64,000 bases of DNA from the NCBI GenBank assembly GCA_963782055.1, contig CAWAIF010000003.1:2432001-2496000 (forward strand). The letters run 5' to 3'. Source of the DNA: an uncultured delta proteobacterium. Its GTDB lineage: Bacteria; Myxococcota_A; Polyangia; Polyangiales; Polyangiaceae. The notes under the pieces are model-generated. The model saw nothing but the letters and a program-made list of their open reading frames with translations. It had not been told where the DNA came from and ran no database searches. This document shows, piece by piece, positions 1-64,000 of the stretch. Position 1 is the first letter of the stretch. The number at the start of each line of letters is the position of its first letter. The translations under genes were made by a program, and so were the position numbers.

Positions 1-166
1 GGGCCTGGACGACGTCAAGTCGGGCAAGCTGGCGGCGGACTCGGAGAAGGCCAAGGGGCTGCCGGGGAAGCTCCAGGAGTCCGGCAAGCTCCTCAAGCAG
101 GGCTTCGACGCCCTGAAGGACTGCGACGAGCGCGTCGAGCGGCTGAAGGTCAAGTACAACCTCTGA
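1..166 (+). CDS. 3' end of a hypothetical protein (runs off the window)
   Basis: Frame from base 2 reads GLDDVKSGKLAADSEKAKGLPGKLQESGKLLKQGFDALKDCDERVERLKVKYNL* with strong GC3 codon bias; TGA at 164-166. Confidence 0.7.
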   Translation, partial: GLDDVKSGKLAADSEKAKGLPGKLQESGKLLKQGFDALKDCDERVERLKVKYNL

Positions 167-334
167 CAGCCGGCGCTCGACCCGCAGATCGTTAGCGTGC
201 ACATGAACAGGCGCCTGTCCGCGTCGTCGTGGGGGCCTGGCGGGCGTGGCGCCGCCCGCGCGTGGCGGGCGACGCGGCGCCCAGCGCGTCCCGGGCTCGG
301 CACGAGCGGGCAGTCGTGCTAAGCCACATCCCCC

Positions 335-2009
<1,675 letters not shown>

Positions 2010-2199
2010 CGCCGCTCGTGATGGCGGGTGGGGGGCCGTCGGCCAGCTCGGCGTGCGGCGTCCGATCGCGAGCGTGCTAGCGGTCGCGACGCCGGCGGCG
2101 GGCGGGTGTCCGGGGACAGGCCGCAGGGACACCCCGGACAGGTCGTCGCGGGGAAAACCGGCGCGTTTCTGGCGGCGTGCTTCGTGCAAATCCCCGGTC

Positions 2200-3576
2200 G
2201 TGACCATCTCCTGGCGCTTCGACCGCGGGACCCTGCTCGTTCAGGGTGACGCCGCATCCGGCTGGCCCGGCGTGGTGTGGGATCCTCGCACCCAGAACCT
2301 CCGCGCCGCCGCCCATCGGTACCGCGCGCTGCGGCGCGCCGCGACCACCTCCGGCGTCTCCTTCACCGACCCCATCCCCGCGCGCTGGTCCCGCTCCCGG
2401 CAGTGGGCGCCCCCTTCGCTCCGTCCCTACCAGCGCGACGCGGTCATGGCGTGGCTCGGCCAGGGCAAGCGCGGTGTCATCGTGCTGCCCACGGGTGCGG
2501 GCAAGACGCGGGTGGCCCTCGCGGCCGCCGCCGCCGTGCGCGGCCCGACCGCCGTCCTCTGCCCCACCCGCGTCCTGCTCGGGCAGTGGCTCGAGGCGCT
2601 GAAGCAGGTCTACGCCGGCCCCCTGGGCGTGCTCGGTGATGGCGAGTCGCGCATCGAGCCCGTCACCGTCATGACCTTCGAGAGCGCCTTCCGCCGCATG
2701 GATGCGCTGGGAGATCGCTTCGCCCTGCTCGTCGTGGACGAGGTCCACCACTTCGCGTCCGGCCTCCGCGCCGAGGCGCTGGAGGCGTGCGTCGCACCCT
2801 ATCGGCTCGGCCTCACCGCCACGGCGCCGGAGGCCGCCAGCGCCGGCGAGCTCACGCTCGATGACCTCGTCGGCCCGGTCGCCTTCGCCATGTCCATCGG
2901 CGATCTCAGCGGGACACACCTCGCGGCCTTCGACGTCGTGCGCCTGCGCGTCGGGCTCACCGCCGCCGAGCGCGCCGAGTACGTGCGCATGGCGCGCCCG
3001 TACCTCGAGCTGCAGGCGGCGCTGCGCCGTGCCACGCCGTCGATCGACTGGGAAGGGACGATGCGCGCCATGGCGTCCACGGCGGACGGGCGTCGCGCCA
3101 TCCGCGCGTGGCAGGGGGCCGTCGCGCTCGCCGCCTTCCCGGAGGAGAAGCGCCGCCTCGCCGCCGCGCTGATCGAGCGTCATCGCGACGACAAGACCCT
3201 CGTCTTCGCGTCGCGCGCGTCCGACGCCCGGACCGTCTCGTCGGACAGCCTGGTGCCCGCCATCACCGCCGAGATCGTGCGCGAGGAGCGCGACGCGGTC
3301 ATGGCCCGTTTCCGTGACGGCACCCTCCGCTGCGTCGTCTCCGCGCGCGTGCTGAACGAGGGCGTCGACGTACCCGACGCCAACGTCGCCGTCCTGCTCG
3401 GCGGGGCGCTCGGGGTGCGCGAGCAGGCGCAGCGGGTGGGGCGCGTGCTCCGGCCCGGCCCCGGCAAGCGGGCCATCGTCTACGACATCGCGACCGCGGG
3501 CACCGTCGACGCGGATCGCGCCGACCGCAAGTGGAGGAGATTTGCTGCCCAGACCCTACCTGCAATGCCAGGGTGA
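2200..3576 (+). CDS. XPB/Rad25(SSL2)-like SF2 DEAD/DEAH helicase
   Basis: LRPYQ Q-motif, LPTGAGKT, DEVHH, LGLTAT, LNEGVDVPDA, QRVGRVLR; N-terminal FDRGTL typical of this family; GTG start at 2200 chosen within ORF 2053-3576. Confidence 0.9.
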   Translation: MTISWRFDRGTLLVQGDAASGWPGVVWDPRTQNLRAAAHRYRALRRAATTSGVSFTDPIPARWSRSRQWAPPSLRPYQRDAVMAWLGQGKRGVIVLPTGAGKTRVALAAAAAVRGPTAVLCPTRVLLGQWLEALKQVYAGPLGVLGDGESRIEPVTVMTFESAFRRMDALGDRFALLVVDEVHHFASGLRAEALEACVAPYRLGLTATAPEAASAGELTLDDLVGPVAFAMSIGDLSGTHLAAFDVVRLRVGLTAAERAEYVRMARPYLELQAALRRATPSIDWEGTMRAMASTADGRRAIRAWQGAVALAAFPEEKRRLAAALIERHRDDKTLVFASRASDARTVSSDSLVPAITAEIVREERDAVMARFRDGTLRCVVSARVLNEGVDVPDANVAVLLGGALGVREQAQRVGRVLRPGPGKRAIVYDIATAGTVDADRADRKWRRFAAQTLPAMPG

Positions 3577-4699
3577 CGGCGCGCGGGTGCGTCCCTCGTG
3601 GCTCGAGCCGCGTCATGACGCGTGGCTGCGCTCCGTCCTGGAGCAGCTCGACGCCTGCGCCGGCCGGACCGCGGCGGAGGTCGAGCGCCGGGGCGAGGAC
3701 GTGGCGCTCGGCGCGCGCCGGCATGGCATCTCCGCGCCCGCGGCCCTCGGCGTGTGGCATGTCGCGCGGCAGTGGGCGACGACCGTCGTGGCATCCCCCG
3801 TGCCGCCGCGCGCCTTGCGCGAGGAAGCCTTCGCGCTGGCGGCGCACGCGGGCCCGGACGAGGCGATCGCCACCCTGGTCGCACGCTTGCAGGCCGGCGC
3901 GGACGAGGTCCGCGCGTGGCTCTACGCGGACGTCCCCGCCGCGCGCATCCTGCGGCCGAAGGAGCTGCCGGCGCCGGAGGCGCTGCGCGACGCCTACAAC
4001 ATGGCGCTCGCCCAGGGCCTGGTCGGCTGCTGCCTCCGCGTCAGCGTCCGAGCCGACGAGAACCTCCGCGCTGTCGTGCGCGCCGCGAAGCTTCGCGGGC
4101 TGATCGTCGCCGTCGCCGCCGACGACCCGGTCCTCGAGGCCTCCGGGCCGCTCGCCCTCTTCCGCCACACGACCAAGTACGCCCGGGCGCTCGCGACGTT
4201 CATTCCGTCGCTGGTGTCGATCACAGGCTGGTCTCTCGAGGGCGATCTGGTGATGGGCGAGACGCCGCGGACCCTCTTCCTCGACGCCGCGTCGCCGCTG
4301 CCCCGGACGTGGGCGCTGCCGCAGCGCGCGGACAGCGCCCTGGAGCGCGCCTTGATGAAGGCGCTGCGCCGCGCGAAGAGCGAATGGAAGGTGCTGCGCG
4401 AGCCCGTGGTCCTTCGCGCGGGGAGCGAGCTCTTCTTCCCGGATTTCGTGCTCGAGCGCGGCGACGATCGCGTCATGGTGGAGGTCGTCGGCTTCTGGAC
4501 GCCCGATTACCTCGAACGCAAGATGGCGCAGCTCGCCACGGTGACCGACGCGCCGCTCGTCGTGTGCGTCGACGAGACCCTCGCGTGCGATCCCTCGCGA
4601 CTGCCCCACGCCAGCGTGGTGCGCTTCCGGCGCCGGATGGACCCCACCGCCCTGCTCGCCGCGGCGGAGGGCGCGCTCGCGAAGAGGGTCGCCTGCTAG
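3542..4699 (+). CDS. DUF790 family / Bax1-like PD-(D/E)xK nuclease
   Basis: GPLALFRHTTKYARALA and FFPDFVLE...VEVVGFWTPDYLERK motifs; overlaps the helicase 3' end. Confidence 0.85.
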   Translation: MLPRPYLQCQGDGARVRPSWLEPRHDAWLRSVLEQLDACAGRTAAEVERRGEDVALGARRHGISAPAALGVWHVARQWATTVVASPVPPRALREEAFALAAHAGPDEAIATLVARLQAGADEVRAWLYADVPAARILRPKELPAPEALRDAYNMALAQGLVGCCLRVSVRADENLRAVVRAAKLRGLIVAVAADDPVLEASGPLALFRHTTKYARALATFIPSLVSITGWSLEGDLVMGETPRTLFLDAASPLPRTWALPQRADSALERALMKALRRAKSEWKVLREPVVLRAGSELFFPDFVLERGDDRVMVEVVGFWTPDYLERKMAQLATVTDAPLVVCVDETLACDPSRLPHASVVRFRRRMDPTALLAAAEGALAKRVAC

Positions 4700-4708
4700 T
4701 CTGACGGC

Positions 4709-4939
4709 ATGGGCAATCCTCTCGAAGGTGGCGAGCACTTCCTCCGGGTGGTGGGCCGGCGGCAGCGACCCCCTCTGGGTTGCGTCCCCCCGCCGGAGAC
4801 GCGCGCGGCGATGGACCGGATGGCGCGCTACCGCACACACGCGCCGAAGGGGGTGTTCCTGTACCGAAGCCACGAGGAGGCCAACGCTGACCGCGATCGG
4901 TGGCTCACCGAGGCGATCGTGGCCGCGCATGCCCGATGA
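4709..4939 (+). CDS. Small putative antitoxin-like protein (partner of a nucleotidyltransferase)
   Basis: 76 aa with PKGVFLYRSHEEAN motif; stop overlaps the ATG of the downstream NTase remnant (ATGA 4936-4939). Confidence 0.55.
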   Translation: MGNPLEGGEHFLRVVGRRQRPPLGCVPPPETRAAMDRMARYRTHAPKGVFLYRSHEEANADRDRWLTEAIVAAHAR

Positions 4940-5060
4940 CCGAGTACTCGCGCCCAGCGACCGCGAGGGCCCCTACGCGGTCCGGATCAACGACGAGTTC
5001 ACCGTCGACGTGATGGCTGCCGCCTGCGGGCACGGGTGGGAGGAGCTCCGCCCACCACAC
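4936..5060 (+). pseudogene. Internally deleted and truncated nucleotidyltransferase (DUF6036-like) remnant
   Basis: Starts MTEYSRPAT, then jumps out of frame to GPYAVRINDEFTVDVMAAACGHGWEEL, a central segment recalled from this NTase family; runs into the convergent FHA gene. Confidence 0.5.
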
Positions 5061-5061
5061 G

Positions 5062-5979
5062 TCAGCTCCCGCCAGAGAAGGCTCCGAGAACCCAGAGCAG
5101 GACGGCGACGCACGCGGCGATGAACGCCACGCCGAGCGCGAGGATACCCGCGCGGCGGAGGTCGTCGCGGGGACGCGCGTCGGCGACGTGTCCCGTGGGT
5201 GGCGCGTTCGCGAGGGGGCCTGCGCCCGCGGGTGAGGGAGCGGCCCCCTGCGGTGACGCCTCCGGCTCCACGGCGGCGGCCACGAGCGAAGGCGCGCTCT
5301 CCGGTGCGTCGGCTGCCAGCTCGCCGACGATCTCGTCGGTGGAAACCGGCGCAAGGAGCGCCAGCACGGTGTCTCCGACCCGCAGCGCCCTCCCTCGATC
5401 CCATGTCGCCTCCTTCTGCGGCTCGAGGCGCGACGCGCCGAGGAACGTCCCCCGCGCCGATCCGAGATCGCGCACCAGGACCTCGCCGCGGCGCAGGACC
5501 AGCCGCGCGTGTGCGCGCGAGAGCGACGCATCGGCGATCACCCAGTCGCAGCTCTTTCCGCGCCCGAGCCTCACCGGCTGCCCTTCCACGTCCAGATCCC
5601 GATGCGCGCCGAGGGAAGGGCCGCCCACGACGAGCACCCGCGGCGCCCTACGGGCGCGGCGGACCGCGACCAGCGCCAGCTCCGCGGTCCCGGCGGGTAC
5701 CTGCGTCTCCTCGTGGGTCACCTCCGCCTCGACCGGGCCCAGACGCACGCGGTCGCCGGGCACGAGCGCGCGAGACTCACCCGGCAGCACGTGGACCTCG
5801 CCGACCGACACCTCGGCCTGCCCCTCGGGCTCCAGCAGCGTCCACCCGTCACCCGGGCGGAGTCTCGCGTGGCGCACGGCCAGACCGGCCACCACGACGT
5901 CGCACGCGCGATCCGCCCCGAGGACGAGCGCGCGCTCGACGGACACGCGCCTCTCGCCGATCGTCAGAATTAGCGGCAT
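5062..5979 (-). CDS. Tandem FHA-domain membrane protein
   Basis: LGRGKSCDWVIADASLSRAHA...VRDLGSARGTF FHA motif, a degenerate N-terminal FHA and a C-terminal TM helix. Confidence 0.85.
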   Translation of the reverse strand: MPLILTIGERRVSVERALVLGADRACDVVVAGLAVRHARLRPGDGWTLLEPEGQAEVSVGEVHVLPGESRALVPGDRVRLGPVEAEVTHEETQVPAGTAELALVAVRRARRAPRVLVVGGPSLGAHRDLDVEGQPVRLGRGKSCDWVIADASLSRAHARLVLRRGEVLVRDLGSARGTFLGASRLEPQKEATWDRGRALRVGDTVLALLAPVSTDEIVGELAADAPESAPSLVAAAVEPEASPQGAAPSPAGAGPLANAPPTGHVADARPRDDLRRAGILALGVAFIAACVAVLLWVLGAFSGGS

Positions 5980-6021
5980 TGCTCGCTAGACTAGCACCCT
6001 CTCACAAGCGAGTATGGGCGC

Positions 6022-7506
6022 GTGGGTGACCGCTTCGAGCACGACGTGGGCGACCGCATCGGCGGCAAGCGCGGGGAGTACCGCGTCAAGCAGCGCCTCG
6101 GCGCGGGCGGCATGGGCGCGTGCTACCTGGTCGAGGACACCGACGCCCCGCGGCAGTACGTGCTCAAGACGATGCAGTCGCGCCTCGCGCAGAAGAAGAG
6201 CGCGCTCGACGCCTTCGAGCTGGAGGCGCGTGGTCTCATCGCGCTGCACGCCTGTCCCAACGTCGTGCAGGTCTATCACCTGGACTACGCGAGGGATGGC
6301 GTACCCTTCTACCTCATGGAGGTGCTCAGCGGCCTGTCGGTGCGCGAGATGCTCCACCGCCGCACCCGGCTGCACGCGGAGGCCGTCGTCGGGATCGGCA
6401 TTGGCATCGCCAAGGCGCTCGTCTTCGCCCACGACAAGCAGGTCGTCCACTGCGACCTGAAACCGGACAACGTCTTCGCCGTCCGGACCGAGGAGGGCAC
6501 GGTGGTCAAGCTCATCGACTTCGGCGTGATGACGGCGCACCTCGTCCGCGCGGGCTACCATGGCGCAGGCGGCACGCCATCGTACATGGCGCCGGAGCAG
6601 CTCCGCGGCGAGCCGGTCGACACCCGCGCCGACATCTTCGCCTTCGGCGTCATGCTTTACGAGATGCTCGTGGGCATGCACCCCTTTGCCGACTTCGGGC
6701 TGGACGAGAAGGGGGCGCTGGCGCGCGTCAACGCGATGCCACCGTCGATCGCCGAGGCGCTCCCGGAGATGCCGTGGAAGCTCTCCAACCACCTCGATCA
6801 CCTCCTCGAGAAGATGCTGCACCCCAGCCGCGCCCTGCGCTGCGGGGACGCCTCGGAGGTGCTCGTCAAGCTGCACCAGGCCGAGCGCATCGCGAGGCAG
6901 CTCGCGAAGGGGGATGTCCACGCCGCCACCACCAACCCCGGCGCGCCCCCCGAGCAGCTGCTCGCGCAGACCACCGGGGTCGTCGACGAGGACGCCGTCG
7001 CCGCGCGCACCAATCCCAACCTGGATCTCGCCAGCGAGCCGGAGCTCGCCGCCGCCGTCGCCCAGACGGTGGAGGCGAGCACCTCTCCCCCGTCCAGGCC
7101 CTTGCCCGAGCCGGATCGACGCAACGTGAACTACGTCTCCACGCCGCCGAGCTCGTACGACCGCGCCGTGGAGGCGGCGCAGATGCTCGAGCCTGCTCCC
7201 GCCAGCCTGGAGCTCACCTCCGGGGAGCGCGAGTTCGTCGACAACCTGGCGAAGCACGTCGAGGAGCAGAGCGGGGGCGTGAGGCTCGGGGGCACGCCGC
7301 GCCCCGCGGCGACGGTGGTGGAAGGGGAGGACTACCACCGTCGCCTCAGCCGCGGACGGCTGCCCCTCCCGCTCCTCGTCGCCCTCGCCGCCCTCGGCGT
7401 GGCGCTCGTCACGGGCATCGCGATCTTCGCCCTCTCCGGCCCGGGCGCGGCGGGCGTCGCGCCCGCGTCGCAAAGTGGCCGTGCAGCTCATCCTGCCGTA
7501 CCCTGA
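6022..7506 (+). CDS. Hanks-type Ser/Thr protein kinase with C-terminal TM segment
   Basis: LGAGGMG, VLK, HCDLKPDN, DFG, GTPSYMAPEQ, DIFAFG. Confidence 0.93.
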   Translation: MGDRFEHDVGDRIGGKRGEYRVKQRLGAGGMGACYLVEDTDAPRQYVLKTMQSRLAQKKSALDAFELEARGLIALHACPNVVQVYHLDYARDGVPFYLMEVLSGLSVREMLHRRTRLHAEAVVGIGIGIAKALVFAHDKQVVHCDLKPDNVFAVRTEEGTVVKLIDFGVMTAHLVRAGYHGAGGTPSYMAPEQLRGEPVDTRADIFAFGVMLYEMLVGMHPFADFGLDEKGALARVNAMPPSIAEALPEMPWKLSNHLDHLLEKMLHPSRALRCGDASEVLVKLHQAERIARQLAKGDVHAATTNPGAPPEQLLAQTTGVVDEDAVAARTNPNLDLASEPELAAAVAQTVEASTSPPSRPLPEPDRRNVNYVSTPPSSYDRAVEAAQMLEPAPASLELTSGEREFVDNLAKHVEEQSGGVRLGGTPRPAATVVEGEDYHRRLSRGRLPLPLLVALAALGVALVTGIAIFALSGPGAAGVAPASQSGRAAHPAVP

Positions 7507-7516
7507 CGAGCCGCGG

Positions 7517-8302
7517 ATGACCAAGCGCGCCGACACCAATCCGACCTTCCCTGCCCCCCCGGCGAACGGCCCTGGCGATCCGCTGGACGCCATGCTCGAC
7601 GACCTCGCCAAGCCGAAGGCGCTGGACCACAAGGCGCAGGCGGCCGCTTCGTCGGGCCACGACGCCGTCGAGTACGCCGGCGAGATCCACGCCCCCGCGC
7701 CGCGCGCGGACCACAACACCTTCCCCGACGCGCCGGTCATCGTGCAAAGGACCGATCCTGGCCTCGGAGATCCACTCGGGATCACCCCGGAGGAGCGCAG
7801 CCGGCTGGAGCAGGACTTCGCTCGCCGCCGCGAGCGGGAGGAGCGCGTAGCGCAGACCAGCCCCCGCAAGCAAGACGCTCCGCCCGTCACGACCGACCCC
7901 GCGAGGCCGGCGGGGTCGGGCGGGCGCAAGGTGCTGCTCGGGGCGATCGTGGTCGCCGTGATCGCGGGGATCGCGCTGGTCGTCGCGCACGGCGCCGGAC
8001 CGAAGCCCCAGCGTCGCACGACGACCGCGACCGCGAGCGCGAGCGTCGCCCCCGTCGTGACGGCCACCGCGCCGAGCGCGAAGTCGACCGCGAGCGTGTC
8101 GCCGGTCGAGATCGCGACGGCCGCACCGGTCGGCACGGCGAAGCCGCACCCCGCGCCGACCGTGCAGGTCGCGCCGCCCGCGCAGGCGACGAGCACCGCG
8201 CAGGCGACGAGCACCGCACCGGCGACCGCGACGGTGCCGCAGGCCTCCGCAGCGCCCACCGCGACAATGACCGCGCCGCCCGGGTTCAAGCCCCACAACT
8301 GA
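7517..8302 (+). CDS. Single-pass membrane protein with Thr/Ala/Pro-rich extracellular tail
   Basis: ATG 7517, ten bases after the kinase stop; TM VLLGAIVVAVIAGIALVV; good codon bias. Confidence 0.7.
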   Translation: MTKRADTNPTFPAPPANGPGDPLDAMLDDLAKPKALDHKAQAAASSGHDAVEYAGEIHAPAPRADHNTFPDAPVIVQRTDPGLGDPLGITPEERSRLEQDFARRREREERVAQTSPRKQDAPPVTTDPARPAGSGGRKVLLGAIVVAVIAGIALVVAHGAGPKPQRRTTTATASASVAPVVTATAPSAKSTASVSPVEIATAAPVGTAKPHPAPTVQVAPPAQATSTAQATSTAPATATVPQASAAPTATMTAPPGFKPHN

Positions 8303-8308
8303 TCCTCG

Positions 8309-9289
8309 ATGATGCGAGCCACCACCCTCCTCCTCCCCGCGCTGCTGCTCCTCACCCCCGCTGCGCTCGCGCAGACGGACAACCGCGCCGAGTCCGATCG
8401 CCTCTTCGACGAGGGGCTCGCCCTGGCGAACAAGGGCGACTTCGATCACGCGCGCGTCAAGTTCGCCGCGGCGTACGCGAAGTTTCCCAGCCCCAACTCC
8501 CTGCTCAACCTGGCCAAGAGCGAGCAGCTCTCGGGCCACTGCGTCGAGGCCCTCCCGCACTTCCGCGCCTACGTGGCGCTCCCCGCCAACCCGCGTGTCA
8601 GCGAGACGGACCGCGCGGCGGCGCGCGGGGCGATCGGCGCGTGCCGGCAGACCATCGGCACGCTCGTGATCGTCGCGCCGCCGGGCACGGCGGTCTACGT
8701 CGACGGCGCGCCCATGGCGCTCTCGCAGCAGAGCACCGTCGAGGTGGAGCCCGGGCAGCACCAGGTCAAGCTCGGCGGCGACGCCGGCCTGCGCACCCGC
8801 GCGGTCACCGCGGAGGAGGGGAAGGACACCCTCGTCGAGTACGAGCCGAAGAAGACGCAGAGCGGCGCGGGCACGCCGCAGCCGCATGGGGGGGAGACGC
8901 CGCCGGCCTCGACGCCGGCGCCGCACCGCTCGGTGGCCGGCTGGGTCGTCCCGGTGGCGCTCGGCGTCGTCGGGCTGTCCGGTGTCGGCGTGGGCATCGG
9001 CGCAGGCGCCGCGTCCTTCTCCGCCGCGAACGACGCCGACGCGCTGCGGACGCCGGGGATCTGCGTCGACCGCGCGTCGAGCGCATGCGCCGCCTACACC
9101 GACAAGCTGGACTCGCAGAACACCCTGTCCACGGTCGCGGTCATCGGCTACGTGACCGGTGGCGTGTGCCTCGCGGGCGCGATAGCGGCCTTCGTCGCGA
9201 TGGCTCCGTCGAAGCAGGCCGATCACGTCGCGCTGGTGCCGGTGCTCGGCACCGATCGCGCGGGCTTCGCCGTCACCGGACGATTCTAG
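8309..9289 (+). CDS. Secreted TPR + PEGA-like domain protein
   Basis: Signal peptide, LFDEGLAL...FAAAYAKFPSPNSLLNLA TPR, VYVDG...VEPGQHQV PEGA, C-terminal hydrophobic hairpin ending TGRF. Confidence 0.8.
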   Translation: MMRATTLLLPALLLLTPAALAQTDNRAESDRLFDEGLALANKGDFDHARVKFAAAYAKFPSPNSLLNLAKSEQLSGHCVEALPHFRAYVALPANPRVSETDRAAARGAIGACRQTIGTLVIVAPPGTAVYVDGAPMALSQQSTVEVEPGQHQVKLGGDAGLRTRAVTAEEGKDTLVEYEPKKTQSGAGTPQPHGGETPPASTPAPHRSVAGWVVPVALGVVGLSGVGVGIGAGAASFSAANDADALRTPGICVDRASSACAAYTDKLDSQNTLSTVAVIGYVTGGVCLAGAIAAFVAMAPSKQADHVALVPVLGTDRAGFAVTGRF

Positions 9290-9300
9290 GGGATTACCAA

Positions 9301-10779
9301 ATGCGGAGAGTTCTTCTGATGGGATCGATCCTGCTCGTGTCCTGCGCGGGCTGGGGGGACGTCTGTGATCAGGGCGCGTGCGACGGGGGCACGGATGGGG
9401 GGACGGACGGCGGGGGAGACGTGACGGTGGACGCGCCCGCGGACGCGCCGCCGGGGTGCGATCCGAAGGTGCAGAACTGCATCGACGACGCGAAGGGCAT
9501 CTTCGTGGACAGCGCGGGCAGCGACGCGGCGACGGGGACGCGGGGCGCGCCCGTGGCGACGATCGGCAAGGCGCTGGAGCTGGCGAAGGCGCAGTCGAGG
9601 CCGGACGTGTACGTGTGCGCGGGCAGCTATCCGGAGCAGGTGGACATCGGGAGCCCGGTGGCGCTGCTGGGCGGCTTCGCGTGCGGCGACTGGACGTACG
9701 ATCCCAAGAACGACGCGACGGTCGGGCCGCCGAGCGGCCTGGCGCTGCACGTGCATGGCACGAGCGCGCAGGTGAGCGATCTGAAGATGGTCTCTGCGGA
9801 CGGCACGAAACCCGGCGAGTCGAGCGTGGCGGTGCTGGTGGAGTCGAGCACGGTGAGCTTGCTGCGCGCGAGCCTGACGGCGGGCAAGGGCGTGGCGGGC
9901 GCGGCAGGGAAGGCGGGGAGCAACTACACGGCGGTGGCGCAGACCGATCCGAGCATCAAGGGCAAGGACGCGACCGGCACGACGGGCGGAGGTCTGCACG
10001 CGTGCACGCTGTGCACCGACGGCAAGAACTCCGCGGGTGGTTCCGGAGGCACGGGGGGCGCAGCACCCGGCGACGGCACTGACGGCACCCCCAACCTGGG
10101 CGGCACCTTCCCGACGGACGGCAAGGGCGGCGCGAAGGATACGGGCCTGAGCTGCAAGAACGGCGACAAGGGCGCGAGCGGCGGGACGGGCCCCGCCGCC
10201 CCTGCGGGCACGGCGCTCGGCACGCTGGACGCGAGCGGCTGGACGCCCGCGTCGGGCGCGGCGGGCACCAACGGCGGCGTGGCGCAAGGCGGCGGTGGAG
10301 GCGGCGGAGGCATCGACGGCACCAACACGACCGGCGGCGGCGGCGGAGGCGGCTGTGGCGGTTGCGGAGGAGGTGCGGGTGGAGGCGGCATGGGCGGCGG
10401 AGCGAGCGTGGCGCTGGCGGTGGTCTCGTCGACGGTGACGCTGACGTCCAGCGAGCTGCACGCGACGGCGGCCGGCGCAGGCGGCGCAGGCGCCGCGGGC
10501 CAGGGCGGGCAGGCCGGTGGCTTCAGCGGGCAGAACAGCAATCCTGGATGTTCGGGCGGCACCGGCGGCACGGGCGGCACCGGCGGCGCCGGCGCGGGGG
10601 GCGCGGGCGGCCTCTCCGTCGGCGTGCTCTGGAAGGGCGCCGCGGCGCCGACGCTTGACGCATCGACGACCAGCGCCATCACCTTCGCGCAGCAGGGCGG
10701 CGCGAAGGGCACCGGCGGCGTCCCCGGCACCAACGACGGCCCGGCCGGCGTCGCGCAGGCCGTGCTGGAGGTGAAGTAG
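9301..10779 (+). CDS. Gly-rich (PGRS-like) lipoprotein, copy 1
   Basis: ATG 9301, lipobox-like LVSC, GIFVD..GSD..GTRGAPVATI..A (DUF1565-like), GGGGGGCGGCGG repeats. Confidence 0.85.
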   Translation: MRRVLLMGSILLVSCAGWGDVCDQGACDGGTDGGTDGGGDVTVDAPADAPPGCDPKVQNCIDDAKGIFVDSAGSDAATGTRGAPVATIGKALELAKAQSRPDVYVCAGSYPEQVDIGSPVALLGGFACGDWTYDPKNDATVGPPSGLALHVHGTSAQVSDLKMVSADGTKPGESSVAVLVESSTVSLLRASLTAGKGVAGAAGKAGSNYTAVAQTDPSIKGKDATGTTGGGLHACTLCTDGKNSAGGSGGTGGAAPGDGTDGTPNLGGTFPTDGKGGAKDTGLSCKNGDKGASGGTGPAAPAGTALGTLDASGWTPASGAAGTNGGVAQGGGGGGGGIDGTNTTGGGGGGGCGGCGGGAGGGGMGGGASVALAVVSSTVTLTSSELHATAAGAGGAGAAGQGGQAGGFSGQNSNPGCSGGTGGTGGTGGAGAGGAGGLSVGVLWKGAAAPTLDASTTSAITFAQQGGAKGTGGVPGTNDGPAGVAQAVLEVK

Positions 10780-10782
10780 CTC

Positions 10783-12267
10783 ATGCGCCGCCTCGGGGGG
10801 CTCGCCTTCGCCGTCGGGTTGGGTGTCGCCTGCGTCGCCGGCTGCGGCGACGGCTCCTCGGCGACCCTCGACGGGGGCACGGATGGGGGGACGGACGGCG
10901 GGGGAGACGTGACGGTGGACGCGCCCGCGGACGCGCCGCCGGGGTGCGATCCGAAGGTGCAGAACTGCATCGACGACGCGAAGGGCATCTTCGTGGACAG
11001 CGCGGGCAGCGACGCGGCGGCGGGGACGCGGGGCGCGCCCGTGGCGACGATCGGCAAGGCGCTGGAGCTGGCGAAGGCGCAGTCGAGGCCGGACGTGTAC
11101 GTGTGCGCGGGCAGCTATCCGGAGCAGGTGGACATCGGGAGCCCGGTGGCGCTGCTTGGCGGCTTCGCGTGCGGCGACTGGACGTACGATCCCAAGAACG
11201 ACGCGACGGTCGGGCCGCCGAGCGGCCTGGCGCTGCACGTGCACGGCACGAGCGCGCAGGTGAGCGATCTGAAGATGGTCTCTGCGGACGGGACGAAACC
11301 CGGCGAGTCGAGCGTGGCGGTGCTGGTGGAGTCGAGCACGGTGAGCTTGCTGCGCGCGAGCTTGACCGCCGGCAAGGGCGTGGCGGGCGCGGCAGGGAAG
11401 GCGGGGAGCAACTACACGGCGGTGGCGCAGACCGATCCGAGCATCAAGGGCAAGGACGCGACCGGCACGACGGGCGGAGGCCTGCACGCGTGCACGCTGT
11501 GCACCGACGGCAAGAACTCCAAGGGCGGCTCGGGCGGAACCGGTGGTGACACTCCCGGCGACGGCACCGACGGCACCCCCAACCTGGGCGGCACCTTCCC
11601 GACGGACGGCAAGGGCGGCGCGAAGGATACGGGCCTGAGCTGCAAGAACGGCGACAAGGGCGCGAGCGGCGGGACGGGCCCCGCCGCCCCGGCGGGCACG
11701 GCGCTCGGCACGCTGGACGCGACCGGCTGGACGCCCGCGTCGGGCGCGGCGGGCACCAACGGCGGCGTGGCGCAAGGCGGCGGTGGAGGCGGCGGAGGCA
11801 TCGACGGCACCAACACGACCGGCGGCGGCGGCGGAGGCGGCTGTGGCGGTTGCGGAGGAGGTGCGGGTGGAGGCGGCATGGGCGGCGGAGCGAGCGTGGC
11901 GCTGGCGGTGGTCTCGTCGACGGTGACGCTGACGTCGAGCGAGCTCCACGCGACGGCGGCCGGCGCAGGCGGCGCAGGCGCCGCGGGCCAGGGCGGGGAG
12001 CTCGGAGGAGCAAGCGGGGCGGCAGCGGCGCTAGGCTGCCTTGGCGGCACCGGCGGCACGGGTGGCACCGGCGGCGCCGGCGCGGGGGGCGCGGGCGGCC
12101 TCTCCGTCGGCGTGCTCTGGAAGGGTACCGCGGCGCCGACGCTTGATGCGTCAACGACCAGCGCCATCACCTTCGCCCAGCAGGGCGGCGCGAAGGGCAC
12201 CGGCGGCGTCCCCGGCACCAACGACGGCACGCCCGGCGTCGCGCAGGCCGTGCTGGAGGTGAAGTAG
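10783..12267 (+). CDS. Gly-rich (PGRS-like) lipoprotein, copy 2
   Basis: Near-identical to copy 1 from DGGTDGG onward; different signal peptide (VAGC lipobox). Confidence 0.88.
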   Translation: MRRLGGLAFAVGLGVACVAGCGDGSSATLDGGTDGGTDGGGDVTVDAPADAPPGCDPKVQNCIDDAKGIFVDSAGSDAAAGTRGAPVATIGKALELAKAQSRPDVYVCAGSYPEQVDIGSPVALLGGFACGDWTYDPKNDATVGPPSGLALHVHGTSAQVSDLKMVSADGTKPGESSVAVLVESSTVSLLRASLTAGKGVAGAAGKAGSNYTAVAQTDPSIKGKDATGTTGGGLHACTLCTDGKNSKGGSGGTGGDTPGDGTDGTPNLGGTFPTDGKGGAKDTGLSCKNGDKGASGGTGPAAPAGTALGTLDATGWTPASGAAGTNGGVAQGGGGGGGGIDGTNTTGGGGGGGCGGCGGGAGGGGMGGGASVALAVVSSTVTLTSSELHATAAGAGGAGAAGQGGELGGASGAAAALGCLGGTGGTGGTGGAGAGGAGGLSVGVLWKGTAAPTLDASTTSAITFAQQGGAKGTGGVPGTNDGTPGVAQAVLEVK

Positions 12268-12270
12268 CTC

Positions 12271-12347
12271 ATGCGCCGCCTCGGGGGGATCGCCTTCGCC
12301 GTCGGGTTGGGTGTCGCCTGCGTCGCCGGCTGCGGCGAGGGCTCTCG
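12271..12347 (+). pseudogene. Truncated third copy (signal peptide only) of the Gly-rich lipoprotein
   Basis: MRRLGGIAFAVGLGVACVAGCGEGS matches the copy-2 N-terminus, then homology ends. Confidence 0.8.
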
Positions 12348-12419
12348 TACTGCTGGACGCGCTCCGGCGGCCTCGCCGCGATGTCCCGTTGCCGCTGCTC
12401 GACTGTCTGACCTACTCGA

Positions 12420-13013
12420 TCAGAGATCGCCCGGGTCGTCGCCGAGCAGGGCATCCAGCGACAGCTCGAGCTCCGCGAACGGCTCCGCGCGGACCGTCTC
12501 GCCACGCTCGGCCACGAGCGCGACCACGTAACCCTCCGGCGACCAGCGGTGGACGGTCAGCGTCCCCGCGACGGGATCCACGATCCAGTAATGCGGCACC
12601 GCGGCCCGCTGGTAGATGCGAAGCTTCCGCACCGTGTCCTCGTTGGCGTTCGACGGCGACAGGATCTCGCACACCCAGTCGGGGCGAACCCGGACCGGGA
12701 AGCCCGACGGGCGCTCCGGAACCCGGTCGCGACGCCAGGCCGCGATGTCGGGGCGCACCAGCTGATCGGCCGCGAGGACGATCTCGACCTCGGTCGCGAT
12801 CCACCAGCCGCCCGGTCCGCCGCGACCGGGCGGCCGCTGAAACGGGCCCTTGAGCGAGCTGACCACGCCGGACTGCGCGTCGCCGTGCTCGAAGCTCGGC
12901 GTGGCCTTGCGCACCAGCTCGCCGTCCAGGATCTCGTGGAAGCGCTCGGCCTCGGGGATCGCGAGCAGGTCCTCCAGGGAGAGCTTGCGGTGGGCCGGAT
13001 CCGCGGGGGACAC
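12420..13013 (-). CDS. Uma2/DUF820 family endonuclease (copy A)
   Basis: HEILDGELV, VRPDIAAWRR, PDWVCEILSPSN, KLRIYQRAAVPHYWIVDP. Confidence 0.92.
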   Translation of the reverse strand: MSPADPAHRKLSLEDLLAIPEAERFHEILDGELVRKATPSFEHGDAQSGVVSSLKGPFQRPPGRGGPGGWWIATEVEIVLAADQLVRPDIAAWRRDRVPERPSGFPVRVRPDWVCEILSPSNANEDTVRKLRIYQRAAVPHYWIVDPVAGTLTVHRWSPEGYVVALVAERGETVRAEPFAELELSLDALLGDDPGDL

Positions 13014-13139
13014 GCGCGGATCATGCGGGATGGATCGACGCGTGTCGAGGCGCCCGGTGCGGCCACGGCGCCCCGCGATGGCGGGCTCGCGGACGTGGTG
13101 TGGGATCTCACCTCGGTTCGGACCGGGCGATGGCGATCG

Positions 13140-13830
13140 TCAGGGCGCGTCGCGCCCGCAGCACCGCTTGAACTTCTTCCCCGAGCCGCACGGACAGGGC
13201 GCGTTCCGCCCGATCTTGGCGGGCGTGCCCGGTTCGGGCTCCGCGGCGAAGTGCGCGCCGATCTCCTTGATGGTGCCGTAGCGCAGCGCAAAGCGCGCGA
13301 GGTATCTCGGGTGCCGCTTCCGGAACGCGCTCCACAGGCGCTCGAGGCGCTCGCGGCCGCGCTTGGTCGGCTCGAGCTTCGTCGCGCCGGATCGCAGGAG
13401 CGTCAGGCCGCGCCCCGCGGCGCGGGCGTCTCGAAGTCGACGACGACCTCACCGCAAGCGCAGTCGGGCACGGGGCAGTGAAGCTCCGAGGCCTCGAAGA
13501 TCCGATCGTCGAGCACATAGAGGTCCTGGCGAAGGCCGACCATCAGGTCGTTCCACGCGATCAGGTCGCCGGTCTGCCACCCGCGGACGATCACGTTCGT
13601 CGCGTCGAGCCTGCTGCTCCGGGTCCGCGCGGCCCTTGCCGCGGTACCAGAGCCGGCCGATCGCGTCGAGCACCTCGCCGTCGATCCGTTCGACGACAGC
13701 GCGGGCGCCCGGGTTCGCCGCGAGGTCGAGCAGCTTGTCGCGCTCCGCCGCGGAGACCTCGACCGTGTCGATGTCGAGCTCGAACACCTCGACGCCCTTC
13801 GCCTTCGAGACCACCTGGGCGCGGTCGAGG
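13140..13830 (-). pseudogene. Frameshifted SEC-C motif protein
   Basis: Three consecutive frames: VSKAKGVEVFELD..., ...[16 protein letters not shown]..., and C-terminal [25 protein letters not shown] (stop 13140-13142); 5' boundary approximate. Confidence 0.7.
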
Positions 13831-13951
13831 CCGGCGGCCCACGCCTCTCGGACGCCGCGGCGCCGGGGTCGTCACACGACCGTCACTGACCGCCCCAGAG
13901 TGACGAGTCCTTGCCTGGCGCAAAGGAAGCGTTCCACAATGGACACTGGAC

Positions 13952-15290
13952 ATGGAGCTTTCCAAGATCGCCAAACGACAGACCTGGCGGCGTGTGCTCG
14001 CGGTCGTCGCCATCCTCGGCGCGGGGGCCGTGTCCGCGTGCGGCCTCAGTGGGCTCGGCACCGAGCCCGTGGCGCAGGACGCCGGGCTCTGCACCGGTTC
14101 GCAGATCCTCTGCGGCGGCGACTGCACCGACACCGCGCGCGATCACGACAACTGCGGGGCGTGCGGGACGGCGTGCGGACCGGGCCAGCTCTGCTCGCAG
14201 GCCAAGTGCGCGACGAGTTGCGGCGGCGGCACCGTCCAGTGCGGCGACCTGTGCATCGAGACCAAGACCGACCCCGACAACTGCGGCGCGTGCGGCAAGG
14301 TCTGCCCGACGGGCACCGTCTGCCTGAGCGGCGCGTGCGCCACCCCCTGCGGCCCCGGTCAGCTCCGCTGCCTGCCCGATGGCGGCCAGCCTTACTGCGC
14401 CACCACCAGCACCGACTCGGCCAACTGCGGCGCCTGCGGCGTCGCCTGCGGCAACGGCACCGTCTGCTCCGGCGGCGCGTGCGGCACGTCCTGCGGCGGC
14501 GGCACGACCCTCTGCACGCCGGACGGCGGCGCCCCCTACTGCGCCGACACCAAGACCGACTCGGCGAACTGCGGCGGGTGCTTCAAGCCCTGTCCCGCCC
14601 AGCAGAATCTGCTCGAGCAGCAAGTGCACCAGCGCCTGCGGCCAGGGCCAGACCTACTGCCCGAACGGCGGCAACCCGTACTGCGCGGACACCAAGACGG
14701 ACAACGCCAACTGCGGCACCTGCGGGAAGACGTGCGGCAACCTCCAGGCGTGCGTGAACAGCGCGTGCAGCAACCAGTGCGGCCAGGGGCAGACCTTCTG
14801 CCCGAACGGCGGCAACCCCTACTGCGCGGACACCAAGACGGACAACGCCAACTGCGGCATCTGCGGGAAGACGTGCGGCAAGCTGGAGGCGTGCGTCAAT
14901 GGCACCTGCACCACCCAGTGCGGCCAGGGCCAGATGCTCTGCCCCAACAACGGCAACCCCTACTGCGCCACCACCGACACCGACAACGCCAACTGCGGCG
15001 CGTGCGGCACGGTGTGCACCTCGCCGCTCGTCTGCTCCGGCGGGACGTGCCAGAACAACTGCGTCCAGGGTCAGATGTACTGCGAGCCGGACGGCGGCAC
15101 CCCCTACTGCGCCAACACCACCTCCGACAACGACAACTGCGGGAGCTGCGGCGCCGCGTGCGGGAGCGGCACCCCGACGTGCTGCTCCAGCGCGTGCGTG
15201 GACGTGCAGACCGACGCGAACAACTGCGGCTTCTGCGGGAACAAGTGCGGCGGCGGCACCCCGCTGTGCGTGGCCGGTCTGTGCACGTAG
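13952..15290 (+). CDS. Cys-rich repeat lipoprotein (MXAN_6577-like/Stigma1-like repeats) with a +1 frameshift at ~14606
   Basis: VSAC lipobox; repeated ~47-aa C..DT.TD..NCG.CG..C units; removing one A in CAGAATCTGC restores CAG ATC TGC and joins ORFs 13952 and 14379. Confidence 0.85.
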
Positions 15291-15314
15291 CTGCGCCGCG
15301 GGTATCCTGACCTC

Positions 15315-15905
15315 ATGTCCGTGCCGGCCCGGAAGCTCGCGACGGTCGCCGACCTTCTGGCGATCCCCGCGGACGAGCGCTTTCACGAGCTCGTCGACGG
15401 GGAGCTCGTCCGCAAGGCGATGCCGTCGCCGAAGCACGGCGGGGCGCAGGCCTCCCTCGCGGCGATCCTCTTCCGGGCGTACAACCGGCGTCCGGGCGGG
15501 AGATGGCCCGGCGGGTGGTGGTTCGCCACCGAGGTCGAGGTCCAGCTCTCCGAGCACGATCTCTTCCGTCCCGATGTCGCCGGCTGGAGGCGGGAGCGCC
15601 TTCCGGAGCTGCCCGACCAGCTGCCCATCCTCACGCTCCCGGACTGGGTCTGCGAGATCCTGAGCCCATCCAACACGCGCCAGGATCTCGTCAAGAAGTT
15701 CCGCGCCTACCATCGCTGCCGTGTCCCGCACTACTGGACCGTCGACCCCGCGAACGAGATCCTCACGGTGCACCGCTGGTCGGCGGATGGGTATCTCACC
15801 GTGCTCACCGCCGAGCGAGGCGAGCGCGTGCGAGCCGAGCCGTTCGAGGCGGTGGAGTGGTCGGTGGGTTCCCTGTTCGGTGACGACCCGGACGACGAAC
15901 CCTGA
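15315..15905 (+). CDS. Uma2/DUF820 family endonuclease (copy B)
   Basis: HELVDGELV, RPDVAGWRR, PDWVCEILSPSN, VPHYWTVDP; close paralog of copy A. Confidence 0.92.
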   Translation: MSVPARKLATVADLLAIPADERFHELVDGELVRKAMPSPKHGGAQASLAAILFRAYNRRPGGRWPGGWWFATEVEVQLSEHDLFRPDVAGWRRERLPELPDQLPILTLPDWVCEILSPSNTRQDLVKKFRAYHRCRVPHYWTVDPANEILTVHRWSADGYLTVLTAERGERVRAEPFEAVEWSVGSLFGDDPDDEP

Positions 15906-16094
15906 GACGCCAGGGGCCCGGGGCCGCCCGCCTCGGCCGGGCCATCTCCCCCGGGCTTCGGCTTCTCCCCGACATGTGCTAATCCCTCGCCCCGAAGGAC
16001 AATGCATCGCCTTCCCTCGGCCTGCGGCCTCGGTCGTCGTCGTTCGTCGGCCGAGCCTCCGGCTCGGACTCGAATTCTCGCCAGGAGAGACGGA

Positions 16095-17576
16095 ATGAGA
16101 CTGCTTCACCGCTTCCTCGCCGCGGTCGCCGTGGCCGGGCTCATGATGGGTTGCGTCGGCGGGTCCAAGGGCCTGAGCGCCGAGGACAAGGCCCGCCTCA
16201 AGCCGTACATCCTGGACGCCGCGCCCGCGAGCATCCCCCACAAGCTCGACATCAACTACGAGAACAAGCTCCACATCATCGGCTACAAGGTCGACCCGGA
16301 GGTCGCCCGCCCCGGCACCGAGGTCAAGCTCACCTACTACTGGCGCTGCGACGACACCCTCGACGACGGCTGGGCGCTCTTCACCCACGTCCACGACGAC
16401 GTGGCGGACAAGAGCGACAACCTGGACAACATCGGCCCCCTGCGCGAGCGCAAGGACGACAAGCCGGTCCTCGGCCCCTCCCGCTGGGAGCGCGGCAAGT
16501 TCTACGTCGACGAGCAGACCTACAAGGTCCCCGACTGGGTCAAGGGCCCGGAGCTCACCTTCATGGTCGGCGTGTGGAAGGGCAACGCCCGCCTCCACAT
16601 CGTCAGCGGCCCCAACGACGGGGACAACCGCGGCATCGTCGTCAAGCTCAAGACAGGGCTGCAGCCCCCCGCGCCGCCGAAGCCGATGCACACCGAGATC
16701 CCGGAGGTGACCGTCGGCAAGCTCGCGGCGAACGACAAGATCACCATCGACGGCAAGGCGGACGAGAAGGCGTGGGGGGGTGCGCCGGTCCTCGGCCCTT
16801 TCGTTGATGTGGGGACCGGTGGCCCGGCCACCGCGCTCCCCGTCCAGGGCAAGGTTCGCCTGCTCTGGGACGACAAGAACCTCTACGCCTTCTTCGAGGT
16901 GCGGGAGAACCACGTCGTCGGCGGCTTCGACGCGAAGAACAAGAAGACGGACTACACCGTCGCGGGACAGCCCAAGCTCTGGACGAAGGACACCGTCGAG
17001 ATGATGGCGGACCCCGACGGCGACGGCGACAACAAGGACTACTACGAGCTGCAGATCAGCCCGCAGAACAAGGTCTTCCACTCGCAGTACGACGACTACA
17101 ACAAGCCCAAGACGGAGCCCAACGGCCCCTTCGGCCACGAGGACTGGAACCCCCACCTCAAGAGCGCGGTCGTCGTCCACGGCAAGATCGACAACGCGGG
17201 CGACGCGGGCCCCGACTCCGCCACCACCGGCTACGACGTCGAGGTCGCCATCCCCTGGGCCGCCTACAGCAAGGCGAAGAACCATCCGCCCAAGGAGGGG
17301 GACACCTGGCGGATGAACTTCTACGCCATGAAGAACAACGGCGGCTCCGGCTGGTCGGCGCTCCTCGGCCAGGGCAACTTCCACAAGGCCGCGCGCTTCG
17401 GGAAGGTCCACTGGGGCACCAGCGGGGCCTCGGCGGTCAGCACCGCCACGGGCGGCCACATCACCGACGGGGGCATCCCCGGCGTGCCCCACCCCCACCC
17501 GGGCGTGCACCTCCTCTTCGACGGCGGCCCCCGCATGCACGTCGCCACCCCGATCCCGGGCGCGCTGCGGCCCTGA
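16095..17576 (+). CDS. Lipoprotein with carbohydrate-binding family 9-like (DOMON-type) domain
   Basis: AGGAGA RBS, MMGC lipobox, IDGKADEKAW, LLWDDKNLY, D.VE...DPDGDG..YYELQISP, EVAIPW, WRMNFY. Confidence 0.8.
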   Translation: MRLLHRFLAAVAVAGLMMGCVGGSKGLSAEDKARLKPYILDAAPASIPHKLDINYENKLHIIGYKVDPEVARPGTEVKLTYYWRCDDTLDDGWALFTHVHDDVADKSDNLDNIGPLRERKDDKPVLGPSRWERGKFYVDEQTYKVPDWVKGPELTFMVGVWKGNARLHIVSGPNDGDNRGIVVKLKTGLQPPAPPKPMHTEIPEVTVGKLAANDKITIDGKADEKAWGGAPVLGPFVDVGTGGPATALPVQGKVRLLWDDKNLYAFFEVRENHVVGGFDAKNKKTDYTVAGQPKLWTKDTVEMMADPDGDGDNKDYYELQISPQNKVFHSQYDDYNKPKTEPNGPFGHEDWNPHLKSAVVVHGKIDNAGDAGPDSATTGYDVEVAIPWAAYSKAKNHPPKEGDTWRMNFYAMKNNGGSGWSALLGQGNFHKAARFGKVHWGTSGASAVSTATGGHITDGGIPGVPHPHPGVHLLFDGGPRMHVATPIPGALRP

Positions 17577-17633
17577 GGAACCCGCCTACGCCACAAATTC
17601 GCTCCCTTCCCGCCTGCGGCATACGATGGCCTC

Positions 17634-18734
17634 ATGCGAGCATCTTCATGCTGCGCCGTCGCCCTGGCGCTCGTGGCGGTATCGGCGAACGTCTGGGCGC
17701 AGCGCCCGAAGCGGCCGCCCGCGGGGAAGAGGGGCGACGCCAGCGCTCCCTTCATCCTGACGCGTGAGAGCTCGCGCAGCGCCGCCGGCCAGGCGGCCCG
17801 TGTCCGCGCAGCCGCCGGTGACTGCAAGGCGGCGCTCGACCTCTTCGACGAGGCCCTCCGCCACTCCATCGACCCCACCCTCCGGCGCGACCGGGGCGAG
17901 TGTCACGAGAAGCTCGGCGACGTCTACCCCGCCATCGACGACTACCGCGCCTACCTCACCGCCTCGCCGGACGCCCCCGACGCCGACGCCATCCGCGATC
18001 GGCTGAACGCCCTGCTGGCCGACCACCCCCAGGACATCACCAAGGCGGGCGGTGGCGGCGACTACGAGAGCGAGATGCGCGGCGGCGGCGGCGCGCTCAC
18101 CGCGGAGGCGAAGCAGCACCGCGAGGAGACGAAGGAGCAGCCGGAGAACAAGAAGCTCGTCGCCCAGGACAAGGGCAAGCCCCTCACGGTCCTGGAGTCG
18201 GACGAGAAGCACGACCGCGAGGCGCGCGAGAGCGGCCTGCGCAACGGCAAGGGCTTCATCATCGGCGCGTACCTCTACCCGCGCTACTTCCTCAGCGACT
18301 ACAACTTCCGCTTCGGCCAGGGCGTCGGCCTCGCGCTCCGCTACGCCTTCAGCGGCTCGAGCACCGTGTACGGCGAGGTCGGCTACATGAAGCAGCTCGG
18401 CCCGGGCACCGCGTCGGCGGCGGACGGCCTCACCCTCCTCGTCGGCTACGAGGTGCGCGTCCCCCTCGACCGCTGGGCGGACAACCAGCTCTTCTTCGGC
18501 GTGGGCGGCGGCTACGAGGACTCCAAGAACGGCACCATCGGCCAGGTCTACCGGAGCGTGACGGGTCGTGCGCGAGGCGGCTACCGGCACGTGTTCGGCC
18601 CGACGGTGGCGCTGGAGTTCCTGGCGGACGGGGGGCTGGCGTACACCTTCGCGGTGGACGCCCCCGCGAACTCCACGCAGTCGTCGCTCGGGGGGATGAT
18701 CGGGGGGCAGGTCGGCCTGGTGGTGGGGTTCTGA
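17634..18734 (+). CDS. Secreted TPR protein with beta-strand-rich C-terminus
   Basis: Signal peptide, RGECHEKLG...AIDDYRAYL TPR, alternating beta-strands ending in F. Confidence 0.75.
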   Translation: MRASSCCAVALALVAVSANVWAQRPKRPPAGKRGDASAPFILTRESSRSAAGQAARVRAAAGDCKAALDLFDEALRHSIDPTLRRDRGECHEKLGDVYPAIDDYRAYLTASPDAPDADAIRDRLNALLADHPQDITKAGGGGDYESEMRGGGGALTAEAKQHREETKEQPENKKLVAQDKGKPLTVLESDEKHDREARESGLRNGKGFIIGAYLYPRYFLSDYNFRFGQGVGLALRYAFSGSSTVYGEVGYMKQLGPGTASAADGLTLLVGYEVRVPLDRWADNQLFFGVGGGYEDSKNGTIGQVYRSVTGRARGGYRHVFGPTVALEFLADGGLAYTFAVDAPANSTQSSLGGMIGGQVGLVVGF

Positions 18735-18752
18735 GAGCCGAGAACCACCCTC

Positions 18753-18781
18753 TTGAACCATGCAATGCATTGGTTTAGATT
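18753..18781 (+). promoter_or_regulatory. Sigma70-like promoter with overlapping near-palindrome
   Basis: TTGAAC (18753-58), 17 bp, TAGATT (18776-81); AACCATGCAATGCATTGGTT imperfect inverted repeat; AT-rich in a GC-rich background. Confidence 0.55.
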
Positions 18782-18791
18782 ATCATGACAA

Positions 18792-19946
18792 ATGAATGTG
18801 TTCTTTCAGCGGTCGCTCCGGCTGCCGTCGCCCGGCGAGGAGACGTTCTTCCTCTGGGGCCCGCGTCAGACCGGCAAGAGCACGCTGCTGCGCGAGACCT
18901 ACCCACACGCCATGTGGGTGGACCTGCTGAAGGCGGATGAGTACAGGCGCTACCTCGAACGCCCGGAGCTCCTGAGAGAGGAGCTCGCGGCGCAGAGCAC
19001 GGCGCAGATCGTCATCGACGAGGTGCAGAAGGTGCCCGCCCTCCTCGACGAGGTCCACTGGCTCCACGAGAACCGCAAGGCCCAGTTCGCGCTGTGCGGC
19101 TCCAGCGCGCGCAAGGTACGGCGCGGGGCCGCCAACCTGCTCGGCGGCCGGGCGGTGCGCTATGAGCTGCTGGGCCTCACCGCTGGGGAGATGGGCGGGG
19201 ACTTCGACCTGGACCGCATGCTGCGCCATGGCTACCTCCCGCGGGTCTACGAGTCGGAGAGACCGGCGCCGCTGCTCGCCGCGTACGTCGGCGACTACCT
19301 GCGCGAAGAGATCGCGGCGGAGGGCCTGGTGCGCAACCTGCCGGTGTTCTCCCGCTTCCTCGATGCGGCGGCGCTCTCCGACGGCGACCTGGTCAACTTC
19401 TCCAACATCGCGCGTGACTGCGGGGTCTCCGGCCCGACGGTGAAGGGCTACTTCGAGATCCTGGAGGACACGCTCATCGGCACATGGCTTTCGGCGTACA
19501 CGAAGCGACCGAAGCGGCGCGTCATCCTGGCGCCCAAGTTCTACTTCGCGGACGTGGGGATCGTGAACCGGCTGGCGAAGCGGGGGCGGGTAGAGCGTGG
19601 TGGCGAGCTCTACGGCAAGGCCTTCGAGAACTGGGTCTTTCACGAGCTGCGGGCGCGCCGCGCCTACTTCGAGCCCGACGTGGAGCTCTCCTACTGGCGG
19701 CTCGCCAGCGGGATCGAGGTGGACTTCGTCGTGGACGACATGCGCGTGGCCATCGAGGCGAAGGCGAGCGGCAGGATCACCAGCGACCACCTCGGCGGTC
19801 TGCGGCAGCTCGTGGTGGACCATCCTCGCGTGAGGCGCAGAGTGGTGGTGTGCCTGGAGCCCCGCCGCCGGCGGACGCCGGACGGGATCGACATCCTTCC
19901 GGTGGCCGCATTCCTGGACGAGCTCGCGGCCGGGCGCCTGGTATAG
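18792..19946 (+). CDS. AAA_14 ATPase with DUF4143 and C-terminal PD-(D/E)xK-like domain
   Basis: GPRQTGKST, IDEVQKVP, GSSA, PKFYFADVG, FENWV, YWR...EVDFVV...IEAK. Confidence 0.9.
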   Translation: MNVFFQRSLRLPSPGEETFFLWGPRQTGKSTLLRETYPHAMWVDLLKADEYRRYLERPELLREELAAQSTAQIVIDEVQKVPALLDEVHWLHENRKAQFALCGSSARKVRRGAANLLGGRAVRYELLGLTAGEMGGDFDLDRMLRHGYLPRVYESERPAPLLAAYVGDYLREEIAAEGLVRNLPVFSRFLDAAALSDGDLVNFSNIARDCGVSGPTVKGYFEILEDTLIGTWLSAYTKRPKRRVILAPKFYFADVGIVNRLAKRGRVERGGELYGKAFENWVFHELRARRAYFEPDVELSYWRLASGIEVDFVVDDMRVAIEAKASGRITSDHLGGLRQLVVDHPRVRRRVVVCLEPRRRRTPDGIDILPVAAFLDELAAGRLV

Positions 19947-19961
19947 CCCTGCCTGGCCGGG

Positions 19962-21110
19962 TCAGCGGGACGAGGCGAGGAGCTGCTCGTAGAGGTCCGC
20001 CCAGCGTGACCACGTCGTCTCGTTCGTGAAGTGCTTCAGGATGCGCTCGCGTCCGGCGCGGCCGTGGGCCTCGCGGAGCGGAGCGTCCCCTGCGTAGCGC
20101 GACAGCGCCTCGCCGAGCGCGCCCGTGTCGTGCTTGGGGACGAGAAGGCCGGTCGACCCGTCGGCGACCGCGTCGACGACGCCGGTCACGCGGTAGCCCA
20201 CGACCGGCAGCTCCGCGGCGGCCGCCTCGAGCGGCGCGTTGGGCATGCCCTCCCGGTACGAAGGAAAGAGGAGCGTGTCCATGGCGGCGTAGTAGGGCGC
20301 GGGATCGTCGACGCTGCCCGCCATCGCCACCCGAGGGTGCGCCTTCAGGCGGCGAGCGAGATCGTCCGGCAGGGCGTCGCCTGCGAGGTCCCCACCCACG
20401 ACGAGCAGCCACGCGGAGGGGGTGCGCTCCAGCGCCTCGAGCATGTCGCTCACGCCCTTGTCCGCCACCAGACGTCCCACGAACCCGGCCACGAAGGCGC
20501 CCCGTGGGATGCCGAAGCGCGCTCGCACCTCCGCCGCCGTCGCGCGTGTCTCGCCGCGCGCGCGGAAGCGCTCCGGGTCCACGCCGTTGGAGGGGATGAC
20601 CGAGATGCTTCGCCCCGCCGTCAGTCGCTGCTCGATCAGCACGCGCCGCACGCTCTCGCTCCCGCACACCACGTGCGTCGCGCACGCCGCCGCCAGCCGC
20701 TCCGTCTGCTGGAAGACGCGGCGTCGCAGCCCTTCGAGTCCCTCGAAGCGGAGTCCGCGCACCAGGTACACCCTCGCGGGGATCCGCAGGCCGCGGGAGG
20801 CGACCATCCCGATGAGCCCCGCCTTCGCCGTGCTGGCGTTCACGATGTCCGGTCGCAGCCGGCGCAACGCCGACGCCACGCGCGCCAGCGCCGCGGGGCC
20901 CTCGTGCAGCCGGACGCTGCGGCTCATGGGCACCCCGACGGTTCGAACCCCCTGCTCCCGGACGGCGTCGAGCTCCGGCCCGGGCGAGGCGATGACGGTC
21001 ACGTCGAAGCCCCGGTCGCGCAGGTACGCGAGCTGCCCGCGGAGCAGGACCTTGGCGGTGACCCCGTGGGTCACGAGGTAGACGAGGCGGCGGGCACGAG
21101 AGCGGTTCAC
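19962..21110 (-). CDS. GT4 family glycosyltransferase
   Basis: FVGRLVADKG, FPSYREGMPNAPLEAAA. Confidence 0.9.
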   Translation of the reverse strand: MNRSRARRLVYLVTHGVTAKVLLRGQLAYLRDRGFDVTVIASPGPELDAVREQGVRTVGVPMSRSVRLHEGPAALARVASALRRLRPDIVNASTAKAGLIGMVASRGLRIPARVYLVRGLRFEGLEGLRRRVFQQTERLAAACATHVVCGSESVRRVLIEQRLTAGRSISVIPSNGVDPERFRARGETRATAAEVRARFGIPRGAFVAGFVGRLVADKGVSDMLEALERTPSAWLLVVGGDLAGDALPDDLARRLKAHPRVAMAGSVDDPAPYYAAMDTLLFPSYREGMPNAPLEAAAAELPVVGYRVTGVVDAVADGSTGLLVPKHDTGALGEALSRYAGDAPLREAHGRAGRERILKHFTNETTWSRWADLYEQLLASSR

Positions 21111-22054
21111 GCGGCCAGATCACCCATGGTCACGCTCTCCATCCGCCCGCGGCGGCGGAGGGCGTCCAGGTGGTCGAGAACGGCCTCCAGCACGCGCATG
21201 TTCTCCCGGAGGTGGACGCCGAAGTTGTGAGGGTGCCACCAGAGGTGGAAGCACTCGTCGCGGTCGGCGGCGGCGGTGATGGCGCGCTTGATCCGCGCGA
21301 CGCGCAGGCGGTCGAGGTGGCGGAGCCGAGGAGAGTAGGGCCGCAGGAAGACACTCGCCGGTACGTCGGTGAGACCGTCGCCGGTCGCGCGGACGCGGTG
21401 CGTCTGCGCCCCGCTCAAGGGCAGGTAGCTGTCGACCAGGCGGGCGGCTCGGCGGGACACCGGCTCGCGTGTCGTGCCCGGCGCATACGCCCAGTACCGC
21501 GGGTTGGAGCGGTAGGCGCGGATGCCGCGCTGGCGCATCACGTCGCGGTAGCCCGGGTTGTACTGGTTGCGTGGAAAGACGAGGCTGCGCACGCCCCCGA
21601 ACGGCTCGGCGAGGCGCTGCGCGACTTCCAGGTCCGCGTCGAAGTCTTCTGCCGTCTGCCCGGCCTCCAGGCAGTAGAAGTGCGAGAAGGTATGGGTGGC
21701 GAGCTCCTGTCCCGGCGTCCTCGCGATGGCCTCGACGAGGCCTGGGGCGAAGTGGAAAGGATCGGACCGCTCGTCCTCACCGACCTCGTGCATCGCCGCG
21801 TATGGGGAGAGCCGCACATCCCGGTAGATGGGCCTGCGCTCGGGCATCGCCTGCGCGAGCTCTCGCTTGGTCCCGCAGAAGAGCGCGCCCACCGTTGCCC
21901 ACGTCGCACGGACTCCTCGCTTCTCGAAGGTCCGCAGCAGCGCCTCCACGGCGATGCGCTCGCCCAGGAGGTTCTCGCGGTATCGCGAGAGCGGCACCAC
22001 ATCGCGTACGCCCCAGAACAGCTCGAAGTCGAGCGAGACGACGAAGCTCCCCAT
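21107..22054 (-). CDS. Polysaccharide deacetylase family protein
   Basis: VSLDFELFWG, ATWATVG, ELATHTFSH, VFPRNQ, FHLWWHPHNFG; ATG at 22054. Confidence 0.88.
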   Translation of the reverse strand: MGSFVVSLDFELFWGVRDVVPLSRYRENLLGERIAVEALLRTFEKRGVRATWATVGALFCGTKRELAQAMPERRPIYRDVRLSPYAAMHEVGEDERSDPFHFAPGLVEAIARTPGQELATHTFSHFYCLEAGQTAEDFDADLEVAQRLAEPFGGVRSLVFPRNQYNPGYRDVMRQRGIRAYRSNPRYWAYAPGTTREPVSRRAARLVDSYLPLSGAQTHRVRATGDGLTDVPASVFLRPYSPRLRHLDRLRVARIKRAITAAADRDECFHLWWHPHNFGVHLRENMRVLEAVLDHLDALRRRGRMESVTMGDLAA

Positions 22055-22058
22055 GCCG

Positions 22059-24365
22059 TCAGTTGGGCGGCGGCGCGGCGTTGTTCGCCTGCTCGGCGTC
22101 CTCGGCCTCGTGCTCCTCGGTCGGCCCGTAGCCCTCGCGCCGGTAGTAGTAGTACTGGTTGTAGTAGTAGCTGTAGCTCGCCTTGGTGAGGTCCACCGCA
22201 TTGAGCACTGCGCCGAGGATGGGCGTGCCGATGTCACGCAGCGACCGCAGGCCCTGGCGTGCGAGGTGGTGGCTCGTCTTGGCCGCGCGGACGACGAAGA
22301 TGGTGCCGTCGACCAGCGTCGACACGATGGCGGAGTCGGTCACCGCGGCGAGGGGCGGGCTGTCGATCACGATGCGGTCGAAGTGGTCCAGCAGATCGTT
22401 CAGGAACTTCTTGAAGCGCTCCGACTGCAGCAGGTCCGCCGGGTTGGGGGGCGGGGGCCCCGCGGGGATGGTGTAGAGGTTGGGAATGGGGGTGCCGCCC
22501 TGGCCCGTGAGCGCAGGCCTGGCAACCTCCTCGATCGTCGCGTCCCCCACGAGGACCGCGGTCACGCCGGCGTCCCCGACGCGCCCGAAAATGCGGTGCA
22601 GGCGCGGACGGCGCAGATCGCAGTCGATGATGCACGTGCGCTTGCCACTCTGCGCGATCGCGATGGCGATGCTGCAGGCGACCGTGGTCTTGCCCTCCGA
22701 CGGGGCGGCGCTGGTCACCAGGATCTTCCGGTGCGGCCGGTCGGGGTTCATGAAGGTGAGGTTGGTGCGGATGCTACGCGCCGCCTCCGCCACCCCACTG
22801 AGAGGCTTCTCGTGAACGTGCAGCGCGGGATCCCCCGTCTGCGAGGGCGCTTCCTGCCGGCGCTTCCGGCGCTTCTTCTTCTTGCCGCCGTAGCCCCCGT
22901 ACGCGGGGGTATCGCCCTCGAGGGAGGGGAGCATGCCGAGGAAGGTCATGTTGAGGCGCGACTCGATGTCGGCCGGGGTCTTGAGGGAGGTATCGAGCTG
23001 CTCGCGTCCCACCGCCAGGCCGATGCCGAGAAGGAGGCCGACCAGGGACCCCACGCCCAGGTTGACCAGGGTGTTCGGTCGGATCGGGGCACGCGGCTCG
23101 ACCGGCTCGTCGACGACGTCGACGTTGTTGACCCGCATGCGGCGCGCCAGGTCCGCTTCCTTCTGCCGCTCGAGCAGCGTCGTGTACATCTTCTCGTTCT
23201 CTTCGCGCTGCCGGTCCAGGCGGTGGTACTCGAGCTCCTTCATGTTCAGGTCGACCGCGCGCTTGCGGGCGTCCTGGTAGAGCGAGTCCTCTCCCTGCTC
23301 CTGCAGCTTGATGACCGCCAGATCACGCGCCACCGCGCCCTTGATGTTGCTGACCTCGTCCACGAGCGCTCGCTTGGCCTGCACCACGCGCTCGTCCGCC
23401 GCCTTCACCAGGGGGTGATTCTCTCCCTTGCCAGCGGCGATGAGGTCCTCGCGGTCCTTCCGCGCCTGCAGGTACTCCGCGCGGAGCTGCTGGAGGAACA
23501 CGCTGTTGAGCAGCTCCGAAGCCGGAAGGACATCCACGTTGTCCATCGTGACCTTGGACAGCTCGGTGTAGCGGGCCTCCAGCTCCTTGCGCTTCGTCCG
23601 TGTCTGCGTGAGCGCGTCGTCGTAGCTCTGCATCTCGAGGCGGATCATCTTGCTGACCTCCTCGAGGGTGCTGGAAGGAAGATCGTTCTTCTGCTTGAAG
23701 TCGTGGAGCGCGTTCTCGCTGTTCTGCAGCTCGGTGTTGTAGTGGTCCACCTGACCGGAGAGCCAGAGCGCGGCGTCGGAGCTCTCGCTGATCCCCTTGT
23801 CCAGGTTGTGGTCCACGTAGGCGTGCGCGATGGAGTGGGCGAGCTGGGTCGCTTCCGCGGGGTCAGCGTCCTCCACGCGGACGTAGAACAGACGGCTGTT
23901 CTTCACGGGCTCGACCGTCGTCTTCCCGCGCAAGGTGAGGACCGCGTTCTCCTTCGCCAGCTTGCTCCCGGGCGCGGCACCCCCGTTGAACTTCGGGTTG
24001 CCCTGCAGACCAAGATCGCGCACCACCTTGGAGAGCACGGTGTCGCTCGTGATGATGGTGAACTGCGTCTGGTACATCTCCTGGCTGTCCAGGTAGAGCA
24101 TCCAGCCGCTCATCGGGTCGTTCTGGTTACCCATGGGGCGCACGGGGTTCGGGTCGAACTCCAGCATCGCCGAGGCCTGGTAGATGCGCGTGCGCGACTT
24201 GGTCCAGAGCAGCGCGGCCCCCGTCGCCAGCAGGGTGAGCGCCACGACCATCGGCCAATGTTTCAGGACCCCGAGGAGCAGGGCGCGCAGGTCCAGGCCC
24301 CCCTCGGACTCGGAGGAGGAGCTCGCCTGGGGGGCGGAGGGGAGGTCCGAGGGGTGGGCAGTCAT
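22059..24365 (-). CDS. wzc: Polysaccharide co-polymerase / BY-kinase (Wzc-like)
   Basis: Two TMs, coiled coil, EAARSIRTNL, APSEGKTT, IDCDLRRP, IDSPP, C-terminal Tyr cluster YSYYYNQYYYY. Confidence 0.92.
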   Translation of the reverse strand: MTAHPSDLPSAPQASSSSESEGGLDLRALLLGVLKHWPMVVALTLLATGAALLWTKSRTRIYQASAMLEFDPNPVRPMGNQNDPMSGWMLYLDSQEMYQTQFTIITSDTVLSKVVRDLGLQGNPKFNGGAAPGSKLAKENAVLTLRGKTTVEPVKNSRLFYVRVEDADPAEATQLAHSIAHAYVDHNLDKGISESSDAALWLSGQVDHYNTELQNSENALHDFKQKNDLPSSTLEEVSKMIRLEMQSYDDALTQTRTKRKELEARYTELSKVTMDNVDVLPASELLNSVFLQQLRAEYLQARKDREDLIAAGKGENHPLVKAADERVVQAKRALVDEVSNIKGAVARDLAVIKLQEQGEDSLYQDARKRAVDLNMKELEYHRLDRQREENEKMYTTLLERQKEADLARRMRVNNVDVVDEPVEPRAPIRPNTLVNLGVGSLVGLLLGIGLAVGREQLDTSLKTPADIESRLNMTFLGMLPSLEGDTPAYGGYGGKKKKRRKRRQEAPSQTGDPALHVHEKPLSGVAEAARSIRTNLTFMNPDRPHRKILVTSAAPSEGKTTVACSIAIAIAQSGKRTCIIDCDLRRPRLHRIFGRVGDAGVTAVLVGDATIEEVARPALTGQGGTPIPNLYTIPAGPPPPNPADLLQSERFKKFLNDLLDHFDRIVIDSPPLAAVTDSAIVSTLVDGTIFVVRAAKTSHHLARQGLRSLRDIGTPILGAVLNAVDLTKASYSYYYNQYYYYRREGYGPTEEHEAEDAEQANNAAPPPN

Positions 24366-24559
24366 GCGAAAGAAGAGGTTTCCCTACACCGGGATGGCCA
24401 GAAGCGCCAGAAGTGAGGGCTGGCGAAGGCCCGGAGGCAGGCCGACAAGCGGGTCCTGGAGCGAGTTGGATGCGGTGACCCCGCCCGAAATTCAACGCGA
24501 TTTCCGCCAAATGTCCCTGGATGGAGCCGGCAACCAACGCTAGAACGAGAGCCCGCCGC

Positions 24560-25684
24560 ATGCCCAGGATTTACCTTTCGCCCCCGCACATGGGCCCCGA
24601 CGAGCGCGGGCTGCTCCTGGAGGCGTTCGACTCCAACTGGGTCGCCCCCCTCGGACCCCACGTGGACGCCTTCGAGCGGGAGTTCGCGGAGTACACCAAG
24701 GTCCCCCACGCCACCGCGCTCGCGAGCGGGACGGGGGGCCTGCACCTCGCGCTGGTGATGCTGGGGGTTGGACGGGGTGACGCCGTGCTCACCTCCACCC
24801 TGACCTTCGCGGCCACGGCCAACGCCATCAGGTACGTCGGCGCGGAGCCGGTCTTCGTCGACGCCGAGCGGGAGAGCTGGAACATGGACCCCGAGCTGCT
24901 GGCGCAGGAGCTGGAGGACCGCGCCCGGCAGGGCAAGCTCCCGAAGGCGGTGGTCGTCGTGGATCTGTACGGGCAGTGCGCCGATCACGATCGCATCGCC
25001 GAAGCCTGTGCTCGGCACGACGTGCCCATCATCGAGGACGCGGCGGAGGCGCTGGGCGCGACGTACAAGGATCGGAGCGCCGGCGCGATGGGGAAGGTCG
25101 GCGTCTTCTCCTTCAACGGAAACAAGATCATCACCACCGGCGGCGGTGGGATGCTCGTCGCGCACGACGAGGCGCTCACCGACCGCGCGCGCTTCCTCGC
25201 CACGCAGGCGCGCGATCCGGCGCCGCACTACCAGCACTCGCATGTAGGATACAACTACCGCCTCTCCAACCTGCTCGCCGCGGTGGGACGCGGGCAGCTC
25301 CGCGTTCTGCCGGACCGGGTGCGGCAACGGCGCGCGAACAACGCCTTCTACCGGCAGGCGCTCGGTGATCTGCCGGGCGTCACCTTCCATCCGGAGGCGC
25401 CGTGGGGTCGCTCCACCGCGTGGCTCACCTGCTTGCAGATCGACCCCCCGGCCTTCGGCAAGACGCGGGAGGACGTGCGCCTCGCGCTCGGCGCGAAGGA
25501 GATCGAGGCGAGGCCGGTGTGGAAGCCCATGCACATGCAGCCCATCTTCAAGGAGTGTCGCGCGGTGGGCGGCGCCGTCGCGGAGGAGCTCTTCGAGAGG
25601 GGACTCTGCCTGCCGAGCGGGAGCGCGCTGACGCCGGCGGAGCGCGAGGAAGTGGCCGGGATCGTGCGGTCGGTGCGGAGCTAG
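24560..25684 (+). CDS. DegT/DnrJ aminotransferase (PglE/EpsN-like)
   Basis: IYLSPPHMG, SNWVAPLGP, EDAAEALG, SFNGNKIITTGGGG, GYNYRLSN, RPVWKPMHMQP. Confidence 0.92.
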   Translation: MPRIYLSPPHMGPDERGLLLEAFDSNWVAPLGPHVDAFEREFAEYTKVPHATALASGTGGLHLALVMLGVGRGDAVLTSTLTFAATANAIRYVGAEPVFVDAERESWNMDPELLAQELEDRARQGKLPKAVVVVDLYGQCADHDRIAEACARHDVPIIEDAAEALGATYKDRSAGAMGKVGVFSFNGNKIITTGGGGMLVAHDEALTDRARFLATQARDPAPHYQHSHVGYNYRLSNLLAAVGRGQLRVLPDRVRQRRANNAFYRQALGDLPGVTFHPEAPWGRSTAWLTCLQIDPPAFGKTREDVRLALGAKEIEARPVWKPMHMQPIFKECRAVGGAVAEELFERGLCLPSGSALTPAEREEVAGIVRSVRS

Positions 25685-25690
25685 CCATCC

Positions 25691-27595
25691 GTGTGCGGCA
25701 TCGCCGGCTTCTTCGGGCTACCGCTGGATGACGCCGGCGCGCAGGCGCTCGTCGCCCGGATGGGCGAGCGCATCCGCCATCGCGGCCCGGACGGAGACGG
25801 CGCCACCGCGAAGGACGGCGTCGCCCTCGCCATGGTGCGCCTCGCCATCGTGGACGTGGAGCACGGCAAGCAGCCGATGCTGACGGACGACGGCGCGATC
25901 GCACTGGTCTTCAACGGGGAGATCTACAACGCGCCGGCGCTGCGCAAGGAGCTGGAGCGCGAGGGCGTGCGCTTCCACACCCGCAGCGACACCGAGGTGA
26001 TCCTGCGTCTCTACGAGCGCAACCCCGATGACGTGGAGCGGCACCTTCGCGGGATGTGGGCCTTCGCGGTGCACGACCGGCGGCGCAAGCGGCTGGTGCT
26101 CAGCCGGGACCGCTTCGGCATCAAGCCGCTGTACGTCTGCGATCGCGGGGTCGCCGTCGCGTTCGGCTCGGAGCTCCGCGCGCTCGAACCGGTGCGCGCC
26201 TTCGACGTCTTCGCGCCGGCGTTCTCCATCGACCACGGCTCCGCCCACGCGATGCTCTCCTGGGCGTACATCCCCAACGAGGAGACGATCTACGAGGGCG
26301 TGAAGAAGCTCGCCCCGTCCACGCGGCTGGAGATCGATCTGGTCAGCGGTGCGCGCAAGACGACGCGCTACTACCGCGTCGGCCATTCCGACGACGCGGC
26401 GCGGGTCCGCAGCCTGGACGAGGCGTGCGAGCTGGTGGAGCCGCTGCTCAGGGCGGCGGTGCGCGAGCACCTGGAGAGCGACGTCCCGGTGGCGGCGTTC
26501 CTGAGCGGCGGGATCGACTCTTCCCTCGTGCTCGCGTACGCGGCGGAGCAGTCGGACCGCCCCATCCGCGCCTTCACCATCGGCTTCAAGGAGAAGCGCT
26601 TCGACGAGTCGCCTTTCGCGCGGGCGGTGGCGCGCAAGCTGGGCGTCGACCTGCACGTCGAGCTCTTCGACGAGGACATGGCACGCGCGTCGCTGGAGGA
26701 GGCGATGGCGGCGTACGACGAGCCCTTCGGGGATTCGTCCAGCCTGGCGACGTACTTGCTGTCGAAGGTGGTGGCGCGCACGCACAAGGTGGCGCTGGGT
26801 GGCGACGGCGGGGACGAGGTCTTCGCGGGCTACGCCAAGCACAAGATCGTCCGCATGCGCGAGGCGGTCGCGCGGGTGCCGCGCCTGCGGGAGCTGGGCG
26901 CGCGGGCCCTGATGGCGCTGCCGGCGCGGACGGACAGGTCGAGCGCGTACACCGACGCGCTGCGGGTGGCGCGGAAGGTGGCGCGGGGGCTCCAGGGGGA
27001 CGACGCGCACGCCTACGTGGCGCTGACACAGGTCGCTTCGCTGCAGAAGACGGCGCAGCTCGTGGTGCGGCCCGCCGACCCAGCGCGGTTCGAGGGCCCG
27101 CTCCTGCGCGCCTTCGAGGAGGCGGGCGGCTCGCAGCTCCGGCGCACGCTCACGGTGGACCTGGCGAACTCGCTGCCCAACGACATGCTGACGAAGGTGG
27201 ACCGCGCGAGCATGGCGCGGCACCTGGAGGCCCGCGTTCCCTTCCTGGACCACAGGCTGGTCGAGGCGGGCCTGTCGCTGCCGGCGGAGTTCACGCTGTT
27301 CGGGGGCGGGAAGCGGGTGACGAAGGCGCTGTACGAGCGACGGTTCGGGAGGGAGCTGGCGCGGCGGAAGAAGATGGGGTTCGGGGTCCCGGTGGAGCGC
27401 TGGATGAGGGGGCCGCTGGCGGCGCTGATCAACAGGCTAAGTCCTCAGCAGCAGCCACTCGGTGAATCGCGGCAGATCTACTTCGACGTCGCGGCCGGAT
27501 GGCGCCGCGACCCTCAGATCATGTGGCATTTGTTCAGCGCTGAGCTATGGCTGACTGCCTCCCGGAGCAAGCTTGCAGATGCGAGGCGCGGGTGA
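25691..27595 (+). CDS. asnB: Asparagine synthase-like glutamine amidotransferase (polysaccharide amidation)
   Basis: MCGIAG, HRGPD, FNGEIYN, FLSGGIDSS, GDGGDEVFAGY, KVDRASM..LEARVPFLD. Confidence 0.92.
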   Translation: MCGIAGFFGLPLDDAGAQALVARMGERIRHRGPDGDGATAKDGVALAMVRLAIVDVEHGKQPMLTDDGAIALVFNGEIYNAPALRKELEREGVRFHTRSDTEVILRLYERNPDDVERHLRGMWAFAVHDRRRKRLVLSRDRFGIKPLYVCDRGVAVAFGSELRALEPVRAFDVFAPAFSIDHGSAHAMLSWAYIPNEETIYEGVKKLAPSTRLEIDLVSGARKTTRYYRVGHSDDAARVRSLDEACELVEPLLRAAVREHLESDVPVAAFLSGGIDSSLVLAYAAEQSDRPIRAFTIGFKEKRFDESPFARAVARKLGVDLHVELFDEDMARASLEEAMAAYDEPFGDSSSLATYLLSKVVARTHKVALGGDGGDEVFAGYAKHKIVRMREAVARVPRLRELGARALMALPARTDRSSAYTDALRVARKVARGLQGDDAHAYVALTQVASLQKTAQLVVRPADPARFEGPLLRAFEEAGGSQLRRTLTVDLANSLPNDMLTKVDRASMARHLEARVPFLDHRLVEAGLSLPAEFTLFGGGKRVTKALYERRFGRELARRKKMGFGVPVERWMRGPLAALINRLSPQQQPLGESRQIYFDVAAGWRRDPQIMWHLFSAELWLTASRSKLADARRG

Positions 27596-30117
27596 CCGGA
27601 TTGGCCCATGCCACGAGCCGGGAGCGCGAATGCGGTGCGCGGCTTCTGCTGTGCCTAGCCGTGGCGGGCTCGGTACTCGCGATTGGAAGCGTCGACACTA
27701 CTGTTCTCCTGATTGTGTCGGCAGTGTTGACAGCGGCTTTTTCACTTGCGCGAAGCCAAGCGCCACTGGTCCCCATGCGGCGCCCGGCACTGATAATTGC
27801 AATCGTGACAGTTGCACTAACCGGCTTTACCGCACTACAGGCTGTACCCTTGCCCCGCAGTCTAGTCGCTCGCCTCTCCCCACACTCTGCAGACGTTTGG
27901 TCGCGCTGCCTCAAACCACTCCATGAGCCCGGTCCATGGTGGGTCACGCTCTCACTTGATCCTGTCGCCACGCGCATCCAGGTTCTCGTTGGCTTCAGCT
28001 ATCTGATGGCCTTCCTTGCTTCCTGGCTAGTATCTAGTAAGGGCCGTAGCGGCGAGCGCTTGCTTGTGCGAACGATGATCCTGACCAGCGGGGCAGTCGC
28101 GCTGCTCGCCGTTGTTCATTATGTCCTTCGTCTGGATCGCGTGTACGGATTCTATCAGCCGCACACTGGGGTTACAAACATTGCGCCGTTGATGAACGGC
28201 AACCATCTTGCGGCGTATACAAATGTTGGAATCCTGCTCGCGTTCGCATCACTCCTCTCCGGTGACCCCGTCTTTCCTCGCGCGCTTCTCGTAGCGACCG
28301 TCCTTCTACTGGGTGGAGCCGAATTCTGGTTTTCGTCGAGAGGCGGTGTCGGAAGCATGCTCGCCGGCATGCTCGTTATCGTTATCCCTCGAATCCGCTC
28401 TCTGCGAACGGCGGAGATATCGGCTGCGTTTGTGGTGGCGTTTGCCGGCATAGTGCTTCTGGTAGTCGCCGCAAACTCGCACCTGATGACCGAGTACCTG
28501 GATACCGACTTCTCGAAACTGGAAATACCCTTAAGAGTGTTTAAGAGGATGGTACCGGCATTCCCGTGGTTTGGGGCAGGTCGCGGGGCCTTCGAATCGA
28601 CATTCCCCGAGTTCAATAATAGACCTGGTTACCTCGTGTGGACCCACCCCGAGAATCTCCCCGCGGAGTGGGTAAGCGAGTGGGGTATTCCTGTCGCGAT
28701 CGGGGCTATCGTTGCCCTCGTAGTTGCGCTGCGCCCAGCTACGGTTCTTTCCCGAACACGACCGCCGATTGGCCCATGGGCGTGCATTGTCGCGCTGGTC
28801 CTACACAACCTCGTCGACTTCAGTCTGGACATCCCGGCCGTCGGAATTACGGCTGCTGTGTGTGCCGCGCTTGCCACGTCTAGTCGTGGTACCAGGAGCC
28901 CGCCGCGGCGGACAGTTGCGTCTGGCTGGTGGCGAGGCCGAACTGGTATTGTCGCCGCAATCTCGGCGTGGTGCATGCTCTTGTGTGTACTTGGAGGCAA
29001 TCGCCATGAGCTTCAAACAGACCGCGCAACCATGCAAGAACAACTGCGGAGCAAGACTTTCCTCGGAAACCTCCGGCTAGCGATGGCAAGTCACCCGGCG
29101 GAGCCGTATTTCCCGTATCTCGGCGCGGTGTGGGCGTCTTCGGCCGGCAGGACCATAGTCCCGTGGATTGACCGGACGCTTGAGCGCGCGCCGGTGTACC
29201 CCATGGCTCATCTCGTCCTCGCGAGATGGTTGCGCGGACGGTCACGCGCCCAGTCGCGTCTAGAATACCGGCTATACGCAGAACAATGGGATCGTGGTCA
29301 ACCGCTGGACCTAAACGAGATCACGCCGCTGGTTGACTCTTACGACGCTGCCGTCGAAGTCGCACCGCGAGGCAAGCCGGGGTGCGCTGTCCTCGACCAG
29401 CTATCAATGCGGGTGGTGCAACGACTTCCCGCAACTGCGGCGCGGATCGATGCCGAAATCCTCAAGCGCGACCCGACTGCGGCGCCCGCAATCCTCCGCG
29501 GAATGGACGCGGAGGTCCAGGATGTGACGTCCGCGCCCTGGTGCGAGTCCAATCGTGGCGGCTGCATCGCTCAGGCTATGACATGGGTCGTGCGCGCCGA
29601 GCTTGCCGCGCCGCTGACGTGTGCCCCACTGGCAGCCCACGCACGGCTGCTGTACCTGGGGGGTGACGGAGACGGCGCGGTAGCCTTCCTGCAACAAAGT
29701 GTCGATATCGTGTCAGACCGTCCACTGTGTGAGCACCGCCTTGCCGAACTGGCGCGCGACACCGGCCATCCAGGCGTCTGGGAGCAAGCTGTCGATGCGT
29801 TGAGCCGCGCACCATGCGGCACCGAGGTGTTGTGTACCAAGAACCTCCTCGAAGCGGCTGCCCTTGCGGAAGCAAACGGGGGCGCGCGCCGCGCGATAGT
29901 GTACTTACAGGAAGCACACAATCTTGATCCAGATAACGAGACCATTGCCCTCCATCTCGCAGCTTCCGAATCCGCTGCCGGCTTACACGAGGCCGCCAGC
30001 GACGTATACCGAGCGGTGGCTCGCCGGCGCCCCGGCGATGTGCGCATCGAGGTGCTCCTGGAAAAGGAACAACTCTTCATGGAGGATCCCAAAGGCAGCA
30101 CCGTAACCCATCGGTGA
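27592..30117 (+). CDS. O-antigen ligase (Wzy_C)-like polytopic membrane protein with TPR-like C-terminus; last 4 codons donated by an IS66 end
   Basis: Many TMs, NGNHLAA, SSRGG, GAGRGAFE..FP, HPEN...EWG, LHNLVDFSL; GTG overlaps the asnB stop. Confidence 0.8.
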   Translation: MTGLAHATSRERECGARLLLCLAVAGSVLAIGSVDTTVLLIVSAVLTAAFSLARSQAPLVPMRRPALIIAIVTVALTGFTALQAVPLPRSLVARLSPHSADVWSRCLKPLHEPGPWWVTLSLDPVATRIQVLVGFSYLMAFLASWLVSSKGRSGERLLVRTMILTSGAVALLAVVHYVLRLDRVYGFYQPHTGVTNIAPLMNGNHLAAYTNVGILLAFASLLSGDPVFPRALLVATVLLLGGAEFWFSSRGGVGSMLAGMLVIVIPRIRSLRTAEISAAFVVAFAGIVLLVVAANSHLMTEYLDTDFSKLEIPLRVFKRMVPAFPWFGAGRGAFESTFPEFNNRPGYLVWTHPENLPAEWVSEWGIPVAIGAIVALVVALRPATVLSRTRPPIGPWACIVALVLHNLVDFSLDIPAVGITAAVCAALATSSRGTRSPPRRTVASGWWRGRTGIVAAISAWCMLLCVLGGNRHELQTDRATMQEQLRSKTFLGNLRLAMASHPAEPYFPYLGAVWASSAGRTIVPWIDRTLERAPVYPMAHLVLARWLRGRSRAQSRLEYRLYAEQWDRGQPLDLNEITPLVDSYDAAVEVAPRGKPGCAVLDQLSMRVVQRLPATAARIDAEILKRDPTAAPAILRGMDAEVQDVTSAPWCESNRGGCIAQAMTWVVRAELAAPLTCAPLAAHARLLYLGGDGDGAVAFLQQSVDIVSDRPLCEHRLAELARDTGHPGVWEQAVDALSRAPCGTEVLCTKNLLEAAALAEANGGARRAIVYLQEAHNLDPDNETIALHLAASESAAGLHEAASDVYRAVARRRPGDVRIEVLLEKEQLFMEDPKGSTVTHR

Positions 30118-30160
30118 CCGACATGCTCCCCTTGCGCTGCCGCTCGCTGTAGGCCGGTAC

Positions 30161-31523
30161 CTGACCCATCCCCTCAGTTTCCTGCCTCTCGCGGGGACTC
30201 AAACTTGAGGATTTCCGCGAGGAAGAGATGGCCCCGTACGATCTTCTCGTAGGCGGTGAGGAGGCGGTCGAGCCACTCCTCGCGCATGGTGTCGAGGCAC
30301 GAGTACCAGTAGAGACCCTGGTTGAAGAGCGACATCGTTCGCTTGGGCGACGTATTCGTCTTGAGGGTCTTGTCGAGCTTCGATGCCTCACTCGCCGCGC
30401 CGAGGAGCGTCAGCAGAGTGTATGCGATCGCGATGAGAAACAGCAGACGGTCACGCCGCCCGGCGTCGCCGATGTGCGTCGCCCGGAGGCCAACGCCGAA
30501 GGTGATGTCTTTCTGGTCCCGAAACGTCTCTTCGATCGTGAACCTCTTCGAGTACGCCTGCACGATCTCGTTGGCGTCGGCCGTAGTGAGCGACGTCGCC
30601 AGACACCACGCTTCCTTCATGCCCTTTCGCTTGACCAGCACCACGGCCGGCACCTTGCTCTTCTTCCTCGTCACCGTGACGCCGACGAGCTTTCGCACCC
30701 GACCGTGCGCGGGCACGAGCTCCGCGGCCGGCAGGCCCTCCGCGTCCGACTCCGACACGATGATGTTCTCGCGGAACCGGATGATGTAGTCCCAGCCGTA
30801 GAGGCCGAGCAACTCGTAGAGCTCCGCGTACCCGAAGGCTCGATCCGCCATCAGCGTCACGCTCACCGCGGCAGGCAGCCACTCGTGCAGCTGCCGCACC
30901 ATCTCCAGTTCATGGCCGGTGCGCTTCGTCTTGAGCGTCGACTTCTTGACCGTCTTCCACGCAAACGGGCTCGCCCGTCCGTGCGTCGTGACCAGGTACG
31001 CGCAGAGCGTCGTGTGGTCGTCGTCGTCGAAATCCGTCCAGTCCATCGCGAGCACGATGTTCGACGTCGTCCCGACGACGTGCTTCACCCACAGCGGCAT
31101 CAGCACCTCGAGCTTCACTTCCTCGTTGCTCAGCAGCCGGTCCACCTGCTTCACGCCGCTCTTGCTCTCGATCCTCGCAAGCCGCGCGTACGCTCGACCG
31201 ATTGCCGCGATCGACACAACGCTCGCGTTCAGAACCCCCGTCACTCCATTCGCGAGCGACCGCACCCGGGCAAGGTGGACGTCTCCGCCGAACAGCTTCT
31301 CCATCGATGTGCGCGTCTGCGACAACGTCCAGAGCCTACGTCGTCCGCCGCCGAGCGGCAGCAGCCATGTTGCGAGAGGGACGGTCTGCATGTCGCCGCA
31401 AACAGTTCGCTCCGCCCATGGATTCCCGCCTCGCAGGTCATCCCGGACCACCCCATCCAGGAACACAGCGGTTTCGATTACCTACGCGTCATCTTTCATC
31501 CGCAGAATGAGGGGATCCCTCAG
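30161..31523 (-). mobile_element. IS4-family (IS10-like) insertion sequence, 1363 bp
   Basis: TIRs CTGACCCATCCCCTCA (30161-76) and TGAGGGGATCCCTCAG (31508-23); 9-bp TSD GGCCGGTAC at 30152-60 and 31524-32. Confidence 0.92.
30174..31466 (-). CDS. IS4-family transposase (start codon uncertain)
   Basis: MDWT, ADRAF, YSKRFTIEETFRDQK (YREK signature); stop lies inside the TIR. Confidence 0.9.
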   Translation of the reverse strand: MFLDGVVRDDLRGGNPWAERTVCGDMQTVPLATWLLPLGGGRRRLWTLSQTRTSMEKLFGGDVHLARVRSLANGVTGVLNASVVSIAAIGRAYARLARIESKSGVKQVDRLLSNEEVKLEVLMPLWVKHVVGTTSNIVLAMDWTDFDDDDHTTLCAYLVTTHGRASPFAWKTVKKSTLKTKRTGHELEMVRQLHEWLPAAVSVTLMADRAFGYAELYELLGLYGWDYIIRFRENIIVSESDAEGLPAAELVPAHGRVRKLVGVTVTRKKSKVPAVVLVKRKGMKEAWCLATSLTTADANEIVQAYSKRFTIEETFRDQKDITFGVGLRATHIGDAGRRDRLLFLIAIAYTLLTLLGAASEASKLDKTLKTNTSPKRTMSLFNQGLYWYSCLDTMREEWLDRLLTAYEKIVRGHLFLAEILKFESPREAGN

Positions 31524-31540
31524 GGCCGGTACCCGAGGTG

Positions 31541-31690
31541 ATGATGCGAAGGGACAGGCAGCCATCGGACGGACCGCGGCGTTGGCGGCAGTGGACGGAG
31601 GCCGAGGCGCGGGCGGCGCTGGCGGAGCTCGCGGCGAGCGGGGAGCGGGGAGAGCATGGCAGGGTACGCGCGACGCGTGGGCGTCTCGCC
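31541..31690 (+). pseudogene. IS66 TnpA (HTH) N-terminal fragment
   Basis: GAGGTG RBS; MMRRDRQPSDGPRRWRQWTEAEARAALAELAASGE..MAGYARRVGVSP with a 7-bp duplication frameshift; cut at 31691 by another IS end. Confidence 0.6.
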
Positions 31691-32279
31691 GTACCCGTAC
31701 GGGCAAGGGCCTGAACGGCAGATCTGAACGTCGCGCTCCGGGCTACGCGTCGAAATCGACCGGGTCGGGTGGCTTGGGCGGGGGTTTCCAGCGGTGCGGC
31801 AGGAGGTCGGCGAGCTGGTCGGCGGCGGTCTTGTCGATGCGGCCGAGGACGTCGGCCAGGTACTCGACGGGGTTCACGCCGACGCGGGTGCAGGAGACGA
31901 CGAGCGAGTAGAGGAGTGCGAGCGCCTTGCCGGCCTCGTCGCTGTGGACGAATAGGAAGTTCTTGCGGCCGAGGGCCACGAGCCTCATCGCATTTTCAGC
32001 GGGGTTGTTGTCCAGGGGAACGCGGGCGTCGTGAAGGAACCGGCCGAGCGCGGTCTGGTTTCTCCAGGTGTAGCGCGCGGCGCGTCCGAGGAGCGTCTTG
32101 GGTCCGTGCAGTCGACGAGCCTCGCGCGCGAGCAGGAGCAGCCGAACGAAGAGCGGGCGCGCGCACGTGCGGCGTACCCGTTTCCAGCGGTGCGGCAGGA
32201 GGTTGGCGAGCTGGTCGGCGGCGGTCTTGTCGATGCGGCCGAGGACGTCGGCCAGGTACTCGACGGGGTTCACGCCGAC
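31691..32279 (-). pseudogene. IS66 TnpC C-terminal remnants (two nested copies)
   Basis: PLDNNPAENAMR...GRKNFLF...YSLVVSC...NPVEYLADVL...LLPHRWK; ~100-bp direct repeat 31784-31883 / 32180-32279; GTACCCGT end-like motif at 31691 and 32174. Confidence 0.82.
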
Positions 32280-32518
32280 ACAGCTATACCGCGACGAACT
32301 CCGTCGTCGTCGGCCCTAGGCGGCTCCTGCAGTATCCGAGCCGCTGCGGCGAGACACGACGTCAGCGAGCCAGACAGCCAGACAACCCCCCGCCCAGGGC
32401 CCTGCCTGCGCCCTAGCATGGTCGCCGCTTGTTGCACGTGCGACAGCCACGTGGTTCACCGATGGGTTACGCAGCACCGACAGTCGTCGACAATGACAAA
32501 ACAACCTGGCGCCGCGTG

Positions 32519-34489
32519 TTACGGAAGAACGTGCCGCGTCGTAGCAGTCCCATCGAGCCATGCCTCCCACATCAAGACAAACCACAACGACTGCTGCCAG
32601 TTTCTCCGCCCGGAGAGGTGCTCAAGCCATCGCTTCCGAACGGGCGCGGGGTCTAGGTAGCCTTCTCGGCGAAGACGCGACTCGCTCAGGAGATCTTCCG
32701 CCCAGGAACGAAGTGGGCCTCGCAGCCAGCGTCCGATGGGCACGCTGAATCCACGCTTTGGTCGATCGAACAACCGTGGCGGAAGATAGCGCGAAAGCAC
32801 CCTACGAAGGATCCACTTTCCGCGGCCGTACCGAACTTTCTGGGCGAGTGGGACGCGCCATGCGAAGCTAACGACCTCTGGATCAAGGAATGGAACGCGG
32901 GTCTCGAGTGCAACGGACATCGCAGCCCGGTCGACCTTCACTAGAATATCGTCAGGTAGATACGTAGAGGCGTCGGCAAACATCGCGCGCTCGGTGAGCG
33001 TCGCGCCGCTCAGGCCCCTCTCGTTCAGAGCTAGCACGTCCGAACGATCGAGGCCGCGCTTGACCAGACGGTCCACCCCATCCCAGCTTGCGAGTAGGCT
33101 CGCGTAGAACTCGTCGCCGCTGCTTGCACTGGCATATTCGCCGAGGCGCCGGGCGCGGTCGCAGAACCGGCCGGAGACCGCTGTTGGTGGCCGTTGCGCG
33201 GACGACACAAACCCAAGGCCATGGCCGGCGTGGTCACGTGCCAGCAGGGCTGATACCGCACGCTTGAAACCAATTGGCAGCCTGCCACTCACGGCCCAGA
33301 CACGCCGTGCGAGGGCATAACGCCCGTATCCCCCAAACAGCTCGTCGCCCCCATCTCCAGACAGGCTCACGACTACGTGCCGCCGTGCTAGTCTCGAGAC
33401 AAGAAGCGTTGGGATCTGAGAAGAGTCACCAAACGGTTCGTCATATAGCCGCGGTAGGTCCGGGATGACACTGCGCGCATCCTCGGAAGTAACATAAGCC
33501 TCCGTATGGTCGGTGCCGAGGTGACGCGCAACCTCAGCGGCGTAAGGGGCCTCATTGTAGGTCGCATCGTCGAAGCCTATCGTGAACGTCCGCACCGGCC
33601 GACTGCTCTGCTCTTGCATTAGGGCGGCGACGATACTCGAGTCAATGCCCCCGGACAGGAACGCCCCAAGCGGAACGTCAGAAACCATCTGTCGCCGAAC
33701 CGCACGCCGCAAGGTGGTATCACAACGCCTCACGACCTCGAGATCGCTCAACGCGAATGGATGGCGAAGCCCATCCTCAGCAACGGCGCGCAGCGACCAG
33801 TAGGACGAAGGTGTGTTGGTGGCATCGGATTCGCCACGAAGCCGAAGCCAGCAGCCAGCCGGCAACTTGCGGACGCCCTGGTAGACCGAGCGGGCTCCCG
33901 GGACGCAACCAAACTTGAAAAAGGAACATAACGCATCACGATCCACGGCCGCCGTGAAACCGGGATGCGCGACGAGCGCCTTCAGCTCGGAACCGAAGAG
34001 CAGCGCTCGGCCGCCAGCGCCTGCGCCATAGTACAGCGGCTTTTCGCCTAGCCGATCCCGGGCCAAGAAGAGCGCCCGCTCGGCGGTATCCCAGGTGGCG
34101 ATTGCAAACATGCCGTGGGCCCGTCGTAGCGTGTCGACAAAACCCCATTGCTCGAAGCCGGCAAGAAGTACTTCGGTGTCAGAACGGGTCGCGAACCGAA
34201 ACCCATGGAACTCGAGCTCGCGGCGAAGATCGAGAAAGTTATAGATCTCGCCATTAAACACGACGACGTAGCGCCCTGAGCGTGATCGCATAGGCTGGTG
34301 GGCGGCAGCGGTTAGATCAAGAATTGCAAGACGCCGGTGGCCCAGCGCAATGCCACACGTTGGGTCCACCCACGTGCCCGCGTCGTCCGGCCCGCGGTGG
34401 CGAATGGACAAAGACATCGTCGTCGCGATTCGCGTCGACTCGTCAGCCGTTAGGGTGTCGCGAGTCAAAAAGCCTGCAATTCCGCACAT
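32519..34489 (-). CDS. asnB: Second asparagine synthase-like amidotransferase
   Basis: MCGIAGF at 34489, HRGPDD, FNGEIYN, FLSGGIDSS, SGDGGDELFGGY, KVDRAAM..LETRVPFLD. Confidence 0.92.
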   Translation of the reverse strand: MCGIAGFLTRDTLTADESTRIATTMSLSIRHRGPDDAGTWVDPTCGIALGHRRLAILDLTAAAHQPMRSRSGRYVVVFNGEIYNFLDLRRELEFHGFRFATRSDTEVLLAGFEQWGFVDTLRRAHGMFAIATWDTAERALFLARDRLGEKPLYYGAGAGGRALLFGSELKALVAHPGFTAAVDRDALCSFFKFGCVPGARSVYQGVRKLPAGCWLRLRGESDATNTPSSYWSLRAVAEDGLRHPFALSDLEVVRRCDTTLRRAVRRQMVSDVPLGAFLSGGIDSSIVAALMQEQSSRPVRTFTIGFDDATYNEAPYAAEVARHLGTDHTEAYVTSEDARSVIPDLPRLYDEPFGDSSQIPTLLVSRLARRHVVVSLSGDGGDELFGGYGRYALARRVWAVSGRLPIGFKRAVSALLARDHAGHGLGFVSSAQRPPTAVSGRFCDRARRLGEYASASSGDEFYASLLASWDGVDRLVKRGLDRSDVLALNERGLSGATLTERAMFADASTYLPDDILVKVDRAAMSVALETRVPFLDPEVVSFAWRVPLAQKVRYGRGKWILRRVLSRYLPPRLFDRPKRGFSVPIGRWLRGPLRSWAEDLLSESRLRREGYLDPAPVRKRWLEHLSGRRNWQQSLWFVLMWEAWLDGTATTRHVLP

Positions 34490-34511
34490 CAGTGAGCCCT
34501 CCGCGAGGTGG

Positions 34512-35882
34512 TCACGGGGTGGAGACAATAGAAGACGAAGCCAGCGCGCGAAGTCGCCGACGTAGCGCCATAAAAATAAGTGTAAAAGAGACCAGGTAGA
34601 CAACGGAAGTCGAGAGGGCGATGCCCGGCAAGCCCATGTAGTGAACAAGGGTGACGTCGGCGACGACGTTCACTACCAAGTTAACGACGCTGATCCTCAT
34701 GATGGCGGTATTTGCTGAGAGCGCGTTCAAGGCGCGTACGCCGAGCACCCCGGCGAGGTGAAACGGGAGCTGAAGCGCGTACATGACCTGCACGTGTGCG
34801 ACGAGGGAGGTTGACGTGGCCGTAAAGGCGCCACGCTGGTATAGGATGCGCGTGAGGGGCGACGACTCTGCTATCAAGAATGCCGTGATGGGAATGGTCG
34901 CGGCTAGCACGACGCCGATCCACCGGCGAAGCGTGCGGCGAAAGCCAGTCCAGTCGTGCGATGCGGCGAGGGAGGAGAATTGTGGCAGCAAGACTGCCCC
35001 GACGCTCGCGGCGCCAACCGTCATGGCGAGGCCAACGAAGCGGTTCGCGAAGGCCAGGGAAGAAATGCTACCTACAGCAAGGAAGGAGGCGACCGCCTGG
35101 TCGACGAGCGGTGAGGAGCTGCTCGTGGCCGTGCCTGCGAGCGCTGGAATGTACTGTCGCACAACGCGACGCAGCGGGGCGGAATAGCCATGCCAGCCCG
35201 GCACCGGCGAATAGCCGGCCGCCGCCGCGCCGGCGGCCCGCACGCAGCACTCGACCGCCAGGCCGCCGACCGTGCCGACTGCGAGAGCGTACGTGTCGAT
35301 GTTGCGAAGAAGGACGGCAGCAAGAACAATCGAGATCGAGCTGATAGCGGGGGTAGAGGCGACGAGAGCGAACCGACGTTCCGCATTCAAGACGGATGCG
35401 AACAAGTTCGAAAGCGCCGTTAGCGGGACCGAGGGAAGCAAAACGTAAAATAGGCGCACCGCAAGATCTAGGCGAGCGGCGGGGAGCCCTGGGGCGAGGA
35501 GGCGTAGGAGCAGCGGAGCCGTGACTGCCAGAAGGAGCGTCGCGAGCGCGAGCCCTGCGCAGGCGAGCGTGAGTGCCCCGCGAAGCAGCTTCACGGACGC
35601 CGGCCGACCTCCGTCCATCTTTGCGCGAACCAGCTCCGGAATCAGCGCGACGCTGATTCCCGCGGTCACGACATTGGCAAAAAACGTGGGCACGGCTACC
35701 GCCACCAGGAACGCGTCGAGGGAGCTCGCCGTTCCAAAGCGAAACGCCACAAACAGCTCCTTGCCCATCGCGGCGGCGCGCGCACACACGACAATCAGGG
35801 CCGTGACCAAGATGCTGGCTGCGATGCGAGGCACGACGTGCAAACTACGCGCGGGCGCCGAGGCGGAGGCTGCAGGATCCAT
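34512..35882 (-). CDS. MurJ/MviN-like (MOP superfamily) flippase
   Basis: KELFVAFRFGT...DAF...P, about 12-14 hydrophobic segments, LYQRGAFT. Confidence 0.82.
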   Translation of the reverse strand: MDPAASASAPARSLHVVPRIAASILVTALIVVCARAAAMGKELFVAFRFGTASSLDAFLVAVAVPTFFANVVTAGISVALIPELVRAKMDGGRPASVKLLRGALTLACAGLALATLLLAVTAPLLLRLLAPGLPAARLDLAVRLFYVLLPSVPLTALSNLFASVLNAERRFALVASTPAISSISIVLAAVLLRNIDTYALAVGTVGGLAVECCVRAAGAAAAGYSPVPGWHGYSAPLRRVVRQYIPALAGTATSSSSPLVDQAVASFLAVGSISSLAFANRFVGLAMTVGAASVGAVLLPQFSSLAASHDWTGFRRTLRRWIGVVLAATIPITAFLIAESSPLTRILYQRGAFTATSTSLVAHVQVMYALQLPFHLAGVLGVRALNALSANTAIMRISVVNLVVNVVADVTLVHYMGLPGIALSTSVVYLVSFTLIFMALRRRLRALASSSIVSTP

Positions 35883-35963
35883 GGAAGATTGGGGGAAGAC
35901 GCGAGCCTGGACGACGTGGTGAACGACTTGTCAGCGCCGGAGGTTGCGGTAGGCTAACCGAGC

Positions 35964-36839
35964 ATGTGGCGTGTGCCATCGTTAATCTGTGCCGTGACCG
36001 CTATCGCCCTCGTCGTGGCCTGCGGGTTGCCGGGCACTGGCTTAGGTGGGGTAGCGGGCCCCGATGGGGGCGTGGACGCGAATGCGGACGTCGACCTTAG
36101 AGCTGGGGATTCCGACGGTGGAGCGGACACCGGCGCGGACGTCGCGACGCCCCCGGAGGGAGCAGAACCGGGAGAACTGGGGTCGAAGCCGGTCGTGTGG
36201 CTTCGGGACCAGATAGTCGCTCCTGACGCCGGCACCGACGCGGAGGCGAGTGGATGGCTGGATAGCTCCGGTCATGATGCTGGCGTAAGGGCGCTTGGGG
36301 CGAAGCCCTCGGTCAATTGGTCAGACCCGATGTTTGGCAGCCATCCGACCATCAAGTTTCAGGATAGTACCCAGATGACGAACCCGGGGCTGGTGGTTTC
36401 AAAGCAGCCTATCACTGTATTCTTGGTGGGTAGCGCCGGTGTCAAGGCGGGGCTCTATACGATCTTTTTCGATAGCATGAGCACTGGAGCTGCCCGTGTG
36501 GGGATCTTCTCGGATCCTGTCGGGAAGCTATCAGTCTACACCGGCGCCACGAAAGCGTTCTGGACGAGCGCGCTACCCGCGACGAGCCCCATGATCCTCA
36601 TAGCGATCTTTGATGGTCCAAATTCTCGCATATTTGCCTCATCAAACGTGGGGGTCGCGGCTAACACATTGGATGCCGCGTCGGGATTGGGCGGCGTATC
36701 GATTGGTGGGAATGGGGGCGCGGGCTTGCGTGGCGCACTAGCGGAGGTGGCCGTGTGGTCAACGGCGCTGTCATTGCTAGATGTGTTTCGATTGAATCAA
36801 TACGCGTCGCTTCGGTATGGTGTCGCCCTGCAGCCGTAA
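35964..36839 (+). CDS. Putative lipoprotein with LamG/concanavalin-like beta domain
   Basis: VVAC lipobox; VVWL...W.DSSG...P.I.F...G.LAEVAVWSTALS...Y...RYG pattern. Confidence 0.6.
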   Translation: MWRVPSLICAVTAIALVVACGLPGTGLGGVAGPDGGVDANADVDLRAGDSDGGADTGADVATPPEGAEPGELGSKPVVWLRDQIVAPDAGTDAEASGWLDSSGHDAGVRALGAKPSVNWSDPMFGSHPTIKFQDSTQMTNPGLVVSKQPITVFLVGSAGVKAGLYTIFFDSMSTGAARVGIFSDPVGKLSVYTGATKAFWTSALPATSPMILIAIFDGPNSRIFASSNVGVAANTLDAASGLGGVSIGGNGGAGLRGALAEVAVWSTALSLLDVFRLNQYASLRYGVALQP

Positions 36840-36857
36840 GCGTCATAGCTCTAATAG

Positions 36858-37934
36858 ATGGATAAATTTTCGGACAAGCCTGTGATCGCGACGCGGTTCA
36901 TGGAACGACGGCCGGAGGAACTCGCGCTGTTCGCTGCTTGTTTTCGGCGAAATGGGTCGCCGCGGTCAACGGCCTCGCTGGAGTGGCAGTACCTGATGAA
37001 CCCTGCCGGTGTGATGCTGGTGGATCTCGCGTTCGCGACAGACCGGCACGTCGCAGCCATTTACGCGACGCTTCCACAGCGCATGCGCATTGGGGGAGCG
37101 CCGGCGCTTGGAGCTCAATCGCTGGATACGATTACGGACCGGCAGTTCCGTGGACGAGGCTTGTTTGTGAAGCTGGCCGAGGCAACGTACCGCCGCGCAC
37201 GGCAAGACGGATTTGCACTTGTATTCGGGTTTCCAAATGGCAACTCTGTTCACGGCTTCTTTCGCCGGCTCGGATGGCAATCACTTGACCCTGTACCGTT
37301 TCTCGTGCGGCCGCTTCGGACGGGGTACCTGCTTAGACGCGTCGGGCTGCCTTGGCTTAGTAGGCGTGTGCATGATATGGACTTGGCGCCCCGGCTGCCG
37401 AGACCACTGGAGTATCCGCTGCGCATTGAGCGGCTGCGACGTTTTGACGAGCGCCACACGTCGCTGTGGGAGCAGTTTAGTCGTGATGTGGGCGTGGCCG
37501 TCGAACGAGACGCGCAGTACCTCAACTGGCGTCTGGTCGACAAGCCCGAAGTGGAGTACGTGAACTACGAGGTCATGCTGGGGGAGCAGGTTGTGGCAAT
37601 GCTTAGCTATTGTGTGAGGGCTAAGCATGCGGGTCGTGTGGGCTACGTCATGGAGGCCCTCTGCCTGCCGGGCATGGAGCGCGTGCTCAACTGGCTCCTG
37701 CGGTACGCACTGCGCCAAATGGCTGACGCGGGCGCGGATATCGCCCTCGCCTGGAGCGCACCGCATGCTAGAACATATAACGTTTTTCGTCGAAACCTGT
37801 TTGCCCCGTTTCCGGAGCGGGTTCGTCCCATTGAGCTGCACTGGGGCGTTCGCGGCTTCACTGGCAGAGCAAGCGAATTGGCGGGCGATCGGAAGCAGTG
37901 GTACTTGAGCTATTTGGATAGCGATACCGTGTAG
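36858..37934 (+). CDS. GNAT family N-acyltransferase
   Basis: WQY..NP, QSLDTITDRQFRGRGLF, FGFPNGNS. Confidence 0.85.
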   Translation: MDKFSDKPVIATRFMERRPEELALFAACFRRNGSPRSTASLEWQYLMNPAGVMLVDLAFATDRHVAAIYATLPQRMRIGGAPALGAQSLDTITDRQFRGRGLFVKLAEATYRRARQDGFALVFGFPNGNSVHGFFRRLGWQSLDPVPFLVRPLRTGYLLRRVGLPWLSRRVHDMDLAPRLPRPLEYPLRIERLRRFDERHTSLWEQFSRDVGVAVERDAQYLNWRLVDKPEVEYVNYEVMLGEQVVAMLSYCVRAKHAGRVGYVMEALCLPGMERVLNWLLRYALRQMADAGADIALAWSAPHARTYNVFRRNLFAPFPERVRPIELHWGVRGFTGRASELAGDRKQWYLSYLDSDTV

Positions 37935-37964
37935 ACTGCGAGCCGGCATATCGGCTCAGCTTTA

Positions 37965-38168
37965 GGCCTCCTCAGCAGAACCTGTGGGTGAGCCAAGGCG
38001 GCTCGGGTAGCGCACCAAGCGCATGATATAGGGCGATCTCGGCGTGCCTTGGACCGCGGAAGCCGTACGCCTCTCGAGTCGTAACTCGCGCCTTGTTGTT
38101 GAAACCGTCGGTGGCGCCTGCGGCGAACTCGCCTCGGGCGAGGAACCGGTTGAGCAGCTCGCGTCGGT
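37965..38168 (-). pseudogene. ISL3-family transposase C-terminal remnant and IS end
   Basis: ELLNRFLARGEFAAGATDGFNNKARVTTREAYGFR...ALYHALGALPEP..THRFC*. Confidence 0.8.
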
Positions 38169-38243
38169 TGTTGATGGTCGCCCAGAAGCGCCGAAATTTG
38201 GACCTCAGCCCGGGTCCGCGCGAGCGTGATGCCGGACGCACGA
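38169..38243. repeat. 75-bp direct repeat copy 1 (IS21-like terminus)
   Basis: TGTTGATGGTCGCCCAGAAGCGCCGAAATTTGG..., identical to 40487-40561. Confidence 0.85.
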
Positions 38244-38307
38244 AAAAAAGGTATCCCTTCGCCGAACCACGTGCACGACGTCGGGGGTCGCGTGAGGCCC
38301 GTGGCGC

Positions 38308-39905
38308 TCAGCCCGGGCCGAGGGTGAGGCGCCGGAACGGGCTCGCGTCGAGCAAGCGGCGCACGTCGTCGGTGTCGCGCGTCCGGGTCCACTCGACGGG
38401 CGATAGTTCGAGGAGGCGATGCTCGGGCCAGCGGGGCAGCAGGCAGAACACGTCGCGCAGGTACGCCCACGGCTCGACGCCGCAGAGCCGCAGAGCCGGC
38501 AGCTCGCGAGCAGCGAGGTGAAGATGGCGTTGACGGCGCCGCCGTCGTCGCTGCCGACGAAGAGCCAGTTCTTGCGCCCGACCGCTTCCCTGCGGAGGTT
38601 GAGCTCGCTCATGTTGTTGTGAATCGGCAGCCGGCCGTCTTCGAGAAAGCGCGAGAGCCCCACGCGCTGGTTGCCCACGTAGCGGATGCCGTCGGAGATG
38701 GGCGTGTCGTCGAGGACGTGCGGCGCCTCGGCGTCGCACCAGGAGAAGAAGTTGTCGACGATCGGTCCGGAGCGTTTCTCGCGGATGCGCTCTCGCTTCT
38801 TGCGAGGTGAGTCGGCGATGGTGCGCTCGATGCGGAACAGCGCGCCGATGAGACCGAGCGCGACCTTCGCGCGCTCGGGATCGGAGTCCAGTGCCTTGAA
38901 GAAGTAGCGGCGGCAGTGCGCCCAGCAGTTGACCTCGACGACGTCGCCCTCCGCGTAGAGGTGGTCGTAGACGACGTGGGCGTCGGCGACGAGGTAGCCC
39001 TGGTAGCCGGCGAGCATATCGTCGACCGCGTCGCTCGAGTGGTCGCGCGTGTAGTCGAAGAGCACGTGCCGCCCGGGCGCGACGGTGACCCAGAAGTGGC
39101 CGGTGCGGCACTTGTCCGTGTGCTGCACGAGCACGCCGGTGGCGTCGACGCAGAGGTACGGCTGCGCGAAGGCGTCCAGGCGCATGGCCGCGACCAGCGG
39201 CCGCGCGAGCTCCGCGAGCTCGCCGTGCCAGCCGCACATCGTCGAGCGCGCGAGTTCGATGCCGTCGCGCGCGTACACGCCCTCGAGCCGGTGGAGCGGC
39301 TGATGGTCCTGCCAGCGCTTGACGATCGTGTCGGCGAGCATCCCGGGGCCCGCGAGGCCCTTCGGGATCGGCAGCTCGGGCGGCTCGGCGACGAGCACCT
39401 CGGTGGGCGCGTCGCGCTCGCGATCCCTGCGCACGAACTTCGGGCGCACGATGCGTGCGACGACGAAGGACGCCGGGCGCCGCTCGATCGTCTCGCTCAC
39501 CTCCTCGCCGATGCGCTCGAAGGCGTCGAGCCCCGCGCGCTCGACCTCCGGCGGGAGCACCTGGATCTCGACGCGCGGCAGGTGCTCGGGTATCGGCTTG
39601 CGGCCCGTGGGCTTGTGTCGGGTGTGGCCGCGCACCTCTTGCTCGGCGTCCGCTTCGGTCATCGCGGCGTCGAGCTCCACGCGCGCACGCTCGCCGAGCA
39701 TCATGGCGAGCACGTCGAGCGACAGCTGCGAGCTGTCCTTCGACAGGTGCTCGGACTTGGACGCGAGCAGACCCCGCTCGAGCTTGCGGCACCGCTCCAT
39801 CATCTCGAGGTAGAGGCGCCGGTACTCGTCGCGCTCCTGCTGCGCCGCCGCGAACTTCCTCTCGAGCTCGTCGAGCCGCTCGGCGATCTGCATCGCGTCG
39901 CTCAC
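38308..39905 (-). pseudogene. tnpC: IS66 transposase TnpC frameshifted by an 8-bp tandem duplication
   Basis: VDATG, LVADAH..YD, CWAHCRRYF, IHNNMSE..LR....GRKNWLFVGS; CCGCAGAG duplicated at 38480-38495 shifts to the frame GVEPWAYLRDVF. Confidence 0.88.
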
Positions 39906-39961
39906 GAAGACTGCTTCTGATCGAAGCGCGATCTCGCGTCAACGCGAAACGATCGCGGCGA

Positions 39962-40273
39962 TCACTTTTCCATGCCGCGAAGGATCACGGCGAGCGTGCG
40001 CGCGTCGATGGTCGCCATCGGTCGGTCGGAGCGGCCGGGCTCGGGCAGCTCGAAGCGCGCGTTGTGGAGGCGCTTGTAGAGGATGCAGTAGCCGTTGCGA
40101 TCGAACCACAGCACCTTCAGCCGGTTGCCGCGCTTGCTCGCGAACACGAAGAGCGCGCCGCTCTGCGGGTCGAGCGCCAGCCGCTCGGTGACGGCGAGCG
40201 CGAGCGCGTCGAAGGACCTGCGCATGTCCTGGCGCTCGGTGCAGACGAAGATCCGGACCGACGTCGGGATCAA
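39962..40273 (-). CDS. tnpB: IS66 accessory protein TnpB (Orf2)
   Basis: DMRRSFDAL, LFVFASKRGNRLKVLWFDRNG...YKRL. Confidence 0.9.
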   Translation of the reverse strand: MIPTSVRIFVCTERQDMRRSFDALALAVTERLALDPQSGALFVFASKRGNRLKVLWFDRNGYCILYKRLHNARFELPEPGRSDRPMATIDARTLAVILRGMEK

Positions 40274-40486
40274 GCGCGCCGCTCCAGCATGTCCAGCAGC
40301 CGGCCGAGCGCCACCGCGTCGAAGTCGACCGGCACGCGGACGACGCGCTCCGCGCCGCGCAGCACGAGCTCCAGAGCGCCGCCTTGCGTCGCTGTCGGCG
40401 GCAGTTCCACGAACGTGACCGGCGGCGACGCCGGCCCCGACCGCTTCGGTCGCGGCTTGGGCTTCGCGTCCACGCCGACGCGCCAG
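40270..40486 (-). pseudogene. IS66 TnpA C-terminal fragment
   Basis: FVEL...LELVL....VRVPVDFDAVALGRLLDML, overlapping the tnpB start; 5' part replaced by the repeat. Confidence 0.7.
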
Positions 40487-40770
40487 TGTTGATGGTCGCC
40501 CAGAAGCGCCGAAATTTGGACCTCAGCCCGGGTCCGCGCGAGCGTGATGCCGGACGCACGACAAAAAGGGAAGGCCCGGTGTTGGACGCACCGAGCCTTC
40601 GGCGATCGGACGCGGGATCGCGCTGGATGAATCCCACGACGACCGCGGACGGATCAAGTTTCGTGCGTCCCACGACGGGACGTGAATTCGCTTCGGTTCG
40701 TCACCTGCGCAGAATGCGGGCAAATGTTCTTCCTTTGCCGCACGTGCGACCGGAGCGACCGGTACACGAG
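40487..40770 (+). mobile_element. IS21-like left end (repeat copy 2) followed by a truncated Cys-rich ORF fragment
   Basis: TGT-starting terminus; from GTG 40682 reads NSLRFVTCAECGQMFFLCRTCDRSDRY, a Zn-finger-like motif recalled from ORFs upstream of istA. Confidence 0.55.
40563..40599 (-). terminator. Putative intrinsic terminator
   Basis: Stem AAGGCCCGGTG / CACCGAGCCTT with an adjacent A-run (U-tract on the minus strand). Confidence 0.4.
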
Positions 40771-40825
40771 GCACGCGACGGGCCGAGTGGCTACCATCCA
40801 GAGCGCCGCGGTTTCAGCACGAGTG

Positions 40826-41998
40826 CTAGTGGCGAAGCAGTGGGCTCAACGCGCCTAGGGTACGTTCGCGCAGGAGATGCTCGGCGTAGAGATCGGTGAC
40901 GCGCTGCCGGGCCGCTCCTCGCATTGTCGCCTCGTTTGAGCGGACCGATTGAAGTAACCTGTCGGTAGCAGCTACGAGAGCGGTGACGCTGGCCGAGGAA
41001 ACGATCGCGCCCGTCGACCCTACTATCTGTGATGAGTCACCGACGTCCGTGGCCACGGCCGGCGTTCCGCACGACATCGACTCCGCAATCGCGTTCGAAA
41101 AGCCCTCTGAGGCGGAGGTTGAGAGCAGAATGTCCGCGGCGGAGTACACGTGCGCCATCCCGTCGACCTCGCCGAGAAAGTGGACGCGGGATTGGACGCC
41201 CAAGGTGGCACTGAGGCGAAACACCTCCTCGCCGTATTGGCTTGAGCTTCGTCCCGCGAAAATGAGGTGAGCGCTACGGTGGCCGAGCGCGGCCAAAACG
41301 CGAACAGCGAGAGTCTGGCGCTTGATCGGGTCTAGCCGCCCCACCACGAGTAAGACGGGAGCTGTGGGGGGAATCCCATGATGCGCACGGAGAACTAGAG
41401 CGGGTGTCCGAACGCGGGAAAACGTGTCTGTATCTATTCCATTAGGAATGACCCGTAGCCTCAGGGGAGGAAAGCCGCGCCTCAGCGCGTAGTTGCGGCC
41501 CGCGACCGAGTTTGCAATAACGAGGTCCGCCGCACGACAAAGCGCAGTCTCCATCCGCAAGGTGGCGCGGGACAGTCGCGAGTATATCGACATGTCGCGC
41601 TCGCTGCCACGGATTCCCCAGACCACGCGAGCCCCAAACGACCGCGCGGCCGTCGCAAAAATGTTCCCATCGGGCATATAGCCGTGAACAACCCTTGGCC
41701 GAAGTCGCGCAAAAGCCATAAGGAGCCCAGCGTAGGGACGAACAGCCCACCGTGCTGCCTTGGGGAGGGCCACAACCCTGACTCCCCGCCTCCGCAGTTC
41801 AATCTCCGTGCCTGCGGAAGCGTCGAAGTGAACTACGCCAACCGCGAGTCGGGGTGAGAGAAGGTGAAGAAGGCGCACGAGCTGCCGCTCAGCGCCCCCC
41901 GTGCGAAGGGAGCGTATGACGAAAAGAACGTCGAGCTGGTTGGTGGAATGCGCGAACAATGGATTACGCAGAAGCGCGGGATGGGGGCTGGTGCTCAT
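40826..41998 (-). CDS. GT4 family glycosyltransferase
   Basis: GGAERQL, IPNGID, VGRLDPIK, SEGFSNAIAESMSCG.P.VATDVGD. Confidence 0.9.
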   Translation of the reverse strand: MSTSPHPALLRNPLFAHSTNQLDVLFVIRSLRTGGAERQLVRLLHLLSPRLAVGVVHFDASAGTEIELRRRGVRVVALPKAARWAVRPYAGLLMAFARLRPRVVHGYMPDGNIFATAARSFGARVVWGIRGSERDMSIYSRLSRATLRMETALCRAADLVIANSVAGRNYALRRGFPPLRLRVIPNGIDTDTFSRVRTPALVLRAHHGIPPTAPVLLVVGRLDPIKRQTLAVRVLAALGHRSAHLIFAGRSSSQYGEEVFRLSATLGVQSRVHFLGEVDGMAHVYSAADILLSTSASEGFSNAIAESMSCGTPAVATDVGDSSQIVGSTGAIVSSASVTALVAATDRLLQSVRSNEATMRGAARQRVTDLYAEHLLRERTLGALSPLLRH

Positions 41999-43259
41999 GG
42001 ACGCGCCCGCGAGCCAATCGCTGCCGAAGTATCAAAAGTCCGGTGGCGTAAAACGGCATCATAGGAACGCGGTATCTGGAGAGGGAACCAAGATTGCTCG
42101 TTGCAAGGCCCACCGCAAGCGCGAATAGCAAAACAAATACAAGTGAGAAGACGAGGGGTGGCGAGCCCACAATCGTCATCCATACACGGAGCCAGGGTCG
42201 CCGGATAAGGATGGCAAGTACCGCGATAGTGATGGTCGTCGTTTCAAGAGAGGCGCCAAATGTTGGGGCATTGCGTGCCTCGAATATCGCCGGACGAAAG
42301 AGCCCGTTTGCCAAAGCCAGAGGCACAAATGGCAGCTGCTGCAGGAAAGTGCGCGCGTCGGCACTGCCGACGCTGATGTAGGAGCCACCCTCGGTCCCCT
42401 GCCAAAGACCTTGCTGGCGCGCCATCGTGCTCGCGAGTCGGTCGACACCAAACTCCGGAAAAATTGACCCGAGTAGGGCCACTCCGCCGGCGGCGACCGC
42501 AGCTGCGAGAATCAGGTACCCAGGCCGGACGTGCGCAAGTCCACCGCGGCGAGCAATCTGGGCAGAATATAGCCACGCACCTAAAGCTATAAAATAGGGA
42601 AACAATATGTACGGCTTGAAGAGTGCCACCCCGACCGCTCCAACTCCCGCCGTCGGCCATGCGGACCATCGGCGGTAGCGGAGGCCGCGATGTGTGGCCC
42701 AGCAGAGCACGCCGAAGGCCGCTAGAGCGAAGGACTCCTTTGCAAATGCGGCGCCCCAGAATACGGCCGACGGGACGAGTAAGCACCCGATCGCAGCGGC
42801 GCCGCGCTCGTCGGCGCGGAATTCGGTGCGGGCAACGCGATAAAGCAGAAGCTGACCGAACCATGAGAACACGGTGGTCGCGAGACACGCCGTAAGGAGG
42901 GAGGCTCCAAAAAGCCAGACGAAGACTCCGCCCACGGCGGACATGCTTCCCGTGGAACTCCCGGCACCGAAAAGTTGAAGGGGCAGGTTGGAAGGAAGAT
43001 GGAACAGCAACCGCAATGTCTCCGGCGCAAAGCGCCAGAAATCGAAATCTAGCAATCTGGCGATGACGGCACCGGTGTCTAGGTATCCGTGGGCATCGCT
43101 GATGCGATAATAGTAATCCTGCAGCAGGAACTGTGCGAAGGAACTGATAATGTGTGCAAGCAACGAAAGCAGGGCGTAGCGCAGCTCGCGGCGCTCCAGG
43201 TCTCGCGTGACGAGGACAGCGAACCCTAGGCCGAGTATGATGAGAATGATCGCCGACAT
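41964..43259 (-). CDS. Polytopic membrane protein, candidate Wzy-type polymerase
   Basis: About 11 TMs, PSAVFW....KE, FRP, NLGSLSRYR near the C-terminus; lies between GT genes. Confidence 0.65.
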   Translation of the reverse strand: MSAIILIILGLGFAVLVTRDLERRELRYALLSLLAHIISSFAQFLLQDYYYRISDAHGYLDTGAVIARLLDFDFWRFAPETLRLLFHLPSNLPLQLFGAGSSTGSMSAVGGVFVWLFGASLLTACLATTVFSWFGQLLLYRVARTEFRADERGAAAIGCLLVPSAVFWGAAFAKESFALAAFGVLCWATHRGLRYRRWSAWPTAGVGAVGVALFKPYILFPYFIALGAWLYSAQIARRGGLAHVRPGYLILAAAVAAGGVALLGSIFPEFGVDRLASTMARQQGLWQGTEGGSYISVGSADARTFLQQLPFVPLALANGLFRPAIFEARNAPTFGASLETTTITIAVLAILIRRPWLRVWMTIVGSPPLVFSLVFVLLFALAVGLATSNLGSLSRYRVPMMPFYATGLLILRQRLARGRVHEHQPPSRASA

Positions 43260-43286
43260 TGGTAGTCACGTGCGCGGCGCGTCCCC

Positions 43287-44432
43287 TTAGAGATGCGGAC
43301 CGCCCCTGCGCGGCTTGGTCGAGGACAGTATGCTTTCCCATTCGCGCTCGTAGTTCGACGTAATGGCGTCGACGTGATAGTTGGAGAGCACGCGGGAGCG
43401 GGCCCGCAGACCCAACTCATGGCGCTGTTCGGGGGAGCGTTCCAAAGTGCGGCGCCAGGCGTCTGCCAGTGCCTCAGCCGCCCCAGTCGGGACGACGATG
43501 CCGGTGTCCCCCACGATCGCGGCCGCATCACCGGCGTTGGTCGTTACGCACGGGATGCCGCACGCCATCGCCTCCCCTAGGACGTTTGGGAACCCCTCCG
43601 AAATGCTTGTAAGCGTCGCAACATCGAAAGCGCTTAAGAGTCGCTCGACGTCCGTACGCTCGCCGAGAAATGAGCAGCAGTTCTCGAGGCGAGCGTCGAC
43701 CACCCAAGCCCGAACATCCGGGTTGTTCCGGAGGCGTTTGCCAGCGACCACAAAGCGGACCTGCGGCATACGGGCGTGGAGCAGGCCTGCCGCGCGAAAG
43801 AAGGTAGGGTAGTCCTTGTTGGGATCGAGCCGAGCGACGATTCCGACGACGGGGGCGGCTTGCGGAATGCCGAGTTCCGTGCGCACAGCACTCCGCGCAG
43901 CCGGGTCGGGGCGAAACTTCGCAACATCGAAACCGTTGGGAATGACAACGAGTCGCGCGGCTGGGTAGCCAGCAGCGATGTGGAAGGCTCGTCCAGCCTC
44001 GGAGTTCACGAAGATGCGGCGCGGCAAGGCGGACAGGCGGGCACCCGCCCGCATCTGCCTCACGGAGCTACGAAGGCTGGGGTCCAGCTTGCTGCAGCGA
44101 ATGGCCCATGCAAGAGGTGCCCCGGCTGCAGCGGCTGCTATGATGCCGAGCAGGTTGGCTGCATACATCCAGGACTGCACGATGTCGGGTCTCCAACGGC
44201 GGGCGAGGCCGGCAAGGCGGAGCAGTCCGCTGGGGGAAACGAGACCGCGGCGCATGGAGAGCGTGTGTAGGTCGACGCCACCAGCGCGGAGCTCGTCGTC
44301 GAAGTCCTCGATGGGCAGCAACACCACGAGCATGACCTCGTGACCGCGCGCAGCGAGGTTGATCGCAAGGCGGCTGGTTTGTCCCTCAGCTCCGCCGCGG
44401 CCCATTGCTGTGATGACGAAGAGAAGCCTCAT
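43287..44432 (-). CDS. GT4 family glycosyltransferase
   Basis: GGAEGQ, SWMYAAN, IPNGFD, ARLDPNKD, SEGFPNVLGEAMACG. Confidence 0.9.
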   Translation of the reverse strand: MRLLFVITAMGRGGAEGQTSRLAINLAARGHEVMLVVLLPIEDFDDELRAGGVDLHTLSMRRGLVSPSGLLRLAGLARRWRPDIVQSWMYAANLLGIIAAAAAGAPLAWAIRCSKLDPSLRSSVRQMRAGARLSALPRRIFVNSEAGRAFHIAAGYPAARLVVIPNGFDVAKFRPDPAARSAVRTELGIPQAAPVVGIVARLDPNKDYPTFFRAAGLLHARMPQVRFVVAGKRLRNNPDVRAWVVDARLENCCSFLGERTDVERLLSAFDVATLTSISEGFPNVLGEAMACGIPCVTTNAGDAAAIVGDTGIVVPTGAAEALADAWRRTLERSPEQRHELGLRARSRVLSNYHVDAITSNYEREWESILSSTKPRRGGPHL

Positions 44433-44935
44433 GTGCAGCTTATCCGGAACCGGGCGGAAGTCACGTTGTGGGCCAGGTGGCCCGGGAACGATCCCGGGCG
44501 AAAACGCTCAGCGTAGGTGGGTTCCCCCGCCGGTGGTTCCCGACGCCGGACGTGTTCTTCCAACGCGAACACGTGGAGTGAGGTGGCGACGACAAGCAGC
44601 CTTGCACCGGAATAGTCCTGGGGAGAGTTGTGGCGCCGTTCGCGGTTCCCGTTCAGCGTAGCCTGCCGGCTCCAGCCAGCGAAGCAAGGTGTGGGCGGCG
44701 AGGCAAAGGCCGGCGCCCGCTTGCCTTGTCCAGCCTGGCCTCAGTCTAGCACAAGGCGCACTGCGCGCCATCGTACGCCCTGCAGAAGGCGGGCTGGCCA
44801 GTGCGGCCGCCGTGCAGGTGTGGAAAAAGACGTGGTGGCTTCGCGGGGCAAGAGTCTGCTATGCTTCAACGCCGCAGCGAGGGCTCGTGACGCTGGAGCG
44901 AGTCGCGGTGCGAGTGGCGAACAGGTTGAGGTATT

Positions 44936-45757
44936 ATGAGTGTTTCGAAGGCTCCGCTCGAATATTGGGAATCGGTGTGGAGAAGTGCTCCGACGGGTCA
45001 ATCAGTCAGTCTGGCGCCAGGGTATAGTAACTACGTGGCGCGTAGGTTTGCCGAAGTACTGCGCCGTTCGTTCCTCGCGGCGGAGCCTGCTGCGCGAAGA
45101 GTCATGGAGGTTGGCTGCGGCAACTCGGGCTGGCTCGCGGCGATGCACACGGGCTTTGGTGTCGCGGCCGATGGCCTTGACTATTCGCCCACAGGTCATG
45201 ATCGTGCGGCAGCGCTGTTGCGAGATGCCGGTGGTCCTGGAAGGGTGTATCTTGCCGACATGTTTGTGCCTCCTTCGGAACTGCTTAACGCCTACGATGT
45301 AGCCTTTTCGTTTGGTGTCGTCGAGCACTTCGAGGACACCGCTAGTGCTGTTCGCGCCATTGGGAGATTGGTTCGGCCGGGTGGAATGGTGGTCACCTTT
45401 GTGCCGAATTTTGCAGCTATGATGGGTGTATTGCAGCGCATGATGAATCGGCAAGTCTACGAGCGACATGTGCCACTTGATGCCGATCGCCTCGCCGCCG
45501 CCCACGAGCGGGCGGGTTTGATAGTTGAGGAACGGGGTTACACGCCTCTCCTCAATCTTGATGTCGTGAATCATGGTCGTCGGGGCTTGGCAGGACGTGT
45601 CCTACAGGTTGGGTTCGCTATCGGGAACCGAGCAGGGTACCTCATTGACGAGGCGGTGCGTCCAGCGCCGCGCCGCCTCGTGGCGCCATACGCGTACGTT
45701 GCGGCTCGGGTGGTTGCTTCCGCTGAGCAGCGTCGGCCATTGGGACGAAGCTCCTGA
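44936..45757 (+). CDS. Class I SAM-dependent methyltransferase
   Basis: VMEVGCGNS, GLDYS, YDVAFSFGVVEHF, VRPGG. Confidence 0.85.
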   Translation: MSVSKAPLEYWESVWRSAPTGQSVSLAPGYSNYVARRFAEVLRRSFLAAEPAARRVMEVGCGNSGWLAAMHTGFGVAADGLDYSPTGHDRAAALLRDAGGPGRVYLADMFVPPSELLNAYDVAFSFGVVEHFEDTASAVRAIGRLVRPGGMVVTFVPNFAAMMGVLQRMMNRQVYERHVPLDADRLAAAHERAGLIVEERGYTPLLNLDVVNHGRRGLAGRVLQVGFAIGNRAGYLIDEAVRPAPRRLVAPYAYVAARVVASAEQRRPLGRSS

Positions 45758-45767
45758 CGCCAGCCCG

Positions 45768-46736
45768 TCAAACGCGTCGAGCGAAATAGGTCACGATGCC
45801 GTACTGATGGTGTCGCATCTCCCAACGTGCCCGGAGAGGCGCGGTCACGCGATCAATCACGGAGAGCGGATGTGTGGCAGCGAAGTGCGCGAGGTTTTTC
45901 GCCGTGCGCGGAAGCCCGCGATCGCGAAGCCATACATCATGAGTCTTGCGGCTATCGCGCCAACCATAGTGCCGCCCCAGCCGTCGGGACACGAAGTACC
46001 TTAACCAGCCAACGGGTAACATGCTGTAGATGTTGTCCGTGTAGTCGACGGCGAGCAGTTCAAAGCCAGTGCGGTGGAGATACTGCCGGACCGTTGGTTC
46101 GGTGAAGAAGTAAAGATGGCGGGGAACGTCTTCACGGTATAGGTGGCGTGACGCTAGGCTGTCGAAGTTGGTGACCAGAAAGACAAAGACGCCACGTGGT
46201 TTGAGAACCTGTGCCGCTTTCTCGAAGTACACCATTGGGTTGTGGACATGCTCAAGTACGGCCCACGCCGAGACGGCATCGAAGGTGGCGCTGCTGAGCG
46301 GGATCTCGTGGAAAGGTCGTGTATAAACGGGAAAATCTCCGATGGGAGTTGAGGATCGTGACACTTCGACGCCCTCTACGTCCCACCCGCGGGCGCGCAT
46401 CACGCGAGGGAAATCACCATTTGCGCAGCCGATGTCGAGAAGCCGACGTGGTTGCTCGGTAGTGGCAAAGCGTTCGATGAAGCTGGCTTCGATGTCATAG
46501 CGCCGCTTGTGGTATGCTAGATCCGTATCGAACTCGTGGTAGAATGCGGTGGGATAGTAACCACCCATCTCCGACGGGGAAGGTCGCGGACTGACGAAAC
46601 CGAGACCGCAGCGCCCGCACCTGTTTATGGTGAACCACTCGTCAGGGTGATAGTGAACGTCCGGCGCACGGTACGCGATCGACAGGTCGTCGGAGCCGCA
46701 GAGATTACAGTTGACAGATTCCATGCGACCGGGCAC
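45768..46736 (-). CDS. Class I SAM-dependent methyltransferase with N-terminal Zn ribbon
   Basis: CNLCG...CGRCG, LLDIGCANG, FDAVSAWAVLEHVHNP, LKPRG; start may be 46724. Confidence 0.85.
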   Translation of the reverse strand: MPGRMESVNCNLCGSDDLSIAYRAPDVHYHPDEWFTINRCGRCGLGFVSPRPSPSEMGGYYPTAFYHEFDTDLAYHKRRYDIEASFIERFATTEQPRRLLDIGCANGDFPRVMRARGWDVEGVEVSRSSTPIGDFPVYTRPFHEIPLSSATFDAVSAWAVLEHVHNPMVYFEKAAQVLKPRGVFVFLVTNFDSLASRHLYREDVPRHLYFFTEPTVRQYLHRTGFELLAVDYTDNIYSMLPVGWLRYFVSRRLGRHYGWRDSRKTHDVWLRDRGLPRTAKNLAHFAATHPLSVIDRVTAPLRARWEMRHHQYGIVTYFARRV

Positions 46737-46782
46737 CTATCATATGCATTTGGAGAAGGTCTACCTGGACGGCTCCAGGCTA

Positions 46783-48696
46783 CTAGTTTATGCTCCGGTC
46801 CACCGTGGTGGACTGGTGGGGGAGCGGGGGCTTGCGTTCTCGGCCTGGGGCGGCTGCGTATTCAGGCACCAGGCTGCCAAATGCACTCTTCGTCGCCTCC
46901 CGGTCTCCTCCATCGCTCAGTGCATGCAGCTCTCTGAGGCCCTCTTCAACACGCCCCCACTCGTACGGCCTGAACTTCCCGACGAAGATCTTCGGGTGCT
47001 TCGTCTTGTCCGCGTGCTCGTCGTCCGTCGACAGCTCCTCGAAGAGCTTCTCCCCCGGGCGCATCCCTGTGAACTTGATCTCGATGTCCTCACCGGGGAC
47101 CAGGCCGCTCAGCTTGATGAGGTCGGTCGCCAGGTCCACGATCTTCACCGGCTCGCCCATGTCGAGGACGAAGATCTCGCCACCCACGCCCATGGCGCCG
47201 GCCTGGAGGATGAGCTGGCACGCCTCCGGGATGGTCATGAAGTAGCGCTTCATCTCGGGGTGCGTGACGGTGATCGGCCCGCCCGCGGCGATCTGCTCCT
47301 GGAAGAGGGGAATGACGCTGCCCGCGCTGCCGAGCACGTTGCCGAACCGCACGGTGACGAACTGGGTCTTGCTCCGCTGGGAGAGGGCCTGGACGTAGAT
47401 CTCGGCGGTGCGCTTGGAGACGCCCATCACGGAGGTCGGGTTCACGGCCTTGTCGGTGGAGACCATGACGAACTTCTCGACGCCGTGCTCCGAGGACAGG
47501 TCGGCCACCTTCTTTGTGCCGAAGACGTTGTTCTTGATCGCCTCGCCGGGGTTCTCCTCCATCATCGGCACGTGCTTGTGCGCCGCAGCGTGGAAGACGA
47601 CCTGCGGGCGTTCGGCGTCGAAGATCGTCGCCATGCGCTTGGTGTCGCAGATGTCGGCGATGCAGGGCACGACCGGGACGTCGGGGAACTCCCGCACGAG
47701 CGCGCGGTGGATGTGGAACAGGTTGTTCTCCGCCTGCTCGACCAGGACGACCTTGGCCGGTCCGAAGCGGCAGACCTGCTTGCAGAGCTCGGAGCCGATG
47801 CTGCCGCCGGCGCCGGTCACCAGCACGACGCGTGACCGGACGAAGGCGCTGATGCCTTCGGTGTCGAGCTGAACCGGCTCGCGGCCGAGGAGGTCGTCGA
47901 TCTTGACGGCCTGGAGCTGGTTCACCGCGACGCGGCCGTCGATGACCTTGTCCATGCCCGGCAGCGTCCGGATGTGGGCGCCGGTGCCGGTGCAGACGTC
48001 GACGATGCGGCGCATTTCCTTCCCGGAGAGGGAAGGGATGGCGATGATGACCTCGTCGATCTCCTTCTCGGCCACGAGCTCGGGCACCTTGGCGATGGGA
48101 CCGAGCACCGACACGCCGTGGATGCGCTCGCCAACCTTGACGCGGTTGTCGTCGACGAAGCCCACCGCCTCGAACTTGGAGGCGTGGATGCGCGTGATCT
48201 CGCGCATCAGCATCTCGCCCGCGTCGCCGGCGCCCACGACGAGCACGCGCTTGCGCCCCTCCGGCGGAGGCTGCGCGGCACCGACCAGGAGCTCGCGGAA
48301 GGCGCGGATGCTGAAGCGCACGCCGCCGACGACGATGACGCTTCCGAACCAGTCCATGATGATGACGGAGCGCGGGAGGCCGTGCGGTCCGAAGATGCGC
48401 TCGGCGAAGGCGAAGACGGCCGTGCCGACGGCGGCGGCCTTGACGATGGCGATGAGGTCCCGCGAGCCGGAGTAGCGCCAGAGGCCGTGGAACAGGCCGA
48501 ACCAGGAGTGGACCACCGTGCGGATGACCAGGAGCGTCAGCAGCCAGATGGGGATGATCTTCAGGTATGCGCCAGGGATCCGGAACTCGAAGCGCAGCAT
48601 GAAGGCGCCGAGCAGCGAGGCCGACCACATCACCAGGTGCGCGGCGACGACGAAGACCCGCCGGTAGGTGATGAGGAAGCGTTGCACCGCAGACAT
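46783..48696 (-). CDS. UDP-GlcNAc 4,6-dehydratase (PglF/CapD-like)
   Basis: N-terminal TMs, GAGDAG, DLLGRE, TGAGGSIGSEL, HAAAHKHVP, STDKAVNP..VMG.SKR, RFGNVLGS, RPGEKLFEEL. Confidence 0.93.
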   Translation of the reverse strand: MSAVQRFLITYRRVFVVAAHLVMWSASLLGAFMLRFEFRIPGAYLKIIPIWLLTLLVIRTVVHSWFGLFHGLWRYSGSRDLIAIVKAAAVGTAVFAFAERIFGPHGLPRSVIIMDWFGSVIVVGGVRFSIRAFRELLVGAAQPPPEGRKRVLVVGAGDAGEMLMREITRIHASKFEAVGFVDDNRVKVGERIHGVSVLGPIAKVPELVAEKEIDEVIIAIPSLSGKEMRRIVDVCTGTGAHIRTLPGMDKVIDGRVAVNQLQAVKIDDLLGREPVQLDTEGISAFVRSRVVLVTGAGGSIGSELCKQVCRFGPAKVVLVEQAENNLFHIHRALVREFPDVPVVPCIADICDTKRMATIFDAERPQVVFHAAAHKHVPMMEENPGEAIKNNVFGTKKVADLSSEHGVEKFVMVSTDKAVNPTSVMGVSKRTAEIYVQALSQRSKTQFVTVRFGNVLGSAGSVIPLFQEQIAAGGPITVTHPEMKRYFMTIPEACQLILQAGAMGVGGEIFVLDMGEPVKIVDLATDLIKLSGLVPGEDIEIKFTGMRPGEKLFEELSTDDEHADKTKHPKIFVGKFRPYEWGRVEEGLRELHALSDGGDREATKSAFGSLVPEYAAAPGRERKPPLPHQSTTVDRSIN

Positions 48697-48790
48697 CCCA
48701 GGGTTCGTGGCGCCGGCCCAGGCGCCCATTCAACCGAGAATCCGGCAGGTTAGGCTGGCCAACCGGGGCTGCCGAGAGTAGCACAGAGCC

Positions 48791-49432
48791 GTGGAGCAAG
48801 CGGGTTTTCGGCGCCTCGCGAAGCGGATGCTTGACATGTCCATCGCCGGGACGGTCGGCCTGCTGGCCGCGCCTGTCGTCGGCGCCGCCGCCCTCGCGGT
48901 GCGCGCCACGATGGGCACGCCAGTGTTCTTCCGGCAGAAGCGCCCCGGGCTGCGCGGCGAGCCCTTCGGCGTGTTGAAGTTCCGGACGATGACCCAGGAG
49001 CGGGATGCATCCGGGGCACTCCGTCCGGACGCGGAGCGGCTCACGGCGGTCGGGCGCTTCTTGCGGTCGTCGAGCATCGACGAGTTGCCGCAGCTCTGGA
49101 ACGTGCTGCGAGGCGACATGAGCCTCGTCGGGCCGCGCCCGCTGCTGATGCAGTACCTGACGCGCTACTCGCCCGAGCAGGCGCGCCGGCACGACGTGCT
49201 GCCCGGGATCACCGGCTGGGCGCAGATCAACGGGCGCAACACGCTCTCGTGGGACGAGAAGTTCCGGCTGGACTCCTGGTACGTCGACCACTGGTCCCTG
49301 GGCCTCGACCTGAAGATCCTGGCGCTCACCGCGCTGCGTGTGGTCCGACGCGAGGGGATCTCCAGCGAGGGGCACGTGACGATGCCGGAGTTCATGGGAT
49401 CGGCGAAGGTGAACGGCGAGGCGCGGGCGTGA
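48791..49432 (+). CDS. Initiating phosphoglycosyl transferase (PglC-like)
   Basis: KRMLD, KFRTM, SIDELPQLWNVLRGDMSLVGPRP, PGITGWAQINGRN. Confidence 0.92.
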   Translation: MEQAGFRRLAKRMLDMSIAGTVGLLAAPVVGAAALAVRATMGTPVFFRQKRPGLRGEPFGVLKFRTMTQERDASGALRPDAERLTAVGRFLRSSSIDELPQLWNVLRGDMSLVGPRPLLMQYLTRYSPEQARRHDVLPGITGWAQINGRNTLSWDEKFRLDSWYVDHWSLGLDLKILALTALRVVRREGISSEGHVTMPEFMGSAKVNGEARA

Positions 49433-50058
49433 GGTTCGTGGTCTTCGGCGCCGCCGGTCAGGCGCGGGAGATGGAGTGGTACCTGCGGGATCTCGGCCAC
49501 ACCTGCGTCGGCTTCGTCGTGAGCGACGTCACGCGCGTCGGCCCGAACGACTCGCGCGAGCGCCTGCTCGGGGACCTCTCCTGGCTCGACGCGCATCTGG
49601 ACGAGGTCGACGCCTTCACGCTGGGGATCGGCACGCCCGCCCCGCGGCTGAAGGTGGCGGCGGAGGTCCGCGCGCGGCATCCCGGCATCCCGTGGCCGGC
49701 GGTCGTGCACCCCTCGGCCGTCTTCGATCGCGAGACGACGCGCATCGAGCACGGCGTGATGGTCGGCGCGGGTGCCGTGCTGACGGTCAACGTGGTGCTC
49801 GAGGAGCACTGCATGATCAACTTCGGTGCGACCGTCGGTCACGAGGCGCGCGTGGGGCGCGGTGCCGTGGTCTATCCCGGCGCAAACCTGTCCGGCGGTG
49901 TCACGATCGGGGAGGGCGCCATGATCGGTGCCGGCGCGGTGGTACGTCAGTACGTGCGCGTGGGCAAAGGGGCGATCGTGGGCGCTGGCGCAGTCGCGAT
50001 TCGAGACGTGCCCGATGGGGCCACCGTCGTCGGTGTCCCCGCCCGCCCGATGCCGTGA
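49429..50058 (+). CDS. PglD/NeuD-like hexapeptide-repeat acetyltransferase
   Basis: [14 protein letters not shown], hexapeptide repeats, VVGVPAR; GTG overlaps the pglC-like stop. Confidence 0.88.
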
Positions 50059-50062
50059 GCGA

Positions 50063-51337
<1,275 letters not shown>

Positions 51338-51409
51338 GGCGTTCTGCGAGCTTGCGCTGGAAGGTTGCGGCGCGCCACGGTAGCACACGCCACGAAGGAG
51401 GCCCACGCG

Positions 51410-52015
51410 ATGCCGGAAGAGTACTTCGTCCACCCCAGCGCCGTCGTCGACCCCGGTGCCGTCATCGGTTGCAAGACGCGGGTCTGGCATTTCACCCACG
51501 TGGCCGGCGGGGCCCGCATCGGCGAGCGGTGCAGCCTGGGGCAGAACGTCTACGTCGCGCCCACCGCCGTGCTGGGCGACGACGTGAAGGTGCAGAACAA
51601 CGTGTCCCTCTACGACGGCGTCGTGCTGGAGGACTTCGTCTTCCTGGGTCCCTCGTGCGTGCTGACGAACGTGAACAACCCGAGAGCGGAGATCCCGAGG
51701 AAGGACGAGTACCGGCGGACGCTGATTCGCCGTGGGGCGAGCGTCGGCGCCAACGCGACGATCGTGTGCGGCGCGACCGTCGGCCGGTACGCCTTCGTCG
51801 CGGCGGGCGCGGTGATCACGCGGGGCGAGGTGCCCGACTACGCGCTGATGGCCGGCGTGCCCGCGCGGCGCGTCGGGTGGATGAGCCGTCACGGCGCGCC
51901 CCTGCGCGACGCGGGCGAAGACGGCGTGTACGTATGTCCGCTCTCCGGCTGGCGGTACCAGGAGCGCGAGGGCGACCTTCGCTGCCTGGACCACGACGAG
52001 GACGCACCCCTTTGA
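51410..52015 (+). CDS. WbpD-like N-acetyltransferase
   Basis: [56 protein letters not shown]. Confidence 0.9.
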
Positions 52016-53118
52016 CCGATCGCGTCCCCATGCTCGACCTGCGCGCGCAGTACGCGTCCATCCGCGCGGAGGTGGACGCGGCGATGGCGCGCGTCGTGGA
52101 GTCACAGCGCTTCATCCTGGGGCCGGAGGTCGAGGCGCTGGAGGGGGAGATCGCGGCGTACTGCGGCTGCACGTACGCCGTGGGTGTCTCGTCCGGGACG
52201 GACGCCTTGCTCGCCGCGCTCATGGCGCTCGGCGTGGGCCCCGGCGACGAGGTGATCACCACGCCCTTCACCTTCGCCGCGACGGCCACCGCCATCGCGC
52301 GGCTGGGGGCGCGCGCGGTGTTCGTGGACCTCGAGCCGCGGACCTTCAACGTGGACGTGACGCGCGTGGCCGATGCGATGACGCCCCGCACTCGCGCGAT
52401 CGTGCCGGTGCACCTCTACGGGCAGATGGCGGAGGTCCTCGCGCTCCGGGAGATCGCGGGGGACGTGCCCGTCGTGGAGGACGCGGCGCAGGCGATCGGT
52501 GCAGAGCAGGATGGGCGGCGCGCCGGCTCGGTCGGCCGCGCGGGGGCGCTGAGCTTCTTCCCGTCGAAGAACCTTGGTGCCTTCGGAGACGGCGGGATGG
52601 TGCTGACGAGCGACGCCGCGCTCGCCGAGCGGGTGCGCGTGCTGCGCAGTCAGGGGCAGCGCGCGCGCCACGAGGTGGTGGAGATCGGCGGCAACTTCCG
52701 GCTGGACGCGCTGCAAGCGGCGGTGCTGCGGGTGAAGCTGCGGCACCTGGACGCGTGGACGGAGGCGCGGCAGCGGAACGCGGCGCGCTACGCGGAGCTG
52801 CTCGCGTCGGCGAGCGTTCCCGTCACGATGCCGGTCACGCTGCCCGGCCGCCGTCACGTCTTCAACCAGCTCGTCGTGCGCGTCCCGCGGCGCGACGCGC
52901 TGCGCGCGCACCTGGCCGCGCGCGGGATCGCGAGCGAAGTCTACTACCCGACCCCGCTGCACCTGCAGCCGGCGTTCGCGGCGTGGGGCGGCGAGCCGGG
53001 CGATTTCCCCGAGGCCGAGCGCGCGTCGCGGGAGGTGCTGGCGCTGCCGGTGTACCCCGAGCTCACGGAGGACCAGATCGGGGAGGTCGTCGGCGCGATC
53101 CGAGACTTCTCCTTCTGA
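52012..53118 (+). CDS. DegT/DnrJ aminotransferase (WbpE-like)
   Basis: [59 protein letters not shown]. Confidence 0.92.
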
Positions 53119-53121
53119 CTG

Positions 53122-53265
53122 GCGCCCGCGCCCGCCCCCGCGGTCGCGCTCGCGCCCGCCCCCGCGCCCGCGCCCGCGCTCGCGCCCGCCCCCGCGCCCG
53201 CGCCCGCCCCCGCGCTCGCGCTCGCGCTCGCGCCCGCGCCCGCCCCCGCGCTCGCGCTCGCGCTC
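53122..53265. repeat. Low-complexity hexamer array (GCGCCC/GCGCTC/GCCCCC)
   Basis: Direct reading. Confidence 0.9.
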
Positions 53266-53295
53266 TCCCGCATTCCCGAAGGTGAAGGAGACAAG

Positions 53296-53528
53296 GTGAA
53301 GGGAAGGGGAAAGGGAGAGGGGGAAGGGAGAGGGGGAAGGGAGAGGGGAAAGGGAGAGGGGGAAGGGAGAGGGGAAAGGGAGAGGGGGAAGGGAGAGGGG
53401 GAAGGGAGAGGGGGAAGGGAGAGGGGAAAGGGAGAGGGGAAAGGGAGAGGGGAAGGGAGAGGGGAAGGGAGAGGGGAAGGGGAGAGGGGAAAGGGAGAGG
53501 GGAAAGGGAGAGGGGAAAGGGAGAGGGG
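53296..53528. repeat. Purine-only tandem array (GGGAGAGGGG(G/A)AA, 12-13-bp unit)
   Basis: About 230 bp composed essentially only of G and A on the + strand. Confidence 0.9.
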
Positions 53529-53529
53529 C

Positions 53530-53732
53530 TCTCGCTCGGGGGAGGGGATGGTCCCGCCGTGCTCGGAGTCCGCAAGGCCGGGGCCGTCCTCGCCGTGCTC
53601 GGGCGCTACGCGCCCTGCGCGCGGCTCCGGGCGGTGCTCGCTGGCGCTCGCAGCCTTGCGGACTCCTGCGCGCGGCGGGTCGGGCCATGGGCCCCGCGCG
53701 CGGTGCGCGGGCGTTTGCCAAAGGAGCTCGTG
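53530..53732 (+). promoter_or_regulatory. Conserved structured leader upstream of four-helix-bundle gene 1
   Basis: 14-bp perfect stem GGAGTCCGCAAGGC (53565-78) / GCCTTGCGGACTCC (53653-66); homologous to the reverse complement of 54752-54916. Confidence 0.6.
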
Positions 53733-54059
53733 ATGAATCTTCGAATCTACCCCGTGGTGCTGGAGCTGGTGCGGGAGGTCGGGCCGCGGCTGCGGGAGCT
53801 CGCGCGGCACGATCCGGATCTCGCGCGGCAGTGCCGCAGGGCGCTGGCGAGCGTGCCGCTCAACGTGGCGGAGGGCGCGTTCGCTCGGGGGCGGAACAAG
53901 CAGGCGCGCTACCACACCGCGCTCGGCTCGCTGCGCGAGACGCAGGCGTGCTTCGAGGTCGCCGAGGCGCTCGGCTACATGCCGGCGCTGGACGCGGGGC
54001 TTCGAGCGCGCTTCCGGCAGGTGCTCGGCACGCTGGTGCGGCTGGCCGGCGCGCACTGA
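53733..54059 (+). CDS. Four-helix bundle protein (23S rRNA-IVP / Avd-like family), copy 1
   Basis: AAGGAG RBS; LRIYP...DLARQCRRALASVPLNVAEG.....ARY..ALGSLRET. Confidence 0.88.
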   Translation: MNLRIYPVVLELVREVGPRLRELARHDPDLARQCRRALASVPLNVAEGAFARGRNKQARYHTALGSLRETQACFEVAEALGYMPALDAGLRARFRQVLGTLVRLAGAH

Positions 54060-54427
54060 GAGCGTGAGCAAGAATTGCTCACGCTTCCGAATCGCGCGGT
54101 GAAGCCGCGCGCCGCGTCGGTGGGGACCCCGAAAAACCGCGTTTTTCGGGTCGGGGCGGCGCGTGCCGCCCCGAGATGACAAGGCAAGAGCGTGAGCGGA
54201 AGGATTTCTGCTCACGCTCTGACCCGACGCCGCGGTCTCCGGCAGGCTTCAACCGCCCCGCCGGAGACCGCCCGCATGCTCCGCGATCCTGGCACCCCCA
54301 CTCCTTCTCCCTCCACCTTGTCCCACCCCCTTCTCCCTCCCCCCTCCCCATTCGCGCCCGCGCCCGCGCCCGTCCCCCCGGATCGGCAACGTCGCCGATC
54401 TTTCGGCAACGTTGCCGATCGCGCGCC
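54060..54427. repeat. Hairpin-dense spacer between the convergent genes
   Basis: Stems at 54061-85, 54128-50, 54151-74, 54187-220, 54232-71 and 54381-420. Confidence 0.75.
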
Positions 54428-54751
54428 TCAGCGCGCCCCGACGAGGCGCACCAGCGTGCCGAGCACGTGATCCACGCGATCGCGCAGCCCGTCCGGGAGT
54501 TCCTGCAAGTAGCCGAGCGCCGTGGCCACCTCGAAGCAAGCCAGCACCTCCCGGAGCGAGCCGAGGGCGTTGTGGTAGCGCGCCCTGCGGTTTCGCCCCT
54601 GCGAGTACATCCCCTCGGCCACGTTGAGCGGTGCGCTCGCCAGCGCGCGCCGGCACTGCCGCGCGAGATCCGGATCATGCCGCTCCAGCTCTCGCACCAG
54701 AGGTGCTAGCGCCCGCACGAGCTCCAGCAGCACAGGATAGATTCGCAACAT
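54428..54751 (-). CDS. Four-helix bundle protein, copy 2
   Basis: GAGGAG RBS; MLRIYPVLLELVR...DLARQCRRALASAPLNVAEG...ALGSLREV. Confidence 0.88.
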   Translation of the reverse strand: MLRIYPVLLELVRALAPLVRELERHDPDLARQCRRALASAPLNVAEGMYSQGRNRRARYHNALGSLREVLACFEVATALGYLQELPDGLRDRVDHVLGTLVRLVGAR

Positions 54752-54916
54752 CGTCGACTCCTCGCATGCGCCCGCGCACCGTGCGCGGGGGCCCCCGCCC
54801 AAGCCCGCCGCGCGCAGGAGTCCGCAAGGCTGCGAGCGCCAGCGAGCACGGCGAGGCCGGCCCCGGCCTTGCGGACTCCGAGCACGGCGGGACGATGACC
54901 TACCCCCGAGCGATGC
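54752..54916 (-). promoter_or_regulatory. Conserved structured leader upstream of four-helix-bundle gene 2
   Basis: Same 14-bp stem at 54817-30 / 54866-79. Confidence 0.6.
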
Positions 54917-54951
54917 CCTTCCCACACGTGTCAGCGATGTCCTGTCCTACG

Positions 54952-55085
54952 CCGCCCGCGCCCGCCCTCGCGCCGCGCCCGCCCTCGCGCCGCGCCCGCC
55001 CTCGCGCCCGCGCTCGCCCTCGCGCCCGCGCTCGCCCTCGCGCCCGCGCTCGCCCTCGCGCCCGCGCTCGCCCCGCCCCCCCCCG
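54952..55085. repeat. Low-complexity array with CGCGCCCGCGCTCGCCCT 18-mers
   Basis: Direct reading, about 4 near-perfect units plus degenerate ones. Confidence 0.85.
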
Positions 55086-55101
55086 CGCCTGCGGTGTGGG
55101 C

Positions 55102-55710
55102 TCAGCCCTCTGGCCTCGGCAAGCGCTTCGCCGTGGGAACCTCCGGAGGGAGCTGGTCCAGCCCCGAGTACACCTCGTCGAGCGGGACCTGGATCCCCGC
55201 GCTGTCCAGTCGCACCGCCCCGTGGCCGGCGTGCGTGTGCAGGACCCACTCCTCCGGGTTGTCCGTCGCGCGAACGTAGCGCTCGACGAACGGCTCGTCG
55301 GTGGCCACGAGGAGGATCTCCTTCACCGACTCGACGCGCCGGTAGTGGGCGAACTTCGCGCCGCGATCGTAGGCCTCGGTGGAGGGGGAGAGCACCTCGA
55401 CGAGCACCGTGGGGTTCACCACGGTGTCGTCGTGGCCTGGGTGCGCCCGCACGCCCCCGCACACGATGGTCAGGTCCGGGTACGTGTAGAGGCCCGTCTG
55501 GTGCACGAGGATGCGCTGGTCGCTCGTGAGGGCGACGCAGGGCTTGCCGCGCAGTCGCGTGGCGACCGCGGCCGTGAGGTTGGCGCTCACGAGGTTGTGT
55601 CGCGGGGTCCCGCCGGCCATCGCGAACACCTGTCCGTCGAGGTACTCGCTCTTGCTCTCGGCGGATCGCTCCCGGGCGATGTACTCGTCCTCCGAGAGGC
55701 GGCCGGTCAT
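55102..55710 (-). CDS. Uma2/DUF820 family endonuclease (copy C, different subfamily)
   Basis: EYLDGQVFAMAGG...H, YTYPD, NPTVLVEVLSPSTEAYDRGAKF..Y. Confidence 0.92.
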   Translation of the reverse strand: MTGRLSEDEYIARERSAESKSEYLDGQVFAMAGGTPRHNLVSANLTAAVATRLRGKPCVALTSDQRILVHQTGLYTYPDLTIVCGGVRAHPGHDDTVVNPTVLVEVLSPSTEAYDRGAKFAHYRRVESVKEILLVATDEPFVERYVRATDNPEEWVLHTHAGHGAVRLDSAGIQVPLDEVYSGLDQLPPEVPTAKRLPRPEG

Positions 55711-56624
55711 CTCTTCCCCTGCACCTTCTTGCTGTAGATCGTCGCCCCCAGCGTCGCCGGGTCGGTCCGCTTCAGCGGGGCGTCCCCCAGCCGCGACGTC
55801 ACCGTCTCCGCCTGCCACCACACCATCCGCGCGAGCGCACGCGCGCGGTCCACCGGGCGGTCCGCCGCCGCGCGCGCGAGCACGCGCAGGGCGAGCTGTC
55901 CGCGCGGCTCGATGCTTCGCAGCCACTGCATGGCGCGCACGTACCTCGCGCGGGGCGGACGGCGAGCAATCCGCTCGCGCACCTCCGCCCAGGCCGCCAC
56001 GCCTCGCTCGCGCGCCATCCAGTCGGCGACGACCCAGCCCACCGTGGCGCAGCCCGCCTCTCGCAGGCGCCCGACGAGCCGCTGCGCGTCGAACTCCGCG
56101 CGCTCCGGGATGCGCTCGACGTCCTTCAGGGACCACGCGAAGGCGTGGATGAACTTGTCCTTGAAGACGTTCTGCACCAGCACCAGCGCGTGGTCGTCGA
56201 AGTCGGGGAGCAGGTGCGGGAAGCCGAAGACGTCGCTGCGCGTCGCGCGCGCGATCATGTCGTCCACCGTCACGCGGCAGAGGCCCGGCGGGCCGGGGAA
56301 GCTCTCCACGTCGACCATCACCTCGCGGAGGACGAAGCCGACGTTCCTGTAGGCGCGCATCCGCTGAAAGACGCGCCAGCCCTCGCGTCGACCGAGCGCG
56401 AGCACACGATCGAAGTCGCGCGGGCGGATGCGCACGTCCACGTCGGTGAGCGGGCGATCCGCGACGTCGTCGTAGAGGGTGCGCGCGCTGACGATGCCCT
56501 TGACCGGCAGCACGTCGATGCCCGCGCGGTCGCACGCGCGGGTGAAGTCGCGCAGCGCCTCGAGGTGACGCACCTGCAGCGCCCACGCGGTGAGCCGGTC
56601 CCGGCTCGCAGCTCTGGTGCTCAC
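55707..56624 (-). CDS. Uncharacterised nucleotidyltransferase (NTP_transf_5-like)
   Basis: LPVKG...LY....RPLTDVDV motif; GTG 56624 overlaps the upstream stop. Confidence 0.8.
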   Translation of the reverse strand: MSTRAASRDRLTAWALQVRHLEALRDFTRACDRAGIDVLPVKGIVSARTLYDDVADRPLTDVDVRIRPRDFDRVLALGRREGWRVFQRMRAYRNVGFVLREVMVDVESFPGPPGLCRVTVDDMIARATRSDVFGFPHLLPDFDDHALVLVQNVFKDKFIHAFAWSLKDVERIPERAEFDAQRLVGRLREAGCATVGWVVADWMARERGVAAWAEVRERIARRPPRARYVRAMQWLRSIEPRGQLALRVLARAAADRPVDRARALARMVWWQAETVTSRLGDAPLKRTDPATLGATIYSKKVQGKR

Positions 56625-56839
56625 CTCGGGCTCACGCCTCTCCGCGCGCGCCACTCTTCCCACGTCATGACGCGTCCGGGCGCGTCCATCGGGCGGTCCA
56701 GGAGCCACGCGCGCAGGCGCGCGCCAATCTGCGCGTCGGTCTCCTCCGGGTGTGCGCGGCGGAGCTGCAGGCGCTTCATGTCAATCCCGGCCTCCATGAG
56801 GTCGAGGGCGAGAAGGCCCCTGGCGGCGGTCTTGTCCAC
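56621..56839 (-). CDS. Small protein resembling NTase-associated antitoxins
   Basis: LDLMEAG.....LRRAHPEETDAQIGARLRAWL; TATCCT -10 element 7 nt upstream. Confidence 0.6.
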   Translation of the reverse strand: MDKTAARGLLALDLMEAGIDMKRLQLRRAHPEETDAQIGARLRAWLLDRPMDAPGRVMTWEEWRARRGVSPR

Positions 56840-56950
56840 GGCTCGTAGGATAGCGCACCCGTCGTCGGACGTCCGGCGCGGGCAACGGCCCCGCCCTTGC
56901 TCGCCGGTTGCCTTTCACGCCGTGGCGCCCAAGTGTAGAGTTGCGCCCTG

Positions 56951-58423
56951 ATGATTACCTTGAAGAGGGTGGGCAAGGGGCTCGCGGCGCTCGTCGTCGT
57001 GGGGGTGGGGGTCGTGGCGTGCAGCGACTCCAAGTGTCCTGCGGGTCAGGCGTGTGATGGGGTGGACGGCGGGGGGATCGCGCCGCCGGACGTGTCCGGC
57101 GGCGGGTGCGACTCCAACAAGCCTGCCGCGCAGGGCGGGTGCGCCGTCGACGACTCCGACGGCTTCTTCGTCGCCGCGGGCGGCAACGACTCCGGGCCCG
57201 GCACCAGGGACCAGCCCTTCCTCACCATCGGCGCGGGCGTGAGCGCGGCGAAGGCGGGCGCGAAGAAGAACGTCTACGTGTGCGCGGGCAAGTACGACGA
57301 GTCCATCGTCATCGACGCGGCCGCGAGCGGCGTCGCGCTGCACGGCGGCTTCGCCTGCCCGGGCAGCGCCGACGCGTGGAAGCACACCGGCGCGCCGACG
57401 CTGGTGCAGCCGTCCAAGCCCGGGCTGGTGCTGAAGGTGGCGGGATCGCCCGCGGTGATCGAGGACCTGTCCCTCGTCGCCGCCGACGCCGTCGATCCTG
57501 GCGACTCCAGCGTGGTGGCGCTGGTCGACGCCGCACCGGGCATGACCTTCCGGCGCGCGACGCTCACCGCCGGCAACGGCATGACCGGCGCCGCCGGCGC
57601 GGCCATCGCGCAGGCCGCGCAGCAGTCGAGCGGGAAGGACGCGACCCTCCAGGCCGAAGGCAACAGCACGACCTGCACGTGCGGCGACGGGTCCAGCACG
57701 ACCGGAGGTCACGGGAGTCACTTTGGCGTCGGGGGCACTGCAGGTCAGCCCACGGTCGATGGCGATCTCACCACGGGGCTGCCCGGCGACAACACGTACT
57801 GCAACGGCACCGGGCACGGTGGTGGCGGGCATGACGGCGACCCAGGCGCGGCGTCGAACGGTGCGACATCGTTCGGACAGTTGACGAGCCAAGGATGGGC
57901 GCCGCAGGGAGGGGCGGTCGGCAAGGCGGGATCCGTGGCGCAGGGCGGCGGAGGGGGCGGCGGTGAGGGGCCCGGTGGAAACGGCGGTGGCGGCGGATGT
58001 GGAGGCTGCGGCGGGGCGGGCGGTGCGGGCGGAGAGGGCGGCGGTGGGAGCATCGCCATCCTCTCGCTCAACTCGACGCTTCGCCTTCAGTTCTCCACGG
58101 TGAGGACCGGCAAGGCGGGCGACGGCGGCGACGGCAACTCCGGCCAGATCGGTCAGGTCGGGGGTGTGGGTGGCGGCGGGGCGCCGGTGAGCACGCCCGG
58201 CTGCGACGGCGGCAATGGCGGCAATGGCGGCAACGGCGGTCCCGGCGGCGGCGGCGCGGGAGGGGTCTCCTACGGCATCGCGTACATCGGCGCCGCGCCC
58301 GACGTGGACACCGTGACCATCATCACGCCCGGCACCGCCGGCAAGGCCGGCCACGGCGGCGCGCCGCAGGTCCCCGCGGGCGACGGCGTCCCCGGCGAGG
58401 CGAAGGCGCAGAAGGCCTTCTGA
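56951..58423 (+). CDS. Gly-rich (PGRS-like) lipoprotein, diverged paralog
   Basis: VVAC lipobox, GFFVAAGGND..PGT...PF.TI, VYVCAG.Y, GGF.C, GGGGGCGGCGG. Confidence 0.85.
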   Translation: MITLKRVGKGLAALVVVGVGVVACSDSKCPAGQACDGVDGGGIAPPDVSGGGCDSNKPAAQGGCAVDDSDGFFVAAGGNDSGPGTRDQPFLTIGAGVSAAKAGAKKNVYVCAGKYDESIVIDAAASGVALHGGFACPGSADAWKHTGAPTLVQPSKPGLVLKVAGSPAVIEDLSLVAADAVDPGDSSVVALVDAAPGMTFRRATLTAGNGMTGAAGAAIAQAAQQSSGKDATLQAEGNSTTCTCGDGSSTTGGHGSHFGVGGTAGQPTVDGDLTTGLPGDNTYCNGTGHGGGGHDGDPGAASNGATSFGQLTSQGWAPQGGAVGKAGSVAQGGGGGGGEGPGGNGGGGGCGGCGGAGGAGGEGGGGSIAILSLNSTLRLQFSTVRTGKAGDGGDGNSGQIGQVGGVGGGGAPVSTPGCDGGNGGNGGNGGPGGGGAGGVSYGIAYIGAAPDVDTVTIITPGTAGKAGHGGAPQVPAGDGVPGEAKAQKAF

Positions 58424-58426
58424 GGA

Positions 58427-60934
58427 CTACCGCCGCGGCGCAGGCGGCGAGGCGTGGATGGGGTCCTCCGGCCACGCGTGCCGCGGGTACTTCCGCATCA
58501 GCTCCTTGCGGATCCCCGCGTAGTGCCGTGACCAGAAGCCGGCGAGATCGGTCGTCACCTGCACCGCGCGCTGGTTGGGCGCGAGCAGGTGCACCACCAG
58601 CGGCGTGCGCCCCTCGCCGATGCGCGGCGTGTCCGTCGTGCCGAAGAAGTCCTGCAGGCGCGAGGCGACGTACGGCGGCTTGCCGGGCTCGTAGCGCACC
58701 TTCACGACGCGGCCGGAGGGGAGCGTGACGCGCGCGGGCGCCATGCGATCGATGCGCGCCGCCGTCGCGCCCAGCTCGGCCCGCAGCAGGTCCACCAGGG
58801 ACACCTCGCGCACCTCCTCCAGGGAGAGCTTGCCCTCGCACGCCGATCGCAGCGCCGCGCGCACGCGCGCCTCGTCGACCTCCGGGACCGCGGGATCGAC
58901 GCCGTGGGCGAAGGCGGCGCGCGCGACGAGCGTCGACAGCTCGCCCGCCGGCGCGAAGGTGTGCGGGCCCTTCGCCAGCGCCACCTCCGCCAGCACCCGC
59001 GCGGTGGCCTCGTCGCGCGGCGCAGGGCCGCGGCTCTCGTCGATGACCAGGCCCTCGTAGACCATGCGGCTCACCGCCTCGACGCGGCCGGAGGCCGGCA
59101 CGAAGACGCGCTCGTCCTCGTCGCGGATGCGCTCCGGCGCGGCGTCGATGAGCTGCATGGCGTCGACGGCGCTGGCCACCCGCACCAGCGGCTTGCCCGC
59201 GCGCTGCTCGGCGTCGACGGCCACCATGAGCGGCGCGTCGCGCACCACGCTGGTCTCGGCGAGCTCCGCCGAGCCGCCGCCGGCGAGGGCGAGGGAGCGG
59301 CCGCTCACCCGGCGGGCGACGCGATCGGTGTATCCTGCAAGGATCGACGCGAGCAGCGCGTCCTCCGACTTCGCGTGGTCCGCGGGCGGCCCCGCGAGGG
59401 GCGCGGCGATCCTCGCCAGCTGCTTCTCCGCGCGCGCGGCGGCGCGCACCGCCCCCGGATCGAGCCCCGCGGCGCGCAGCGCGCCGGCCGAGAAGCCCGC
59501 CGCCTCCGCCTCGCGGAAGGCGTCGAGCATCGCCAGCACGTCGCTCGGCTCGGTGGCGAGGCCCCGGGCGCGCTCGCGATCCCGGCCAGCCAGGCGCACG
59601 TCGCGCTCCCCCAGCAGCGCGGCGATGGCGCAGCCGTCGTCGGTGACGCCGCGCGCGCACGCCTCGACGAGCACGCGGGCGAGGCGCGGGTGGAGCGGAA
59701 AGCGGAGCATCGCGCGTCCGGTCCCGGTGACGCGCCCCTCGTCGTCCAGGGCGGCGAGCCGGCGCAGCAAGGCCTCCGCGGCGTCCCAGGCCGCCGGCGA
59801 CGGCGGGGTGAGCCAGTCCAGCGAGGTGATCCCCGCGGCGCGCAGCTCGAGGAGCGTCGGCGCGAGGTCGACGCGCAAGAGCTCGGGGATCTCGTGCTCG
59901 GGGCGCGTGTCGAGGTCGGCCTTCGTGTACAGGCGGTAGGCGCGGCCCTCCCGCGTGCGCCCCGCGCGGCCGGCGCGCTGCACGCACGAGGCGCGGCTCG
60001 CCTTCTCCACGCGCAGGGTGGGCAGCCCGGACCACGGCGCGTGGCCCGCGCGGCGGACCAGGCCGCTGTCGACCACCGCGACGACGCCGTCGATCGTCAG
60101 GCTGGACTCCGCCACGTTGGTCGACACGATGATCTTCCGGCGGTCCGCGCGCCGCACCGCGCGGTCCTGCTCCTCCGCGGGCAGGTCCCCGTACAGCGGC
60201 AGCAGGAGCGCGTCGTGCTTCGCGGCGAGGGCGCCGCACGCCTCGATGGCGCGGCGGATCTCCGCGGCGCCGGGCAGGAAGACGAGCACGTCACCCTCCG
60301 GCTCGTCGGCGAGGGCGCGTCGCACCGCGGACGCCACGCGCGACTCCAGCGGGCGGTCGTCCTCGCGCTCGGCGTGCTCGACGCGTACGTCGAAGCGCCG
60401 GCCCTCGCTGCGCAGCACCTCGCACCCGAGGAAGTCGGCGACGGGCGTGGCGTCCAGCGTGGCCGACATGGCGATGACGCGGATGTCCGGCCGCGCGGTG
60501 CGCTGCAGGCGGCGGAGCAGGGCGAGGGCGACGTCGGCGTGGACGTGCCGCTCGTGCAGCTCGTCGAGCACCACCACGCTCACGCCGCGCAGCTCCGGGT
60601 CGGAGAGCATGCGGCGGGTGAGCACGCCCTCCGTCACGAAGCGCAGGCGCGTCGCCGCGCTGGTGCGGTCGTCGAAGCGGACGGTGTAGCCGACGCGCTC
60701 GCCCAGCCGCTCGCCGGTCTCCTCCGCCACGCGCTTCGCCGCCATGCGCGTCGCGATGCGTCGCGGCTCGAGCACCACGATCTCCCCGCGCGCCCACGTC
60801 GCGTCCAGGAGCGCGGGCGGCACGCGCGTCGTCTTGCCCGCGCCGGGCGGCGCCTCCAGCACCAGACCTGTCGCGGCCTCGAGTCGCGCGCGGATGTCAG
60901 GCAGCAGTGCGTCGACGGGCAGCGGCTCGCGCAT
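58427..60934 (-). CDS. hrpB: ATP-dependent helicase HrpB
   Basis: APPGAGKTTRVP, DELHER, MSAT, TNVAESSLTI, QRAGRAGR, LLAPNQRAVQVT.DLAGFW, YPRHAWPEDP. Confidence 0.95.
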   Translation of the reverse strand: MREPLPVDALLPDIRARLEAATGLVLEAPPGAGKTTRVPPALLDATWARGEIVVLEPRRIATRMAAKRVAEETGERLGERVGYTVRFDDRTSAATRLRFVTEGVLTRRMLSDPELRGVSVVVLDELHERHVHADVALALLRRLQRTARPDIRVIAMSATLDATPVADFLGCEVLRSEGRRFDVRVEHAEREDDRPLESRVASAVRRALADEPEGDVLVFLPGAAEIRRAIEACGALAAKHDALLLPLYGDLPAEEQDRAVRRADRRKIIVSTNVAESSLTIDGVVAVVDSGLVRRAGHAPWSGLPTLRVEKASRASCVQRAGRAGRTREGRAYRLYTKADLDTRPEHEIPELLRVDLAPTLLELRAAGITSLDWLTPPSPAAWDAAEALLRRLAALDDEGRVTGTGRAMLRFPLHPRLARVLVEACARGVTDDGCAIAALLGERDVRLAGRDRERARGLATEPSDVLAMLDAFREAEAAGFSAGALRAAGLDPGAVRAAARAEKQLARIAAPLAGPPADHAKSEDALLASILAGYTDRVARRVSGRSLALAGGGSAELAETSVVRDAPLMVAVDAEQRAGKPLVRVASAVDAMQLIDAAPERIRDEDERVFVPASGRVEAVSRMVYEGLVIDESRGPAPRDEATARVLAEVALAKGPHTFAPAGELSTLVARAAFAHGVDPAVPEVDEARVRAALRSACEGKLSLEEVREVSLVDLLRAELGATAARIDRMAPARVTLPSGRVVKVRYEPGKPPYVASRLQDFFGTTDTPRIGEGRTPLVVHLLAPNQRAVQVTTDLAGFWSRHYAGIRKELMRKYPRHAWPEDPIHASPPAPRR

Positions 60935-60939
60935 GACGC

Positions 60940-60979
60940 TCCCCCTCTCCCGCGAGGGAGAGGGGGCCGGGGGGTGAGG
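60940..60979. repeat. REP-like palindrome
   Basis: CCCCCTCTCCC-GCGA-GGGAGAGGGGG followed by CCGGGGGGTGAGG. Confidence 0.6.
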
Positions 60980-61822
60980 TCACTTCTTGAAGAAGATCGG
61001 CTGCCCCAGCGCCGGGTTCAACTTCACCGTCAGGTCGTGCGTGTGGATCAGCGCGACGAAGGGCACCAGGCGGAAGAACCAGAAGGGGTACCGCAGGTAG
61101 TCGAGCGCGTAGATGTGCGTCACGCTCGCCATCACGCCGATGACGATCGGCAGGATCCAGGCGGCCGCGATGTAGCCGACGAAGATCTTGATGCCCAGGC
61201 TCTTGAACTGCGGGTTGGGCAGGAAGAGCAGGCCGATGCCCGGCAAGAAGAAGCTGACGATCGCCGCCGGAAACCACGCGTTGGTGGGGAGGGCGCCGCC
61301 GCCGATGCCCATCGCCGCGAGGGGGTCCTGCTGGAAGCCGGGCTGGCCGTAGCCCTGCTGCGGGTAGCCGGGCTGCGGCGCGTAGCCCGGCGCGCCGGGT
61401 TGCTGCGGGTAGCCTTGCGGCGCCTGCTGTTGCGCGTAGCCCTGCTGCCCGGGCGGCGGGTAGCCGGGCGGCGGCGCGCCCTGCGGCGGTGCGCCCTGGG
61501 GCGGCGGAAATCCTGGCTGCTGCTGGGGCTGTCCGTACTGGGGCTGCTGCGGCTGCTGCTGCGGGTAGCCCTGCTGCTGCTGGGGCTGACCGTACTGCGG
61601 CTGCTGCGGCTGCTGCGGGTAGCCCTGCTGCGGCTGCTGCGGCGCTTGCGGCTGACCGTACTGCGGCTGCTGCGGCTGCTGCGGCTGACCGTACTGGGGC
61701 TGCTGCGGCTGCTGCGGCTGACCGTACTGGGGCTGCTGCGGCTGCTGCGGTTGTCCCTGCTGGGGCGGATAGCCCGGCGGGTATCCCGGGGGCTGTCCTC
61801 CCCCGCCTTGAAAATTCGACAT
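60980..61822 (-). CDS. Membrane protein with Gln/Pro-rich repetitive N-terminus
   Basis: QQPQYGQPQ repeats, then SFFLPGIG and three hydrophobic segments. Confidence 0.8.
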
Positions 61823-61871
61823 GGACCACGTGTACCGCGATGAGGCGGCGAGCGCAAAAGGACGAGGATGC

Positions 61872-62915
61872 TTACAGCGAACAGCCGACGAGCACGGGCT
61901 CCGGCGCGAGGCGGACGCCGAAGCGATGCTCGACGCCGTCGCGGATCGTCCGGGCCAGGTCCAGCAGCTCGCGCGTCGTCGCGTCGCCCCGGTTGACCAG
62001 CGCGAGCGCGTGCTTGCTCGAGATGCCGGCGCGTCCCGCGCCGTGGCCTCGCGTGAAGCCGGCGCGCTCGATGAGCCACGCGGCGGGGACCTTCACCCGG
62101 CCGTCGTCGCCGGGGAAGCGCGGCATGTCCACCCCGGCGCCGAGGTGCGCGCGAGCGCGCTCGGCGAGGGCATCGGCCTCCGCCACGTCCATCGTCGGGT
62201 TGGTGAAGAAGGAGCCGGCGCTCACGCTGTCGGGGTCGGCCGCGTCCAGGACCATGCCCTTCGAGCGCCGCAGGGCGAGCACCGCTTCCCGCACCGCGCG
62301 CAGCGGCGCGGGCTCGCCCTCGGCCACGCCGAGGGAGCGCGCCAGCTCGGTGTAGCGGATGGGCGCGGAGGTCTGTGACGGGCGGAGGGCGAAGACGACG
62401 CGCAGCACGACGTAGCGCGGGGTCTCCTTGAGCATGCTGTGCCGGTAGGAGAACTGGCAGTCGGCGCGCGCGAGCTCCAGGATCTCCCGCTGCTCGCGGT
62501 CCCAGACACGCACCGCCACGACGGTGTCTTTCACCTCCTGGCCGTACGCCCCGACGTTCTGCATGGGCGTCGCGCCCACCAGGCCGGGGATGCCGGAGAG
62601 GCACTCGACACCGGCGAGCCCGGCCTCCACCGACCACGCGACGAAGTCGTCCCACGGCTCGCCCGCGGCGATGTCGCAGTGCACCTCGTTCGGCCCGGCG
62701 ACGAGGCGCGTGCCGCGCACGGCGATGCGGATCACCGTGCCGTCGAAGCCCTCGTCGCCGACGACCAGGTTGCTGCCGCCGCCGACGAGCAGGAGCGGCT
62801 CGCCGCGCGCGTCCAGGTCGGCGATGGCCCCGACGAGGGCCTCCTCGCTGCCCGCCTCGATCCAGGCGCGCGCGGGCCCGCCGAGTCGCAGCGTGGTTGC
62901 GGACGAGAGGAGCAC
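61872..62915 (-). CDS. murB: UDP-N-acetylmuramate dehydrogenase
   Basis: [57 protein letters not shown]. Confidence 0.95.
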
Positions 62916-63014
62916 CCGCCCTACTTACGCGAAGCCGGCCGGGTCGACCATCCGAAAGCGGCCCCCAGGGTCGCGACGCCGGACGCGCAGCGCAGCGCGC
63001 GCGGGGAGCGCCGC

Positions 63015-63326
63015 TCAGGGCACGAGCAGCACCTGGGCGACGAGCAGGGCGACGGCGGGCCAGAGCGCCCTCGCCGCGAGGGTCACCACGCGATCCTCCG
63101 CGCGCCGTGCGGCCGCACCGGCCAGCAGCGCGACCATGCCGCCGAGGTAGCCGACGATCCACGCGCGCCAGAAGAAGCCAGCGTGGATGCCGCCGATGAC
63201 GACGGCGGGGTTGGCCTCCGGCCAGAGGAGGTACTGCGCCACGCGCAGCACGCCGTAGGCTGCGACGGCCGTCTCCAGGCCGCAGATCAGCCCTATCGCC
63301 GCGGCGCGAGGTCGCGGCGTCATCAT
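63015..63326 (-). CDS. Small membrane protein
   Basis: ATG overlaps the radical SAM stop; three hydrophobic segments. Confidence 0.65.
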   Translation of the reverse strand: MMTPRPRAAAIGLICGLETAVAAYGVLRVAQYLLWPEANPAVVIGGIHAGFFWRAWIVGYLGGMVALLAGAAARRAEDRVVTLAARALWPAVALLVAQVLLVP

Positions 63327-64000
63327 GCGCGAGACTCCCGCGCGCGGTGGGCCACGACCCGCGGGCACTCCGGGTCGGGGCCGACGACGCCGTCGACGTA
63401 CGACGAGACGACCTTGCAGCCGCCGCGGCACACCCGCGCGAGCTCGCACGCGTCGCACGGCGCCGCTGGCGCGAGAGGGTAGTCGCGGACCTCGCGCGTC
63501 GCCGCGTCGTCGCCCACGCCGCGGTCGAGCGCGTCGCCGCGCGCGGAGCCCGGACCGAGGAAGCTGCACGGCGCGACCCGGCCGTCCGACCGCACCGCGG
63601 CGAGGGCGGCGCCCGCCTCGCACCCGAGCACGCCCGCCCGCGTGAAGTCGTCGGCCTTGCCGTAGAGCTCGGCGTCGCCGGAGAGCAGCGGCACCAGCGC
63701 GCAGTCGATGCGGACGCGGAAGCCGTCGGCCCGCTCGCGCACCCAGGCCCGCAGGGTGGGGCCGAGCGCGGCCACCTGCGCGCGCGAGAGGCGCCGGTCC
63801 AGGTACTCCAGGCGCGCGGCGCGCCCGGCGGGCTTGTAGCGGAGGAGCTGCGCCTCGCACGCGCCGAGCTCGCGCGCGCGCTCGAGCGTCGCCTCGAGGG
63901 ACGGGAAGCTCTGCCGCGTGAGCACGACGTTCACCCCGGTGCGCACGCCCGACGCGACGAGCAGGCCGACGGCGTTCTCCGCGGCGCGCGCGCCATCGAA
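63323..64000 (-). CDS. Radical SAM protein with SPASM domain (C-terminal part)
   Basis: CEAG...VRSDGRVAPCSF and CDACELARVCRGGC...DPEC; N-terminus lies outside the window. Confidence 0.85.
   Translation of the reverse strand, partial: FDGARAAENAVGLLVASGVRTGVNVVLTRQSFPSLEATLERARELGACEAQLLRYKPAGRAARLEYLDRRLSRAQVAALGPTLRAWVRERADGFRVRIDCALVPLLSGDAELYGKADDFTRAGVLGCEAGAALAAVRSDGRVAPCSFLGPGSARGDALDRGVGDDAATREVRDYPLAPAAPCDACELARVCRGGCKVVSSYVDGVVGPDPECPRVVAHRARESRA

Follow-up and report, generated by a model that had tools for sequence, protein, structure and literature searches.

Two small convergent genes in the genome of an uncultured delta proteobacterium carry almost the same structured non-coding leader in front of clearly diverged proteins. 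They lie in a 64,000-nt stretch of DNA, referred to here as the window, and raise the question of what kind of unit a leader and its gene form together and what the leader does. The original prediction took them for a candidate RNA-protein cassette or mobile unit; we followed this up across the genome, its relatives and copies of the leader found elsewhere.

The convergent pair and its leaders

The open reading frames lie at 53733-54059 on the + strand (copy 1, subfamily A, 108 aa) and at 54428-54751 on the - strand (copy 2, subfamily B, 107 aa), and their products are 73% identical, in line with the diverged ~108-aa paralogs first described. By HMM, both proteins exceed the cut-offs of PF05635 (45.8 and 42.3 bits; cut-off 33.8 bits) and TIGR02436 (46.4 and 44.6 bits; cut-off 24 bits). 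An AlphaFold2 model of the subfamily B protein (54428..54751) has four helices (pLDDT 95.8) and matched Xcc0516 (2GSC; TM 0.75-0.83, E 4e-4), BT_0352 (2RLD) and, less strongly, Avd (TM 0.71 to 4DWL, E 0.18; TM 0.71-0.73 over 4DWL and 8UB7), so the proposed relation to Avd is borne out as an Avd-like fold in a predicted model. By analogy to Avd, the four-helix protein would most likely bind the nucleic acid of its own element.

The left boundary of the pair is a hexamer tract of GCGCCC/GCGCTC-type units (53119..53268) that begins one base past the stop of the upstream aminotransferase-like gene, and a purine-rich tract of ~13-nt units (53294..53527) lies directly 5′ of leader 1. The leader opens with its conserved GCTCGG end motif (53530..53541, + strand). 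On the - strand follow a predicted -10 element (GACCAT, 53548..53553); the far (left) hairpin arm (53553..53577), with a 16-nt spacer holding the invariant GTGCTCG internal loop and a predicted -35 element (TTGCGG, 53570-53575); a variable inner branch of mini-hairpins (53578..53653), whose TNC loops on the + strand are GNA on the - strand; and the near (right) arm (53654..53679), which would be the template strand of a folded promoter. Counting 12 nt from -12 places the predicted start at about 53691, and the ribosome site (GGAG, + strand) is at 53723-53726. In copy 2, the near arm (54804..54829), the far arm (54867..54896), the predicted -35 (TTGCGG, 54869-54874) and the predicted -10 (GACGAT, 54891-54896) lie on the + strand, the predicted start falls at about 54792, and a second hexamer tract (54950..55075), direct relative to the left one and thus in the same + strand orientation, bounds the pair on the right. 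Hairpins also follow the genes: one immediately 3′ of the copy 1 stop (54060..54087, + strand), a related one at 54188-54220, and a double-palindrome hairpin 3′ of the copy 2 stop (54380..54424, - strand) that is common to several other copies. The spacer further contains a palindromic dispersed repeat (54106..54183) that is separate from the cassette, has 10 near-full and 5 partial further copies in the genome, and is multi-copy in genome G004 too.

The identical leader blocks and the perfect 14-bp stem noted at the outset are present (stem arms 53565-53578 and 53653-53666). An alignment of the leaders that begins at the -10 box and includes the whole right arm has 2 mismatches in 93 bases, whereas the ORFs agree at only 34 of 53 four-fold sites. 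The 39-nt difference between the leaders also exists, and the block missing from copy 2 sits in the inner branch at 53578..53653; what did not hold was its reading as an insertion in copy 1, because 12 of the 18 genome copies carry that hairpin and a deletion in copy 2 is the better reading. Copy 1 is a mosaic, with a subfamily-A gene behind a stem variant otherwise seen with subfamily B: the leaders of its nearest ORF relatives (9-10 differences over 147 nt) differ at 10 of 56 core sites, and copy 2 differs from copy 1 at 30 of 147 ORF sites and 1 of 56 leader core sites. Given this mosaic, the near-identity of the two window leaders is, as judged from these site counts, partly a product of recombination besides selection; on the proposed inversion of the spacer, the mosaic leader shows only that cassette copies recombine. 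No Rfam family matched the window leaders at gathering level.

The immediate neighbours of the pair are the aminotransferase-like gene and Uma2. The pair had been placed at the edge of a polysaccharide locus, a tie that we rejected since the neighbours of the other genome copies, read by eye, are unrelated.

Copies, distribution and mobility of the cassette

The genome (7.58 Mb, 97% complete) contains 21 four-helix gene loci by tblastn, several of them broken, and 18 full leader-plus-gene copies, two of which are the window pair. A profile built from the 18 leaders and searched over the genome returned the same 18 and two half-leaders, and nothing more. A descriptor scan gave 31 matches, namely the same 18, each 5′ of a four-helix gene, and 13 others, which are repeats of another family with the same internal loop and without promoter boxes. 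This other family, with its GTGCTCG/CTSCG internal loop but no -35/-10, appears to be a ~175-nt dispersed repeat that has more than 25 genome copies and often adjoins cassettes (e.g., G000:C3 about 2574975-2575155, L232:2475-2655). Cassette copies are dispersed along the 7.0-Mb contig and all sit among protein genes, with no rRNA match around the window pair, and the intact ORFs (n = 13) have a median pN of 0.12 and pS of 0.38 over 78 pairs.

A search of 41 genomes found the four-helix gene in 19, among them all 6 of the genus, and the nearest named records are mostly Polyangiaceae MAGs, which suggests that the host is one as well. The expected linkage of leader and gene was found at the 18 loci and in relatives, and a strict leader pattern matched 6 of 201 genomes of the phylum, all of the same order (reversed control, 0). 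The protein gave one weak match among 72,556 plasmids and none among 50,697 phages.

Tail-to-tail arrangement is the norm of the family: among the 66 matches listed, same-genus gene matches form 18 convergent pairs, no divergent and no tandem ones, and a single tandem duplicate of the cassette occurs in this genome. Since one pair is itself duplicated here as well, it is doubtful that the unit landed twice at this locus, as had been proposed. The locus is a tail-to-tail pair of a repeated cassette made up of hexamer tract, hairpin and Avd-like gene, and a plain local duplication is ruled out by the 18 full copies, the covariation of the leader stem and the empty sites described below. At three sites the convergent partner belongs to a third, distant four-helix subfamily with a different leader (G000:C3:2533447, 3700636 and C2:147162; GGGGTC tract), each converging on a standard cassette or half-leader. 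The distant partner genes L072, L073, L076, L089, L019 and L021 have a simple long hairpin leader that buries the ribosome site, a different design from the hairpin studied here. We also observed a segmental duplication of three genes plus a frameshifted cassette gene (G000:C3:3733879-3737487 and 6180014-6183814), and DUF559-like genes (by eye) adjoining two cassettes (G000:C3:1820057 and 2267558), one of which converges on the cassette gene.

Hexamer tracts accompany the cassette closely. On the main contig 27 of 37 period-6 intergenic tracts lie within 1 kb of a cassette, which ties most of the intergenic hexamer tracts of this genome to one element; only 36 of 5395 predicted genes (own gene caller) have such a tract 200-700 nt upstream, and 88 of 119 four-helix gene matches with enough flank have one upstream. 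Of 16 pairs compared, 12 have direct tracts and none has inverted ones; the relation is ambiguous in 1, and in 3 the two tracts differ. A proposed adenine-only (DGR-like) variation of the tract units was dropped on inspection, as G positions vary too.

We compared six filled sites (one in this genome, five in sister genomes) with 24 syntenic stretches, two of which were dropped for a differing left neighbour. Gene, motif and long tract are all missing from the remaining 22. Inspected by eye, these divide into 13 tight junctions and 9 stretches that contain another gene; a 20-nt intergenic tract in one of them is a possible scar. As each site is filled in one genome only, insertion would be the parsimonious direction, and insertion into existing microsatellites is ruled out at the examined sites, where the empty sites have no long tract. 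No target duplication or conserved junction was seen by eye at the six filled sites, for which the empty-site genomes are only about 70-88% alike, and the window's own site has no syntenic counterpart in five sister genomes. Gene, leader and tracts are gained or lost as a block, as a mobile unit would be, and the cassette is very probably such a unit.

Two further kinds of locus contain tracts without intact cassettes. At G000:C3:4157200-4157770 (L235), hexamer tracts flank a back-to-back fusion of two outer leader ends from which both genes and the inner arms are missing; such a MITE-like remnant is what internal deletion of a pair would leave. Cassette-free hexamer tracts (G000:C3:3186606-3187083, 925002-925330, 6480234-6480417 and 1468472-1469086), some of them inverted pairs forming long palindromes, are possible excision scars.

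No transposase travels with the cassette, and no enzyme that inserts it in trans was found. Searches for Y1 transposases gave 0 PF01797 matches in this 97% complete genome, with 6 of 14 controls positive. The genome has one IS110 transposase, near which the descriptor scan found no motif. At G000:C3:6184363-6187934, an IS91-like transposase, a tyrosine recombinase (both by eye) and a reverse transcriptase follow one cassette.

The leader hairpin in cassettes and insertion sequences

Leaders were compared in an alignment anchored on the invariant core, gap-free in both arms for 80 of 109 gene matches; the column counts exclude the remaining 29, which lack an anchorable leader and comprise broken or truncated copies, a variant in G008 with a bulge, and members of distant subfamilies whose leaders are different. 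The resulting set comprises 74 distinct leaders from 12 genomes, numbered so that the first base of the -10 hexamer is -12 and the '-35' hexamer spans -34 to -29. Read on the opposite strand to the gene, the far arm carries a TTGAC-like hexamer, a 16-nt spacer and xAxxxT; A-11 is present in 72 of 74 leaders, and so is T-7 (72 of 74). The near arm is longer by one base, so that the spacing on the would-be template strand is 17 nt, and xAxxxT at 16-18 nt in the direction of the gene occurs in 0 of 83 leaders. Watson-Crick pairing is present in 69 of 74 leaders at -12 and in none at -11, and it also ends at -12 in four divergent leaders that lack the internal loop and have a spacer of 17 nt. Sigma-70 prefers a fork junction of this kind, double-stranded up to -12 and with the non-template strand unpaired from -11 onward. 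The window copies combine a weak -35 (TTGCGG) with the 16-nt far-arm spacer. The predicted start lies 21-52 nt 5′ of the ATG in 87 of 88 leaders, and a ribosome site is present in 83 of 88.

The stem covaries. Across 52 leaders, 94.9% of the cells of the main 24-pair helix are paired, with two-sided changes in 14 of the 24 pairs; over 28 counted pairs, 233 cells changed on both sides, which none of 500 shuffles reached, and two of the four covariation count measures were matched by 29 and 53 of 500 shuffles, the sequences being related. The whole-structure score was likewise reached by 0 of 500 shuffles, with rows that are kin. Stem covariation and block mobility together support the earlier proposal that leader and ORF are a discrete unit under structural selection. 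The notion of an RNA-protein cassette survives in part: the unit is structured, but the signatures of its leader are those of DNA rather than RNA, and the leader is not private to these genes.

The triloops carry one such signature. Counted on the coding strand, inner triloops on stems of at least 4 are TNC, and hence GNA on the template strand, in 106 and GNA in 7 of 165 cases. GNA is reported to be the only triloop class that forms DNA mini-hairpins, with GAA the most stable (PMC13037366). Folding energy and wobble pairs point elsewhere in the cassette set: in ViennaRNA the template strand was more stable in only 8 of 74 leaders (RNA) or 26 of 74 (DNA), so that the coding strand is favoured; cassette leaders alone show no wobble bias (8 coding-strand G·T vs 5 A·C among 28 cluster representatives); and a coding-strand U·G could extend the helix at -11 (41 of 52 leaders) and is fixed at -19 (46 of 52).

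These last observations suit a rival explanation, the RNA-protein cassette first proposed, in which the far arm would be an ordinary promoter of double-stranded DNA that fires outward into the tract, while the hairpin would act in cis within a read-through mRNA, bound by the four-helix protein. Conservation of A-11/T-7 and of the TTGAC-like hexamer fits a normal promoter, and A-11/T-7 is predicted by an outward-facing double-stranded promoter as well as by single-strand use. The greater folding stability of the coding strand and its recurrent U·G positions also count in favour, and Avd is reported to bind an RNA stem-loop with flipped-out bases (10.1101/2023.10.23.563531). This explanation leaves the GNA loops on the other strand unaccounted for, as well as the end of pairing at -12, which recurred in every set of copies that we compared.

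We collected held-out copies with a pattern that imposed the inner core only, and no -10, outer stem or gene. It recovered at least 120 metagenome loci and 5 from a viral collection, with 124 distinct copies among the matches listed. Among these listed matches, a four-helix gene lies downstream of 3 of 107 copies with 200 nt of downstream sequence, and a hexamer tract at 1 of 113. The promoter-like signature is nonetheless kept: among the matches listed, A-11 and T-7 each occur in 110 of 119 copies with flanks, and pairing is found in 106 of 119 at -12 and 24 of 119 at -11. Over the 12 free stem columns of the listed matches, G·T pairs fall on the template strand (as top-strand A·C) 114 times vs 10 times on the top, coding strand, or 51 vs 6 after clustering to 56. 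Distinct triloop hairpins in the listed matches number 32 TNC, 1 GNA and 17 other, and the closer match to TTGACA is on the near arm in 31 and on the far arm in 1. Among the 56 clusters of listed matches, xAxxxT occurs at this offset in 44 and at any of 12 neighbouring offsets in at most 3.

The outward promoter with an RNA element thus also leaves unexplained the template-strand G·T excess and the better -35 on the near arm, and 104 of 107 held-out copies among the matches listed have no four-helix gene downstream; we regard it as unlikely. We prefer the reading that the hairpin functions on the template strand, in which it probably folds as DNA.

A Pfam scan of one open stretch per side of the held-out loci (112 and 101 stretches) showed where many of these copies reside. 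Among the matches listed, 46 of 124 loci have a transposase-family match beside them, from IS110, IS21, IS3 or ISL3: IS110 genes end before the motif in the same sense in 22 cases and converge on it in 5, IS21 istB is in the same sense in 1 and converging in 9, and IS3 and ISL3 account for 4 and 2. The signature in the listed matches is unchanged in both orientations to the transposase. The motif lies within the element ends of a Bradyrhizobium IS110 (NZ_CP126014), where it comes directly 3′ of the transposase gene, and inside two near-identical copies of an ISL3-like element (family named by eye), and no Rfam covariance model matched the motif in 20 held-out loci. In two preprints, IS110 elements are reported to excise one strand or copy out single-stranded (10.64898/2026.08.31.748434, 10.1101/2025.10.25.684509), which gives a reason for such a signal in an insertion-sequence end. 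In IS110 elements L099, L110, L113, L118, L205 and L216:2600-2950, a conserved ~300-nt non-coding stretch extends from the motif to the right end; it may be the bridge RNA region, a candidate transcript of a single-strand promoter.

Occurrence in unrelated insertion-sequence families and in both orientations would also be expected if the hairpin were a site on single-stranded DNA that a transposase, recombinase or primase recognises, or a small repeat homing into insertion sequences and cassettes, with promoter-like bases that are incidental or vestigial. RNA polymerase does not read the part of the spacer in which the invariant internal loop (GTGCTCG opposite CTSCG) lies, and the 13 further genome repeats have that loop without -35/-10. 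Such a site does not account for the position of A-11 and T-7, which keep a single fixed distance outside the stem in 44 of 56 independent clusters among the matches listed, nor for their retention in variants that lack the internal loop, and we consider it quite improbable.

A non-autonomous retroelement fares slightly worse, and we take it to be very improbable. Here an Avd-like protein would recruit a host reverse transcriptase (RT), and template-strand cDNA would fold into a promoter that primes the second strand. The Avd fold (TM 0.71 to 4DWL) fits, the folded strand is the one that a cDNA would be, and the genome has 13 RT matches, with four cassette sites less than 10 kb from one (by eye). 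An RT occurs in 11 of 19 genomes with the gene vs 11 of 22 without, so an RT partner of the cassette gene was rejected for want of association across genomes; moreover, cassettes occur without any RT match at E 1e-10 in G005 (98% complete) and G019 (100%), and no RT adjoins the window pair, the nearest match being about 210 kb away. The motif, among the matches listed, is found mostly in DNA transposons, and tail-to-tail pairs move as a block, neither of which suits a retroelement.

A proposed single-strand promoter and known systems

Having weighed these alternatives, we return to the template-strand reading. We consider it reasonably likely, from the signatures set out above, that the folded template strand is read by RNA polymerase. 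When single-stranded, the template strand would fold on itself, its far arm providing the non-template -35/-10 and its near arm serving as template, with the duplex open from -11; a promoter folded in this way would face the gene across the near arm. Transcription by the host's sigma-70 RNA polymerase would begin about 40 nt 5′ of the ATG, and the transcript could yield a burst of four-helix protein and, like the Frpo transcripts of the F plasmid, prime synthesis of the second strand; both expression and priming would occur only while the template strand is free. A tail-to-tail pair would offer one working promoter whichever strand is single. At its weakest step, the scheme would have the direct tracts serve as element ends, allowing excision with a lone tract left behind, and would have insertion depend on an enzyme acting in trans. 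The cassette likely moves through a single-stranded DNA stage.

We therefore see a fair chance, somewhat better than even and drawn from sequence comparison, that the leader is a Frpo-like single-strand promoter/primer signal common to insertion sequences and an enzyme-less, Avd-like cassette. A broader proposal is more tentative, and we hold it somewhat less probable than its opposite: that at least four insertion-sequence families and the cassette share one unrecognised portable single-strand promoter with which host RNA polymerase primes copy-out second strands and expresses cargo, the cassette being a new class of mobile element whose tail-to-tail pairing lets it fire from either strand and which carries its own hexamer tracts into the chromosome. 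We found no description of the cassette, or of the motif in insertion-sequence ends, in a literature search that covered mainly open-access work, so that an earlier mention is possible; the supplement of PMC12672017 contained no matching text. If the reading is right, a single-strand promoter in chromosomal insertion sequences could explain how copy-out intermediates gain their second strand, and the large orphan PF05635 family would have its first expression rule in this lineage, being made only from single-stranded DNA.

Single-strand promoters have been described for conjugative plasmids and single-stranded replicons. In filamentous-phage minus-strand origins and the ssoA of rolling-circle plasmids, priming by RNA polymerase takes place on single-stranded DNA folded so that the -35 is paired and the -10 open. 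Unlike these, the present motif has no Rep gene or phage context and lies 5′ of a small gene or in an insertion-sequence end.

The closest comparison is with Frpo/ssi of the F and IncI1 leading regions, where a long template-strand hairpin directly 5′ of a gene is reported to rebuild -35/-10 (PMC9849209, PMC11541004, PMC12672017); Frpo transcripts can also prime the second strand, according to a further report (10.64898/2026.01.09.698686). Like Frpo/ssi, the cassette has a stem-loop directly upstream of its gene, with a covarying 24-pair helix and template-strand signatures, though not folding energy, and its predicted fold rebuilds a paired TTGAC-like -35 with A-11/T-7 at one offset. Unlike Frpo/ssi, the motif occurs in chromosomal cassettes and insertion-sequence ends and not in a conjugative leading region; its stem is shorter, with an invariant internal loop and GNA-tipped branches, and its promoter activity is a prediction. 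The F-plasmid Frpo, folded and scanned as a control, was not a clean pass, with no xAxxxT -10 called and hairpins without GNA-tipped branches; by eye, its far arm has a TGGAC-type hexamer.

The protein shares PF05635/TIGR02436 membership, by HMM and fold, with Xcc0516 (2GSC), BT_0352 (2RLD) and the 23S rRNA intervening-sequence ORFs; unlike the latter, the cassette lies outside rRNA genes, in 18 dispersed copies with their own leader and tracts. Homology of the four-helix family to Avd is noted in PMC10053308, and the cassette protein has the fold of DGR Avd (TM 0.71-0.73 to 4DWL and 8UB7), with the differences that identity is 10-12%, that no reverse transcriptase is adjacent and that no RT association is seen across genomes. 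IS110, IS21, IS3 and ISL3 copy-out elements have the same hairpin, there 3′ of the last transposase gene, whereas the cassette has no transposase and no visible target duplication. Unlike IS200/IS605 or REP/RAYT (HUH) elements, the cassette genome has no Y1 transposase (PF01797, 0 matches). Set beside these systems, the cassette is real, mobile and, as far as searched, undescribed; it is moderately likely to work like a Frpo-type promoter, and by its location it is not a member of the plasmid family.
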